Shown: piece by piece, positions 1 to 39,756 of the stretch | How positions within the stretch are numbered: the first letter of the stretch is position 1 | Layout: every line of letters starts with the position of its first letter | Source of the DNA: Candidatus Hermodarchaeota archaeon | GTDB lineage: Archaea; Asgardarchaeota; Lokiarchaeia; Sigyniarchaeales; SOKP01 | Length of the DNA stretch: 39,756 nucleotides | Assembly: GCA_048885535.1 (NCBI GenBank) | Contig: JBHLLO010000028.1 | Span: 1 to 39,756, forward strand | Direction of reading: 5' to 3' | Position numbers and translations under genes: made by a program | Notes under the pieces: generated by a model | Seen by the model: only the letters and a program-made list of their open reading frames with translations | Told to the model about the DNA's origin: nothing | Databases searched by the model: none

Positions 1-52
1 GTTAGTTGAAGAATCAGAAAAATAAATATTTTTTTACTTTTTTTTTTAATTT

Positions 53-1087
53 TTAAATTAAATTTGATTTTAATTTCTCTGCCTTTTCATAAAATTCTCT
101 ATAAAGGCTAAAATCACCCATTTCGTAGCAGAGTTCAGATATTTTATGGAAATATTCTGCGGTTTGTAAAATATCTCCACTTTCTAAAGACTCTTTTGCT
201 TTTTCAATCAATTGGTCACGCTCAAAAAGTGGTTTCAACAGCGGAGAAATTTCAGTGTTAACTTCCAATATATCAGCAATAATTTGTATCATTTTGTTAC
301 GATTGTTTGGATCAATTGCAACCATGGAATAAGTTTTTATTCCTAAAATCCTTTCGATTTTCTCAATTTGTAAAGCATCGGGTAAATCTTGTTTATTTCC
401 AATGACAGCTGAATGGGCATAGGGCACTTGCTCTCTTATTAACTCAACAAAAAACCTGCTTTTTTCAACATTTTCTAAACTAGAGTCAGAAATCAATAAA
501 ACTGCATCACTTCCAAATATAAAATCGTTCCATAAATAGCTGAATTGTTCTTGACCAGCGAAGTCCCATAAATGAAAATATAATTTTCCCATCTTTATTG
601 TTGAGACTTTTCCCGTAATAGTAGGAATATGAACGTCAGGGATTTCTTCAGAGCGAATTAACTTTGTTATGGTTGTCTTTCCAACTCCAGAAAATCCAAT
701 CAATGAGATCTTTGTTTTTATATTTCTGTATATTGAATCAATAACAGGATCTAACACCTGTAATAGAGATTCATCAACGTTTGTAATGTTCTCTCCAAAA
801 GTTTCTATAAATTCTTTCTGAAACTTTTTTAAATCGCCTTTCAATTGCTGGTCAGAATCATTTACTCCAGCAATGAACATAAAAATTAATTTTAAGTCAC
901 TTTCTGAGGAATAAACAATTTTATATTTAAAAAAGTTATAACTTCCAAATTCAGTTCCCATTCCACGGAAGGCTTCCTTAGTAATCTCTTGATATATATC
1001 TTGTAGCTTTTCTTGAGTTAAAGCCTTTCCAAAATTCTTTTCATAAAGAATTTTTTCATCTTTGAAAATGTAAATCTGTCTTAACAT
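53..1087 (-). CDS. Small GTPase (Arf/Rab/Roc-like) with an N-terminal longin-like domain
   Basis: G1 GFSGVGKTT, G2 PTIT, G3 WDFAGQEQF and G4 GNKQD in the C-terminal half. The ~125-aa N-terminal alpha/beta region resembles Asgard longin-like domains. ATG at 1087 (MLRQIYIF) preferred over TTG at 1105. Confidence 0.88.
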   Translation of the reverse strand: MLRQIYIFKDEKILYEKNFGKALTQEKLQDIYQEITKEAFRGMGTEFGSYNFFKYKIVYSSESDLKLIFMFIAGVNDSDQQLKGDLKKFQKEFIETFGENITNVDESLLQVLDPVIDSIYRNIKTKISLIGFSGVGKTTITKLIRSEEIPDVHIPTITGKVSTIKMGKLYFHLWDFAGQEQFSYLWNDFIFGSDAVLLISDSSLENVEKSRFFVELIREQVPYAHSAVIGNKQDLPDALQIEKIERILGIKTYSMVAIDPNNRNKMIQIIADILEVNTEISPLLKPLFERDQLIEKAKESLESGDILQTAEYFHKISELCYEMGDFSLYREFYEKAEKLKSNLI

Positions 1088-1415
1088 GGTTTCACACAAA
1101 ATCAAACGTTTTATTTAAAATTAGCTTATTTTTATTCTTTATTTAAAAGAGCCTTTAATTTCCGATATTTTCCTTGATACTCCAATCTAAATTTTAATAT
1201 TTAAATCTTTACAAAAGAAAATAAGAGCAGATTAGTTGAATATTTTAAGAGTTTATGAATTTAGTGAAGTTCTAATGGCTATATTTTTAATTCTATATGT
1301 TGTTTGATATTATATGTTTTTAATATAAGTATTAGAGGCATGATAAAAAGTTAAATATGAAAATTTGTATTAATAAATTTAAATAAAAATTTATTTTACA
1401 AATGGTAATGAATAA

Positions 1416-4400
1416 ATGAGAACAAATTTAGAACATAGAACTAAATACACTCTATTCTTTTTATTGATTCTCATAACTCCGGCTTTTCTTACGACTTTTT
1501 TGATAAACTCAAGTAATACTGAAGAATCTGATAATACAGCTGTAAATGAAAATTTTGGTAATGATGATGAACTCACTGAGAAATTTAATCCAATTTCATC
1601 GGATACATATCTTTATGGTAATCCACTTGATGTACAATATTGGTGGAATAATTTGTATGGATATCGAATAGGTTTTAAAATTGAAGAAGTAAACGGTATT
1701 GACAGATATCAACCTATAGATATATATTTTCCCAATTTTAATGATTATGAACACTATAAGCAAACAACACGGTTAGTTAGATGGAATGCTTTAGGAAGTA
1801 ATCAATATAGCGGACCAATTCCTATTGAAGTTTGGAATATAACAGACCAAATCACTGATACAAATTATATAAAATCTTGTACAATAACCTTTATGGTTAA
1901 TGTTACAGCTAATAGTAATTCAACATATTTCCTATACTATAATAATGATATGGATGGTATTACCCCACCAGTTTATTCTACCGGATTTGTACCAGTAAGA
2001 TTGGGGGATAGGGTCACCATATCTATTAATCCACCCTCAGGATCAGAAGCTTATGATATTGAGTTTGAAAAGGGGGGAGCTATCAATAAATTACAAATGG
2101 GAAGCTATAATTTCCATCGTACTGAAACCTTCAGACCCGAGAAACACAAAGATCAGCTGAAATTTTTACTTCATTTAGACGAGGGTTTCGGAACAACTGC
2201 TGCTGATTCTACTGGAACCACTACTGTAAATGGTGAGTTTGGAATTGATGAAGATGGTAATCCTACTCTAGGTGATCCTGATTGGAATCCAAATGGAATT
2301 GTAGGTTACTGCTTGTATTTTGACAGAAGTGAAGAAGATGTATTGACTTGGTATGGAGAGGGAACTGGTGGTAGTGCGGAAGAGGGGTTATTATTTTTAA
2401 CAAGATCCTCTCAAATGGAGAACTTTACTATAACAGCGTGGATTAAACCAGAGGTGGGCTCTCTTCAACCTTCCACTACAAACCATAGGACTCAAAATTG
2501 CTTTCTCTCTAAAGCTAGTGATGATCATAATGATAATATCGAAATGGGTGTTATAACAGATGGCGCAGGCACAAATAAGCATCAATTATCTGTATATTTA
2601 GATACGCGATATGGTGCTGAATCAACTGTCGATGCGACTGGTTATTTTGGTGATACTAATGTGTATATTAAAGAGGGGATTTGGAATTTTATAGCATTCA
2701 AATATGAATACGGAGATAGCAAAGTCTATTTATGGAATGAAGATACTGGAGGTGGATGGTTTGTAAATGCTTCAGATTGTTATGTTGGAACCAGTTATAT
2801 GGGGGCTAATATTGACCCATGGTTAACATATGACACTGATGACCCAACTATTGACGCAGCTACTGGAAGTGTTTTTACTATCGGAGCATCACAACATGGA
2901 CAATCAAATGTGAATCAATACTTTCAAGGATGGATTGATGAGGTAGCTATTTATAGTACTGCTTTATATGATGATGAGATTGAAAATTATAAAACGACAG
3001 TATATGATTCTGAAATTGAATCTATAGAAACTCTTATAGAGGGTCAGGTAATGGCTAGATATAGGGTGAATTGGACAACTACATTTGATATGCATGTATC
3101 AGATATATATACATTTTATTATGATTATAATCTCTGGAACATACGTCGAAGTGTTTGGTTTGATGCTCTTAATTATCCAGATAGTTCCACAATCACCTTT
3201 ATTAATGCTTTTTATAATCTTACGGGTGATATTTATCAAAATGGTGATTATTATTATGATGGTGTTAGAGAAGGTAATTGGGCTTCTCATGAAGCGGAGA
3301 ATTATACTGTTATTTATGATTTAACTACTCCATGGGACTCTTATGGATTATTTATAGCAGATTTCTCAACCCCAGATCCGTACTCTGATTGTTCAACAAT
3401 AAAAGGTGATATTGATTATATCTTAGAAAATTCATACCATTATTTACAATACTATTATGGTACAAATAATGACTTTAATAATGATGACGGTGGAAAAGAT
3501 AATGTTTTATATCTTGATCTATGGGAGTATTGCGATCGCCCAGGAAGTTTAACAGAAGTAAACTTAATTCATCTCTATAATAACATCTCATATTCTTTAA
3601 GAAGTCCTTTAGATAGACATATTTATACGTCAGATAACAAATTTTATAATCTTCAGATTGAAGTAACTGATATAGACAACAATGTTGTTCCGAATGCAAT
3701 GGTATCTGTGTATAACTCTACTACAAAGAGTTTACTTAAAACGCAATATACCAATGCCTTGGGAGTAACCACGTTTACTCGATTGATAGAAGATACTTAC
3801 ACAGTGAATGTTTCGTATCTAGAAACTAATTTCTATGATCAAACACCCTTGACAATAACAACACCAAAAGATGTTGCATTAAACGATAATACAGTAATAA
3901 ATAACTTGAATATAACAAAATTTGAAAATGTTGATCTAACATCCCTAAATGTAACCTGCAGAAGATGGGATTCAGGATCATGGCAAGAATATGTTTCTGG
4001 AGCTAAAATCCCATTTACAATCGCTAATGGTAGTGATATTATCCCTGTTGGGTGGGTATCTACCGATGATAATGGAAAAGCGGTAATTCGTTGGCATCCT
4101 CTAGCGGATGCGGGGGCGGGAAATATTACTTTTAATATAATATGGCATGGGCAACTAATTGGAATCATCAATAATACTTATAGTATAGATAGAAGAGTTG
4201 ATCTCGATAGCATTTTATCTAATGTGACCTTGCCCTACTATCAAGAGGATTTGGTATATATAAATGTAAGTACTTCTTCCAGAGTCGAAACATTTTTAGA
4301 GGTCTCTGGCGCTCCAACCGCAATGTTAGGAGAAAATCTATTCTTTACTGCAAATTATACCTATTCATTAAATGGAGCACCTCCTGCAAATGTTAGTGAT

Positions 4401-5945
4401 GCACTAATAACTTACGAGATATACAAATACAAACCATATCAGTTAGTGAGTACTGGTCCTGAAACCCTGTCTTTCACACAATTATATTCAGGTCAGAGTA
4501 AAGTTCATGAGCTATGGATAGATACATCTCTACCAATAGATTCAGGTGGGATTAATTGGGAAGGAGAAGTTTGGTATATCATGGAATTAGTCGCAAGTGC
4601 ACCTAGTTATCCAACTCAAACATATAATATATATTTTAAGTTGGATGGAATTACCTCAGCGTTAACTGCTGAACAATCAAGCGTTTCAGCTTATTGGAAT
4701 GAAAATCTTAATTTTCGTGTTCTATATGAAAATATATTTGCTGAGCCAGATGTGGGTATAACTGGTGCAACGGTAACTTTTGAAGTTAATGGTTATTCTT
4801 ATATAAATGGTTCATTTTTAGAAGATTCTGATGGATGGTATAATCTTAGTTTAGGGACAAATGGAATATTTCCTCAAACTGGTTCTTATAGTTTAGAAGT
4901 CCAAGCAATGGCTCACAATTATCTTCCCGTATCAATTGATATTTCGATTTCAATAAATAAAATAAACACTAAATTAAATGGCTCAGAACTAATATCTCAA
5001 GATAAACCCGCAAATATCTTTATTGGAGTAAGAAAGATTTTTACTTTCATATATCAAGTAGCAGCCAATGATGAAGATATTTCGAATGCAGATACAAGTG
5101 AAAGTTATTGGGTTAAATTCAATGAGCAATCCCAGATTGAGGCTATTGGATATGATCTGAATATCATTAATACTCATGGAGGAGTATACGAAATTGATTT
5201 TAATACAGAAAACCTAGAAGTCGGTACTTATTCTATAACACTTATAATTTCAAAACAAAACTTTGCTCAAAGGATTTATACTATCGACCTTACAGTTTCT
5301 AAAAGGATATTTTTTACCACGGCTCAAAAAATATATGACGTGGTTTCTGGAAATAATTTAGTGATTACGTTAAGTATAACAGATCTTGATAATGGTAATC
5401 CTATAGATGATATAGTCGAAGGTGATGCTTATGTTAATTTTCTAAATCGAAATTTCACTCTATATCATATGGGTGGAGGGGTTTATAGAGCGACATTAAC
5501 AAACATTCCTGCTGATGCATTTTTCGCACCTAAGGTAATTTCTGCTGTTATTTATATAAATCGTGTTAACTACACTACAGTGGCAATAGATATTACAGTG
5601 AATGTAGGGATGATTGAAATCTTTCCTGGCTTTCCGTTATTTTATTTCCTTATGATAATCGCTGCTGTAGTGGCAGTGGCAGGTAGTTTAGTTGCCTATC
5701 GTGCTATTCAAAGAGCTAGGATCCCTACATTTGTAAAAAGAGTTAGAGAAATAAAGAGTGCTATAAAAAGCAAAAAATCAATTTCAGAATCTCTATTATA
5801 TCCGTCAAAAGAGGAATATCTTCTGAAGAGAGTAGGAGATAAATGGGAGATGCTTGGATTATCATTAGATGACATTTTAGGAGTTCAGAAAAAGAAAGGG
5901 AAGAGAATTCCTCAACCAAGCGAATACGAAGGAGGTGCTGTTTAA
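1416..5945 (+). CDS. Large membrane-anchored surface protein: DUF2341-like, LamG/concanavalin-like and Ig-like repeat regions, C-terminal TM helix and basic cytoplasmic tail
   Basis: N-terminal hydrophobic segment. WWNNLYGYRIGFKI resembles a DUF2341 start. LamG motifs HLDEGFGTTAADSTG, FTITAWIKP and YFQGWIDEVAIYSTAL. Beta-rich repeats with many N-x-S/T sequons. TM FYFLMIIAAVVAVAGSLVAY, then IPTFVKRVREIK. Confidence 0.8.
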   Translation: MRTNLEHRTKYTLFFLLILITPAFLTTFLINSSNTEESDNTAVNENFGNDDELTEKFNPISSDTYLYGNPLDVQYWWNNLYGYRIGFKIEEVNGIDRYQPIDIYFPNFNDYEHYKQTTRLVRWNALGSNQYSGPIPIEVWNITDQITDTNYIKSCTITFMVNVTANSNSTYFLYYNNDMDGITPPVYSTGFVPVRLGDRVTISINPPSGSEAYDIEFEKGGAINKLQMGSYNFHRTETFRPEKHKDQLKFLLHLDEGFGTTAADSTGTTTVNGEFGIDEDGNPTLGDPDWNPNGIVGYCLYFDRSEEDVLTWYGEGTGGSAEEGLLFLTRSSQMENFTITAWIKPEVGSLQPSTTNHRTQNCFLSKASDDHNDNIEMGVITDGAGTNKHQLSVYLDTRYGAESTVDATGYFGDTNVYIKEGIWNFIAFKYEYGDSKVYLWNEDTGGGWFVNASDCYVGTSYMGANIDPWLTYDTDDPTIDAATGSVFTIGASQHGQSNVNQYFQGWIDEVAIYSTALYDDEIENYKTTVYDSEIESIETLIEGQVMARYRVNWTTTFDMHVSDIYTFYYDYNLWNIRRSVWFDALNYPDSSTITFINAFYNLTGDIYQNGDYYYDGVREGNWASHEAENYTVIYDLTTPWDSYGLFIADFSTPDPYSDCSTIKGDIDYILENSYHYLQYYYGTNNDFNNDDGGKDNVLYLDLWEYCDRPGSLTEVNLIHLYNNISYSLRSPLDRHIYTSDNKFYNLQIEVTDIDNNVVPNAMVSVYNSTTKSLLKTQYTNALGVTTFTRLIEDTYTVNVSYLETNFYDQTPLTITTPKDVALNDNTVINNLNITKFENVDLTSLNVTCRRWDSGSWQEYVSGAKIPFTIANGSDIIPVGWVSTDDNGKAVIRWHPLADAGAGNITFNIIWHGQLIGIINNTYSIDRRVDLDSILSNVTLPYYQEDLVYINVSTSSRVETFLEVSGAPTAMLGENLFFTANYTYSLNGAPPANVSDALITYEIYKYKPYQLVSTGPETLSFTQLYSGQSKVHELWIDTSLPIDSGGINWEGEVWYIMELVASAPSYPTQTYNIYFKLDGITSALTAEQSSVSAYWNENLNFRVLYENIFAEPDVGITGATVTFEVNGYSYINGSFLEDSDGWYNLSLGTNGIFPQTGSYSLEVQAMAHNYLPVSIDISISINKINTKLNGSELISQDKPANIFIGVRKIFTFIYQVAANDEDISNADTSESYWVKFNEQSQIEAIGYDLNIINTHGGVYEIDFNTENLEVGTYSITLIISKQNFAQRIYTIDLTVSKRIFFTTAQKIYDVVSGNNLVITLSITDLDNGNPIDDIVEGDAYVNFLNRNFTLYHMGGGVYRATLTNIPADAFFAPKVISAVIYINRVNYTTVAIDITVNVGMIEIFPGFPLFYFLMIIAAVVAVAGSLVAYRAIQRARIPTFVKRVREIKSAIKSKKSISESLLYPSKEEYLLKRVGDKWEMLGLSLDDILGVQKKKGKRIPQPSEYEGGAV

Positions 5946-5946
5946 A

Positions 5947-7047
5947 ATGCCCGTCGGATTAGTATTGATGAAATGGGATGAGAGAGTGGGAACAGAAATT
6001 TTAGGAAGATTTCCACCAGAAATCAACGTTTCTGATAAAACACTAATGCAGGTGTATAGTACACATGAATATAGTGGAGAATCAGGAATGATAAGTTTAA
6101 TGGTCGGTTCTCTTAATATCGCCTCCTATTATACAGGTCCTGATAAGGGTTATTATATACTTCTTTTACTGAACTTAGATGATGATCCGGATGCTTATGA
6201 AAGCGGTTTAACAGATATTTCAAGAATAATATTACAGAATATTGAAGAAGAAGCCTATCTTCCATTGATTCCTTCACTATTTCGAAGATTATCAATATAT
6301 CCTACATTAAATGATGAACAACGCTTAGCGATTACTTATCAAGATGAAGTAAAGAGAATGATTATTAATCGGTTAAGGGACGAAGGGGTTGTGTCCAAAT
6401 CAGAACTCATGGTCTGGCTTAAAGATAAATACAAGCAAGGATTCGTAGATTTAGAAGGTGTTCTAACTGAAATGATAAAAAAAGATATCATAAAAGAAGC
6501 ATCAGTTAAAGGAATGCCATCGGAGCTTATATTCTTAACTAACGATATTATGATGGTGAGAGTTCCACCTGTTCAATTATTAAAAGATCCTGCTGACAGG
6601 GGTTTACCAACACAGCTCGTAGAAGATTACCGTACGGAATCTAAGAAATTTTTTCAGACATACAGGCCTTCAGAGCAAGATAATCTTACTGTTATAGATG
6701 TTATAATTAACCCCCAAGTTTACGAAACTCTACGTTTATTACGAACAGCTATAGTTACGAGAAACGACCTTGAAAAACTTAAAAAGAAAGGTGTGGATGA
6801 TGTTGATGAGGTTTTAAAAATGCTTTGGGAGAGTAAAATGATTCAGGTATTTCAAGATGACCGAAATAACGAGTACTATGCATTACTATCTGATTTCTAT
6901 GTTGATGTGATTTTTCCTAAATATTTGATAAATATCATTAAGGAAGAATATGAAAAGAAATCAAAAGCTAACCAAGTCTTAATTGAATATCTTTCTGTAC
7001 TTGAAAATTCTTACTTAAATTTGAAATCAGCTGCAAAATCAAAATAA
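5947..7047 (+). CDS. Asgard-type uDENN/longin-like domain protein with probable C-terminal winged-helix-like regions
   Basis: N-terminus GLVLMKWDERVGTEILGRFP fits the uDENN/longin first-strand pattern. GGAGGTG at 5931-5937 favours ATG 5947, 1 nt after the upstream stop. Fold assignment is inference. Confidence 0.6.
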   Translation: MPVGLVLMKWDERVGTEILGRFPPEINVSDKTLMQVYSTHEYSGESGMISLMVGSLNIASYYTGPDKGYYILLLLNLDDDPDAYESGLTDISRIILQNIEEEAYLPLIPSLFRRLSIYPTLNDEQRLAITYQDEVKRMIINRLRDEGVVSKSELMVWLKDKYKQGFVDLEGVLTEMIKKDIIKEASVKGMPSELIFLTNDIMMVRVPPVQLLKDPADRGLPTQLVEDYRTESKKFFQTYRPSEQDNLTVIDVIINPQVYETLRLLRTAIVTRNDLEKLKKKGVDDVDEVLKMLWESKMIQVFQDDRNNEYYALLSDFYVDVIFPKYLINIIKEEYEKKSKANQVLIEYLSVLENSYLNLKSAAKSK

Positions 7048-7059
7048 TATAAAATACAA

Positions 7060-7097
7060 TTTTTTTAAAATTTTTTTTTCTTTTGATTTTTTTTTTA
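7060..7097 (+). terminator. Oligo-T tract, probable archaeal intrinsic terminator
   Basis: Several long T runs just after the stop at 7047. Confidence 0.5.
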
Positions 7098-7156
7098 GAA
7101 TTTTATGGAAATATTATTTTTCTACAATAGACTATTTATCATAAAAATCTGAAATT

Positions 7157-8527
7157 GTGATAAATTTGAATGAAAAAATTCCCCCAGAATTTGATGAGTT
7201 TGATATAGAAAATCTTTCTAAACCCAACGCGCTTCCAGAAGATATTGATTATGAAACTCATATCATCGCCACTTACACAGCAATGCTTCACAGAAAAATG
7301 GATGCTTTTTATATGATGCAAGCTGTTTGTATCGAGCAATCTACTGGCACTTTCGTTCCAGTTCCTGCTGAAACCCCGGAACAAAGAAGAAAACATGTAG
7401 CTAAAGTAATTGGATTGTGGAGAATTCCAGATTTTGAATATGAAGGAGTAGAAGATTTTTTTGGTAATCCTAAAATGCATCAATATGTAGTCCAAATAGC
7501 ATTTCCTTTAAACTTTAAGCCTCAATTTCCTATGCTTTTCACCACGATATATGGTAATATTTCGATGGGGGGTCCCCTCAAGATGGTTGATGTACGGTTT
7601 CCGAAGGCTTTCTTAAAAGAATTTAAGGGACCTAAATTTGGAGATGTTGGAATTAGGAAAATCTTAGGAGTTAAAGAAAGACCCTTATTGAATAACATGA
7701 TCAAACCCTGTGTTTACTCAGATCCTAAAATAGGAGCTGATTTAGCTTACCAAGCAGCTGTAGGGGGTTGTGATATTATTAAAGATGATGAGTTAATTGC
7801 TGATGTTGAGTTTAACCCCATTGTCGAGAGAGTAGTCGCATTCATGGAAGCATTAGATAAAGCGGATTCTGAAAAAGGTGAAAAAACGTTATATACGATA
7901 AATATTACTGACAGCGTTGATAGAATGTTTGAACTGGCCGATATTGTCCAAGAGCATGGGGCAAATGCTTTAATGATAAATCATATTTCAGTTGGCTATT
8001 CAGCAATGAGAAAAGTAGCTGAAGACCCTTCTGTAAAGGTCCCTATTTTAGGACACATGGATCTCGCAGGTGCTCTTTATCAAGATCCCTTAAGTGGAAT
8101 TTCAAGCCCTTTAATTCTTGGAAAGTTTGGAAGATTAGCTGGATGTGATACTATTGTACACCCTGCCCCTTATGGTAAAGCACCTACAAGTGCAGATAGA
8201 TTCAAAGAGACTGCCCGACAAATGGTAATGCCAATGCAGAACGCTCCACATATTAAAAGAACATTACCAATGCCCTCTGGAGGTATCACCCCTAGTTTAG
8301 TTGAAAAATGTGTTCAAGATTTAGGTACTAATATAATGATTGGAAGTGGTGGTGGAATCCATGCTCATCCTGAAGGACCTATAGCAGGGGCAAAAGCTTT
8401 TAGACAAGCTATTGACGCTGTTATGAAAGGGATACCCGTAAGAGATTACGCTAAGGAACACAAAGAATTAGGCGTAGCACTAGGTCTATTTGGTGTTGGT
8501 AAAAAAACTGAATTTACTTCTGTATAA
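7157..8527 (+). CDS. RuBisCO-like protein (form IV)
   Basis: EQSTGT, IYGN, GCDIIKDDE carbamylation motif, MPSGG and GGGIHAHPEG. KPCVY, LGHMD and HPAP replace the KPK, HRA and HxGT signatures of true carboxylases. Confidence 0.85.
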   Translation: MINLNEKIPPEFDEFDIENLSKPNALPEDIDYETHIIATYTAMLHRKMDAFYMMQAVCIEQSTGTFVPVPAETPEQRRKHVAKVIGLWRIPDFEYEGVEDFFGNPKMHQYVVQIAFPLNFKPQFPMLFTTIYGNISMGGPLKMVDVRFPKAFLKEFKGPKFGDVGIRKILGVKERPLLNNMIKPCVYSDPKIGADLAYQAAVGGCDIIKDDELIADVEFNPIVERVVAFMEALDKADSEKGEKTLYTINITDSVDRMFELADIVQEHGANALMINHISVGYSAMRKVAEDPSVKVPILGHMDLAGALYQDPLSGISSPLILGKFGRLAGCDTIVHPAPYGKAPTSADRFKETARQMVMPMQNAPHIKRTLPMPSGGITPSLVEKCVQDLGTNIMIGSGGGIHAHPEGPIAGAKAFRQAIDAVMKGIPVRDYAKEHKELGVALGLFGVGKKTEFTSV

Positions 8528-8553
8528 AATTAAAATTTATTTTTTCTTTTCTT

Positions 8554-9522
8554 TTATTTATTCAAATCCTCCCAATATCTTTTTGAAACAATTCTAATTT
8601 TTGGGTTTAATTTTAAGGTTTTTAAATGTATAACGACTTCATTACCACTGAGATCAAGATATTCCAAGTTAGATAAATCATCAAGGAAACCTAAATTTCC
8701 TTGGTCCTTAATTTTATTATTTGATAAAATTAGATGAGTAAGTGATTTTAATATACCTAATTCTTTTATGTTTTGAATTTGGTTATTTGAGAGATCTAAT
8801 TTCTTAATAGCATTTAAATGTTCTAAACCCTCAATTTCAAGGATATTTGAGATATTATTATTCCATCCCCAAGGCGTCCCTTTAACCTCGTATTCTAAAT
8901 AATTTGATAAATCTAATTGCTCTACAAGGGCAGTTTGAGGATTTAATTCAAAAAATACATTAGGAAATTTTCCAGATAAATGTTTTATAATTAAAAAGTT
9001 TGAAATAATATCTGATATTTGTTTATGAGTGAAGGTTTCTATTTTGGATGTTTTAAATAACCTTTTTAAAACTTTTTTGTATTTCCTATTTTCATACCTT
9101 TTTTCTTCATTTAGATATTTGACTTTTTTTACCTTTTTTAACTCTTCTATCAAAATCCTTTTCGATTCTTCATTTCCCATTATTTCTAAAGTCTTTATAA
9201 CAGCAATGAGAAAACTATAAGGCATTTCATTTTTCACAATCCACTTAATAAGTTTTAATATTTTTTCGGGGTGATCCTTATAAACAAGATCTAATGCTAA
9301 TTTTCTAATCTCAGGATTAGAATCAGAAATTAACAAATTTTCAATGAATTGATATGTATATTTGTCATTAATCCCAATTTTTTTTAATATATCAATTGAT
9401 TCTAATCTTAATTTATTATCTTCAGAATTTTCTATTATTGATTCTAATAGAATTAAAGCAGTATTTTTATCCAGGACTTTCTGAGAGAATTTTTCATATA
9501 TTTCTTTTGGATTAAGAGACAT
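8554..9522 (-). CDS. HEAT-like N-terminus plus leucine-rich-repeat protein
   Basis: IENLLISDSNPEIRKLA HEAT-like repeat. LRRs KKLDLSNNQI, LTHLILSNNKI and LEYLDLSGNEV. Confidence 0.85.
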   Translation of the reverse strand: MSLNPKEIYEKFSQKVLDKNTALILLESIIENSEDNKLRLESIDILKKIGINDKYTYQFIENLLISDSNPEIRKLALDLVYKDHPEKILKLIKWIVKNEMPYSFLIAVIKTLEIMGNEESKRILIEELKKVKKVKYLNEEKRYENRKYKKVLKRLFKTSKIETFTHKQISDIISNFLIIKHLSGKFPNVFFELNPQTALVEQLDLSNYLEYEVKGTPWGWNNNISNILEIEGLEHLNAIKKLDLSNNQIQNIKELGILKSLTHLILSNNKIKDQGNLGFLDDLSNLEYLDLSGNEVVIHLKTLKLNPKIRIVSKRYWEDLNK

Positions 9523-9542
9523 TTTACTATGATTCTAAAGAT

Positions 9543-11999
9543 TTAAGATAATTGAATATTAATTGACATTCTATTTTCGAATTCAGTATATAACTCCCAG
9601 ATATTTGCTTTTTTACTGTTAAGATGGAATTTACAGTTACATCCAATAATTTGCTTCCCAGATTGGATTTTTAAATATAAACTTCCTTTTCGCCAACCGT
9701 TTAACTCAATATCGATCAGTAGTTTATTTTCTTTTTCATTAAATTCATAATTCCTTATTTCATTACATCCTTGTGAGATATGTAATGAGCTTGATAATAA
9801 AATTGGATAATTGTTATTATAAGGGATAATTGAGATGTATTTGCATGAATGAGGAGGGATTCCTTTAAATTCTATTATTTGGGAGCCTTTATATTCACCT
9901 ACGACTTTTTTATTCCAATAATCAAAAATAATAAAATCTGTGTTGTCATTGTTAATCAAAGTTATTTCATTAATTCTTATCGTTTTATTTATGAAATTAT
10001 CTTCCCAGTTTATAATTGCTGCTAAAAATCTTTTTCCAATTACCTCATTTGTTTCTATAATATAAATTGTCGGTAATTTTGAAATAAATACATCAAAAGG
10101 AATTGGATAGTAGTTTTTAGGATTATAAGGAGGGATTAGTAATTTAGCATCATTAATTTCTTCATCAGATAATTTTGTCATGTCATCAGATATTAAAATT
10201 TGACCACCAGATAATCCCATAATTGTGAGTTGTAATCTTATTTCGTCCAGTGTTAATTCTGTATCAGTTCTTCTTATCATTAAACAATCAGGATCATTTA
10301 TCCAAAAATATCTATGCATAAAAGATCGATAAATTGTATTGATTAATGATACTTTCAATCCTGGAGTTTGAATGCCAGATTCTATAAGCTGTCTATTTGG
10401 TTCTTCCCATATTGGAGCGGTGTCTTCTCCAATTCGCATGGCATCAACCAAACCAACACAAGGACCTAATGGAGCGCCACATCCTAATAAGAAGCTATCC
10501 CTTTTAATGGCATCTCTAATAGTCTTAACTCCAATATGTAAAATTTGAGCTCTTGTAAGATTAGGGTTATAAAATTTTCCTTCAATGGGAACTGCAGCAT
10601 GTAAAAAATCGATTTTAAAGAAGGTTATAAGGTTAGAATCTTTATTATGGGTTATCGTATTCAGGTTTATTAAGTCTCTATATAGATTATGTAAGTAATC
10701 TAGAGCTTGAGGATTTGAGAGATCCAATCCATATAAATAAACATTCCAACTAGCCCCAAAGTGGACCTTAAGCAACTTTTTTAAATCTTTATCCTTTAAA
10801 AACCAATCACGATGTTGTTTAAATAAATTAGCCTTTCTCTCAGAAAAAAAAGGGGCAGTCCAAATTCCCCCTTTAAATCCTGAGCTATTGATGGTCTTAT
10901 ATAAAGATATTAAACCATTTGGAAATTTCGAATTGATATCGCCAAAATCACCAATGTAGGTGAAATATCCGTCATCTAATTGGAAGAAATCTATAGGGAG
11001 GAGACTTTTATTATTTTGGAAAAATTTTAAATTTTTTATTATATCTTCCTCACACACGTTAGTAAAGTAATAATACCAACTACACCAACCAATTGGGATT
11101 GTTGTCTTTGGTTTTTGGTCTATTTTGACTGATTTTGCATAATCGATTAAACCAAAATAACCAAAATTTTCACTTTTAAAACAGACAAACAGTTCCTCAG
11201 AAAAATCAATTGAGGAATTTTTAAATTGAATCCCATCCATGCACCCGAAAGCAGATAAAATCTTTATAAGTTTATTTTCTTTATAATCCAAGATTATTCG
11301 TGTGAACTGAGTATTTAGTGTGCTAAAACCCAAAATTAGGGAAGCTTTTGAATTTAAATCAGTTATAACAGTACAATATTCACTATAAAATCGTCCTTTA
11401 ATTAGATAATCTTGATTATCAAATGTACGTTTAAAGATATCTACTTGAGATCCTTCATCATCTTCTTCACTCCCATAAATCAACTTACATCGGCTCCAAC
11501 TCTGCCAGCCATTCTTAAACCAAGATATTTTTTCTAGATTAGAAGGAATCTTTGCACCAGACAGCCATAAATTATCTTTTTTAATTGTTAATGGAGATAT
11601 ACTATGAATTCGCTTATGGAATGTATTATCAGTAATTATATCAATAATTTTAACTAGAATGAAGTCATGATTCTTATAAATCTTGAATTGAATATTGAAT
11701 TTTATATCAGATTTTCCAGTTTGTTTGGCTTTTAGTATAACTTTAACACCTTCTCCTCTAAAATCCTTGATATCTTCCATATGATGATGAAATTCATAAC
11801 TTTTTGAAGATATTTCATTAATTGAGTCTGAGTCATCACTTAATGTATTAATTACGCAATAACAATTTTTTAGATAAAAAAGATTATTACTATTGATTTC
11901 AAACGTTCCATGACGTTTCCCACTTTTATAGAAAATCAGAGAGATTATTTTATTACTTACTTCAATATTATTTTCATTATCTATTACTTTAATAAACAT
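9543..11999 (-). CDS. Alpha-galactosidase-like glycoside hydrolase (GH36)
   Basis: GWCSWYYYF, QLDDGY, FKIDFL (nucleophile region), CGAPLG...MRIGEDT and WINDPDCL. Confidence 0.85.
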   Translation of the reverse strand: MFIKVIDNENNIEVSNKIISLIFYKSGKRHGTFEINSNNLFYLKNCYCVINTLSDDSDSINEISSKSYEFHHHMEDIKDFRGEGVKVILKAKQTGKSDIKFNIQFKIYKNHDFILVKIIDIITDNTFHKRIHSISPLTIKKDNLWLSGAKIPSNLEKISWFKNGWQSWSRCKLIYGSEEDDEGSQVDIFKRTFDNQDYLIKGRFYSEYCTVITDLNSKASLILGFSTLNTQFTRIILDYKENKLIKILSAFGCMDGIQFKNSSIDFSEELFVCFKSENFGYFGLIDYAKSVKIDQKPKTTIPIGWCSWYYYFTNVCEEDIIKNLKFFQNNKSLLPIDFFQLDDGYFTYIGDFGDINSKFPNGLISLYKTINSSGFKGGIWTAPFFSERKANLFKQHRDWFLKDKDLKKLLKVHFGASWNVYLYGLDLSNPQALDYLHNLYRDLINLNTITHNKDSNLITFFKIDFLHAAVPIEGKFYNPNLTRAQILHIGVKTIRDAIKRDSFLLGCGAPLGPCVGLVDAMRIGEDTAPIWEEPNRQLIESGIQTPGLKVSLINTIYRSFMHRYFWINDPDCLMIRRTDTELTLDEIRLQLTIMGLSGGQILISDDMTKLSDEEINDAKLLIPPYNPKNYYPIPFDVFISKLPTIYIIETNEVIGKRFLAAIINWEDNFINKTIRINEITLINNDNTDFIIFDYWNKKVVGEYKGSQIIEFKGIPPHSCKYISIIPYNNNYPILLSSSLHISQGCNEIRNYEFNEKENKLLIDIELNGWRKGSLYLKIQSGKQIIGCNCKFHLNSKKANIWELYTEFENRMSINIQLS

Positions 12000-12049
12000 A
12001 ACAATCGTTTTAAGATGTAAACTGCCAAAAGCTATATATTATGTAAAGA

Positions 12050-13237
12050 TTAAGTAAATTTTCTTTTTGGATTTATATTAATTAAATCTTTTAACGTCGA
12101 TTTTATTTTATTAAAAGGACGTAAATTTCCCGCAAAAGGAGTATCAATGCCATGATGCAAATAAGGCTCAATTTTTTTTTCAACCGTTTCAATTTTCTGT
12201 AAGTTTCCTTCGGATAATAATGAAAGGAAATAATCATTTTGATATTTTTTAAATGTTAGGAAACGATATCTCTGAAAACTTAATTTTACAGCTATCCACC
12301 TTGGATAAAACCCTGTATTACCTAAAGTGTTTGCAGCTATTGCCTCAATTTTAGCTGTTAATAATGATTCTTTCATTTCTGTTTCTTCAGCTGGATTATC
12401 ATATTGACCAGGGACATCTACATTTAAGTTATTTTCTTCATCTATAAGGAGTGATATTACACCTATTGACATTGAAGATAATCCCAAATAATCAATTCTA
12501 ATCCAATCCTCTAAATAGGGAATTTCCTGATCTGTGAATACTTCTTGCAAGTCAAGATATTCCTTTAAAACATAATTCAACCTACGTTTAAATTCAAAAT
12601 CAATTTCATTTTTCTCTAATTTTTCTAGATTGTCCACATCTTTATTTTGAACTAATTCAGAGTAGTATTTTGCCATTTGCTCGAGTATCCATTTCCCTTT
12701 TTTATCAGGAAAAATACCATATACTAAGTATATGATATTTTCCTTCACATAAAATTGACATTTTTCATTAATATTGTCATTAGTGATAAGGAGCATTTTA
12801 TCTAATTCACCTCCTAGAATACTCGTTGCAATGAAATCCAGATTATTAGTAAGTTCCAAAAGGTAAATATACTTTTCATTATTAGCAAATAATTGAGTTC
12901 TTTCTACTGAGGTGACTCCTAAAAATTTAATGTATTCATCTTCATCTTCTTCTTCATGTTTTAAGTTAATTATATCATCTTCAATTGAAAAGGAATTTCT
13001 CTTTTTTTTTACTCTAACTTTTCCTTGAAACTTTGATGTAAGGGTCGAAGTTTTAGTTTCAAAATTCTTAGGTTTGGGCTGTCCTTTAGTTGGTTGATCA
13101 TTTTTATACTGAAATAAATCTGCAAGAAATTTATTGCATTTAGGACAAAGTTGATCTTTAGGGTAGGGACGTACAATTATATAACCACAATATCGGCACT
13201 GAACTTCATCTTTCTTAGGAAATAATGGATTTGGGAT
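12050..13237 (-). CDS. Zinc-ribbon protein with two similar longin/roadblock-like alpha/beta domains; probable ATC start
   Basis: The 269-aa ORF stays open for 126 more codons upstream and includes CRYC...CPKC. No ATG, GTG or TTG occurs in frame before the upstream TAG. ATC at 13237 gives (M)PNPLFPKK. Confidence 0.65.
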   Translation of the reverse strand: MPNPLFPKKDEVQCRYCGYIIVRPYPKDQLCPKCNKFLADLFQYKNDQPTKGQPKPKNFETKTSTLTSKFQGKVRVKKKRNSFSIEDDIINLKHEEEDEDEYIKFLGVTSVERTQLFANNEKYIYLLELTNNLDFIATSILGGELDKMLLITNDNINEKCQFYVKENIIYLVYGIFPDKKGKWILEQMAKYYSELVQNKDVDNLEKLEKNEIDFEFKRRLNYVLKEYLDLQEVFTDQEIPYLEDWIRIDYLGLSSMSIGVISLLIDEENNLNVDVPGQYDNPAEETEMKESLLTAKIEAIAANTLGNTGFYPRWIAVKLSFQRYRFLTFKKYQNDYFLSLLSEGNLQKIETVEKKIEPYLHHGIDTPFAGNLRPFNKIKSTLKDLININPKRKFT

Positions 13238-13330
13238 TTTTAAACAACTCTATTAAAATAAGTAAAACAATTTTGATAATAATATTCTGATAGTTTATAT
13301 GTTGATTTAGTAAAATATAAAATTTTTGAC

Positions 13331-14416
13331 CTATAAATACTTCTTAGCAATTTCTTGAAAAGCAGAGAGAAATTTGAGATTTTGGTCTTCTGTTCCTATT
13401 GTGATTCTTAAGTAATTATATAATCCTGGTTGACTGAAATGGCGCACTAAAATTTTCAATTCTTTTAGATCCCATAAAAATTTTAAGGTTGTTGATTTAT
13501 CATCGAATTTGATAAAGATAAAATTAGCATCCGATGGAAGTACATCAATCCCATTAAATTTGTTTAACTCTTCAGTTAATCTCTTTCTCTCTGCTATAAT
13601 TTCTTGGTTTTGCTTGAAGATTTTATTTCTATGTTTAATACAGGATAATGCTGTAATTTGAGCAAGAGCACTTGTATTATACGGTAATTTGACTCTATTC
13701 ATCTCCTTTATTATTTTTGGATCTGCCAATGCATATCCAATTCGCATTGAAGCCACAGAAAAGGTTTCAGAAAAAGTTCTACATACAATTAAATTATTTA
13801 CTGTTTTTAATAATGATAAACAAGTATAATCAGAAAAATCAGCATACGCCTCATCAACAACAACAATACCGGGGAATTGACTGCAAATTTTTGAGATAAC
13901 AGAATTGTCAAATGATTTTCCATTAGGATTATTTGGAGAGTTAATAAAGAGCAATTTCCCTTTAGAATTGAAATCTGGAATGCTAAAATCAGGATTTAAC
14001 TTTATCTCAATAATTTTAGCATCGTATAAGTTAGCTAATACTTTATAAATACCATATGTTGGATAAAAAACGACTATTTCATCTCCTGAATTTACAAAAA
14101 CCTTAAATATGGTATCAAAAATTTCATCTGAACCATTACCAATAAATATACTATTTCTATTCGTTAAAGTTTGTTTATCTCTTAAAAGCTGATTAAGAAT
14201 AGCTTTACGAACTTCAAGTGCTAGGGAATCGGGGTATTTTCTTAGAATTTCACCATTACCAATAGCTTCTTTTATTTCTTCAACAATTTCTGGGATAGGC
14301 GGGTAAGGATTCTCATTGGTATTTAATTTTAACCATCCTTCTTCATCTAACTGCTCTTCTGGTTCATAAGAACTATATTTCTTTAGACTTTCTCTAAAAA
14401 GATCTTCAATTTCCAT
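13331..14416 (-). CDS. hisC: Histidinol-phosphate aminotransferase homolog with the PLP lysine replaced by Glu
   Basis: KLNTNENPYPP, GNGSDE, NSPNNPNG, VVDEAY, PSDANFI and YLRITIGT. The RTFSK motif reads RTFSE. Confidence 0.8.
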   Translation of the reverse strand: MEIEDLFRESLKKYSSYEPEEQLDEEGWLKLNTNENPYPPIPEIVEEIKEAIGNGEILRKYPDSLALEVRKAILNQLLRDKQTLTNRNSIFIGNGSDEIFDTIFKVFVNSGDEIVVFYPTYGIYKVLANLYDAKIIEIKLNPDFSIPDFNSKGKLLFINSPNNPNGKSFDNSVISKICSQFPGIVVVDEAYADFSDYTCLSLLKTVNNLIVCRTFSETFSVASMRIGYALADPKIIKEMNRVKLPYNTSALAQITALSCIKHRNKIFKQNQEIIAERKRLTEELNKFNGIDVLPSDANFIFIKFDDKSTTLKFLWDLKELKILVRHFSQPGLYNYLRITIGTEDQNLKFLSAFQEIAKKYL

Positions 14417-14682
14417 AATTATTACAATTCTTAATTAATAATAGAATGAAGCTTTAATCAAGCTACTTAATAAGTATGTTATTTCTTCATATTTTTTAAT
14501 TTTTTACAAAAAAAAACATTAAAAAAAATTTAGAATAAGATATTAATTAAAGTGATGATTGCAATTTTAATCTTAAAGCAATTACTCTTGAGTAAAAACT
14601 CAATTTTTAAATTTGTATAAACTATTAAAATTATAATATAATTTCAAGCTAATACTTAATTAATTAATATGGAGAATAAACA

Positions 14683-15564
14683 ATGGACTTCGCACTCATG
14701 TTTCAAGTTTTAGAAGGTGGCGTAAGTGAACCAGTTAAGTGGAATGCGGATAACCTCTCTTCTGATAAAAATATCTTGATTCTAGATGAAGGAAGTTCTT
14801 CAATATATTTATGGCATGGTAGCAAACAAGGTTTAGTAGCAAGAAGGACTGCCCTTCGACAAGCAGAATCATTAAAAGGACATGGATATGTTGCCGGTAA
14901 GAGTATAATTGGTAGAGACATTAAATTTTTAAAAGAAATAGACCAAAGGAAAATTGGGAGGGATATCGAAACTGACAAATTTAATGAGGAACTTCAAAAT
15001 ATATTGAATAGAGAATTTAAGGAATTAGATAATTACATCATAACATTTGATGTTGAAGGAGCTAAAGAAATTCCTATTAAACCCATATCAAAACCAGTAC
15101 CTAAACCCACCCCTATAGAATCTGAAACAAAACCTTATGTAGAACCACTTCCAAAAAGTAAAGTAATTGCACCTATTCCTGTTGAGCAACCAACACCTAA
15201 AATTTCTAAACCCGCAATAGAACCCGCTTCAGAATATAATTCCAAAATAGAAGACACCGTCAAGACTGAATTGCCAAGCGTTTCTGAACCCGTTGTTAAA
15301 GAAGAGAAAAAGCTAGATCTTGATGTTCAAGCTAAAATAGGATTTGTGTTAATAGCCATTCTCGACCATTATGATGATGTGTGGATTTCTCAAAAGGAAG
15401 ATGGAAGTTATGGAGTAGAAATGATGGATGGTCCAATATGCCAATTTTCAATAAAGGACGGCTCAAAAATAGCGTTTACGGCAAATTCATTCGCTGGAAT
15501 TGCAACTAATGTTAAAATTGAAATACAGAAGAAATTTGTTGAGCTTTCAAAATTATTAAAATAA
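14683..15564 (+). CDS. Gelsolin/villin-like domain protein with a Pro-rich linker and C-terminal domain
   Basis: LSSDKNILILDEGSSSIYLWHGSK matches a gelsolin repeat. Central P/E/K-rich linker. GGAG ribosome-binding site upstream. Confidence 0.7.
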   Translation: MDFALMFQVLEGGVSEPVKWNADNLSSDKNILILDEGSSSIYLWHGSKQGLVARRTALRQAESLKGHGYVAGKSIIGRDIKFLKEIDQRKIGRDIETDKFNEELQNILNREFKELDNYIITFDVEGAKEIPIKPISKPVPKPTPIESETKPYVEPLPKSKVIAPIPVEQPTPKISKPAIEPASEYNSKIEDTVKTELPSVSEPVVKEEKKLDLDVQAKIGFVLIAILDHYDDVWISQKEDGSYGVEMMDGPICQFSIKDGSKIAFTANSFAGIATNVKIEIQKKFVELSKLLK

Positions 15565-15673
15565 TTATTTTATTTACTATTTTTTTCTAACTCTTTTCAG
15601 TGCTGTTATTTAAATTTCTAAGGTTATTAATTTACATATATGCATCTAGTTACAATCAAGTAATTATTAAATC

Positions 15674-17431
15674 ATGAAATTCAAAAAATTAGCAGAACTA
15701 TTTTCCAAATTAGCTAGCACCTCAAAAAGATTGGAAATGATTGATTTTTTATCTAACTTTTTCCTTGAAATTAAGAATAAGAAGGATTTTAATGATTTAG
15801 ATAAGATAATCTATTTATTGCAGGGCCAATTAGTTTCAAACATCAAACAGTTCCCTAAATTGGGACTTGCTGAAAAAATGATAATAGAGGCATTAGCATT
15901 ACATTCAGGGATTAATGGAAAAGAAATAAGGCGTATTTTATTAAAGGAAGGAGATATTGGTGCCACTGCTGAATTAATCCTTTCTAAAAAGAAAAAGCAA
16001 ACATCCCTATTTGATTTCGATCCGGGATTGGAAGAACCGGAATCATCATTAGAAATCTCTGAATTATATTCTGCGTTACAGAAGATTGCTACAGCTGAGG
16101 GTCCTGGCTCTCAAGATACCAAGTTAGGAATTTTACGCAGTCTCATGAGAAAGAGCTCTCCCCTCGAAACAAAATACCTATTGAGAATTATTACATCAAC
16201 TCTCAGAGTAGGAGTGTCAACTCTAACAATAATTGATGGTCTTGCTCAAGGATTTACAGGTGATAAAACTACAAGAGGAATTATTGAGAATGCTTATAAT
16301 CAGCATCCTGATTTAGGAGATATAACATTGATTTTAGCAGAAAAAGGAATAGAGGCTGTTAAAGAAGTTAGAATAACTTATGGTACACCTATTCGGAATA
16401 TGCTTGCTTCTCGTGTATCCTATTCAGAAATTATTGGCAAGTTAGGTGTACCGTGTATTGCTGAATACAAATTAGACGGAGAAAGATTACAGATTCATAA
16501 AATGGGAGATAAAATCCTATTATTTTCAAGAAGATTATTAGAAATTTCAGAACAATATCCTGACGTATGTGAAGTTATTAGAAATAATATTAAAGTTGAA
16601 AGAGCCATTTTAGAAGGAGAAGTAGTTGCCATGGATCATTTTTATGAAAAAATGCTTCCATTTCAGGTGTTAAGCAGAAGGCGAAGGAAGTATGATATTA
16701 AAGATATTTCTAAAGAAATTCCTGTTAGCTTATTTTTATTTGATTTGCTTATGATTGAAGACGATTCATTTTTGAATAAACCATATCCTGAACGTCGGAA
16801 AAAGCTTGAAAAAATTGTAGAACAAAAGGATGAAATTCGTTTAGTTGAAGCAAAAGAAGTTAATTCAACTGAAGAATTACTGGATTTCTTTAATAAAGCA
16901 AGAGATGCAGGCACCGAAGGAATTATTGCTAAATCAATAAGAGATGATTCATTGTATCAAGCAGGAAATCGTGGTTTTCTTTGGATTAAATTAAAAGGAT
17001 TAGAGGGGGGAAAATTAGCAGATACAATAGATGTAGTTTTAGTTGGAGCTTTTTATGGAAGAGGAAGAAGAAAAGGATGGTATGGAACCTATATTGGAGC
17101 AGTATACGATCCTGAAAATGATAAATTTGAAGCTTTTACCCGTATAGCCTCTGGATGGACAGATGAAATAATGGAACTGTTAAAGAAAGAAGTGAAGAAG
17201 TATGAAGTGGAAAAAAAACCCGATTATGTAATATGTGATGATGAACCAGATCAATGGTTATTACCTGAAATAGTAATTGAAATAATTGGTGATGAAATTA
17301 CAATCAGCGACAAATTTTCTTCTTTAGGATATTCTATGAGATTCCCTGTCTTCCAGAGAATACGTCCAGAGAAGGGACCGAAAGATGTAACCACTGTTGA
17401 GGAGATTAAACAATTATATGAAACACAATAA
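15674..17431 (+). CDS. lig: ATP-dependent DNA ligase
   Basis: Motif I EYKLDGER, ILEGE, LFDLL, EGIIAK, WIKLK and MRFP. Confidence 0.95.
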   Translation: MKFKKLAELFSKLASTSKRLEMIDFLSNFFLEIKNKKDFNDLDKIIYLLQGQLVSNIKQFPKLGLAEKMIIEALALHSGINGKEIRRILLKEGDIGATAELILSKKKKQTSLFDFDPGLEEPESSLEISELYSALQKIATAEGPGSQDTKLGILRSLMRKSSPLETKYLLRIITSTLRVGVSTLTIIDGLAQGFTGDKTTRGIIENAYNQHPDLGDITLILAEKGIEAVKEVRITYGTPIRNMLASRVSYSEIIGKLGVPCIAEYKLDGERLQIHKMGDKILLFSRRLLEISEQYPDVCEVIRNNIKVERAILEGEVVAMDHFYEKMLPFQVLSRRRRKYDIKDISKEIPVSLFLFDLLMIEDDSFLNKPYPERRKKLEKIVEQKDEIRLVEAKEVNSTEELLDFFNKARDAGTEGIIAKSIRDDSLYQAGNRGFLWIKLKGLEGGKLADTIDVVLVGAFYGRGRRKGWYGTYIGAVYDPENDKFEAFTRIASGWTDEIMELLKKEVKKYEVEKKPDYVICDDEPDQWLLPEIVIEIIGDEITISDKFSSLGYSMRFPVFQRIRPEKGPKDVTTVEEIKQLYETQ

Positions 17432-17437
17432 AATACA

Positions 17438-18820
17438 TTAATAATAGATAGTTAATCCTTTGGTTTCTAGATTCTTCAAAGTCGAAGGAATTTCTTTTAA
17501 TTTGTTATCAGATAAATTTAACTCCTTTAAAGATGAAAGTGAATTTAAAGATTCAGGAAGACTTTCAAGTTTATTTCTTGAAAGATTTAGGTACTTCAGA
17601 TTTTTAAGAGATCCAATTGTATTTGGAATTGCAGTTAGATTATTATCACTCAAATTTAAAATCTCTAAATTAATTAATTCACCTATAACTTCCGGGATGT
17701 AGGATAACTCATTTCTTTCTATATCAAATACTATTAAATTGGAAAGAAACTTAACTGAATCAGGTATTGTTTGAAGTTGATTCCAACTTAAGTTTAGTTT
17801 TTGTAAAAGTATAAGATTTTTTATTGAGTTAGGTAATGTTTTAAGCTTATTGTCATGAAGATTTAATTCTTTAAGACTTTTTAAAGATCCTATATTTAAT
17901 GGCAACTCTTTTAATCGGTTTAACCTTAAATTTAAGGATTCTAAAGATTTTAGATTGCAAATTGAATTAGGCAATCTCTCAACTTCGTTCCTCCATAATG
18001 AAAGATCTTTTAGATAAGAAAGTGATCCAATCGATTCGGGAAGATCCTTTATATTATTTATGTTCAAATTAAGTACTTCTAGATATTTTAGTTTTTCTAT
18101 CCATTTAGGCACAGATGTAATTTGGTTATATCTTAAGATTAACATTATCAGGGAATCTAAGTATTGAACAGCTTCAGGAATTTCTATTAAGCCTTTAAAT
18201 TGAAAATTAATTTCTGTAACTTTACAATCCTCAACTTTGTATTTTAAACGCCAAAAGGATTTTTTTAAATAAATTAGTGAAAAGTAATTAATTAAAATTA
18301 AAGAAAGCTTATGAGTTTCAATAGAATTGATGTCATTATTTTCTATTAAGAGTTCAAAACCTATTCTCAAATCATTATCATACATTTGTTTTAATTCGCG
18401 AACTAGAACTAATTTAGAGGATAGATCATTTGCTTGGTCTAAATTTTTTATTATTATAATAAGGAATCGGAATATTGTATTTAAGCAGAGAGCAGATTGT
18501 TCATGTAATAAAGCCCATCTCAACGGTTTAATAGAAATATCTAAAAACTTTTCACCTAATATTTTAGCCGCATAATTTCTTATATTTTCGCTATGATCAG
18601 AGATAAGGAGATTTTCAAATAATTTAAAAATATCTTCTCTTATTATACCGATATCCTTAAAATCTTCCCCTATTATTTCTAAAAATATTATACTTTTAAG
18701 TCTCGTCTGAATATTATTACTATTTTCTATCAGAACTATAAGTTTATCAATTGCTGTTGATTTTTCTATTAATTCCTTACTAAAGTCCTCGTATATCTTA
18801 CTTGGGTCTAATTCTATCAT
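17438..18820 (-). CDS. HEAT-like N-terminus plus leucine-rich-repeat protein
   Basis: FENLLISDHSENIR followed by about ten 23-aa LxxLxLxxNxLxxLPxxI repeats. Confidence 0.9.
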   Translation of the reverse strand: MIELDPSKIYEDFSKELIEKSTAIDKLIVLIENSNNIQTRLKSIIFLEIIGEDFKDIGIIREDIFKLFENLLISDHSENIRNYAAKILGEKFLDISIKPLRWALLHEQSALCLNTIFRFLIIIIKNLDQANDLSSKLVLVRELKQMYDNDLRIGFELLIENNDINSIETHKLSLILINYFSLIYLKKSFWRLKYKVEDCKVTEINFQFKGLIEIPEAVQYLDSLIMLILRYNQITSVPKWIEKLKYLEVLNLNINNIKDLPESIGSLSYLKDLSLWRNEVERLPNSICNLKSLESLNLRLNRLKELPLNIGSLKSLKELNLHDNKLKTLPNSIKNLILLQKLNLSWNQLQTIPDSVKFLSNLIVFDIERNELSYIPEVIGELINLEILNLSDNNLTAIPNTIGSLKNLKYLNLSRNKLESLPESLNSLSSLKELNLSDNKLKEIPSTLKNLETKGLTIYY

Positions 18821-18839
18821 TTAAAAACCGGAGTTATAA

Positions 18840-20339
18840 CTATTTATAAATAATTAATCCATGTTTCTCTAAATTCCTTAAAAAATCTGGAATTTCAACT
18901 ATTAGATTAAAATTTAAATCCAAAATTCTGAGAGAAGATAACTTTGATAGGGATATAGGAAGTGATTTTAATTTATTCCCCCATAAACTCAATACTTCCA
19001 AAGATTTTAAGTCACCAAACCACTCAGGTAATTCCTCAAAATTATTCCAACTCAAATTTAGCTTTTTAAGTGATTTCAGTAATGTAAATGATTTAGGTAA
19101 AAAACTTAATTTATTATTCCACATTGTTAATTCTTCTAATTCCGTCAATAATCCAATAGACTTTGGAAGTGTTGTTAATTCGTTATCATACAAATGAAGG
19201 CTATTTAATGATTTCAACGAAGTAATCCAATTTGGAAGCTTCAATAGCTTATTTCCGCCCAATCCAATTCTTTTAATAGATTTTAGAGATTTAATCCATG
19301 ATGGTAATTTTTCTAATTGATTTAATCCTAACTCCAAATATTTTAGAGATGATAAACCTTTCAAGTTTATTTTAATATTATTTAATTTATTTCCATATAA
19401 GTCTAAAATTTCGAGTTTTCTAAGGCGATTTAATGTCTTTGGTAATACAGTTAGCTTATTTGACCTTAAATTTAAGATTTTAAGAGAGGTAAGATTTCCT
19501 ATGGTGTCTGGTATCAAACTCAATTGATTATAGCGCAAATTGAGATATAATAATGATTTTAAAGTCCCTATATTTCTAGGGAGCTCCTTTATTTTGTTAT
19601 AGCTTAGATCTAGATGCGAAATTAATGATAAGTTCTTAATAGACTCTGGAATAGTGGATAAACGGTTAAACTTTAAGTCAAGCCTCTTTAATTTGTTTAA
19701 TTTAAATATAAACTTAGGCATTTTTTTTAGAATATTCCATCCATATACATGACTGCTTACGTCAGACAAATCTAATTCCATAATTAACCCATTTCTTAAT
19801 TTATAACGTATTTTTCCGAATTTTTTTTCCAATTGGTTAATTATTAAGTAGTTTTTGAGGATCTCAGCAAGCTGTAGGCATGTAAAGTTTTTCATAGCTT
19901 TTATTTTAAATAAATTATGATAGTGTATTTTAAAAACATCATGTTGAATTATCTCTAATTTATCTATTATAACTCCTTTTGATTGGGGGTTATCAAGTTC
20001 ACCTAAAGTATCTGTTATTGTAAGTAGGCAACGTAAAGACTTTTCATGATTGAGCGCCCAAGTCATTGGTTTTAAAGCTTTATCTTTAAAATTTTTCCTC
20101 AATATTCTTAATGCATTAAACCTAATTATCTCATGATTGTCAGAGATTAATAGATTTTCTAGAAGGTTAAAAACACGGGGACTTTTAGCTGATATTTCCC
20201 CTAATATAATTATGCTTCTAACTCTATCCGTTAAACTTTCACTATTATCTATTAAGGAAATTAACTGAATAAGAGCAGTAGATTTATCTAGAACATTATT
20301 TAAATATTTTGTATAAATTTTTTCAGGGGATTTTTCCAT
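18840..20339 (-). CDS. HEAT-like N-terminus plus leucine-rich-repeat protein (tandem paralog)
   Basis: LENLLISDNHEIIR followed by about twelve 23-aa LRRs. Confidence 0.9.
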   Translation of the reverse strand: MEKSPEKIYTKYLNNVLDKSTALIQLISLIDNSESLTDRVRSIIILGEISAKSPRVFNLLENLLISDNHEIIRFNALRILRKNFKDKALKPMTWALNHEKSLRCLLTITDTLGELDNPQSKGVIIDKLEIIQHDVFKIHYHNLFKIKAMKNFTCLQLAEILKNYLIINQLEKKFGKIRYKLRNGLIMELDLSDVSSHVYGWNILKKMPKFIFKLNKLKRLDLKFNRLSTIPESIKNLSLISHLDLSYNKIKELPRNIGTLKSLLYLNLRYNQLSLIPDTIGNLTSLKILNLRSNKLTVLPKTLNRLRKLEILDLYGNKLNNIKINLKGLSSLKYLELGLNQLEKLPSWIKSLKSIKRIGLGGNKLLKLPNWITSLKSLNSLHLYDNELTTLPKSIGLLTELEELTMWNNKLSFLPKSFTLLKSLKKLNLSWNNFEELPEWFGDLKSLEVLSLWGNKLKSLPISLSKLSSLRILDLNFNLIVEIPDFLRNLEKHGLIIYK

Positions 20340-20535
20340 TAAACTTCGAAATTCAGACTATATATATAAATTTGCAAATTTTAAGATTTTTCAGAGAATA
20401 TAATTAAAAGAGATTAATTACATTTGTGATGTTTAAATGTAAATAAAATTTTTCATTTTGGGAGACTATATCTTCCTAAAATAAATTTTTTAATATTTCT
20501 ACTGCTGAAATTCTATTATTTCTAGCTCTTTAGGC

Positions 20536-22104
20536 TTATATTCTTTCGATCATCATTCCACCTAATATTATAGGTCCACCAGTAGAATTATATATTTTTT
20601 CTGCTTTGTTTAATTTTGATTTACTTTCAGAATAAATTCTAAAAACTAGATCTCCTTCCTTGATTCTAGCACCTTGTTTTTTGAAGATTTCAACACCTGA
20701 ACTCTTAGAATGGGGACAACCTGCAGCTTTAGCAATTTGATTTATGATGGCATTATTGACCTCTGTTATGTGTCCCGCTTTTGTGGCAAAAAGGTCCTTA
20801 TTATAAGGTCCAAGCTCTATTTCTTCTGGTTTTATATTAGGATTTCCCCCTTGAGCCTTAATTATTTTTTGCATCTTTTTATAAGCTTTTCCTGACCTTA
20901 AAAGTTCTTTAGCTAATGCTTGACCCTTTCCTTTTTGCGCCTTGCCACCCATTTCAAGTAAAATACCTGCCAATTCAGTTGATTTTTCAATTAATGAGTT
21001 TGGACCCGCTGTATAATCTATTAACAAAGTTAAAGCTTCTTTTGCTTCTATTGCAGGACCAATTGCATGACCAATAGGTTGGTGAGCGAGAGTTAAGGCG
21101 CATTCAGCTTCTATTCCGACATTTTTAGCAATATCTTTAAAAAGATAGGCAAACTTCTTTCCAGCATCTATTGTTGGAAATTTTGTTCCAGTCCCAACAG
21201 GGATATCTAAAACTAAGTTTTTGACCCCAAGAGACAATTTTTTAGTAAGTATTGAAGGAATCATCAGTCCAATAGGGTCCATATGAAGAGGGCGTTCAAT
21301 TTCAATAAGAATATTATCAGCTGGTGAGGTATTCAAAGCTCCACCCCATATTATGCACCCATTCTCTTTGGCAACTATAGTTTTTAACTCTTCAGAATCA
21401 AATGCAACTGGTGCCAATACTTCCATTGAATCTGCTGTTCCTGATGGCGATGTGATTGCCCTAGTAGATGATTTTGGAATTGTTAATCCAGCGGCCGCAA
21501 CAATAGGAACTATAATAAGAGAGACCTTATTTCCTGGGACGCCCCCTTTCAGCAAGATTTACTAAGTGTAAATATCTGTACTGTGTTTATCGTAGACGTC
21601 CATTCCAAAGTAAAAAATATCTCCACTTCTTACCTCTGCTAAGGTCAGAGCAGTCATTTCCTCATTGTCCATTCCATTTATCTGGACTCCAGTTATAAAT
21701 GCAGCTAAATCAATTCGAGATAAAGATCCTGAAACCGCGTCGGAAATAATACTGTTAATTTCTTCATTATTTAACTTACTTCCTCTTATCTTTTTTTGTA
21801 TAAATTTAAAAGATTCAGGTGGATCTGCTGGTTTTACGGAAACAATTGCCCCATCCTTAAGCTCCTTTTTCTCTCTTAAAATATCTAAAAAAATACCTAT
21901 TTCACCAGGTTCTACAATGGAATTTGAATAATCTATTTGTATGATTGCGACCCAAAATTCAGTATCAATTGATTTTGATTCTTTACTTCGAATATATACA
22001 CGTTCGCCTGCTTTTTGACCAAGTTCTTGGGCATCTTTAATATTTAAAACAACATCCTTTGTATTACCTGTTTCGAAATTTATTTTTTTTACCTTGAGCT
22101 TCAT
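20536..22104 (-). CDS. deoA: AMP phosphorylase (thymidine phosphorylase family), 512 aa after removing a 30-nt intron; exons 22104-21578 and 21547-20536
   Basis: Two in-frame ORF pieces end in DKHST and resume at GGVPGNK. IPKSSTRAITSPSGTADSME, WGGALN, LVLDIPVG and QPIGHAIGPAIEA are intact. Confidence 0.9.
21548..21577 (-). other. Putative relaxed BHB/BHL-type mRNA intron, 30 nt, in AMP phosphorylase
   Basis: Minus strand reads CAGT-AC^A-GATATTTAC-ACTTA-GTAAATCTT-GCTG-AA^A-GGGGGCGTCC. Central helix CAGU/GCUG, 3-nt segments ACA and AAA, and an intron hairpin. Excision gives AGT ACA GGG GGC (S-T-G-G). Confidence 0.8.
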
Positions 22105-22225
22105 GATTTAAAATTACCCTTTTGCTATAGAGATATAAGACTGTCAATGTTTATATTTTTAATGTAATGAATAGCTCATCCTTTAAATTAATAAACTTAA
22201 TTAGAAAGTATTAATGATTTGATTT

Positions 22226-23365
22226 ATGAATAAATTTGAAAAAGCACAGAAAGTACTTAATGAACTGGATGCTGATGGATGGTTAATTGTATGTAATGAA
22301 GATACTGATGTTAATTCTAGATTCTTATTGGGAGTTGGATCACACGCACGACATTATGTATATATTTCTGCTGATGGAGATCACAAAGTTATTTCGGTTG
22401 AAATGGAAGCAGCTATGATCGAGCACTCTTTAAAAGAGAAAAATGTAAAATGTGAAGTTTATTTTTACAGATCATTAAAAGAATTAATATCTCTTCTAAC
22501 TCCAATTATTAATAAACCTCGAATTGCTCTTAATTTTGGGGAAAATGTTTTAAAGGAAAATGGTACTCCCTATGCCGATTATATCCGAATTGGGGATTAT
22601 TTTTCATTAAAAGAATTAGCACCTGAAACAGACTTTATATCAGCAGCACCTATAATTTATGAGCTTAGAAGTTCCAAATCTTTAGCAGAATTAAAAGATC
22701 TAAGAAATACATGTAAAGCGACAATAGAGATATTGGAAACTGTTCCAATTTTTGTTAGAGTAGGCATGACTGAAAGGGAAATCAAAGCCAAGATAGAATA
22801 TGAGTATATGAAGTTAGGAAAACCTTCTTTTGAAACCATTGTAGGTTCAGGACCTCATTCAGCAGACCCCCACCATAATAGCTCAAATAAAAAAATTGAA
22901 CCCGGAGTTTTATTAATTGATACCGGATTACAAATCGATGAGATGTGTTCTGATATTACTTGGACATTTTGGGTAGGAAATAAACCCCCAAAAGATTTTC
23001 TAGAAGCCTATCAAGTTCTTTACGATTCAAAGCAAATTGCTCATGAATATTTTTTAGATGGAAATTCAAATTGTTTACCAGCCATAAAATGTCGAGAATT
23101 TTTGGATGAAAAAGGTTATGATCATGAGAAACTCTTTTTTCATGGATTTGGGCATTCCTTGGGTTTTGAAGCTCATGATGTTGGTGCTAGAATATCCTGG
23201 AAAACTCCAGAAACATACACTTTGAAAGAAAATATGGTCTATACAAGTGAGCCTGGTTTGTATTGGAAAGAGAAATGGGGAATTAGATTAGAAGATGATA
23301 TAATTATTGGAAAAGAAAAGTGTGAACAAGTGACTTATAATCCAAGAGAACCTATCTTAATATAA
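22226..23365 (+). CDS. Xaa-Pro peptidase (M24 family)
   Basis: SADPHH, LIDTG, CSDITWT, HGFGHSLGFEAHD, SEPGLY and GIRLEDD metal-ligand motifs. Confidence 0.9.
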   Translation: MNKFEKAQKVLNELDADGWLIVCNEDTDVNSRFLLGVGSHARHYVYISADGDHKVISVEMEAAMIEHSLKEKNVKCEVYFYRSLKELISLLTPIINKPRIALNFGENVLKENGTPYADYIRIGDYFSLKELAPETDFISAAPIIYELRSSKSLAELKDLRNTCKATIEILETVPIFVRVGMTEREIKAKIEYEYMKLGKPSFETIVGSGPHSADPHHNSSNKKIEPGVLLIDTGLQIDEMCSDITWTFWVGNKPPKDFLEAYQVLYDSKQIAHEYFLDGNSNCLPAIKCREFLDEKGYDHEKLFFHGFGHSLGFEAHDVGARISWKTPETYTLKENMVYTSEPGLYWKEKWGIRLEDDIIIGKEKCEQVTYNPREPILI

Positions 23366-23374
23366 TAAGATAAG

Positions 23375-24682
23375 TTAGAGTTTTATTGAAAGAGGGAATT
23401 CTTTAATATCCTCAATTAAATTTTGATCAGGGTCTTTAAACTTAACCAAAATTCTGATTTTGTAATCCCCTGCCTCAAGTGGTTTTAAATTTATCTCCCA
23501 TTTAATTTCTTCATTTGGCCGTAGTGAATATATTTGTTTAGTAGTTGTGCCTCTCATAACCTTTAGTTGTTCTGGAAATTCTGTATCAATGTTTACATCT
23601 AAAGCCTCTCCTTCACTTTGGTTTCTCACTAAAATTTCTAAGGGAAATGTCTGACCTATTAGGGGCGTTCTTAAGTTTTTTGTCGATACTTCTAAAGAAG
23701 GAGGAGGTGAAATTAGGGTTGGTATTATTTTGGCTGTGTTATAAATAAGGATTAAATTGTTATTCAATTCATAAGTTAAAGACAATGGACCAATAAATGG
23801 ATTATCTAGTTGAAAGTGGGGCTTGATTACAAAGTCTAATTCATAAATTTTATCTATTTCCATATCTATTGGAAGTCCTGGTCTTTTACTAGCACTTAGA
23901 TTATCAGATAAGCTAAGATTAAATTTCGTTATGCTGAATTTTTCCAATTTAAGGTTATAAAAAGAGTTTTGAACCACTGAAATCAAAGGTTTTGTATCAA
24001 TTTTTACTTTTAGATTGATTATCTCGTTTGTTGTGTAAATATCTCTATTTAACACTAATTCAGATTTCAAATATAGTTGAATATTTGCCATAAATAAAAT
24101 TTTTTTAATTAATGTTAATTCAGCTTCGGTGAATTTATAATCATGAATGTTTCCTTGAACTTTTTCCAAATACTCGGGATTATTGTCGCGTAATGCAATT
24201 GTTAAATCTGTGACTAAGATTATTAAATTACTTTCTTTAAAGTAAGAACTCTCAATTTTGTTTTGCACTTTTTTAATAAAATTTAAACCCTCATCTTGCC
24301 TTGCTTTAGTAAATAAGCATAAGTAGGACAATACAGAGAATAAAACATATTGGGTGTTACGATCTGCTTGACTTTTTAATTTCGGGATAAAATCAACAGC
24401 TTTTCTAAATATTGTATCTGCTTCTTTATACTCTTCATTTAATATAGATGAATCACCTGCCATCCTTAACAATTCTAAACCAGATTGAACTTTATCCAAT
24501 TCAAAAAATGCATTTGTTCCATTTATAAAGCTAATTCTAGCTTGTTCATAATTTTCTAGCTTTAAATATGTCTGACCAGCAGTATTGTATTTCTTAGCCG
24601 ACTTTTTAAATTGTTTGGCTTTAAATAATTGTTCTGCCTTTAAAAATTGATTTTCAGCATCTTTAAGTAAATCTTTGCCCAT
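23375..24682 (-). CDS. TPR/SNAP-like helical N-terminus plus two Ig-like domains
   Basis: AEQLFKAKQFKKSAKKYNTAGQTY-type helical repeats. C-terminal beta-sandwich pattern GQTFPLEILVRN...LRPNEEIKWEINLKPLEAGDY. Confidence 0.55.
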   Translation of the reverse strand: MGKDLLKDAENQFLKAEQLFKAKQFKKSAKKYNTAGQTYLKLENYEQARISFINGTNAFFELDKVQSGLELLRMAGDSSILNEEYKEADTIFRKAVDFIPKLKSQADRNTQYVLFSVLSYLCLFTKARQDEGLNFIKKVQNKIESSYFKESNLIILVTDLTIALRDNNPEYLEKVQGNIHDYKFTEAELTLIKKILFMANIQLYLKSELVLNRDIYTTNEIINLKVKIDTKPLISVVQNSFYNLKLEKFSITKFNLSLSDNLSASKRPGLPIDMEIDKIYELDFVIKPHFQLDNPFIGPLSLTYELNNNLILIYNTAKIIPTLISPPPSLEVSTKNLRTPLIGQTFPLEILVRNQSEGEALDVNIDTEFPEQLKVMRGTTTKQIYSLRPNEEIKWEINLKPLEAGDYKIRILVKFKDPDQNLIEDIKEFPLSIKL

Positions 24683-24819
24683 TTAAAATTCACATTAATC
24701 TAATTTAATATTTCTATAAATTAATTTAAAAATTAAAAATTACGTGAAATAATCTTGTTTTTATTTAAATTGAAATTAAAAAAGGAAAAAAAATAAAAAT
24801 TATTGATTTGAATAACGAT

Positions 24820-25515
24820 TTAATAATCCATTACTATAAGTAGGAAGGCAATTAAAATTAGTATTCCTCCAAATCCTGCAACCAGAGCACCAAGAGTGAA
24901 CCAGGATATCCATGTAAAGATAACAAAACCAACTAATAGTACGAACCACCATGAATAATCAAAGATTTTAAAGTTGACAAGGTCAAAAATTACTAGTATA
25001 AAAATAACGATTAAAGCCAAGCCGAAGACAGCATTAACAACAAAAAGTGGAAAGCTGGTTAAAATTAATAATACGCATTCATAAGCTGCAAAGGCACAAC
25101 CTGCAAGTGCTACCATTTTAGAGACTTTATAAGCTTTTTTTGCAGTAACTAGTTCTATGATAAATGCCATTAAAAGTAACACAGCTGGGAAATAAACATT
25201 CGGAAAATAACCATATATTCCTCCAATATTCGCAATAAATAGGGTACTAACGTATACGATTAAGACTAGAACTGCACCATAGATAAGTAGCATCCACCAA
25301 GTATAGGGAATTTTAAATTTCCCAAGACTTATTAATCCTAATGAAACAAATATCAAGAATGCAATGACTAAACAGATTATTCCCCAGAGGACATATAAGC
25401 CTGTAGCAATTGTAACCCCATAAAAGTATGCAATTCCAAGTGAAAGTGTAAATAACATTCCAATAAAGGCAATCACTTTTGACGCTGTCATCTTTTCTTT
25501 GGGAGCTTCCGCCAT
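24820..25515 (-). CDS. Integral membrane protein (about 8 TM) built from two repeated halves
   Basis: Mostly hydrophobic. The halves KVIAFIG...IPYTWWMLLIYG and KMVALAG...FDYSWWFVLLVG resemble each other. Confidence 0.7.
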   Translation of the reverse strand: MAEAPKEKMTASKVIAFIGMLFTLSLGIAYFYGVTIATGLYVLWGIICLVIAFLIFVSLGLISLGKFKIPYTWWMLLIYGAVLVLIVYVSTLFIANIGGIYGYFPNVYFPAVLLLMAFIIELVTAKKAYKVSKMVALAGCAFAAYECVLLILTSFPLFVVNAVFGLALIVIFILVIFDLVNFKIFDYSWWFVLLVGFVIFTWISWFTLGALVAGFGGILILIAFLLIVMDY

Positions 25516-25692
25516 TTTTTATCACATAAATTTATTTTTTTTAAACTTGCTTTTAATTTCAAATGAAACTAAAATTAGGATTAATCTAGAATCACAAGTT
25601 TAAAAAGCTTTACCAATTCTTTATTATATTATTAATAGGATTTTAAACTTGAAATTAAAAAATCAAAACAATGAATTTTTCGTAAAAATTTT

Positions 25693-25731
25693 GTAGATCC
25701 GAAACCATTGCTTTATGGTTTGTCATCTTAC
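25693..25731 (-). promoter_or_regulatory. Eukaryote-like SECIS element in the 3' UTR of hdrA-mvhD
   Basis: Minus strand GUAAG-AUGAC-AAACCAU-AAAGCA-AUGGUUU-C-GGAU-CUAC: AUGA/GA non-Watson-Crick core, 7-bp upper stem and AAA-led loop, located just after genes with four in-frame UGAs. Confidence 0.75.
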
Positions 25732-25755
25732 GACTAAATTTTTTTCTCGTAAGAT

Positions 25756-26245
25756 TCATTCTTTCGGCTTTTTTTCTTTTTCTATTTCTTCTAAATTTAG
25801 AGATTCTTTTATTGGATTTTTACCAAGTTTTTCTATTATTTCAGATACTCTTATAACTTGTTCTTGGAATTTTTGACCTTCAGCAGCACTACAATGAAAT
25901 ATTTGTATTCTATCTGGAGAAATTCCTGCTGCTTTTAGGACTTCTTGAGTGTATTTAACATTTCTAGCAGCAACTAAGTTTCCTGTCTCATAGTCACATT
26001 CCCCTTCATATCATCCAGCTACAATTACTCCATCGGCACCTTTTCCGATTGCTCTCATCATAAGACTGGGTGTTACTCTACCAGTACAATTAATCCTAAT
26101 AGGTCTTATTGTTGCGGGGTATTGAGCGCGAATTGTACCCATCGTATTTCTGTTTACGATAAATTGTACCCGCCATATCCCCCGCTCCATAACCTCATTT
26201 CCAGCACATAAAGGCTAGAATCTTAATATTATTTTTAATCGACAA
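25756..26245 (-). CDS. mvhD: Selenoprotein MvhD/VhuD (methyl-viologen-reducing hydrogenase delta subunit), 152 aa; Sec17 and Sec68; exons 26245-26164 and 26132-25756
   Basis: Absent from the ORF track. GAGGTGA RBS then TTG at 26245. Spliced translation reads AFMCWKUGYGAGDMAGTIRAQYPATIRPIRINCTGRV...GADGVIVAGUYEGECDYETGN...SAAEGQKF. UGA codons at 26195-26197 and 26011-26013. Confidence 0.9.
26133..26163 (-). other. Putative canonical BHB mRNA intron, 31 nt, in mvhD
   Basis: Minus strand reads GCGG-GTAC-AA^T-TTATCGTA-AACAGAAA-TACGATGG-GTAC-AA^T-TCGC. Exon stem GCGG/UCGC, central helix GUAC/GUAC, two AAU bulges and an 8-bp intron stem. Excision restores A-G-T-I-R-A-Q-Y-P. Confidence 0.82.
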
Positions 26246-26258
26246 TTATTTCACCTCT

Positions 26259-28235
26259 CTATATCTCCTCTAGGATTGCATCAATCTGTTTCTCATATTG
26301 GGGCTCACGATAGTATCTTAAAGTAATTGCTTCAGAAGGACAATTGGCTAGACATGAACCACATCCTCTACATAATATTTCATTCACTTCAGCGCCGTCG
26401 AGTTCAATTTTAATTGCTTCATATGGACAGTTTAGTTCACATAATCCACATTTTGCACATTTTTCTTTCTCAACGTTCGCTCTAATTAAAAGAATTCGGT
26501 ATTTATCTTTACTCATAAGTCGTGCTAAAGATGACGCGGCAGCTCTTCCTTGGGCAATAGATTCTGCAATAGATTTAGGTCCTTGGCTCACACCAGCAAG
26601 AACAATTCCAGGGATTTTAGTATCTATTGGATTTAATCTTGAATGAAATTCCTTGAAAAATCCATCCTGACTTGTTTCAAGTTTCAGTATTTTTTGAATT
26701 TTATCAATACCTTTTGGAGGAACCATTGCACAAGATAATATAACTAAGTCATATTCGAATTCTTTTAGTTTTATTGTACCAAGAGTATTCTGGAGGATTA
26801 CTTTGAGATTATGAGTCTCAGGATCTTCATGTATTTTTGATATATTCGTTCTTACATACTTAATACCTTCTTTTCTTGAAGCTGTAAAATACTCTTCATA
26901 GTCTTTTCCAGCTGCACGAATGTCCATATATGCTACAGTTATATCTATTTCAGGGTCATGTTGTTTTATGAGTTTAGTGTTTTTAATAGAAATCATACAA
27001 CATACTCCTGCACTACAATAGGTTTGTTTTGTTAGATCTCTAGAGCCAACACATTGTATAACAAGTACATTCTTCGGCTTCTTTCCATCGGATGGTCTTA
27101 CAAGGTGACCTATAGTAGGTCCGTTTGGAGCTAGCATCCTTTCAAGTTTTAGTTGTGTTATAACATTAGGATAAACATTGTAACCTAAATAACCTGTTTC
27201 AGGTTCATATTCATCCCACCCGGTTGCAACGATTATAGAACCTACTTCAATTTCAATTATCTCATCTTCTTGATCAAAATCAATCGCTTCCAGCTCACAT
27301 GCTTTTTGGCATAGTCCACATTTAATACACCTTGACATATCAATCTGAGCTAACGAGGGAACAGCTTGAGCAAAAGATGAATAAATTGCTGTTCTTGGAT
27401 TCATTCCTTCGTTAAATTCATCATATCCGTATGCAGGACATACTTCAAAGCAGGAACCGCATCCATTACAATCATTATTTACATATCTCGCCTTTTTCCG
27501 AATTTTAACCTTGAAATTTCCAACAAATCCGGTTATATCTTCAATTTCACTGTAAGTATATAAATTCATACCAGGAGTCCTTGCTGATTGTAGCATAACG
27601 GGTCCTAATATTCAGATACTACAATCATCTGTGGGGAATGTTCGATCAAGCATTGCCATTTTTCCTCCTATGGTTGGGCTTTTTTCTACAAGGAATACTT
27701 CAAAGCCCTCTTCTGCAAGATCTATTCCAGCGCTTAATCCAGCTACTCCACCTCCAATAATTAGAGCCTTCTTAGTAATATCTACTTCTTTTACCAAAAT
27801 CTTTTCTAATACTTCTGCTCTGGCAACTCCCGATCTTATTGCATCTTCAGCTGTTTTTTGTGCACCCTGTTTATCATTTCTATGAACAAAGCTTGAATGT
27901 TCACGTATATTTACAAACTCCAAATATGATGCATCTAATCCCATCGATTCTAGTACACTTTTAAATACTGGTTCATGAGTTTTAGGAGTACAGGATGCTA
28001 CAACAAGTCTATTCGCGTTGGCTTCAAGCATTTTTTCTTTTATAAATTCAGCTCCAGGCTCAGTACATAAGGAGATATAATCTAGTGCCTCAACTACATT
28101 AGGTAATTTTTTTGAGTATTCAGCTAAGGCTTTTGTATCAATTATTTCAGCAACATTAATACCTCATTGACAGATAGCAACAAATATTCTAATTTCTTCA
28201 ATAGATTTTTTCTCTTTAGTCTGTGTCTCTACCAT
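26259..28235 (-). CDS. hdrA: Selenoprotein heterodisulfide reductase subunit A, 658 aa; Sec24 and Sec208
   Basis: One continuous frame from ATG 28235 through ICQUGINV (TGA 28164-28166), ASCTPKTHE, GGGVAG, TFPTDDCSIUILGP (TGA 27612-27614), ferredoxin CxxCxxC motifs and QCVGSRD...YCSAGVCC. Confidence 0.93.
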
Positions 28236-28449
28236 TGCAAATCAATCCTTTCTATCTTTTTTAATTATATCCTCCGACTAATTTTGATAAATATAATTAT
28301 AAACCTTAATATTTCAATTTAATTTAATTCTTAGGTTAAAAAAATTAACTTTAAATCAAAAATCTTTTATATATCTTTCATAAGTTACGGAATTAAAAAA
28401 GTAATATTGTATAATAATATAAGAATAACTTTCATATAGGGGATAAAAG

Positions 28450-28869
28450 GTGATATTAATTCTTTTTCAAAATGGAATGGATTCAATTAAAGATTATATA
28501 CAGTTAATAATAGCAGGTTCTCTTTTTGTATTAATTTTTGGATTGTTAAAGATAGGGCTAATTATTGTAAAAGCTGAAAAGAGAACAAATATTAAATGGG
28601 TTGGTTATAGCTTTTTAATCCAAGTCGGATTAGCTTTTGGGATAGGATCACCTTTAATGTTACTTGGATTCGCAGGTGCTTTTGAGGGAGACCCAATAGC
28701 AATAATTCCTATAATAATAGTCGTATTTTTTATAAATTTAAATGCTATTAATGTTCTTCATCAAATTGGTCTTAAGCGTTCATTAGCAATTATGTTTATG
28801 TTGATAGTGCCGATTATTTTTAGTCTGTATTTTATAGGATCGTTTATAGGACGTTTACAATATTCATAG
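28450..28869 (+). CDS. Hypothetical four-TM membrane protein
   Basis: Four hydrophobic segments. The start is uncertain (GTG 28450 or a downstream ATG). Confidence 0.65.
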   Translation: MILILFQNGMDSIKDYIQLIIAGSLFVLIFGLLKIGLIIVKAEKRTNIKWVGYSFLIQVGLAFGIGSPLMLLGFAGAFEGDPIAIIPIIIVVFFINLNAINVLHQIGLKRSLAIMFMLIVPIIFSLYFIGSFIGRLQYS

Positions 28870-29787
28870 ACCTATTAACTTATTTATTTGATTATTCATA
28901 CCTAGAATTTCATCTCTAGCTGCTTGTTCATATTTTTCAGGAGGATACTGAGTTTTCTTATTATAAGCATAAATTATATTGCGAGATGAATTAACTATTC
29001 CTCCAATTCCATTCATGTGAAATCCATATTTAATATCCTTTGCTTTAGCTCCCTGAGCACCATAACCAGGGATTAATATAAAAGAATTATTTATAATCTC
29101 TCGTATTGATTTTAATTCTTGAGGAAATGTAGCACCAACTACAACTCCTAAGTTATTATATTGGTAGAATTTTGGTAATTCTTTACCCCATTCTTTTACT
29201 AGTTCAGCCATATGAAGGTAGTTTCTTTTTAGTGTAATATTTTTTTTCTCTATTTCAATTTGATCATTATTAATATCATCTATTCTAACACTAAATAAGT
29301 CCTGAAAGTCATGACTACTTGGATTTGAGGTTTTTACAAGAATAAATAGTCCTTTATCATTATAAAATTCTAAATACGGTTCTATACTGTCAAAACCAAG
29401 GTATGCATTTAATGTACAAGCATCTGCTTTATAAATTTTAAATGTAGCATCAGCATATGCTTTTGAAGTAGTACCAATATCATTTCTTTTTGAATCTAAA
29501 ATAACTAATAAGTCATTTTTATGAGCAAAAGTTATGGTCCCCTTTAGAGCATTTAAGGCATCATACTTTTCATAAAAAGCCATTTGGGGTTTTATCACTG
29601 GAATTAAATCATGATTAGTTTCAATTAAGGATTTATTAAATTCTAGAATAATTGCATTTGGATCTTCATATTGCTCAATTAAATAGCTTGGAATTTCTCC
29701 TTCTTTTTCCATCCTAGGATCAAGCCCCATGCAAACAACACTATGTTTCTCCTTTATAAGTTGAATTAATCGTTCAATGAAATGCAT
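28864..29787 (-). CDS. pyrF: Orotidine-5'-phosphate decarboxylase
   Basis: CMGLDP, KPQMAFYE, DSKRNDIGTT, LVKTSNP, VVGAT, LIPGYGAQG and VNSSRNI. Confidence 0.92.
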   Translation of the reverse strand: MHFIERLIQLIKEKHSVVCMGLDPRMEKEGEIPSYLIEQYEDPNAIILEFNKSLIETNHDLIPVIKPQMAFYEKYDALNALKGTITFAHKNDLLVILDSKRNDIGTTSKAYADATFKIYKADACTLNAYLGFDSIEPYLEFYNDKGLFILVKTSNPSSHDFQDLFSVRIDDINNDQIEIEKKNITLKRNYLHMAELVKEWGKELPKFYQYNNLGVVVGATFPQELKSIREIINNSFILIPGYGAQGAKAKDIKYGFHMNGIGGIVNSSRNIIYAYNKKTQYPPEKYEQAARDEILGMNNQINKLIGL

Positions 29788-29846
29788 AATATACCAACGT
29801 TTTATTTAGTTATAATAACAAACTCCAATAAAAAAAGATAATTCTT

Positions 29847-31193
29847 TTATTCTGCGTACTCATCTAAAATATCATAGATTTCTTCCAGTAAATTGCTAAC
29901 TTTAATCGTTTTTTGCTCCTCAGTTTTCATATTCCTTATGGTTACTCTATTTTCTTTCATTTCTTTGGTTCCGATTATTAATGTAATTAAAACGCCCAAA
30001 TCATTCGCTTTACTTAATTGACTTTTCAAACTTTTGAACCTAAAATCTAATAAGCATGGAAATTCCTCTTTTCGAATTATTTGAGCTATTTTGAAACTAT
30101 ATAAAGATACGCTTTCTTCAACTGATGCAATATATATTGTATCAGTATAATCTCTTTCACTAATTTCTTTTGGAATTAGATTATAGGTTTTTAAAAATAA
30201 ACTTAGCATTAAAACTCCCATCCCAAATCCAGTACCAGAAATCTTTTCTTCTGAGAATAGTAACAATAAATCATCATAACGACCTCCTCCAAAAATACTT
30301 CTGATATTTTCTTTACCTGTATCAAATACCTCATAAACAATGCCAGTATAGTAATCTAAACCTCGCACAACGCTTGAAGAAAAAGTACAATACCCTGATA
30401 TAGCAATTTCTTTCAGATAATTATCAAAAGTTATTAATTCTTTATATCCTTGAGAGTTATAAAAGTCTTCTGGTATATTATCAAATTTTTTCAGTAACTC
30501 ATCCACACCTTTAGACTCTTTTAACTTTAATATTCCTTGAACTATGAGTTCATCTTGAAATGAATCTAAAACTAACTTTTCAAACTCCTCTGCTTCCATC
30601 TTATCAGATTTATCTAGTACTTTATAAAGAAGAGGTAATTTTTTATTATCCATTTTTATAATCATTGTGCAAACCGCATCTATAAATCGGCGATTATTAT
30701 AATATATTTGAAATTGATTAGAAGTAGCTCCAAATTCTCTAAAAATATCTACTATCATATTAAATATCTCAAGATCCGCATAAAGGCTATCTTCACCAAG
30801 AATATCAGCGTTAAATTGCTTAAATTCACGACGACGCCCTTTCTGAGGTCTTTCATATCTATAACATGTTGGAAATGAATACCATCTTAACGGTTTTTTT
30901 AGTTCTTGGCTTTTTTTAGCTACTATTCGAGCTAGTGAAGGTGTGAGTTCAGGAATTAAGATTAATTTTTCTCCCTCCTTTCTTTCGACGATAAAAGACT
31001 GCTCATACACTAGTTCGTCAGAAGATTTTGCAGCATAAATTTCTATAGGTTCTAATTGAGGGGTTTCATATTCTTCAAATCCATAACGTTCTGCAACATC
31101 TCTTAAAGTATCAATTATCCAATTAACTTCACGTAAATCTTCAGGATATAAATCATCCATACCCCGTAATGGTTCTTTTGAAAATTTAGGCAT
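29847..31193 (-). CDS. hisS: Histidine--tRNA ligase
   Basis: LRGMDD, PELTPSLAR, YRYERPQKGRRREFKQ, VRGLDYYTG, GGGRYD and a C-terminal anticodon-binding domain. Confidence 0.95.
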   Translation of the reverse strand: MPKFSKEPLRGMDDLYPEDLREVNWIIDTLRDVAERYGFEEYETPQLEPIEIYAAKSSDELVYEQSFIVERKEGEKLILIPELTPSLARIVAKKSQELKKPLRWYSFPTCYRYERPQKGRRREFKQFNADILGEDSLYADLEIFNMIVDIFREFGATSNQFQIYYNNRRFIDAVCTMIIKMDNKKLPLLYKVLDKSDKMEAEEFEKLVLDSFQDELIVQGILKLKESKGVDELLKKFDNIPEDFYNSQGYKELITFDNYLKEIAISGYCTFSSSVVRGLDYYTGIVYEVFDTGKENIRSIFGGGRYDDLLLLFSEEKISGTGFGMGVLMLSLFLKTYNLIPKEISERDYTDTIYIASVEESVSLYSFKIAQIIRKEEFPCLLDFRFKSLKSQLSKANDLGVLITLIIGTKEMKENRVTIRNMKTEEQKTIKVSNLLEEIYDILDEYAE

Positions 31194-31296
31194 ATTATCA
31201 CAAAAAATTCTGAAGAGATTAGATTAAATAAAAAAAAGAATTGTAACAAATATTATTTTCTATTTTGTAGATTAAAAATATTGGGAGGGATTATAA

Positions 31297-32379
31297 ATTT
31301 TAGAAAAAAGCTGGAAAGATAAGGTATCAACTCCTGCGCTTATAATTGACTATGATGTTATGAAAGGAAATATTGAAACAATGGCAAAATTCGCAAAAGA
31401 TAATAATCTTAGTTTAAGACCTCATGTTAAGACTCACAAATGTCCAGTAATCGGAAAGATGCAGTTAGAAGCAGGAGCTGATGGGATCTGTGTTGCACGG
31501 GTTGGTGAGGCAGAAATTTTTGCTGAAAATGGATTTACTGATATTTTAATTGCTAATGAAGTAATTGAATTAAATCAAATTAAAAGATTGATTGAATTAA
31601 ATAAAAAGTCATTAGTAAGAATATGTGTCGATTCTAAAAAAAATATACAAGATCTAAATAAATATGCTTCGAAAAACAAAATTACATTAGAAGTGTTACT
31701 TGAAATCGATATAGGATTAGGTAGAAATGGCGTAAAACCAGGAGAAGAGGCGCTTAACCTTGCTAAAATTATTAAAGATCATAATTATTTGAAGTTAGTA
31801 GGACTTCAAGGATATGAGGGGCATCTAGTGTCAGTAACAGACCCAGACTTAAGGAAAAAACAATCAGAAGATTGCATGAAAAAATTAATTGATACAAGAA
31901 ATCTCCTGAATCAAAATGGATATGATATCAAATATTTAACAGTAGGAAATACTGTAACATATAAATATTCAGGAAAAGTTAAGGGAATCACTGAACTTCA
32001 ACCAGGCACTTATATTTTTAATGATTGGCATTATTGTCAAACATCTCCTGAATTCAATTTAGCTGCAACTGTTTTAGGCACAATTACTAATAATCCTGGG
32101 AAGAGATTCTATACACTAGATGCAGGATTAAAAGCTATTACTAGTGATAGTGGATATCCTATTATTAGAAGTTATCCTAAATGCAAAATTAAAGTGATGA
32201 CAGAAGAGCATTCCATTTTTAGAGCAGGTCCAGAGGATAGTTTTGAAATTGGACAAAAGTTAGAAATTTTCCCTTCGCATATTTGTACAACAGTAAATCT
32301 TTATGATTTTCTTACAGTTATAAAGGATAATGAAATTATAGCAAAATGGGAAATTTTAGCTCGAGGAAAAAATTATTAA
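31297..32379 (+). CDS. DSD1 / D-threonine aldolase-family PLP enzyme (alanine racemase fold); probable ATT start
   Basis: RPHVKTHK, EIDIGLGRNGV, GYEGH, ELQPGTYIFND, EEH and PSHIC. The conserved TPALIID lies upstream of ATG 31360. GGGAGG precedes ATT at 31297. Confidence 0.85.
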   Translation: MLEKSWKDKVSTPALIIDYDVMKGNIETMAKFAKDNNLSLRPHVKTHKCPVIGKMQLEAGADGICVARVGEAEIFAENGFTDILIANEVIELNQIKRLIELNKKSLVRICVDSKKNIQDLNKYASKNKITLEVLLEIDIGLGRNGVKPGEEALNLAKIIKDHNYLKLVGLQGYEGHLVSVTDPDLRKKQSEDCMKKLIDTRNLLNQNGYDIKYLTVGNTVTYKYSGKVKGITELQPGTYIFNDWHYCQTSPEFNLAATVLGTITNNPGKRFYTLDAGLKAITSDSGYPIIRSYPKCKIKVMTEEHSIFRAGPEDSFEIGQKLEIFPSHICTTVNLYDFLTVIKDNEIIAKWEILARGKNY

Positions 32380-32401
32380 ATATTGGAGTAAAAGATTATT
32401 T

Positions 32402-32779
32402 ATGGTAAATAAAGAAATTATAAGTCCAGGGCTTCCTGTCGCTGGACCCTATAATCCCGGTATTAAGGTTGGAAATTTACTTTTTATTTCAGGTCAAGGT
32501 CCAGCACAAGAGGCAACAGATATTAAAGAACAAACTTATACAACGTTGGAGAATATCAAAAAAATCGTTGAAGCTGGAGGGGGAAAAGTTTCCGATATTG
32601 TAAGTGTGAATGTCTACTTAAAAAATATGGATGATTTTAGTATAATGAATAAAGAATATAAAAAATTCTTTAATGATAATGGAGTTACAGAAAATTTTCC
32701 AACAAGAGTTACTGTAGAAGTATCAAATTTACCTTTAGCTATAATGTTAATAGAAATAAGTGCTGTAGCTGTATTATAA
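32402..32779 (+). CDS. RidA/YjgF-family enamine/imine deaminase
   Basis: AGPYNPG, LFISGQ, MDDFSIMN, FPTRVTVEV and IEISAVA. Confidence 0.9.
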   Translation: MVNKEIISPGLPVAGPYNPGIKVGNLLFISGQGPAQEATDIKEQTYTTLENIKKIVEAGGGKVSDIVSVNVYLKNMDDFSIMNKEYKKFFNDNGVTENFPTRVTVEVSNLPLAIMLIEISAVAVL

Positions 32780-32801
32780 CTTTTTTTTTATTTTTATTTT
32801 T
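32780..32801 (+). terminator. Oligo-T tract, probable terminator
   Basis: cttttttttatttttattttt directly after the RidA stop. Confidence 0.45.
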
Positions 32802-32814
32802 AAATGGTGATTGA

Positions 32815-33093
32815 TTGATTAATAAAATCATTATAATGGATTCTAATGATAACTGCGCTACAGCTTTAGTAGAAATTCCAAAAAATAGTGAAATCATGGT
32901 TAAAGAGAGAAATATTAAGACAAATCAGAAAATCCCGAATGGGCATAAAGTTGCTTTAATCGATATTAAAAAAGGTGAATTTATATTGAAGTATGGTGAA
33001 ATAATCGGTGTTGCCATTGAAGACATTAAGAGCGGAGATTGGATGCATATACATAATATTAAAAGCCATTATTTAAATAAGGTGACAGAATGA
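32815..33093 (+). CDS. UxaA-family dehydratase small subunit (SAF domain)
   Basis: DNCATAL, IPNGHKVAL, ILKYGEIIG and GDWMHIHNI. Its stop overlaps the next start (ATGA). Confidence 0.88.
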   Translation: MINKIIIMDSNDNCATALVEIPKNSEIMVKERNIKTNQKIPNGHKVALIDIKKGEFILKYGEIIGVAIEDIKSGDWMHIHNIKSHYLNKVTE

Positions 33094-34286
33094 CGGAAGA
33101 ATTCTTAGGTTATGAGAGATCTAATGGTAAAGTTGGTATTAGAAACAAAATTGCTGTTATATCTTCAGTTGTTTGTGTTAATCATGTAACCCACCAAATA
33201 GCAAATCAAGTCGAAGAAGCCGTTGCTATTACTCATCCACTTGGGTGTGGGCAATTTGGTCCAGACTTTGCATATACTCAACGTACACTAGTCGGGTTAG
33301 GCAATAACCCTAATGTTTATGGAGCTATAATTATTGGTTTAGGATGTGAAAACATGAGTAATAAATCAATTGCCAAAAATATTGAAAAAAAGGGAAAACC
33401 AGTAGAATATTTTAATTTACAGGATATTCAAGGAGGATCAAAAGCAGCTATAGAAAAAGGTGTGGCAATTGGAAAAATAATGGCAGAAAATGCAAGAGAG
33501 TTAACGCGTGAACCATTTGATTTTTCCAATGTAGTTCTAGGACTAGAATGTGGTGCATCAGATTCAATTTCTGGAATTTCAGCTAATCCCGTAGTTGGTA
33601 TAGTTTCTGATAAGATTATTAAGTTAGGTGGAACTTCAATATTGCCGGAATTTACAGAATGGATTGGGACAGAGCATTTATTAGCTAAAAGAGCGAAGGA
33701 TGAGAAGGTTGCTGAGAAAATTTACTCAACTTTATACGGTTTTATAGAAGATATTAAAAAATATGGAATTGATTTCCGAGAAATTCAACCCACCCCTGGT
33801 AATATCGAAGGAGGTTTAACAACAATAGAAGAAAAATCATTAGGCACGATTTCGAAGGCTGGAAAAGCAACAATTCAAGGAATACTTGAATATTCAGAAA
33901 GCCCAAAAGAAAATGGTTTATGGTTGATGATAGAGCCCGGAATAGATGTTGAATCTATGACAGGATTAGCTGCTGCTGGAGCTAATGTAATTGTTATGAC
34001 AACTGGTCGAGGAACTCCATGTGGTAACCCAATTGCACCAGTAATAAAGATATGTGGAAATCCTAAAACCTGCAATTGGATGGCAAGTAATATTGATATC
34101 AATGCAAGTAAAATAATAACTGAAGGGAAGTCAATTGAAGATATTGCTGAAGTTCTTTGGGAGAAACTAAAATCTACCTGTAATGGAGAAAAAACATTCG
34201 CTGAGCAGTTAGGATTTGAAGATTTGGCGATTTGGAGATGCACTGCTGCACCGTTTCAAATACTTCATTCGAAAAAGCGTTCCTAA
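33090..34286 (+). CDS. UxaA/GarD/SuyB-family dehydratase large subunit
   Basis: GYERSNGKVGIRN, HPLGCGQ, GLGCE, ECGASD, GNIEGGLTTIEEKSLG and TTGRGTP. Confidence 0.9.
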   Translation: MTEEFLGYERSNGKVGIRNKIAVISSVVCVNHVTHQIANQVEEAVAITHPLGCGQFGPDFAYTQRTLVGLGNNPNVYGAIIIGLGCENMSNKSIAKNIEKKGKPVEYFNLQDIQGGSKAAIEKGVAIGKIMAENARELTREPFDFSNVVLGLECGASDSISGISANPVVGIVSDKIIKLGGTSILPEFTEWIGTEHLLAKRAKDEKVAEKIYSTLYGFIEDIKKYGIDFREIQPTPGNIEGGLTTIEEKSLGTISKAGKATIQGILEYSESPKENGLWLMIEPGIDVESMTGLAAAGANVIVMTTGRGTPCGNPIAPVIKICGNPKTCNWMASNIDINASKIITEGKSIEDIAEVLWEKLKSTCNGEKTFAEQLGFEDLAIWRCTAAPFQILHSKKRS

Positions 34287-34377
34287 ATAATTTAAGAAAT
34301 AAGTTAAGTTTATAAATTAAAGTTGCTTAGTACTATATAGTACATTCTTATATAATACTATATAAAAAGTGTAAACT

Positions 34378-34719
34378 ATGAGTGAAATTATTGCATATTG
34401 CGGTTTATTATGTTCAAAATGCCCGGCATATATAGCTACTCAAAGTAATGATAAAGAGGCATTAAAAAGAATTTCGAAGGAGTGGTCTAGTGGAGAAATG
34501 AATTTCACACCAGAGGAACTTTTATGTGATGGCTGTATTTCTAATAAGGTAATTTTCACTTGGTGTGAAGAATGTAATATTAGAAGTTGTGCTCGAGGAA
34601 AAGGACTGGAAAATTGTGCCTATTGTGACAATTACCCCTGTGAGACATTAAATAATGTTTTTGAAAAAGATCAATCCGCAAAACAAAGATTAGATGAAAT
34701 TAAAAGTACTTTAGTATAA
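34378..34719 (+). CDS. Cys-rich DUF3795-like protein
   Basis: IAYCGLLCSKCPAY, CDGC, CNIRSCA and ENCAYCDNYPC. Confidence 0.8.
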   Translation: MSEIIAYCGLLCSKCPAYIATQSNDKEALKRISKEWSSGEMNFTPEELLCDGCISNKVIFTWCEECNIRSCARGKGLENCAYCDNYPCETLNNVFEKDQSAKQRLDEIKSTLV

Positions 34720-34793
34720 ATAATTAATTATTAAAGGAAAATAATAAATTGGTAAATAATAATTTCTAAATTTTTTCTTTCTTTTTCTAAGTC

Positions 34794-35744
34794 GTGGAAA
34801 ATTATAATTTAAAAAAGGGTTTAATTTATGGAATATCAGGTGTATTCTTAATAGGATTGCAACCTGTAATAGCGATCTCAAGACCTGATATTATAGATCC
34901 CTTCATATTTGCAGCAATTACTGCTTTAATTGAAGCCATGGTTTTTTTTCCAATTTATTTTTATGAAAGAATTAGATTAAATAATTTAAAAAACAATAGT
35001 CAGGTGAATTTAGCTAAAATAGATTCTCTATTAAACGGTTGGAAGAAAAGAAAAAATGTAAAATTATTTTTTGTTATTGCAATTAGTTTTAGTATAGTCC
35101 CCGTTCTTTTATATATAGGTTTTGAACTTGCAGGGGCAATTAACAGCTCTTTAGCCCTTAAAAGTGAAATAATTTTTGTGCTTTTATTTGGATATTTACT
35201 TCTGAAGGAGGAAAGAATATCAAAGATTCAAATTTTATTTTGTATTTTTTTATTTTTCGGACTAATTATTGCAATAACAGAGGGTTCGTTTAATTTACTT
35301 GAATTTAACCTTGGAGTTCTCATTATTATTATAAGTACCGCATTATTTTCTCTTATTCACACATTAACAAAGTCTGCCTTTGATCGAAGTGAGTTATTTC
35401 CTGCACAGGTTGTGTTTATCCGCAATTTGTGTAGTGGTACAATTTTATTCGTGGCTTACTTGATTATATTCCCTAATGAGAATTTATTAATGCTTCTAGA
35501 TTTTAATAACTTGATATTTTTCTTATTAATGGGTTTAGATTATGGCTTTTCTTTACTCTTATGGTATAAAACACTTTCTTACATTCAAATTGGAAAGACT
35601 GGTATCATTAATTCATTGACTCCGATAGTTTCCTCCTTTTTTGGTTTCATATTATTAGGAGATAATTTCACATTTTTCCATTTAATCGGCACAGCAATTA
35701 TTATTTTATCAATTTTTATGATTCTTCAACCAAAAAGAAAATAG
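34794..35744 (+). CDS. EamA/DMT-family transporter
   Basis: About 10 TM segments in two EamA halves (FGYLLLKEER, LTPIVSSFFGFILLGD). Confidence 0.85.
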   Translation: MENYNLKKGLIYGISGVFLIGLQPVIAISRPDIIDPFIFAAITALIEAMVFFPIYFYERIRLNNLKNNSQVNLAKIDSLLNGWKKRKNVKLFFVIAISFSIVPVLLYIGFELAGAINSSLALKSEIIFVLLFGYLLLKEERISKIQILFCIFLFFGLIIAITEGSFNLLEFNLGVLIIIISTALFSLIHTLTKSAFDRSELFPAQVVFIRNLCSGTILFVAYLIIFPNENLLMLLDFNNLIFFLLMGLDYGFSLLLWYKTLSYIQIGKTGIINSLTPIVSSFFGFILLGDNFTFFHLIGTAIIILSIFMILQPKRK

Positions 35745-35775
35745 ATTTAATCTTTAAAGCTTTCTAATAATTATC

Positions 35776-36738
35776 GTGGATAAGCATATAAAGAAAGGGT
35801 TAATATTTGGGTTGTTGGGAAATTTTTTCGTTGGGTTTCAACCAATTGTCGCAAATTCTCGCCCTGAAGTCCTTGATGCCTATATTTTTGCAGCTATGAC
35901 GTGCCTTATAGAAGCCCTAATATTTTTTCCTATTATGGTAATAGAAATCAAATTGAATCGAAGAAAAAACAATAAAGCTATTAATATTACACAAAATCAG
36001 ACTTCTATTTTAAAAAATTGGAAGAAAAATATAAAACTATTAATATTTATTGGATTCATTTTTGGAATTAATCAATTATTATTTTTTGTTGGTTACAAAT
36101 TAGCTGGAGAGATAAATGGATCACTGACTCAGAAAACAACAGTCTTTTTTGGGTTAATTTTTGGTTACTTACTTTTAAAAGAAAGAGTTTCCAAAATGCA
36201 AATTTTATTTTCGATAACGTTATTTATTGGTTTAATAATTGCAGTAACTCAGTTGACTTTTGATTTTGATTTAGATATGTTAATAGGTGTTCTAATAATG
36301 TTATTTATCACCTGTCTTTGGATGTTAGGACATGCTTTAACCAAACCAATTTTTACAAGAAAAGAAGCAAACCCTACTCAAATGGTATTCATAAGGAATA
36401 TATTTAGTGGAATTATGTTATTCTCAACTTATTTTATTTTTTTCCCTTTAGAAAACATAAATTTGCTTTTTGTTCCCATAAATCTTTTCTATTTCTTTTT
36501 TATGGGAGCTGTTTATAGTGCTGGTTTATTTTGTTGGTACAAAACTCTTTCATATTTAGATGTTTCGAAAGCAACGATTTTATTTTCTCCAACTCCAATA
36601 GTAACAGCATTGTTTGCAACTTTTATTAGGAATGTAGTTTTTACAATTTTTCATGTTATTGGAACAATAATAATTATAATATCTATAATTCTTATAATGA
36701 GATTAAAGCAAGATTATAATAAAACGCAAGTTGAATAA
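35776..36738 (+). CDS. EamA/DMT-family transporter (tandem paralog)
   Basis: Clearly similar to the upstream gene (KKGLIxG...QPxxAxSRP, QxVFIRN, WYKTLSY). Confidence 0.85.
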   Translation: MDKHIKKGLIFGLLGNFFVGFQPIVANSRPEVLDAYIFAAMTCLIEALIFFPIMVIEIKLNRRKNNKAINITQNQTSILKNWKKNIKLLIFIGFIFGINQLLFFVGYKLAGEINGSLTQKTTVFFGLIFGYLLLKERVSKMQILFSITLFIGLIIAVTQLTFDFDLDMLIGVLIMLFITCLWMLGHALTKPIFTRKEANPTQMVFIRNIFSGIMLFSTYFIFFPLENINLLFVPINLFYFFFMGAVYSAGLFCWYKTLSYLDVSKATILFSPTPIVTALFATFIRNVVFTIFHVIGTIIIIISIILIMRLKQDYNKTQVE

Positions 36739-36741
36739 ATT

Positions 36742-37407
36742 ATGAAATATACTTCTATATTTGATGTGATTGGTCATATAATGGTTGGACCAAGCTCGAG
36801 TCATACAGCAGGGGCGTGTCAAATTGCTTATGTTGCTCAGTTATTATTTGGCAAGAAGCCTAAAACTGTAAAAATTGGACTCCATGGTTCATTTGCAGAA
36901 ACTTTTCGTGGTCATGGAACCGATATCGCGATATTAGGGGGCTTATTGGGCTTTAAACCTGAAGATGAGAGGATTAAGAATGCAGTTGAAATCGCTGAAA
37001 AGGAAAATCTTGAGTATTCATTTGAATCGGTAGATTTAGGCATAGATTATCATCCAAACTCAGTAATTATAGAGATGATCCGTGGATCAGAAAGAATGAC
37101 TGTTATAGGTTCTTCAATAGGCGGAGGTAACATAATAATCAAAGAGGTTGATGGATTAGATGCAGGATTTGGGGGAGAACCTAATACTCTAGCGATTTTG
37201 AATCATGATAAAATTGCGGCACTTGTAAATATTGCTAATACACTTCAAAAATTTAAATTAAATATTGGATCAATGAAAATATCTAGAAATTTAAAAAAGA
37301 AAATAGCATTAACGTGGCTGGAAGCAGATTCAACTCTTTCAGAAGAATTAATTGATGCTTTAAAAAAGCATCCAGAAATAATATGGGTGAGGGTTATAAA
37401 TGTTTGA
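36742..37407 (+). CDS. sdaAB: L-serine dehydratase beta subunit (with ACT domain)
   Basis: FDVIGHIMVGPSSSHTAGA, HGSFAETFRGHGTD, HPNS and SIGGG. Confidence 0.93.
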   Translation: MKYTSIFDVIGHIMVGPSSSHTAGACQIAYVAQLLFGKKPKTVKIGLHGSFAETFRGHGTDIAILGGLLGFKPEDERIKNAVEIAEKENLEYSFESVDLGIDYHPNSVIIEMIRGSERMTVIGSSIGGGNIIIKEVDGLDAGFGGEPNTLAILNHDKIAALVNIANTLQKFKLNIGSMKISRNLKKKIALTWLEADSTLSEELIDALKKHPEIIWVRVINV

Positions 37408-38266
37408 ATCGATACTGAATTTACTTAATGAAGCTGAAGCTAAAGGTATTCCGTTACACGAGTTAATAATAAACGATGAAATGGAATATCAAAATACTCC
37501 TAAAGAAACTATCATTGAAAAGTTAAACAAGTCTTTAGTTGTAATGAAGCAATCCCTTGAGAAGGCACTTGAAAATGATATTGAATTACCAATAAAAGAA
37601 GCAAGCCATCAAGCGAAGAAAATGCTTTCAGGGGGGATATTCTGTGGAAATAATTTAAAAGAAGCTGTTGGCTGGGCAATGGCTATTGGCGAATATAATA
37701 GTGGTATGGGATTGATAGTTGCTTGTCCTACTGCAGGGTCTTCTGGGGTTTTACCTGCTGTACTTTTCAAAGCAAAAGAAATCCTAAATAAATCAGATGA
37801 GGATTTGTTAAATGCCTTAGTTGTGGCTGCAGCAATAGGAGCGATCATTGGAAATAAAGCCATGCTGTCTGGAAGTGAAGGAGGTTGCCAAGCTGAAGTC
37901 GGAGTTGCTTCTGCAATGGCTGCTGCAGCTATTACATACATGGCAGGAGGATCACATGAGCAAATAAGTAATGCTATCGCTCTGACTTTAAAAAATTTAC
38001 TAGGTCTTGTTTGTGACCCAGTTGCGGGACTTGTGATATCACCTTGCATTAAACGAAACGCTATTGGCGTATTTAACGCGTTTTTAGCCGCTGAAATGGC
38101 ATTATCTGGTATTACATCAATTATACCTGCGGATGAGGTTGTAGATGCAATGAAGAAAGTTGGTCTTAAATTACCATATGAACTAAAGGAGACAGGAAAG
38201 GGGGGAATTGCAGCAACTAAAACAGGAAAGAAAATAAAGAAAAGTATCTTCTCGGAAGCAGAATAA
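37400..38266 (+). CDS. sdaAA: L-serine dehydratase alpha subunit (Fe-S)
   Basis: ACPTAGSSG, GGCQAEVG, LGLVCDPVAGLV, PCIKRN and LKETGKGG. Confidence 0.93.
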   Translation: MFESILNLLNEAEAKGIPLHELIINDEMEYQNTPKETIIEKLNKSLVVMKQSLEKALENDIELPIKEASHQAKKMLSGGIFCGNNLKEAVGWAMAIGEYNSGMGLIVACPTAGSSGVLPAVLFKAKEILNKSDEDLLNALVVAAAIGAIIGNKAMLSGSEGGCQAEVGVASAMAAAAITYMAGGSHEQISNAIALTLKNLLGLVCDPVAGLVISPCIKRNAIGVFNAFLAAEMALSGITSIIPADEVVDAMKKVGLKLPYELKETGKGGIAATKTGKKIKKSIFSEAE

Positions 38267-38514
38267 ACATTATTAGAATCACTTGATATACTAATTAATA
38301 TATTTTTAAATATATTCGAATATCTGGCATGAAAAGAGCCATACCTTAAAATTAAGTGAATTTAAGATTCCATACATCCTGTCGAAATATTTATATATTT
38401 ACACATATATTAAGATATATACTTACATATTTAATATATTTTATAAAAAAAGAATTGCTTGTATTAAATGATTAAATGTGAAATCATATAAAGTAAGCAA
38501 AATGAGGCATAAAT

Positions 38515-39324
38515 ATGTCAAATAATATTGTAGTTAAGGTAGAAAATTTAAAGAAATATTTTGGAGAAATTAAAGCAGTAAATGGAATTTCCTTTAATGT
38601 TAGACAAGGGGAAGTGTTTGGTTTATTAGGTCCAAATGGTGCAGGAAAAACTACTACAATTAAATTATTATTAGGATTATTAGAACCTTTAGAAGGCGAA
38701 ATGAGTATTTTTGGATTACATCCTGAACGCGATGAGGTTCAAATTAAACGTCGAATAGGGTATGTCTCAGAAGAACCGTTAATCTTTAAATCTCTAACTC
38801 CTAAGGATTTATTTAACTTTATTGCATCAATTAGAGGGTTGGAACAAGAAGAAACTGCGGAGAAAGCAAGAGAATATTTAGAAAGCTTAGAAGCTATAGA
38901 ATATTATGAACAGCTTATTGCCACATTAAGTCATGGTAATAAACAAAAAATACAGGTTATAGCAGCGATACTCCATGAGCCAGATTTATTGATCCTAGAT
39001 GAACCTTTAGCAGGATTAGACGCTAAATCTGTAAAAGTAGTAAAAGAAATACTTGAATTACACACGCAACATGGGGGAGCCGTTCTATTTTCAACTCATA
39101 TAATGGAAATTGCTCAAGAACTTTGTGATAGAATAGGTATTATAAACAAAGGCAAAATGGTAGGGATAGGAACTGTTGATGAGCTCCGTCAACAAGCTAA
39201 TAAATTAGGAGCAAGTTTAGAAGATGTTTTCCTTAGGCTAACAGAACAAGATACATCAGTAGAAGAGATCGTAAAAAGATTAAGAGCTTCATATAAGAAG
39301 AAATTTAAAGGAGAAATGACTTAG
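38515..39324 (+). CDS. ABC transporter ATP-binding protein
   Basis: Walker A GPNGAGKTT, signature LSHGNKQ, Walker B LILDEP and STH switch. Confidence 0.93.
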   Translation: MSNNIVVKVENLKKYFGEIKAVNGISFNVRQGEVFGLLGPNGAGKTTTIKLLLGLLEPLEGEMSIFGLHPERDEVQIKRRIGYVSEEPLIFKSLTPKDLFNFIASIRGLEQEETAEKAREYLESLEAIEYYEQLIATLSHGNKQKIQVIAAILHEPDLLILDEPLAGLDAKSVKVVKEILELHTQHGGAVLFSTHIMEIAQELCDRIGIINKGKMVGIGTVDELRQQANKLGASLEDVFLRLTEQDTSVEEIVKRLRASYKKKFKGEMT

Positions 39325-39325
39325 G

Positions 39326-39756
39326 ATGGAAGAAGAGGTAAAACGTAAATATTATTCTTTAGCTAAGTATCCTAATTTAGAAATATTAATGGATGCGCAA
39401 TTATCTTCAGCTGGAGCTAATCAAGCAAAACTCCTTGAAAAGTATAAGAAAAATAAAAAATCTGTTAAACATCAACTCCTAGCACTTAAAATTGTTTATG
39501 GATTTATATTTGTTTTTATTCCGGCTATTACAATCATTGGCTTTCTTGATATTTCACAAGATTATCCCTCAGCTCCAATGGAAACCATATTATTTACTTA
39601 TGCTTTAGTCTTTGGTATTTTTTTCATTATGTCAATCCTATATGTTTTACTCATGGGGTTATTCTCAACAAGTTCATTTATGTCTGGTAACGCGTTTAAA
39701 TGGTTGCAGACACTCCCTTTTTCAAAGAAAGAATTGAAAAAACTGGGGTATGTAAC
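39326..39756 (+). CDS. ABC transporter permease-like membrane protein, truncated by the window end
   Basis: ATG 1 nt after the ATPase stop, open to the end of the window (MEEEVKRKYYSLAKY...). Two TM segments, then WLQTLPFS. Confidence 0.75.
   Translation, partial: MEEEVKRKYYSLAKYPNLEILMDAQLSSAGANQAKLLEKYKKNKKSVKHQLLALKIVYGFIFVFIPAITIIGFLDISQDYPSAPMETILFTYALVFGIFFIMSILYVLLMGLFSTSSFMSGNAFKWLQTLPFSKKELKKLGYV

Follow-up and report, generated by a model that had tools for sequence, protein, structure and literature searches.

Two short insertions in protein genes of an Asgard archaeon are probably BHB introns of messenger RNAs

The AMP phosphorylase (AMPase) and mvhD/vhuD genes in a 39,756-nucleotide stretch of archaeal DNA (hereafter, the window) are each interrupted by one short insertion, and sequence comparison leaves us with high confidence that both insertions are archaeal BHB introns located within messenger RNAs. 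Mini-introns of this kind are very probably spliced by EndA and RtcB, are present as a few rather than many per genome, and turn over quickly. A sequence-only reading of the window had interpreted the two insertions as BHB mRNA introns and placed them in an Asgard host, and comparison with related genomes, all of them metagenome bins, supports this interpretation. The closest named relatives of the host's EF-1alpha (81-90% identity) are mostly MAGs designated 'Promethearchaeota/Promethearchaeia archaeon', in agreement with the proposed Asgard affiliation. The two insertions lie within 5 kb of one another and form a local cluster.

The AMPase gene is encoded on the minus strand, with a first exon of 175 codons plus two nucleotides (21578..22104), a 30-nt insertion containing in-frame TAG and TAA codons (21548..21577), and a second exon that includes the stop codon (20536..21547). 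Both open reading frame pieces match NCBIfam TIGR03327, exon 1 at profile positions 1-165 and exon 2 at positions 167-500 (E = 2.5e-135), with profile coordinates contiguous across the break. After retaining the 18 of 29 relatives' loci with BLAST hits on both sides, MAFFT alignment placed a gap of exactly 30 nt at the insertion in all 18 same-genus orthologs. The exon strand of the central helix, CAGT (21580..21583), is followed by the bulge AC/A (21579-21577; the slash marks the cut), and the intron strand, GCTG (21550..21553), is followed by the bulge AA/A (21549-21547); together, the strands form three Watson-Crick pairs and one G-U pair. The inner stem (h') contains 8/9 pairs and closes on the loop ACTTA. 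As there is no adjacent outer helix (h), the motif is of the relaxed HBh' form. With the cuts placed behind the second nucleotide of each bulge, the exons joined in silico encode a protein containing DKHSTGGVPGNK.

The mvhD gene, also on the minus strand, begins with a TTG start codon at 26245 in exon 1 (26164..26245; in-frame TGA at 26197-26195) and continues, after a frameshifting 31-nt insertion (26133..26163), into exon 2 (25756..26132; in-frame TGA at 26013-26011, stop codon TGA at 25758-25756). In NF045873 VhuD, the first piece covers positions 3-22 and the second positions 24-131, again with contiguous coordinates across the break, and exon 2 additionally matches positions 21-123 of Pfam FlpD (PF02662). 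In all 19 same-genus loci kept for alignment (of 29, by the same requirement for BLAST hits on both sides), the MAFFT gap is exactly 31 nt. The insertion displays the canonical hBHBh' layout: GTAC in the exon (26166..26169), followed by the bulge AA/T (26165-26163), forms four Watson-Crick pairs with GTAC in the intron (26135..26138), followed by the bulge AA/T (26134-26132), and both an outer helix of 4 bp and an inner stem of 8 bp are present. Cutting after the second bulge nucleotide yields AGTIRAQYP at the junction. In both genes, the insertion boundaries, the BHB cut sites and the ortholog gaps coincide, bearing out the EndA cleavage rule and the exact restoration of the protein that had been claimed from the sequence.

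That the insertions are absent from the organism's DNA and arose during assembly or binning is extremely unlikely. The bin is a fragmented one, comprising 112 contigs, which leaves room for such errors; however, zero-mismatch contigs from three runs span each insertion (X1, X2 and X4 for AMPase; X1, X2 and X5 for mvhD, X5 belonging to a second study), and analogous insertions are found in many separately assembled genomes.

The sequence-only reading had also described a 4-bp helix flanked by 3-nt A-rich segments. The helix and its 3-nt bulges are present in both genes, but AMPase has no outer helix and in neither gene is the BHB the minimum-free-energy (MFE) fold, its energy being -9.1 versus -11.8 kcal/mol for the MFE fold of AMPase and -12.9 versus -15.0 kcal/mol for that of mvhD. 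The missing outer helix and the suboptimal energies both count against splicing. Relative to shuffled sequences, stability was not significant for AMPase (z = -1.38) and reached z = -3.17 for mvhD. Among ten canonical introns that were folded, the BHB equaled the unconstrained MFE in four, namely the intron of a RagA-like GTPase gene and the EF-1alpha introns of genomes G018, G043 and G015. The probability of a 4/4 central helix at a random site of the host genome is P = 0.0255, falling to P = 0.0014 when at least 7/10 inner pairs are also required. Eight independent insertion events were compared (AMPase, mvhD, RagA-like, coiled-coil, EF-1alpha site A, EF-1alpha site B, acyl-CoA dehydrogenase and an unknown 255-aa protein), and in seven of them a fully paired (4/4) central helix and its 3-nt bulges fall exactly where cutting restores the protein; the binomial probability of at least 7/8 is 7e-7 even at p0 = 0.1.

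Homology screening of the 1.72 Mb that align with 60% of one relative's genome identified four interrupted genes in the host genome, AMPase and mvhD included, and the earlier expectation of many introns genome-wide was therefore overstated. The other two are the RagA-like GTPase gene and a coiled-coil/zinc-ribbon (coiled-coil/CPMC) gene on contig C18, and three insertions of the same kind were found in the examined 60% of the relative's genome. The C18 insertion has the same 30-nt geometry and a degenerate central helix with only 2/4 pairs, which counts against splicing; either EndA tolerates a weak helix or this gene is broken. The RagA-like intron is common to three species (the host, G045 and G054), and its hairpin carries one compensatory change, from C-G to T-A. 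Among 317 codons of the RagA-like exons, the host and G045 differ at 114 by synonymous changes only and at 39 by nonsynonymous changes, a pattern that indicates purifying selection on these exons.

The same class of insertion also interrupts aEF-1alpha, a gene represented by a single match at E <= 1e-60 in 38/42 genomes of the genus. Of the 140 genomes of the order with a match, 13 have an intron of 29-33 nt in this gene, at five positions within the codons for HLNLVIIGHIDHGKST, spanning approximately 40 nt. Each of the 13 introns has one and only one BHB solution (H 4/4, L 26-39) by which GHIDHGKST is restored. The nine genomes with an intron at site A keep the central helix strands as ATGG/CCAT while the hairpin sequence varies between them; structure is thus retained as sequence changes in both the site-A and the RagA-like introns, whereas the introns of the window are each confined to a single species. 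Separately, internal stops were observed in the EF-1alpha genes of G103 and G112.

These recurrences bear on the idea that the window insertions are inactivating lesions, in which small hairpin insertions would have turned AMPase and mvhD into young pseudogenes whose BHB-like fold is incidental. We regard this as very improbable. Both insertions are species-specific, so there would have been little time for further decay, and the energetically suboptimal folds and the poor central helix of the C18 insertion fit a lesion as well. Nevertheless, the same 29-33 nt BHB insertion class in aEF-1alpha (13 genomes, five positions, one strong match per genome) and in other genes of relatives makes splicing much likelier than decay. 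Further arguments against lesions come from the RagA-like exons, which stay open and in which synonymous codon differences outnumber nonsynonymous ones by 114:39 in intron-sharing species, and from the exact BHB register in 7/8 events. In addition, and as had been claimed, neither window gene is damaged elsewhere: MvhD/VhuD is a selenoprotein whose two in-frame TGA codons are read as selenocysteine rather than being signs of decay, and the internal TGA of exon 2 is retained in 19/19 close orthologs among the matches listed (73-88% identity).

A second alternative leaves the RNA uncut. In phage T4 gene 60, ribosomes hop across a short stretch of the coding sequence that is left untranslated, that contains a hairpin and that brings a stop codon early in the gap; the insertions described here resemble this stretch, although matched take-off and landing codons are needed for such bypassing. 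Programmed hopping over the ~30-nt hairpins would be suggested by mvhD, where the 10-nt direct repeat GGGTACAATT provides identical take-off and landing codons around the hairpin, and by the RagA-like gene, where a stop codon immediately follows the last exon codon. We nonetheless give it only a very slim chance, as matched codons are restricted to mvhD and are missing from the AMPase, RagA-like and EF-1alpha introns. Moreover, bypassing predicts neither a 4-bp helix linking exon 1 with the 3' end of the intron nor 3-nt bulges at fixed distances, both of which are seen in 7/8 events and in 13/13 EF-1alpha introns, and insertions of the same size class reside in tRNA genes.

The mvhD insert, consisting of a 21-nt perfect hairpin plus a 10-nt target duplication, could also be viewed as a copy of a tiny mobile element (MITE-like, with target-site duplication) that the gene tolerates by some means other than EndA splicing, and a shoulder at 29-33 nt in the indel lengths between the host genome and G018 is compatible with such an element. 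In contrast, neither the AMPase nor the RagA-like insert has a flanking duplication. Each intron matches only itself at full length in its genome, with chance matches of no more than 16 nt, and introns of different genes have no common stretches longer than 7-11 nt. A mobile element could explain how the insertions arrived but not how an interrupted EF-1alpha stays functional, and we judge it very improbable as a full explanation.

Several other searches returned no further introns. Among the 34 indels of 28-34 nt between the host and G018, those not assigned to mRNA or tRNA introns lay in AT-rich intergenic DNA, lay at N-termini or upstream, or kept the frame and brought in no stop, and all of these were left uncounted (among them C5:3376, C8:62122, C57:8740, C55:17906 and C61:3241 in the host; C13:115930, C10:37855 and C17:381362 in G018). 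Split-gene pairs on host contigs C50, C17, C66, C11 and C58 proved on alignment to be paralog or intergenic noise, and the pairs with extra DNA on host contigs C4, C52, C92 and C97, together with ten further such pairs, were set aside as weak or paralog hits based on their BLAST rows. A genome-wide BHB scan with ORF merging produced 2.6 million raw motifs and 13,475 ORF-merging candidates, mostly ordinary gene boundaries at 30% GC, and was dropped in favor of homology-based detection. At 172 protein-alignment gap sites of at least 4 aa relative to G018, where insertions would be in-frame and stop-free, no convincing BHB was found at the boundaries, indicating that the screens mostly see frame-breaking introns. 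Neither Rfam at gathering thresholds nor ARAGORN returned a match in the window, and self-splicing group I or II introns were rejected because these need a catalytic core of hundreds of nucleotides, compared with inserts of 30 and 31 nt. The host cbf5 gene (TIGR00425) is uninterrupted, matching positions 5-319 with no stops.

The enzymes that splicing would require are present, as the genome encodes RtcB and two EndA paralogs, identifying the components that the sequence-only reading had left to be found. One EndA paralog is nearest to the chain-B subunits of the heterotetrameric entries 3p1z, 3ajv and 2zyz, which we take to be the catalytic subunits, and the other was seen by eye to have no triad histidine. 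The host EndA is apparently of the two-paralog, (alpha-beta)2 type. Asgard EndA is described as (alpha-beta)2 with an L1 loop that confers broad specificity (PMC5829648); by analogy with that enzyme, the host EndA may accept relaxed motifs. Introns were predicted by Aragorn in 23/34 tRNA genes, which argues that the tRNA-splicing system is in heavy use, and T-loop tRNA introns of 31-32 nt are polymorphic between the host and G018.

That EndA cuts these transcripts and RtcB ligates them, and what then becomes of the intron, are inferred; among sequencing runs, no RNA run was listed as containing positions 20400-26400. The pre-mRNA would fold locally, with the last six nucleotides of exon 1 and of the intron each giving a 4-nt helix strand and a 3-nt bulge, and an intron-internal hairpin of 8-9 bp would keep the two halves in register. 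Ligation of the exons by RtcB would restore the reading frame, and the intron would probably be circularised. On this view, the host's family of Promethearchaeia (Loki-type Asgard archaea) contains mini-introns of a uniform 29-33 nt, a few in each genome, which reside in tRNA genes as well as in unrelated protein genes and come and go from one species to the next. A point against splicing is that translation is coupled to transcription in archaea, so that any unspliced mRNA would be translated into truncated proteins.

A BHB intron reportedly occurs in the pre-mRNA of crenarchaeal cbf5, which encodes a pseudouridine synthase, in work said to be that of Watanabe in 2002 and Yoshinari in 2006. 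This crenarchaeal intron was the only precedent that literature searches turned up for BHB introns in archaeal mRNAs, and is treated by Yokobori 2009 (PMC2738675). Like the insertions described here, it is a short BHB intron in a protein gene and has come and gone within a group of related species; its removal is the work of a hetero-oligomeric EndA. It differs in affecting one gene of thermophilic Crenarchaeota, whereas AMP phosphorylase, mvhD, the RagA-like GTPase, aEF-1alpha, acyl-CoA dehydrogenase and others are affected in Asgard archaea, where sizes are a uniform 29-33 nt and five insertion positions occur in aEF-1alpha alone; splicing of cbf5 has been demonstrated by experiment, while here it is deduced from sequence. 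A second comparison is with XBP1/HAC1 of eukaryotes, in which IRE1 cuts the mRNA at paired stem-loop sites (the XBP1 intron is 26 nt), an RtcB-type ligase joins the exons in animals, and the frame changes. Both systems combine a short mRNA intron with a protein endonuclease and RtcB-type exon ligation; the endonuclease and recognition motif are different, and the IRE1 system is regulatory and stress-induced, whereas no regulation is implied here. This unconventional IRE1/RtcB splicing of XBP1/HAC1 is named in PMC13149111. Finally, Asgard tRNA genes are reported to contain non-canonical BHB introns (PMC11291895; bioRxiv 10.64898/2026.10.13.758758), which are alike in motif, presumed enzymes and repeated lineage-specific gains. 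The available portions of these two reports concern tRNA genes and do not mention protein-coding hosts, and an mRNA intron differs from a tRNA intron in that the exon half of the motif must come from coding sequence.

These findings have practical consequences for annotation, as interrupted genes are called split genes or pseudogenes and N-terminal exons of as few as 20-27 codons are lost, and metabolic reconstructions are distorted in that AMP phosphorylase, Hdr/Mvh and EF-1alpha would score as broken. The splicing prediction is directly testable in metatranscriptomes of sediments that hold these organisms. Where and how BHB introns are gained is said to be unresolved in a 2026 tRNA census (bioRxiv 10.64898/2026.10.13.758758), and the five EF-1alpha positions within ~40 nt offer a natural experiment on this question. 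Under the tentative idea set out next, candidate routes of gain would be reverse splicing by EndA/RtcB followed by reverse transcription or, as hinted at by the repeat in mvhD, insertion of a hairpin together with a brief duplication.

As a tentative idea, which we think could well be wrong, Promethearchaeia may run a protein-enzyme form of mRNA splicing with ongoing intron gain, in which one process seeds BHB mini-introns of ~30 nt into tRNA and protein genes wherever the exon supplies half of the motif, the introns persist through removal by EndA and RtcB, and some may gate key genes such as aEF-1alpha in the way that IRE1/RtcB gates XBP1. Until now, the case for interrupted mRNAs in archaea has come essentially from a single gene, cbf5 of Crenarchaeota; here, the same chemistry apparently serves unrelated genes, aEF-1alpha among them, in the lineage most used for reasoning on the origin of eukaryotic gene structure. 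If the tentative idea holds, introns would be seen to spread, and mRNAs to be spliced, in present-day members of the prokaryotes most closely related to eukaryotes.

The AMP phosphorylase gene is listed as two minus-strand ORFs, of 180 aa (22104..21562) and 339 aa (21555..20536), and in a profile search the two pieces cover positions 1-165 and 167-500 of NCBIfam TIGR03327. Removal of a 30-nt insertion (21577..21548, minus strand) that carries an in-frame TAG and an in-frame TAA restores the frame, yielding on translation a 512-aa protein that contains ...DKHSTGGVPGNK.... Family and protein searches of 40 relatives showed the ortholog to be free of internal stops in 22 of 24 same-genus genomes, and our copy is 30 nt longer than these same-genus orthologs. 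Similarly, mvhD/vhuD, with hdrA upstream, is divided by 31 nt (26163..26133, minus strand), with exon 1 (26245..26164, minus strand; TTG start at 26245) matching positions 3-22 and exon 2 (26132..25756, minus strand) positions 24-131 of NF045873 VhuD; removal of the insertion restores ...GAGDMAGTIRAQYP.... Syntenic mvhD orthologs (73-88% identity) are present in 19 same-genus genomes. MAFFT alignments around each site, in which only loci with matches spanning both flanks were kept, showed a clean gap at every locus, exactly 30 nt long for AMP phosphorylase (18/18) and exactly 31 nt long for mvhD (19/19). Assembly error was considered as a source of the extra DNA; per-run contigs bridge the AMP phosphorylase insertion with zero mismatches in three sequencing runs (X1, X2 and X4) and the mvhD insertion in three (X1, X2 and X5, the last from a second study), and the intron-less forms in these runs come from co-occurring relatives that are more divergent. 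None of the runs listed as containing this region is an RNA run. The exact ortholog gaps and the bridging contigs confirm the two insertions first noticed in the sequence-only reading. Between the two intron-bearing genes lies a multi-pass membrane protein gene (24823-25518, minus strand) with an in-frame insertion of 5-9 aa (ANIGGIYGY) compared to two relatives, at whose boundaries no convincing bulge-helix-bulge (BHB) motif was found.

In addition, mvhD contains two in-frame TGA codons (26197-26195 and 26013-26011, minus strand; contexts CWK-U-GY and VAG-U-YEGEC) at positions of Cys or Sec in VhuD-type proteins, and the exon-2 TGA is retained in 19/19 close orthologs listed (73-88% identity). 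Two more are found in hdrA (28166-28164 and 27614-27612, minus strand; contexts AICQ-U-GIN and DCSI-U-ILGP), whose frame is open beyond the upstream end of the listed ORF, through both codons. From these codon contexts, the hdrA-mvhD pair reads as a putative selenoprotein cluster. The mvhD 3' UTR (25755-25640, minus strand) contains a hairpin (CUUACGAG...CUCGUAAG) right after the stop codon and then a second long stem; these two stems are possible candidate SECIS elements, and Rfam at gathering thresholds returned no match for them.

In the archaeal pre-tRNA layout, each strand of the BHB contributes four nucleotides to the helix and continues 3' into a 3-nt bulge, with the cut after the second bulge nucleotide. 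The description of the motif in a preprint (bioRxiv 10.64898/2026.10.13.758758) agrees with this layout. The AMP phosphorylase insertion has the central helix CAGT/GCTG, bulges AC^A and AA^A (^, cut) and an inner stem of 8/9 pairs with a 5-nt loop, with no adjacent outer helix, while mvhD has GTAC/GTAC, two AA^T bulges, an 8-bp inner stem and a 4-bp outer helix. In both genes, the predicted cut sites are the boundaries defined by alignment. The BHB fold lies 2-3 kcal/mol above the unconstrained minimum free energy (MFE) fold for both introns, and fold z-scores are -1.38 for AMP phosphorylase and -3.17 for mvhD, so energy alone is insufficient to pick out these sites; the case for the two introns rests on register and comparison.

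To search for further cases, stop-to-stop ORFs of this genome were compared with those of a same-genus genome, G018 (2.285 Mb, 60%, used). Among 224 adjacent colinear ORF pairs, 14 had unexplained extra DNA, and the clean cases were AMP phosphorylase, a Gtr1/RagA-like small GTPase (contig C7) and a coiled-coil protein with a C-terminal CPMC motif (contig C18), each with exactly 30 extra nt. Owing to its short exon 1 (27 codons) and its Sec codons, mvhD escaped the protein-based screen; a DNA alignment of the two genomes (1.72 Mb, ~80% identity) recovered it together with the RagA-like intron and the C18 insertion. Indel lengths in this comparison show a shoulder at 29-33 nt (7, 4, 10, 6 and 5 cases), followed by 1 case at 34 nt, and the 29-33 nt class includes polymorphic tRNA T-loop introns. 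Rather than the many introns genome-wide that had been anticipated, the homology screens against G018 point to an estimated handful of mRNA introns per genome.

In the RagA-like intron, the central helix (CTCA/TGAG) is perfect, the bulges are AC^T and AA^G, and the BHB is the MFE fold. This intron is found at the identical site in this genome and two relatives (G045 and G054) with five differing positions, including one C-G to T-A compensatory hairpin pair, and its exons differ between this genome and G045 by 114 synonymous-only and 39 nonsynonymous codon differences, of 317, a pattern of purifying selection. The C18 candidate (C18:15021-15050, plus strand), which carries an in-frame TAG, is confined to this genome among 33 genus genomes with a match. 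Its geometry (1+9+5+9+4+2) is that of the other introns and the cuts would restore CPMC; its central helix (GCCC vs GAGA) has only 2/4 pairs, and its MFE fold consists of an outer helix and the inner hairpin, with a 7x7 internal loop between them. A 32-nt insertion relative to G018 at C8:62122-62153, with a BHB-like layout (GACG/CGTT), lies outside any long ORF and might be in a non-coding RNA.

The reverse screen revealed three introns in G018, and in all three a 4/4 central helix lies at the register set by the alignment. They interrupt the genes for aEF-1alpha, inside GHIDHG^KST (33 nt, ATGG/CCAT), an acyl-CoA dehydrogenase family member (33 nt, AGGT/GCTT) and an unknown protein of 255 aa (30 nt, TTAT/ATAA, inner stem 10/10). 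The ortholog of the last in our genome (C2:47938-48702) lies ~340 nt upstream of the RNA ligase gene rtcB (C2:49044), which may be coincidence.

One aEF-1alpha match each was found in 38/42 genomes of the genus (E <= 1e-60), with internal TAG and TAA in three and N-terminally cut matches in three; across the order, 140/154 genomes have a match. Regions were taken from nine further order genomes with interrupted-looking or N-terminally cut matches (eight extra-genus matches plus one starting at profile position 10). In total, 13 genomes have the codons for HLNLVIIGHIDHGKST interrupted by an intron of 29-33 nt. The introns occupy five positions: site A (ATGG/CCAT) in nine genomes, which span three genera, B in G015 (GGAC/GTTC), C in G080 (ATTG/CAAT), and D in G106 and E in G067 (CTTG/CAAG in each). 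A blind BHB search (central helix 4/4, length 26-39, either strand) gave exactly one motif-restoring solution in 13/13 of these genomes. Site-A hairpins vary in sequence between genomes, and the intron strand of the central helix remains complementary to the exon. Pseudogenisation was considered for AMP phosphorylase and mvhD; aEF-1alpha is essential, and as a translation factor with a single match per genome and interrupted in 13 it cannot plausibly be a pseudogene in all of them. This organism's closest named EF-1alpha relatives are mostly 'Promethearchaeota/Promethearchaeia archaeon' MAGs (81-90% identity). Two further EF-1alpha matches have internal stops, G103:C107:20216-21535 (two TAA, span ~30 nt too long, N-terminal region without an intron) and G112:C25:38063-39331 (one TGA), and probably point to additional introns further into the gene.

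The probability of a 4/4 central helix at a random site of this genome is 0.0255, and it falls to 0.0014 if at least 7/10 inner pairs are also required. By comparison, 7/8 independent insertion events have such a helix at the register that restores the product (binomial P = 7e-7, even with p0 = 0.1, picked to allow for sliding registers).

As for the machinery, a check of endonuclease type and ligase showed that the genome encodes two paralogs of the tRNA-splicing endonuclease EndA (contigs C6 and C1) as well as RtcB. The nearest match of one paralog is chain B of the crenarchaeal heterotetramers 3p1z, 3ajv and 2zyz, which we take to be the catalytic subunit; the other has both domains and, judged by eye, appears to lack the triad histidine. 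Asgard EndA is reported as (alpha-beta)2 with an L1 loop (PMC5829648). Aragorn called introns in 23/34 tRNA genes of this genome. T-arm introns of 31-32 nt, in the size class of the mRNA introns, occur in only one of the two genomes at C8:148-178 in ours and at C19:7074, C19:8437 and C7:5019 in G018.

A perfect 10-nt direct repeat, GGGTACAATT, flanks the mvhD intron (copies at 26172-26163 and 26141-26132, minus strand), and the 21 nt separating the copies fold into a hairpin with a 6-bp stem and an 8-nt loop, plus one nt on each side. A duplication containing a palindromic tetramer would automatically yield a BHB, and the repeat hints at one possible route of intron gain; no such repeat is present at the AMP phosphorylase or RagA-like introns. 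The same repeat would provide matching codons if ribosomes crossed the insertions by translational bypassing, although mvhD is the only case that fits. Spread of a mobile mini-element was likewise weighed, but each intron has only one copy in its genome and shows no sequence relationship to the others. The predicted BHB cuts at register and the recurrence of this insertion class in other genes and relatives instead support the proposed splicing, and we consider it very probable that EndA and RtcB remove the AMP phosphorylase and mvhD insertions.

In the full-text literature covered, cbf5 was the only archaeal mRNA found with a BHB intron, and the Asgard BHB introns reported there are limited to tRNA. 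Unlike in that known case, cbf5 is uninterrupted in this genome. Judged from the comparative sequence evidence, the finding is not limited to two sites but takes in a class of putative mRNA mini-introns that is lineage-wide.

Follow-up and report, generated by a model that had tools for sequence, protein, structure and literature searches.

How can a gene for AMP phosphorylase carry two in-frame stop codons inside the invariant DKHSTGG motif when only one match to this enzyme exists in the genome, i.e. when the gene is single-copy? The gene lies on the minus strand, at positions 22104..20536 (ORF translation), of the stretch of archaeal DNA analysed here (39,756 nt, hereafter the window), which belongs to a metagenome-assembled genome of 112 contigs. 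Its translation runs ...GMDVYDKHST-DIYT-stop-stop-ILLK-GGVPGNKVSL..., i.e. DKHST and GGVPGNK are separated by an in-frame insert of 30 nt (window 21576-21547, minus strand), which reads D-I-Y-T-stop-stop-I-L-L-K in the frame of exon 1, exactly as described in the first-pass annotation, with a TAG (21564-21562) followed by a TAA (21561-21559). Since an A flanks both ends, the bounds 21576-21547 are equivalent to 21577-21548 and give the same product. We conclude that these 30 nt are very probably an EndA-type relaxed bulge-helix-loop intron within the AMP phosphorylase coding region of this Promethearchaeota archaeon. The gene would accordingly be divided as follows.

Exon 1, 21578..22104, minus strand: starts with the ATG at 22104 and ends with AC, the first two bases of the Thr codon, assuming the canonical cut in the bulge; matched by TIGR03327 and PF02885.
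Predicted 30-nt intron, 21548..21577 (equivalent to 21547-21576), minus strand: bounded by the canonical cuts, with TAG and TAA in the exon-1 frame.
Exon 2, 20536..21547, minus strand: begins with the third base of the Thr codon and runs through GGVPGNK to the stop codon at 20538-20536; matched by TIGR03327, PF00591 and PF07831.

The two halves belong to one protein when judged by TIGR03327, the NCBIfam profile for AMP phosphorylase, which has a curated whole-protein cut-off of 535 bits. The read-through protein, with an X at both stops, scores 572.8 bits over profile positions 1-500, while the separate halves of the gene reach 119.3 and 446.1 bits, with positions 1-165 matching before the insert and positions 169-500 after it. 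Exon 1 encodes the N-terminal region and the helical domain (PF02885) and ends in ...DKHS(T), exon 2 contributes the a/b and C-terminal domains (PF00591 and PF07831), and the closest solved structure to the gene product is 4ga5_B.

The distribution of the insert is patchy. In the orthologue loci first drawn from the same genus, DKHSTGG is uninterrupted and the insert absent in 19 out of 19. A wider set of related loci showed the motif in 55 of 65; in these 55, from assemblies named as Promethearchaeota (Loki-type Asgard archaea), it is uninterrupted 43 times and broken by an insert at the same position 12 times. The comparison of orthologues for insertions at this site, which the first-pass annotation had proposed as a check, was extended to a census of the family comprising 135 genomes, 121 of them with the gene, and the insert was found at the identical site in 36 of these 121 orthologues, the window's genome included. 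Carriers fall in 10 of the 13 genera of the family. The window's genome is the lone carrier in its own genus (1 of 38 genomes having the gene), an observation that weighs against the intron reading. No insert was present in the remaining three families of the order, where 18 genomes have the gene, and no cultured carrier was seen among the members of the order searched.

Without exception, the 36 inserts directly follow the Thr codon and precede the first Gly codon. Their lengths are 29 nt (two genes), 30 nt (31 genes) and 31 nt (three genes), and the 29- and 31-nt forms, i.e. five of the 36, would therefore cause a frameshift unless the insert is removed. At the level of the DNA, excision of the 29, 30 or 31 nt joins DKHST to GGVPGNK in frame in all 36 genes, and the motif joined by this predicted excision is the one found in all 43 uninterrupted loci.

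In the window, the sequence on both sides of the insert boundaries can be arranged into the following RNA elements, with a slash marking each predicted cut.

Helix H, 5' strand CAGU, 21580..21583, minus strand: exon sequence, i.e. the third base of the His codon and the Ser codon.
Helix H, 3' strand GCUG, 21550..21553, minus strand: intron sequence.
Three-nucleotide bulge ACA, 21577..21579, minus strand: predicted 5' splice site AC/A, with the cut placed by the known BHB rule.
Unpaired AAA, 21547..21549, minus strand: predicted 3' splice site AA/A, with no closing exon-exon helix.
Intron hairpin h', 21554..21576, minus strand: nine-position stem (21576-21568 with 21562-21554) and a 5-nt loop (21567-21563).

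Measured against a canonical BHB motif, the exact 4-bp central helix is present (CAGU/GCUG), and of the two bulges the 5' one (ACA) is closed by H and h', whereas the 3' triplet AAA has no adjacent exon-exon helix. Because no outer exon-exon helix closes the 3' side, the motif is of the relaxed (bulge-helix-loop) kind and its 3' site is non-canonical. The helix CAGU/GCUG, the segments ACA and AAA and a stem with 8 of 9 pairs had all been named in the first-pass annotation and are present in the window, the ninth stem position being a U.C mismatch; the exon side had been described there as unpaired beside the helix and the motif as relaxed (BHL-like), and the relatives show the same architecture. 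A distal exon-exon helix had been proposed as well. It can be drawn as GGACGUCU/GGGCGUCC, with 8 of 8 positions paired (three of them G-U) and a 3' arm that ends at 21537, two bases beyond the start of the interval first annotated, but it shows no compensatory change among 35 sequences and is paired in approximately 77 % of cells, compared with 63.0 % for the same codons of intron-less genes. Since compensatory change is absent and the excess of pairing too small, the distal helix was dropped as a part of the motif.

According to the mechanism that we propose, exon CAGU and intron GCUG would form the 4-bp central helix in the transcript, and the nine-position intron hairpin would stack on top of it, which would place the 5' splice site AC/A in the 3-nt bulge and the 3' site AA/A in the unpaired stretch right after the helix. 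A two-subunit (alpha-beta)2 endonuclease with a relaxed-motif loop would cut both sites and RtcB would then join the exons, restoring ...DKHSTGGVPGNK... and an enzyme of 512 residues; unspliced RNA would give only a fragment of 180 residues. We infer both cuts and the ligation, as we would any regulatory use.

Taken by itself, the window folds no better than chance (91 nt, MFE -18.4 kcal/mol, z -1.38, equalled by 17 of 200 shuffles), and its MFE register is slightly shifted, with a 1-nt instead of a 3-nt bulge. Both observations count against an intron, as do the missing outer exon-exon helix and the lack of compensatory change in the distal one. The signal above chance derives from the relatives. 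Covariation was counted over 35 aligned sequences, the 36th, whose contig ends inside the stretch, being left out. When run unguided on 13 sequences, RNAalifold recovers the 4-bp helix, the 3-nt bulge and the 9-pair stem, with compensatory changes in 9 of 15 pairs. Over the 35 sequences, the central helix H is paired in 140 of 140 cells, with double changes in two of its four pairs, and the intron stem in 97.1 % of cells, with changes on both sides in eight of nine pairs, i.e. helix and stem together comprise 10 pairs with double changes. Sliding the partners by one to three columns as a control leaves 30-54 % of cells paired. None of 500 shuffles reached the observed pairing and covariation, a figure that does not represent a probability, the sequences being kin.

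This pairing extends into the codons of exon 1. The third base of the His codon covaries with its partner base in the intron (UA in 26 and CG in nine of the 35 sequences), and Ser is encoded by AGY in each of the 34 distinct intron-bearing genes, compared with 15 of 48 intron-less genes, the other 33 of which use UCN. The His wobble covariation and the AGY codon show synonymous sites of the exon to be constrained by the predicted RNA structure. Among the same 34 genes, the bulge triplet is ACA in 31 and ACU in three, and the 3' unpaired triplet begins with A throughout, while its last base may be A, U, C or G; if the bulge is cut in the canonical way behind its second base, this variable last base of the insert would take the freely varying wobble position of Thr. 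Taken together, the same site, architecture and covariation in the 36 genomes strongly support the intron reading of the first-pass annotation and, by way of sequence comparison, point to splicing.

The host also appears equipped with a predicted relaxed-motif endonuclease and an RtcB ligase. A broad-specificity EndA had been expected, and the subunit architecture found agrees with this: the genome encodes two EndA paralogues (ORFs of 200 and 205 residues), located around 30393-30617 of contig C6 and 55964-56212 of contig C1, and the catalytic one has the loop residues K-P-R. This alpha-like EndA is closest to Aeropyrum pernix chain 3p1z_B (E 3e-35), has kept Tyr/His/Lys and aligns gap-free through the Crenarchaea-specific loop, with K-P-R opposite K44-P-R46 of A. 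pernix. The beta-like EndA lacks the His and, as expected, would fit the role of a structural subunit. Relaxed-motif cutting is conferred by the Crenarchaea-specific loop and Lys44 (PMC3241643), Asgard EndA is described as (alpha-beta)2 with an L1 loop (PMC5829648), and a 2026 preprint gives two EndA paralogues for 44 of 60 Asgard genomes (10.64898/2026.10.13.758758). RtcB is present (560.9 bits), and introns were called by ARAGORN in 23 of the 34 tRNA genes of the genome; therefore, the splicing system is in heavy use.

The stops could also mark the end of a first protein. In a split gene, two polypeptides of about 180 and 335-339 residues would be made and would assemble into an active enzyme, and the window does offer an in-frame TTG, three codons before GGVPGNK, which gives an ORF of 339 residues. 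Such a TTG occurs in 21 of the 34 intron-bearing genes, and the break falls between two Pfam domains. However, the TTG is explained by its belonging to the paired intron bases, and 13 of the 34 distinct genes lack any in-frame start codon after the last stop and ahead of GG; the first one available in those 13 is located 3 to 41 codons inside exon 2, and in most of them GGVPGNK would be lost. The break, moreover, is located inside the invariant DKHSTGG motif, and two separate products leave unexplained the helix covariation between the His and Ser codons and the insert, the narrow range of 29-31 nt and the fixed AGY codon for Ser. It had been doubted from the outset that a split into two proteins would be functional here, and the 13 genes without a downstream start support this doubt; we regard a split gene as very unlikely.

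We give no more credit to translational bypass or recoding, in which the hairpin would signal ribosomes either to hop over approximately 30 nt or to read past the stops. Read-through is impossible for the 29- and 31-nt forms and would add 10 residues to the phosphate-site motif. Recoding of some kind would fit the several 29- and 31-nt genes in which the first codon of the insert is TAA, TAG or TGA and a hairpin occupies the gap, an arrangement that loosely recalls what is reportedly known from phage T4 gene 60, but no landing-site codon matches the take-off Thr, as the insert ends in AAA, AAU etc. before GGN. In addition, a conserved 4-bp helix with three unpaired bases at each boundary is the exact geometry of the endonuclease substrate.

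Could the gene simply be a pseudogene, i.e. the product of a recent inactivating insertion in this genome? Two in-frame stops in an essential motif would suggest so, as would the restriction of the insert to one of the 38 genomes of the genus and its absence from the nearest relative, with 92 % protein identity. In contrast, carriers of the same insert number 36 genomes from 10 genera, and their frames have stayed open on both sides of it. No stop interrupts the final 171 codons of exon 1 in any of the 34 distinct full-length intron-bearing genes; the open length of exon 2 is 1008 nt in 33 of them and 1011 nt in one. For exon 2, pairwise comparison of intron-bearing genes gives a median dN/dS of 0.080 (usable dS in 395 of 528 pairs) and that of intron-less genes one of 0.061 (596 of 1128 pairs), and the comparison of the window with its nearest, intron-less relative gives a dN of 0.034, a dS of 0.889 and a ratio of 0.038. 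These values show both exons to be intact and, as judged from a dN/dS of approximately 0.08, under purifying selection. A decay of the gene in relatives, which the first-pass annotation had named as an outcome that would speak against an intron, is thus not what was observed. The pseudogene reading is also opposed by this being the sole AMP phosphorylase copy and by the intact state of the partner genes, i.e. those for the RuBisCO large subunit and the e2b2-family isomerase, which adjoin each other on contig C51. We consider it extremely unlikely.

The insert is crossed by contigs from four of four DNA runs (four samples of one sediment study), with 0 differences and 0 gaps. According to the per-run alignments, the spanning contigs cover the following window positions.

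X1: 21040-21845.
X2: 21032-22104.
X3: 21040-22104.
X4: 21247-21716.

Although the source is a metagenome-assembled genome of many contigs, there is next to no chance of an assembly or binning artefact, because independent contigs of all four runs span the identical sequence, which makes the insert real DNA, and because 35 other assemblies carry a homologous insert. In the same samples, a contig of an approximately 90 %-identical relative departs exactly at the insert and runs on into the Gly-Gly-Val-Pro codons; therefore, an intron-less relative co-occurs with the intron-bearing archaeon.

Turning to the origin of the predicted intron, a covariance model built from the 35 sequences scores the window's site at 52.2 bits (E 1.4e-7), which is the only significant site in the genome, the next matches being non-significant (E 0.41 and 2.5). 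In the 135 genomes of the family, the model gives 36 matches, one per carrier and all inside the AMP phosphorylase gene. With one match per genome, the insert is not a repeated mobile element, and blastn-short likewise revealed no second copy of the insert in the window's genome, where the best other match covers 15 nt. Since no further copy could have served as a donor, either an old intron that was repeatedly removed or homologous exchange has to be considered.

The phylogenetic relationships can be read in this way. In a gene tree of 82 distinct genes, estimated from the exons only by a quick maximum-likelihood search, unrooted and subject to possible recombination of the gene, a minimum of 10 changes in intron state is required, eight of them forced by well-supported branches; in a protein tree (55 rows, likewise from a quick search) the minimum is seven. 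Most major clades have intron-bearing genes as their basal members, and intron-less clades are nested inside. The gene of the window pairs with an intron-less sister (support 99-100), and its intron is most like those of a neighbouring, mostly intron-bearing clade. With regard to a possible recent recombination into this genome, sliding windows near the site are slightly more alike to intron-bearing genes (0.85-0.87) than to the nearest relative (0.76-0.80), although these comprise only 90 nt and include the intron columns, too little for a conclusion. We infer a single old intron, inherited within the family and either precisely removed many times or exchanged between relatives.

Further introns of this kind were sought in the window's genome by scanning for a helix, bulges and a stem which, when cut out, would bring together two open frames, each 100 codons or longer. 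The scan returned 181 loci on 10 contigs, compared with 178-201 for decoy bulge sizes. Over the full genome, 736 loci have the 3+3 geometry vs 730-779 for the decoys, and the strict-structure version gave 94 vs 104-129, i.e. no excess in either case, neighbouring genes swamping the test. Since the scan shows no excess of the motif, the AMP phosphorylase intron would be a lone mRNA intron here, which speaks against it, although a test swamped in this way has little power to reveal or exclude further ones. A Pfam scan of the 33 ORFs of the window revealed no other gene split by an insert, and cbf5 of the same genome is uninterrupted.

The closest known system is the intron in the cbf5 pre-mRNA of Crenarchaeota, i.e. 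of Desulfurococcales and Sulfolobales (Watanabe 2002; Yoshinari 2006; Yokobori 2009, PMC2738675). Both introns are short, of the endonuclease type and located in a coding region, the cleavage motif of cbf5 is often relaxed too, and its hosts likewise possess a hetero-oligomeric splicing endonuclease. The patchy distribution is another common feature, which for cbf5 has been read as gain and loss. Unlike cbf5, the gene affected here encodes a metabolic enzyme, the site is a phosphate-site motif, and the host belongs to the Asgard phylum Promethearchaeota. Furthermore, splicing of cbf5 has been shown experimentally, whereas splicing of the AMP phosphorylase transcript is predicted from comparative sequence data.

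With the non-canonical tRNA introns (bulge-helix-loop or HBh'; PMC3241643 and PMC5829648), the AMP phosphorylase insert shares the 4-bp helix, the 3-nt bulge closed on the intron side and the unpaired second site. The type of enzyme that, according to these sources, cuts such introns, i.e. (alpha-beta)2 EndA with the L1 loop, is present here, with Lys and Arg of the loop conserved. In contrast to relaxed tRNA introns, the substrate would be an mRNA, so that no tRNA body would aid recognition, and the exon contributes codons as its half of the helix. A further BHB intron on a messenger RNA lies in the 5' UTR of HVO_1309 of Haloferax volcanii (Schwarz 2020, PMC7714728). The putative action of EndA on mRNA is what the two cases have in common, but in H. 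volcanii, a euryarchaeon with a homodimeric enzyme, the intron sits in an untranslated leader, whereas here it interrupts the reading frame.

According to PMC7714728, only one archaeal BHB intron beyond those of tRNA and rRNA had been reported by 2020, namely that in crenarchaeal cbf5 mRNA, to which the same study added the Haloferax leader intron. In the part of the literature that we searched by full text, neither a report linking AMP phosphorylase with an intron nor a coding-region BHB intron in Asgard archaea was found, and crenarchaeal cbf5 was the sole earlier coding-region example. We have filed the putative AMP phosphorylase intron in the same mechanism class as that of cbf5; gene and lineage are new, and the support from comparison is unusually clear.

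Short introns in coding regions are also removed in the HAC1/XBP1 system of eukaryotes, where a protein endonuclease acts at small stem-loops and the protein made changes as a result. The exons are joined there by a tRNA ligase, which is RtcB in animals; the cuts are made by IRE1 instead of the tRNA splicing endonuclease, and the reaction serves as a regulated stress switch. The likeness lies in the short coding-region intron, whereas any regulation would be speculative in the case of AMP phosphorylase. Considering that the unspliced mRNA would stop early, EndA/RtcB splicing might conceivably be used as a post-transcriptional on-switch for AMP-to-RuBisCO salvage, which we regard as unlikely. 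If true, the prokaryotes most closely related to eukaryotes would possess an archaeal equivalent of HAC1/XBP1 splicing, and the many exact removals of the intron, with at least 8 to 10 changes in the gene tree, would then point to loss in Asgard archaea via spliced-RNA copies or allele exchange.

Introns of the tRNA type are very rare in protein-coding genes. If the AMP phosphorylase transcript is spliced as predicted, it would be the second gene family, and the first case in Asgard archaea, of an mRNA with such an intron. For genome annotation, this has the consequence that gene callers will call these 36 genes broken or split, so that an intact AMP salvage/RuBisCO pathway would be undercounted in Lokiarchaeia-type genomes. 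At the same time, the locus provides a natural candidate substrate of 37 nt, together with 35 natural variants, for studying recognition by an Asgard (alpha-beta)2 endonuclease outside tRNA, and, in the lineage nearest to eukaryotes, it may offer a series of dated, precise losses of an intron.

The RuBisCO homologues and the other features of the window and its genome considered here are as follows.

Window 7157-8527, plus strand: the weaker of the two RuBisCO large-subunit homologues (155.9 bits)
Contig C51 of the same genome, 8822-11025: stronger RuBisCO large-subunit homologue (290.5 bits), adjoining an e2b2-family isomerase
Window 53-1105, 8554-9522 and 17438-20339, all minus strand: small GTPase (Arf/Roc/Ras type) and three leucine-rich-repeat proteins
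Window 27614-27612, minus strand: in-frame TGA between ORFs 28031-27612 and 27596-26259

The side-by-side arrangement of the RuBisCO homologue and the e2b2-family isomerase on C51 is the layout expected for the AMP salvage pathway. Within the window itself, the small GTPase and the leucine-rich-repeat proteins, two of the latter three also carrying HEAT repeats, are eukaryote-like signature proteins typical for Asgard genomes. The FAD/4Fe-4S protein with the internal TGA looks like a heterodisulfide reductase subunit A (HdrA), and the TGA, which lies in the motif ...FPTDDCSI-TGA-ILGP..., at a position where HdrA can carry selenocysteine, seems to encode that residue instead of breaking the gene.

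Across all contigs of the genome, ARAGORN called 34 tRNA genes and placed an intron (7 to 54 nt) in 23; a few of the predictions look odd and may be over-calls. The result agrees with published accounts in which the tRNA genes of Asgard archaea are heavily interrupted.

As to the predicted intron in the AMP phosphorylase gene, one family genome (G119) harbours two copies of this gene on separate contigs (loci L104 and L123), one with the 30-nt intron and the other without it. An intron-less relative of around 90 % identity is also present in the same sediment samples (sequencing runs X2 and X3), and its contig in these runs departs exactly at the intron boundary, i.e. at window position 21576.

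In a quick maximum-likelihood tree of 82 distinct AMP phosphorylase genes (exons only), those of the window's genus were interspersed among those of another genus, and in sliding windows of 90 nt (those around the insert including the intron columns) exon 1 of the window's gene locally resembled other relatives more than the one that is nearest overall. The scattered placement, together with the local likeness of exon 1, hints at recombination inside the family.

Follow-up and report, generated by a model that had tools for sequence, protein, structure and literature searches.

The selenoprotein gene mvhD (vhuD) of a Candidatus Hermodarchaeota archaeon is interrupted by 31 nt that are probably an intron removed from the mRNA by the tRNA-splicing endonuclease EndA and the ligase RtcB, a reading to which we give a probability of roughly 0.78. 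The window analysed here is the 39,756-nt contig JBHLLO010000028.1 of assembly GCA_048885535.1 (genome G000 below), and all of its features described here lie on the minus strand.

The interrupted gene follows hdrA (26259-28235) directly on the same strand; hdrA itself contains two in-frame TGA codons (28166-28164 and 27614-27612). Exon 1 of mvhD (26164-26245) extends from a TTG start at 26245-26243 to the first two bases of the first bulge of the motif described below and includes a TGA selenocysteine codon at 26197-26195. The 31-nt intervening sequence (26133-26163), a hairpin between the two bulge cuts, separates it from exon 2 (25759-26132), which includes a second selenocysteine TGA at 26013-26011 and is followed by a TGA stop codon at 25758-25756. 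The TTG stands where orthologues have ATG or GTG, and a GGTGA ribosome-binding motif is located 6 nt 5' of it. Orthologues of exon 2 are 74-88% identical, each with one internal TGA, and both TGA positions of mvhD are TGA in every orthologue examined. As it encodes an FlpD domain, directly follows hdrA and has two in-frame TGA codons that are conserved, the gene belongs to the FlpD/MvhD (VhuD) group. Downstream of it, sequence and fold point to a hairpin flanked by AUGA and GA (25697-25726) as a candidate SECIS element of the Lokiarchaeota type, putatively shared. PMC4989117 describes hdrA and vhuD as served by one SECIS downstream of vhuD, and by that paper's account our hairpin may resemble the 'lokiSECIS'. 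An Rfam search of positions 25300-26400 returned no family for the candidate SECIS, giving only a sub-threshold snoRNA-like match on the opposite strand.

The Pfam FlpD profile is encoded in two different frames, positions 1-19 by 26245-26162 and positions 19-123 by 26139-25759 (E 5e-34), and removal of the 31 nt makes the join seamless, both parts meeting at profile position 19. In the unspliced gene, the frame opened by the TTG at 26245 runs into a TAG after 49 codons. After removal, the codons at the exon-exon junction (GDMAGTIRAQYP) read GGT ACA ATT CGC, that is, G-T-I-R, and the segment GTIRAQYP is present in 29/29 orthologues of the same genus and in 80/80 further ones. An in-frame ATG at the 3' end of the insert (26142-26140) was considered as a functional start and rejected, given that the product would be truncated and would lack the conserved C-W-K-U segment, which we assume to have a cluster-ligand role. 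These results bear out an earlier note on this DNA, which had proposed a selenoprotein gene mvhD with a TTG start, shifted in frame by 31 nt so that no full-length product would be made without splicing.

The same note had described a canonical hBHBh' intron, and every stem, bulge and loop that it listed is indeed found on the minus strand. The complete motif (GCGG GUAC AAU, a 24-nt hairpin, then GUAC AAU UCGC; 26128-26173) consists of an h helix with 4/4 pairs (GCGG, 26173-26170, with UCGC, 26131-26128), an H helix with 4/4 pairs (GUAC, 26169-26166, with GUAC, 26138-26135), two AAU bulges (26165-26163 and 26134-26132), an h' stem of eight contiguous pairs (UUAUCGUA, 26162-26155, with UACGAUGG, 26146-26139) and an 8-nt hairpin loop (26154-26147). 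Archaeal bulge-helix-bulge (BHB) sites have the strand order h-H-B-h'...h'-H-B-h, and the mvhD motif has this order, so that helices and bulges together have the structure of an EndA-dependent archaeal intron. Cuts behind the second bases of the two bulges take out exactly 31 nt (26163-26133), made up of the third base of the first bulge, the 24-nt hairpin, the second GUAC strand of H and the first two bases of the second bulge. The computational fold, one of the checks proposed earlier, agreed in part: the RNAfold minimum (-15 kcal/mol, z -3.2) has the same stems, but joins them through a 3x3 internal loop rather than staggered bulges, a preference that nearest-neighbour models would be expected to show and that settles nothing for or against the motif.

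How often such a motif arises by chance depends on how its spacing is treated. With the spacing fixed at 31 nt, every component is at least as good as at the mvhD site at 5 of 6,176,668 positions of G000, the mvhD site included. With a free spacing of 22-160 nt, the AT-rich genome contains 15,296 relaxed motifs, 113 of which score at least 36, level with mvhD. The motif by itself is thus not significant, BHB-like motifs being frequent by chance under free spacing in a genome of 30% G+C, and it gains its weight from coinciding with an insert that the orthologues define. Genome-wide BHB scans combined with ORF-joining filters gave 259, 295 and 399 candidates, most of which were intergenic junctions, and were set aside as too noisy for counting.

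The genome encodes the enzymes that such an intron would need, both a splicing endonuclease and an RNA ligase. Two homologues of the tRNA-intron endonuclease (PF01974; 200 and 205 aa) score above the cut-off, with 99.7 and 70.2 bits; one carries what we take to be the catalytic Tyr/His/Lys pattern; in the second, the His is presumably lacking. RtcB (PF01139) is present with 560.9 bits. An alpha-beta EndA with a broad-specificity loop is described for Asgard archaea in PMC5829648. The cut rule used for mvhD was applied to five tRNA-arm-like motifs of the same genome: ARAGORN recognized a tRNA at 0/5 before removal and at 4/5 after it (Val, Arg, Glu and Gly), and this recovery validates the rule in G000. 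The tRNA-Val intron, located in the T-loop, is also 31 nt long and has the architecture of the mvhD insert, with a 9-bp h' stem.

The mvhD insert (site A) is missing in the relatives searched. The insert was absent from the 29/29 orthologous loci of the same genus that were read, from 41/41 other genomes of the genus searched with a gapped pattern and from 80/80 further orthologues, and the gapped pattern had 0 matches in a collection of species-representative genomes. Among the genomes searched, it is confined to G000, one of 42 genomes of the genus, and could be very recent. Over 12.4 kb, the sister genome G018 is colinear with G000, and the 31 nt of mvhD and an insert in a phosphorylase gene, described below, are the only clean inserts in conserved genes. 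No source copy was detected: within G000, blastn-short gave only chance matches of 11-12 nt, and a search of 161 genomes of the class for the 24-nt hairpin with up to three mismatches gave a single 3-mismatch match, in ordinary coding sequence of genome G116. Pairs of the form GTACAA...GTACAA occur 14 times in G000, with 14.7 expected. Since further copies are lacking and these pairs are at expectation, the insert does not belong to a repeat family.

Inserts of the same format were found in mvhD of other lineages. The metagenome contig L042 has 31 nt at the same codon as G000, with the same GUAC-AAU...GUAC-AAU core around a 24-nt hairpin of unrelated sequence (5 bp, a bulged A and 4 bp; h pairs 2/4) and with 7-nt flanking repeats; once the insert is removed, its mvhD ORF is intact and retains both TGA codons. 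A second site (site B), nine codons upstream of site A and between TGG AA and A TGA, carries a 31-nt insert shared by L093 and L101 (genomes G129 and G152), which are two of the 54 genomes of a different genus. Its H helix is UUGG/ACAA (three pairs and a G.A), its bulges read AAU and AAA, and its 24-nt hairpin has 9-10 bp in L093 and a mismatched first h' pair in L101. Both genes are intact after removal of the 31 nt. All four inserts, which represent three events, share the 1+24+4+2 layout, and their hairpin sequences are unrelated between events. The alignment of mvhD from related genomes, also proposed earlier as a check, thus brought out absence from relatives and parallel inserts, but conservation of the pairing was only partial: between L093 and L101, one-sided changes keep three pairs and two pairs are broken in L101, a comparison that involves few sequences.

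In a tree of 81 mvhD rows (from 111 sequences, after exclusion of 30 that were duplicates or under 700 nt), G000 clusters with G018 (support 99), L042 with L110, L088 and L102 (support 99), and L093 and L101 are sisters (support 100). The three intron-bearing lineages are separate, each nested among intronless kin. Unless many precise losses took place, this distribution requires three or more gains, two of which struck the same codon.

The genes that carry the parallel inserts at site B are under purifying selection. Between L093 and L101, pS is 0.241 and pN 0.012 (pN/pS 0.05), and 8 of the 31 intron bases differ. Such a low ratio despite a common frame-breaking insert means that the inserts of L093 and L101 must be removed and the gene expressed intact; as site B was found in another genus, the argument reaches G000 only through analogy. 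On the terminal branch of G000, we counted 11 synonymous changes and 4 nonsynonymous ones, which are conservative, compared with 19 and 4 on that of G018 (133 codons, 6 changes ambiguous). The pattern for G000 looks purifying but cannot date the insertion. Two of its synonymous changes, at codon 17 (GCG) and codon 21 (CGC), create two of the four h pairs.

The main rival is that the 31 nt are a fresh disabling insertion, in which a hairpin-bearing segment arrived with a 9-nt duplication and left a young mvhD pseudogene. An excised element might have left it as a footprint, or replication might have slipped, and its likeness to a BHB site would be a coincidence or a by-product of the way in which such segments arise. 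Only G000 has the insert, which is flanked by the direct repeat GGTACAATT (26170-26162 and 26139-26131), and loss of the gene might be tolerable in a genome with seven other FlpD paralogues, in which this copy starts at TTG. However, transposon excision would be expected to leave a related element somewhere and a target-site duplication at every copy. As noted above, neither G000 nor the 161 class genomes contain another copy, bar the one coding match, and site B has no long flanking repeat, yet shows the same layout. Nor does the selection on L093 and L101, which share a frame-breaking insert, fit a pseudogene, and in a distant lineage this codon is occupied by a 31-nt hairpin that differs from the one in G000 but shares its core. 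The exons of G000 itself are intact, with both TGA codons kept and an excess of synonymous changes. On this evidence, we consider a disabling insertion unlikely.

Alternatively, the ribosome could bypass the 31 nt or shift frame over them, leaving and rejoining the mRNA at the repeated GGUACAAUU on either side of the hairpin, as in the precedents of phage T4 gene 60 and the mitochondrial 'byps'. Matched repeats do flank the hairpin in G000 (9 nt) and in L042 (7 nt), and the zero frame inside the G000 insert is free of stop codons. Programmed bypass would call for matched take-off and landing codons at every gap, but such codons flank only the inserts of G000 and L042, and no pair that could restore ...W-K-U-G-Y... 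exists at site B. In-frame stops lie within the inserts of L042 (TAG) and L101 (TAA), which excludes read-through and frameshifting as a general solution. Furthermore, all the inserts show a 4-bp helix whose 3-nt bulges are in exact register, which bypassing does not need, and G000 removes inserts of identical format from tRNAs, where translation is not involved. Recoding is thus a very improbable explanation, and the comparisons among genomes speak for the tRNA-splicing system as the means of removal, as the earlier note had supposed in invoking endonuclease splicing.

The mvhD insert also belongs to a wider class of inserts. In an alignment of G018 with G000 (439,209 nt in 94 alignments; mean identity 80.2%), the number of gaps falls steadily from 33 at 9 nt to one at 26 nt, with none at 27-29 nt, and then peaks at 30 nt (one), 31 nt (six) and 32 nt (two). 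Of these nine gaps, two are intergenic, three lie in protein genes (mvhD and the two described next) and four are tRNA introns, located in the tRNA-Val of G000, in a multi-intron tRNA (C8:62122) and at two T-arm sites of G018. One protein-gene insert (G000 C57:8737-8767) splits a vhuU-type selenoprotein gene, which is unsplit in 34/34 matches from the 32 other genomes of the genus with a match. Compensation in the exon helix of vhuU was examined and discarded: in many intronless orthologues (27 of 30 loci parsed, with three pattern misfits dropped), the 9-bp helix already has 8-9 of its 9 pairs, G-U allowed, and thus predates the intron and gives no evidence of compensation. Another insert, in an uncharacterised gene of G018 (C19:22761-22790), has H with 4/4 pairs, a 10-bp h' stem and an in-frame TAG.

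A further case lies within the window, in a thymidine/AMP-phosphorylase-type gene, where 30 nt (21548-21577) interrupt DKHST/GGVPGNK. It falls outside the tally of nine gaps because BLAST broke it into smaller ones. The insert contains in-frame TAG and TAA codons and splits the gene into a first ORF with PF02885 and a second with PF00591, from profile position 11, and PF07831. By pattern search, it is present in 1 of 42 genomes of the genus, G000 itself, and G018 is continuous at this site. Its motif is relaxed (H CAGU/GCUG, bulges ACA and AAA, a 23-nt hairpin with 8/9 pairs); the extra protein-gene cases have relaxed motifs that lack an adjacent h helix, and neither the phosphorylase insert nor that of the uncharacterised G018 gene has a long flanking repeat (4 nt only in the latter). 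Taken across the two genomes, some 3-4 coding cases per 439 kb suggest an order of at least 10 per genome.

Three of the inserts lie near selenocysteine codons: site A 32 nt after one, site B 1 nt before and the vhuU insert five bases before its TGA. This clustering might reflect ribosome pausing, which would give time for splicing.

The earlier note had gone on to suggest that the need for a TTG start, endonuclease splicing and two selenocysteine insertions may act as a checkpoint on the HdrA-MvhD complex. In such a switch, splicing efficiency would set the amount of MvhD relative to HdrA. The intron does interrupt the second gene of the operon, for which PMC4989117 describes a single SECIS 3' of vhuD, and the inserts at site A, at site B and in vhuU are close to selenocysteine codons. 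This part of the note has no support: the inserts are lineage-specific, with 1 of 42 genomes at site A and 2 of 54 at site B, the intron interiors are unrelated in sequence, and the same class occurs in the phosphorylase gene, the uncharacterised G018 gene and tRNAs. Lineage-specific inserts across tRNA genes and unrelated protein genes fit tolerated recent introns better than a dedicated regulator. We regard a regulated switch as highly unlikely, and the mvhD intron is most likely neutral or selfish.

The insert is present in DNA assembled independently of the window. Contigs built from three public sequencing runs bridge it with zero differences (X1, 25867-26201; X2, 25745-26201; X3, 25818-26210; depths 10-16). 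A contig from a fourth run (X4) crosses it with 16 substitutions, gap-free and with no 31-nt skip; among the differences listed, this variant, roughly 91% identical, starts with ATG GCT ACT where the window has TTG TCG ATT. All four runs come from one study and possibly include the source sample, and loose contig ends at 26162 come from intronless relatives within the same samples. An assembly or binning artefact, by which the 31 nt would be foreign to the organism's DNA, might be suspected in an assembly of 112 contigs and with 31 being a common k-mer size, but with these contigs spanning the insert and analogous inserts present in the assemblies of other groups, we give it practically no credence.

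We infer that the mvhD transcript is cleaved and ligated. In the preferred reading, an intron spliced by EndA and RtcB, the exon flanks and the intron of the hdrA-mvhD transcript would fold into the hBHBh' structure, and the splicing endonuclease, probably an alpha-beta heterotetramer, would cut each AAU bulge behind its second base. RtcB would then join the exons to give ...GGU ACA AUU CGC..., restoring an FlpD frame of 152 codons, two of them for selenocysteine, and the 31-nt intron would be set free, probably as a circle. The intron itself would be a recent, lineage-specific gain, one of a population of introns of 30-32 nt that this Asgard (Promethearchaeota) genus acquires in tRNA genes and occasionally in protein genes.

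Within mvhD, the same codon has been struck twice independently and a second site once, and vhuU, the phosphorylase gene and, in the sister species, an uncharacterised gene have been struck as well. It is conceivable, though we lean against it, that this Asgard genus runs an active, site-selective process that plants uniform BHB mini-introns of 30-31 nt into mRNAs and tRNAs. The route of gain could be the EndA/RtcB reaction in reverse, by which a circular intron would enter a transcript at a proto-BHB site and then be copied into DNA.

The closest known case is the intron in the pre-mRNA of crenarchaeal cbf5 (Watanabe 2002; Yokobori 2009), which PMC2738675 and PMC7714728 describe as the sole BHB intron in a coding region. 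As presented in PMC2738675, it shares with the mvhD insert a short BHB-type intron within a protein gene, dependence on EndA, a host with a hetero-oligomeric EndA and lineage-specific presence and absence. In contrast to cbf5, mvhD/vhuD is a selenoprotein gene of the Asgard/Promethearchaeota phylum, and it has been struck at least three times at two sites by inserts of a uniform 30-31 nt. Its intron in G000 is very young, found in one genome, whereas that of cbf5 is given as ancestral to two orders; splicing of cbf5 is reported as experimentally demonstrated, while that of mvhD is predicted. For tRNA introns of Asgard archaea, a preprint (bioRxiv 10.64898/2026.10.13.758758) reports repeated gains, mostly on terminal branches and at BHB-competent sites, with the route of arrival unfound, and the tRNA-Sec of Lokiarchaeota is described with a 31-nt T-loop intron (PMC4989117). 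The mvhD insert resembles these tRNA introns in motif, size class, repeated gains and an untraced donor. It differs in having an mRNA as its host, so that its removal must restore a reading frame and compete with translation.

Beyond tRNA and rRNA, EndA also has an mRNA substrate in Haloferax volcanii, a BHB intron located in the HVO_1309 5' UTR; PMC7714728 gives cbf5 as the only other mRNA case at the time (2020). That intron, as described, lies in an untranslated leader, whereas in mvhD codons are interrupted. In eukaryotes, HAC1/XBP1 mRNAs are spliced by the Ire1 endonuclease and an RtcB-type ligase, with no spliceosome, as a regulated stress switch. The likeness lies in a short frame-shifting coding intron and an endonuclease acting on paired stem-loops, and it is an analogy that involves neither homology nor regulation; the endonuclease there is Ire1, and in mvhD it would be the tRNA-splicing enzyme. 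We found no BHB intron in a protein gene of Asgard archaea in the main texts of the literature, whose supplements might list interrupted genes.

If the reading is true, a frame-shifting BHB intron in a selenoprotein gene of core energy metabolism extends the reach of the tRNA-splicing machinery. Gene callers would split or truncate mvhD, vhuU and the nucleoside phosphorylase gene and present them as pseudogenes or fragments, and such mis-called genes distort the Asgard selenoproteome and metabolic reconstructions. The very young gains, together with intronless sister genomes, make the arrival of introns testable. Should the planting process also prove true, it would represent living, non-spliceosomal intron gain in protein genes of the closest prokaryotic relatives of eukaryotes.

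Within the window, what looks like a second protein-gene intron is a 30-nt hairpin insert (21548-21577, minus strand) inside the DKHSTGG motif of a thymidine/AMP-phosphorylase-type gene. The insert places a TAG and a TAA in frame and splits the gene into two minus-strand ORFs, 21565-22104 and 20539-21555; its motif is of the relaxed HBh' type. The gene is uninterrupted at this site in the sister genome G018, and a pattern search found an insert at this position in 1 of 42 genus genomes, namely the source genome, G000.

Across 439 kb aligned between these sister species, indel lengths peaked at 30-32 nt (9 indels), with none at 27-29 nt. Their tRNA introns also differ: a tRNA-Val intron (C8:148-178) and a further tRNA intron (C8:62122-62153) were present only in G000, and two others (C19:7074-7104 and C19:8437-8467) only in G018. 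One 30-nt insert is private to G018 and lies on the minus strand in an uncharacterised gene (C19:22761-22790, equivalent to L152:2761-2790), the C-terminal half of which gave a weak winged-helix match. This insert contains an in-frame TAG, and its motif comprises an H helix UUAU/AUAA, AGA bulges and a 10-bp hairpin; the G000 counterpart (C2:47986-48408) lacks it. Two G000-specific inserts are non-coding, of 31 nt (C55:17906-17936) and 32 nt (C55:15040-15071), one located 5' of a gene start and the other between genes, and neither contained a clear BHB motif.

Elsewhere in G000, a small vhuU-type selenoprotein gene on the plus strand (C57, from 8676) carries a 31-nt insert (8737-8767) positioned 5 bases upstream of its TGA. 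Removal of the 31 nt restores the sequence ...RCFDC-U-LSCAAH..., and the gene was unsplit in all 34 matches, which came from 32 other genomes of the genus. The insertion site is flanked by a 9-bp exon-exon helix that is largely in place already in orthologues without the intron.

Regarding the mvhD intron, a fourth sequencing run (X4) contained a co-occurring variant, approximately 91% identical to the window, that spans the insert without a gap. At the mvhD start (window 26245-26238), this variant reads ATG GCT ACT, as does G018, and the window reads TTG TCG ATT; on this sequence comparison, the intron therefore seems to have been gained before the ATG-to-TTG change. Approximately 30 nt 3' of the mvhD stop, a minus-strand hairpin lying between AUGA and GA (25697-25726) is a candidate SECIS that hdrA and mvhD, with four TGA codons between them, would share; comparison with Rfam models gave no match. 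Contig L114 (JAWODV010000081.1), which was deposited under the name of a Kosmotogaceae bacterium, has an hdrA-mvhD pair that is typical of Promethearchaeota and clusters with archaeal sequences in the tree; the record probably contains a binning error.

Three coding inserts, those in vhuU and at mvhD site A (G000) and site B (nine codons upstream, in another genus), lie at most about 32 nt from a Sec UGA codon, each in a gene of the Hdr/Vhu system that encodes a selenoprotein. Their nearness to Sec codons could reflect ascertainment bias or a real effect; if real, it could arise, for example, through ribosome pausing that allows time for splicing.
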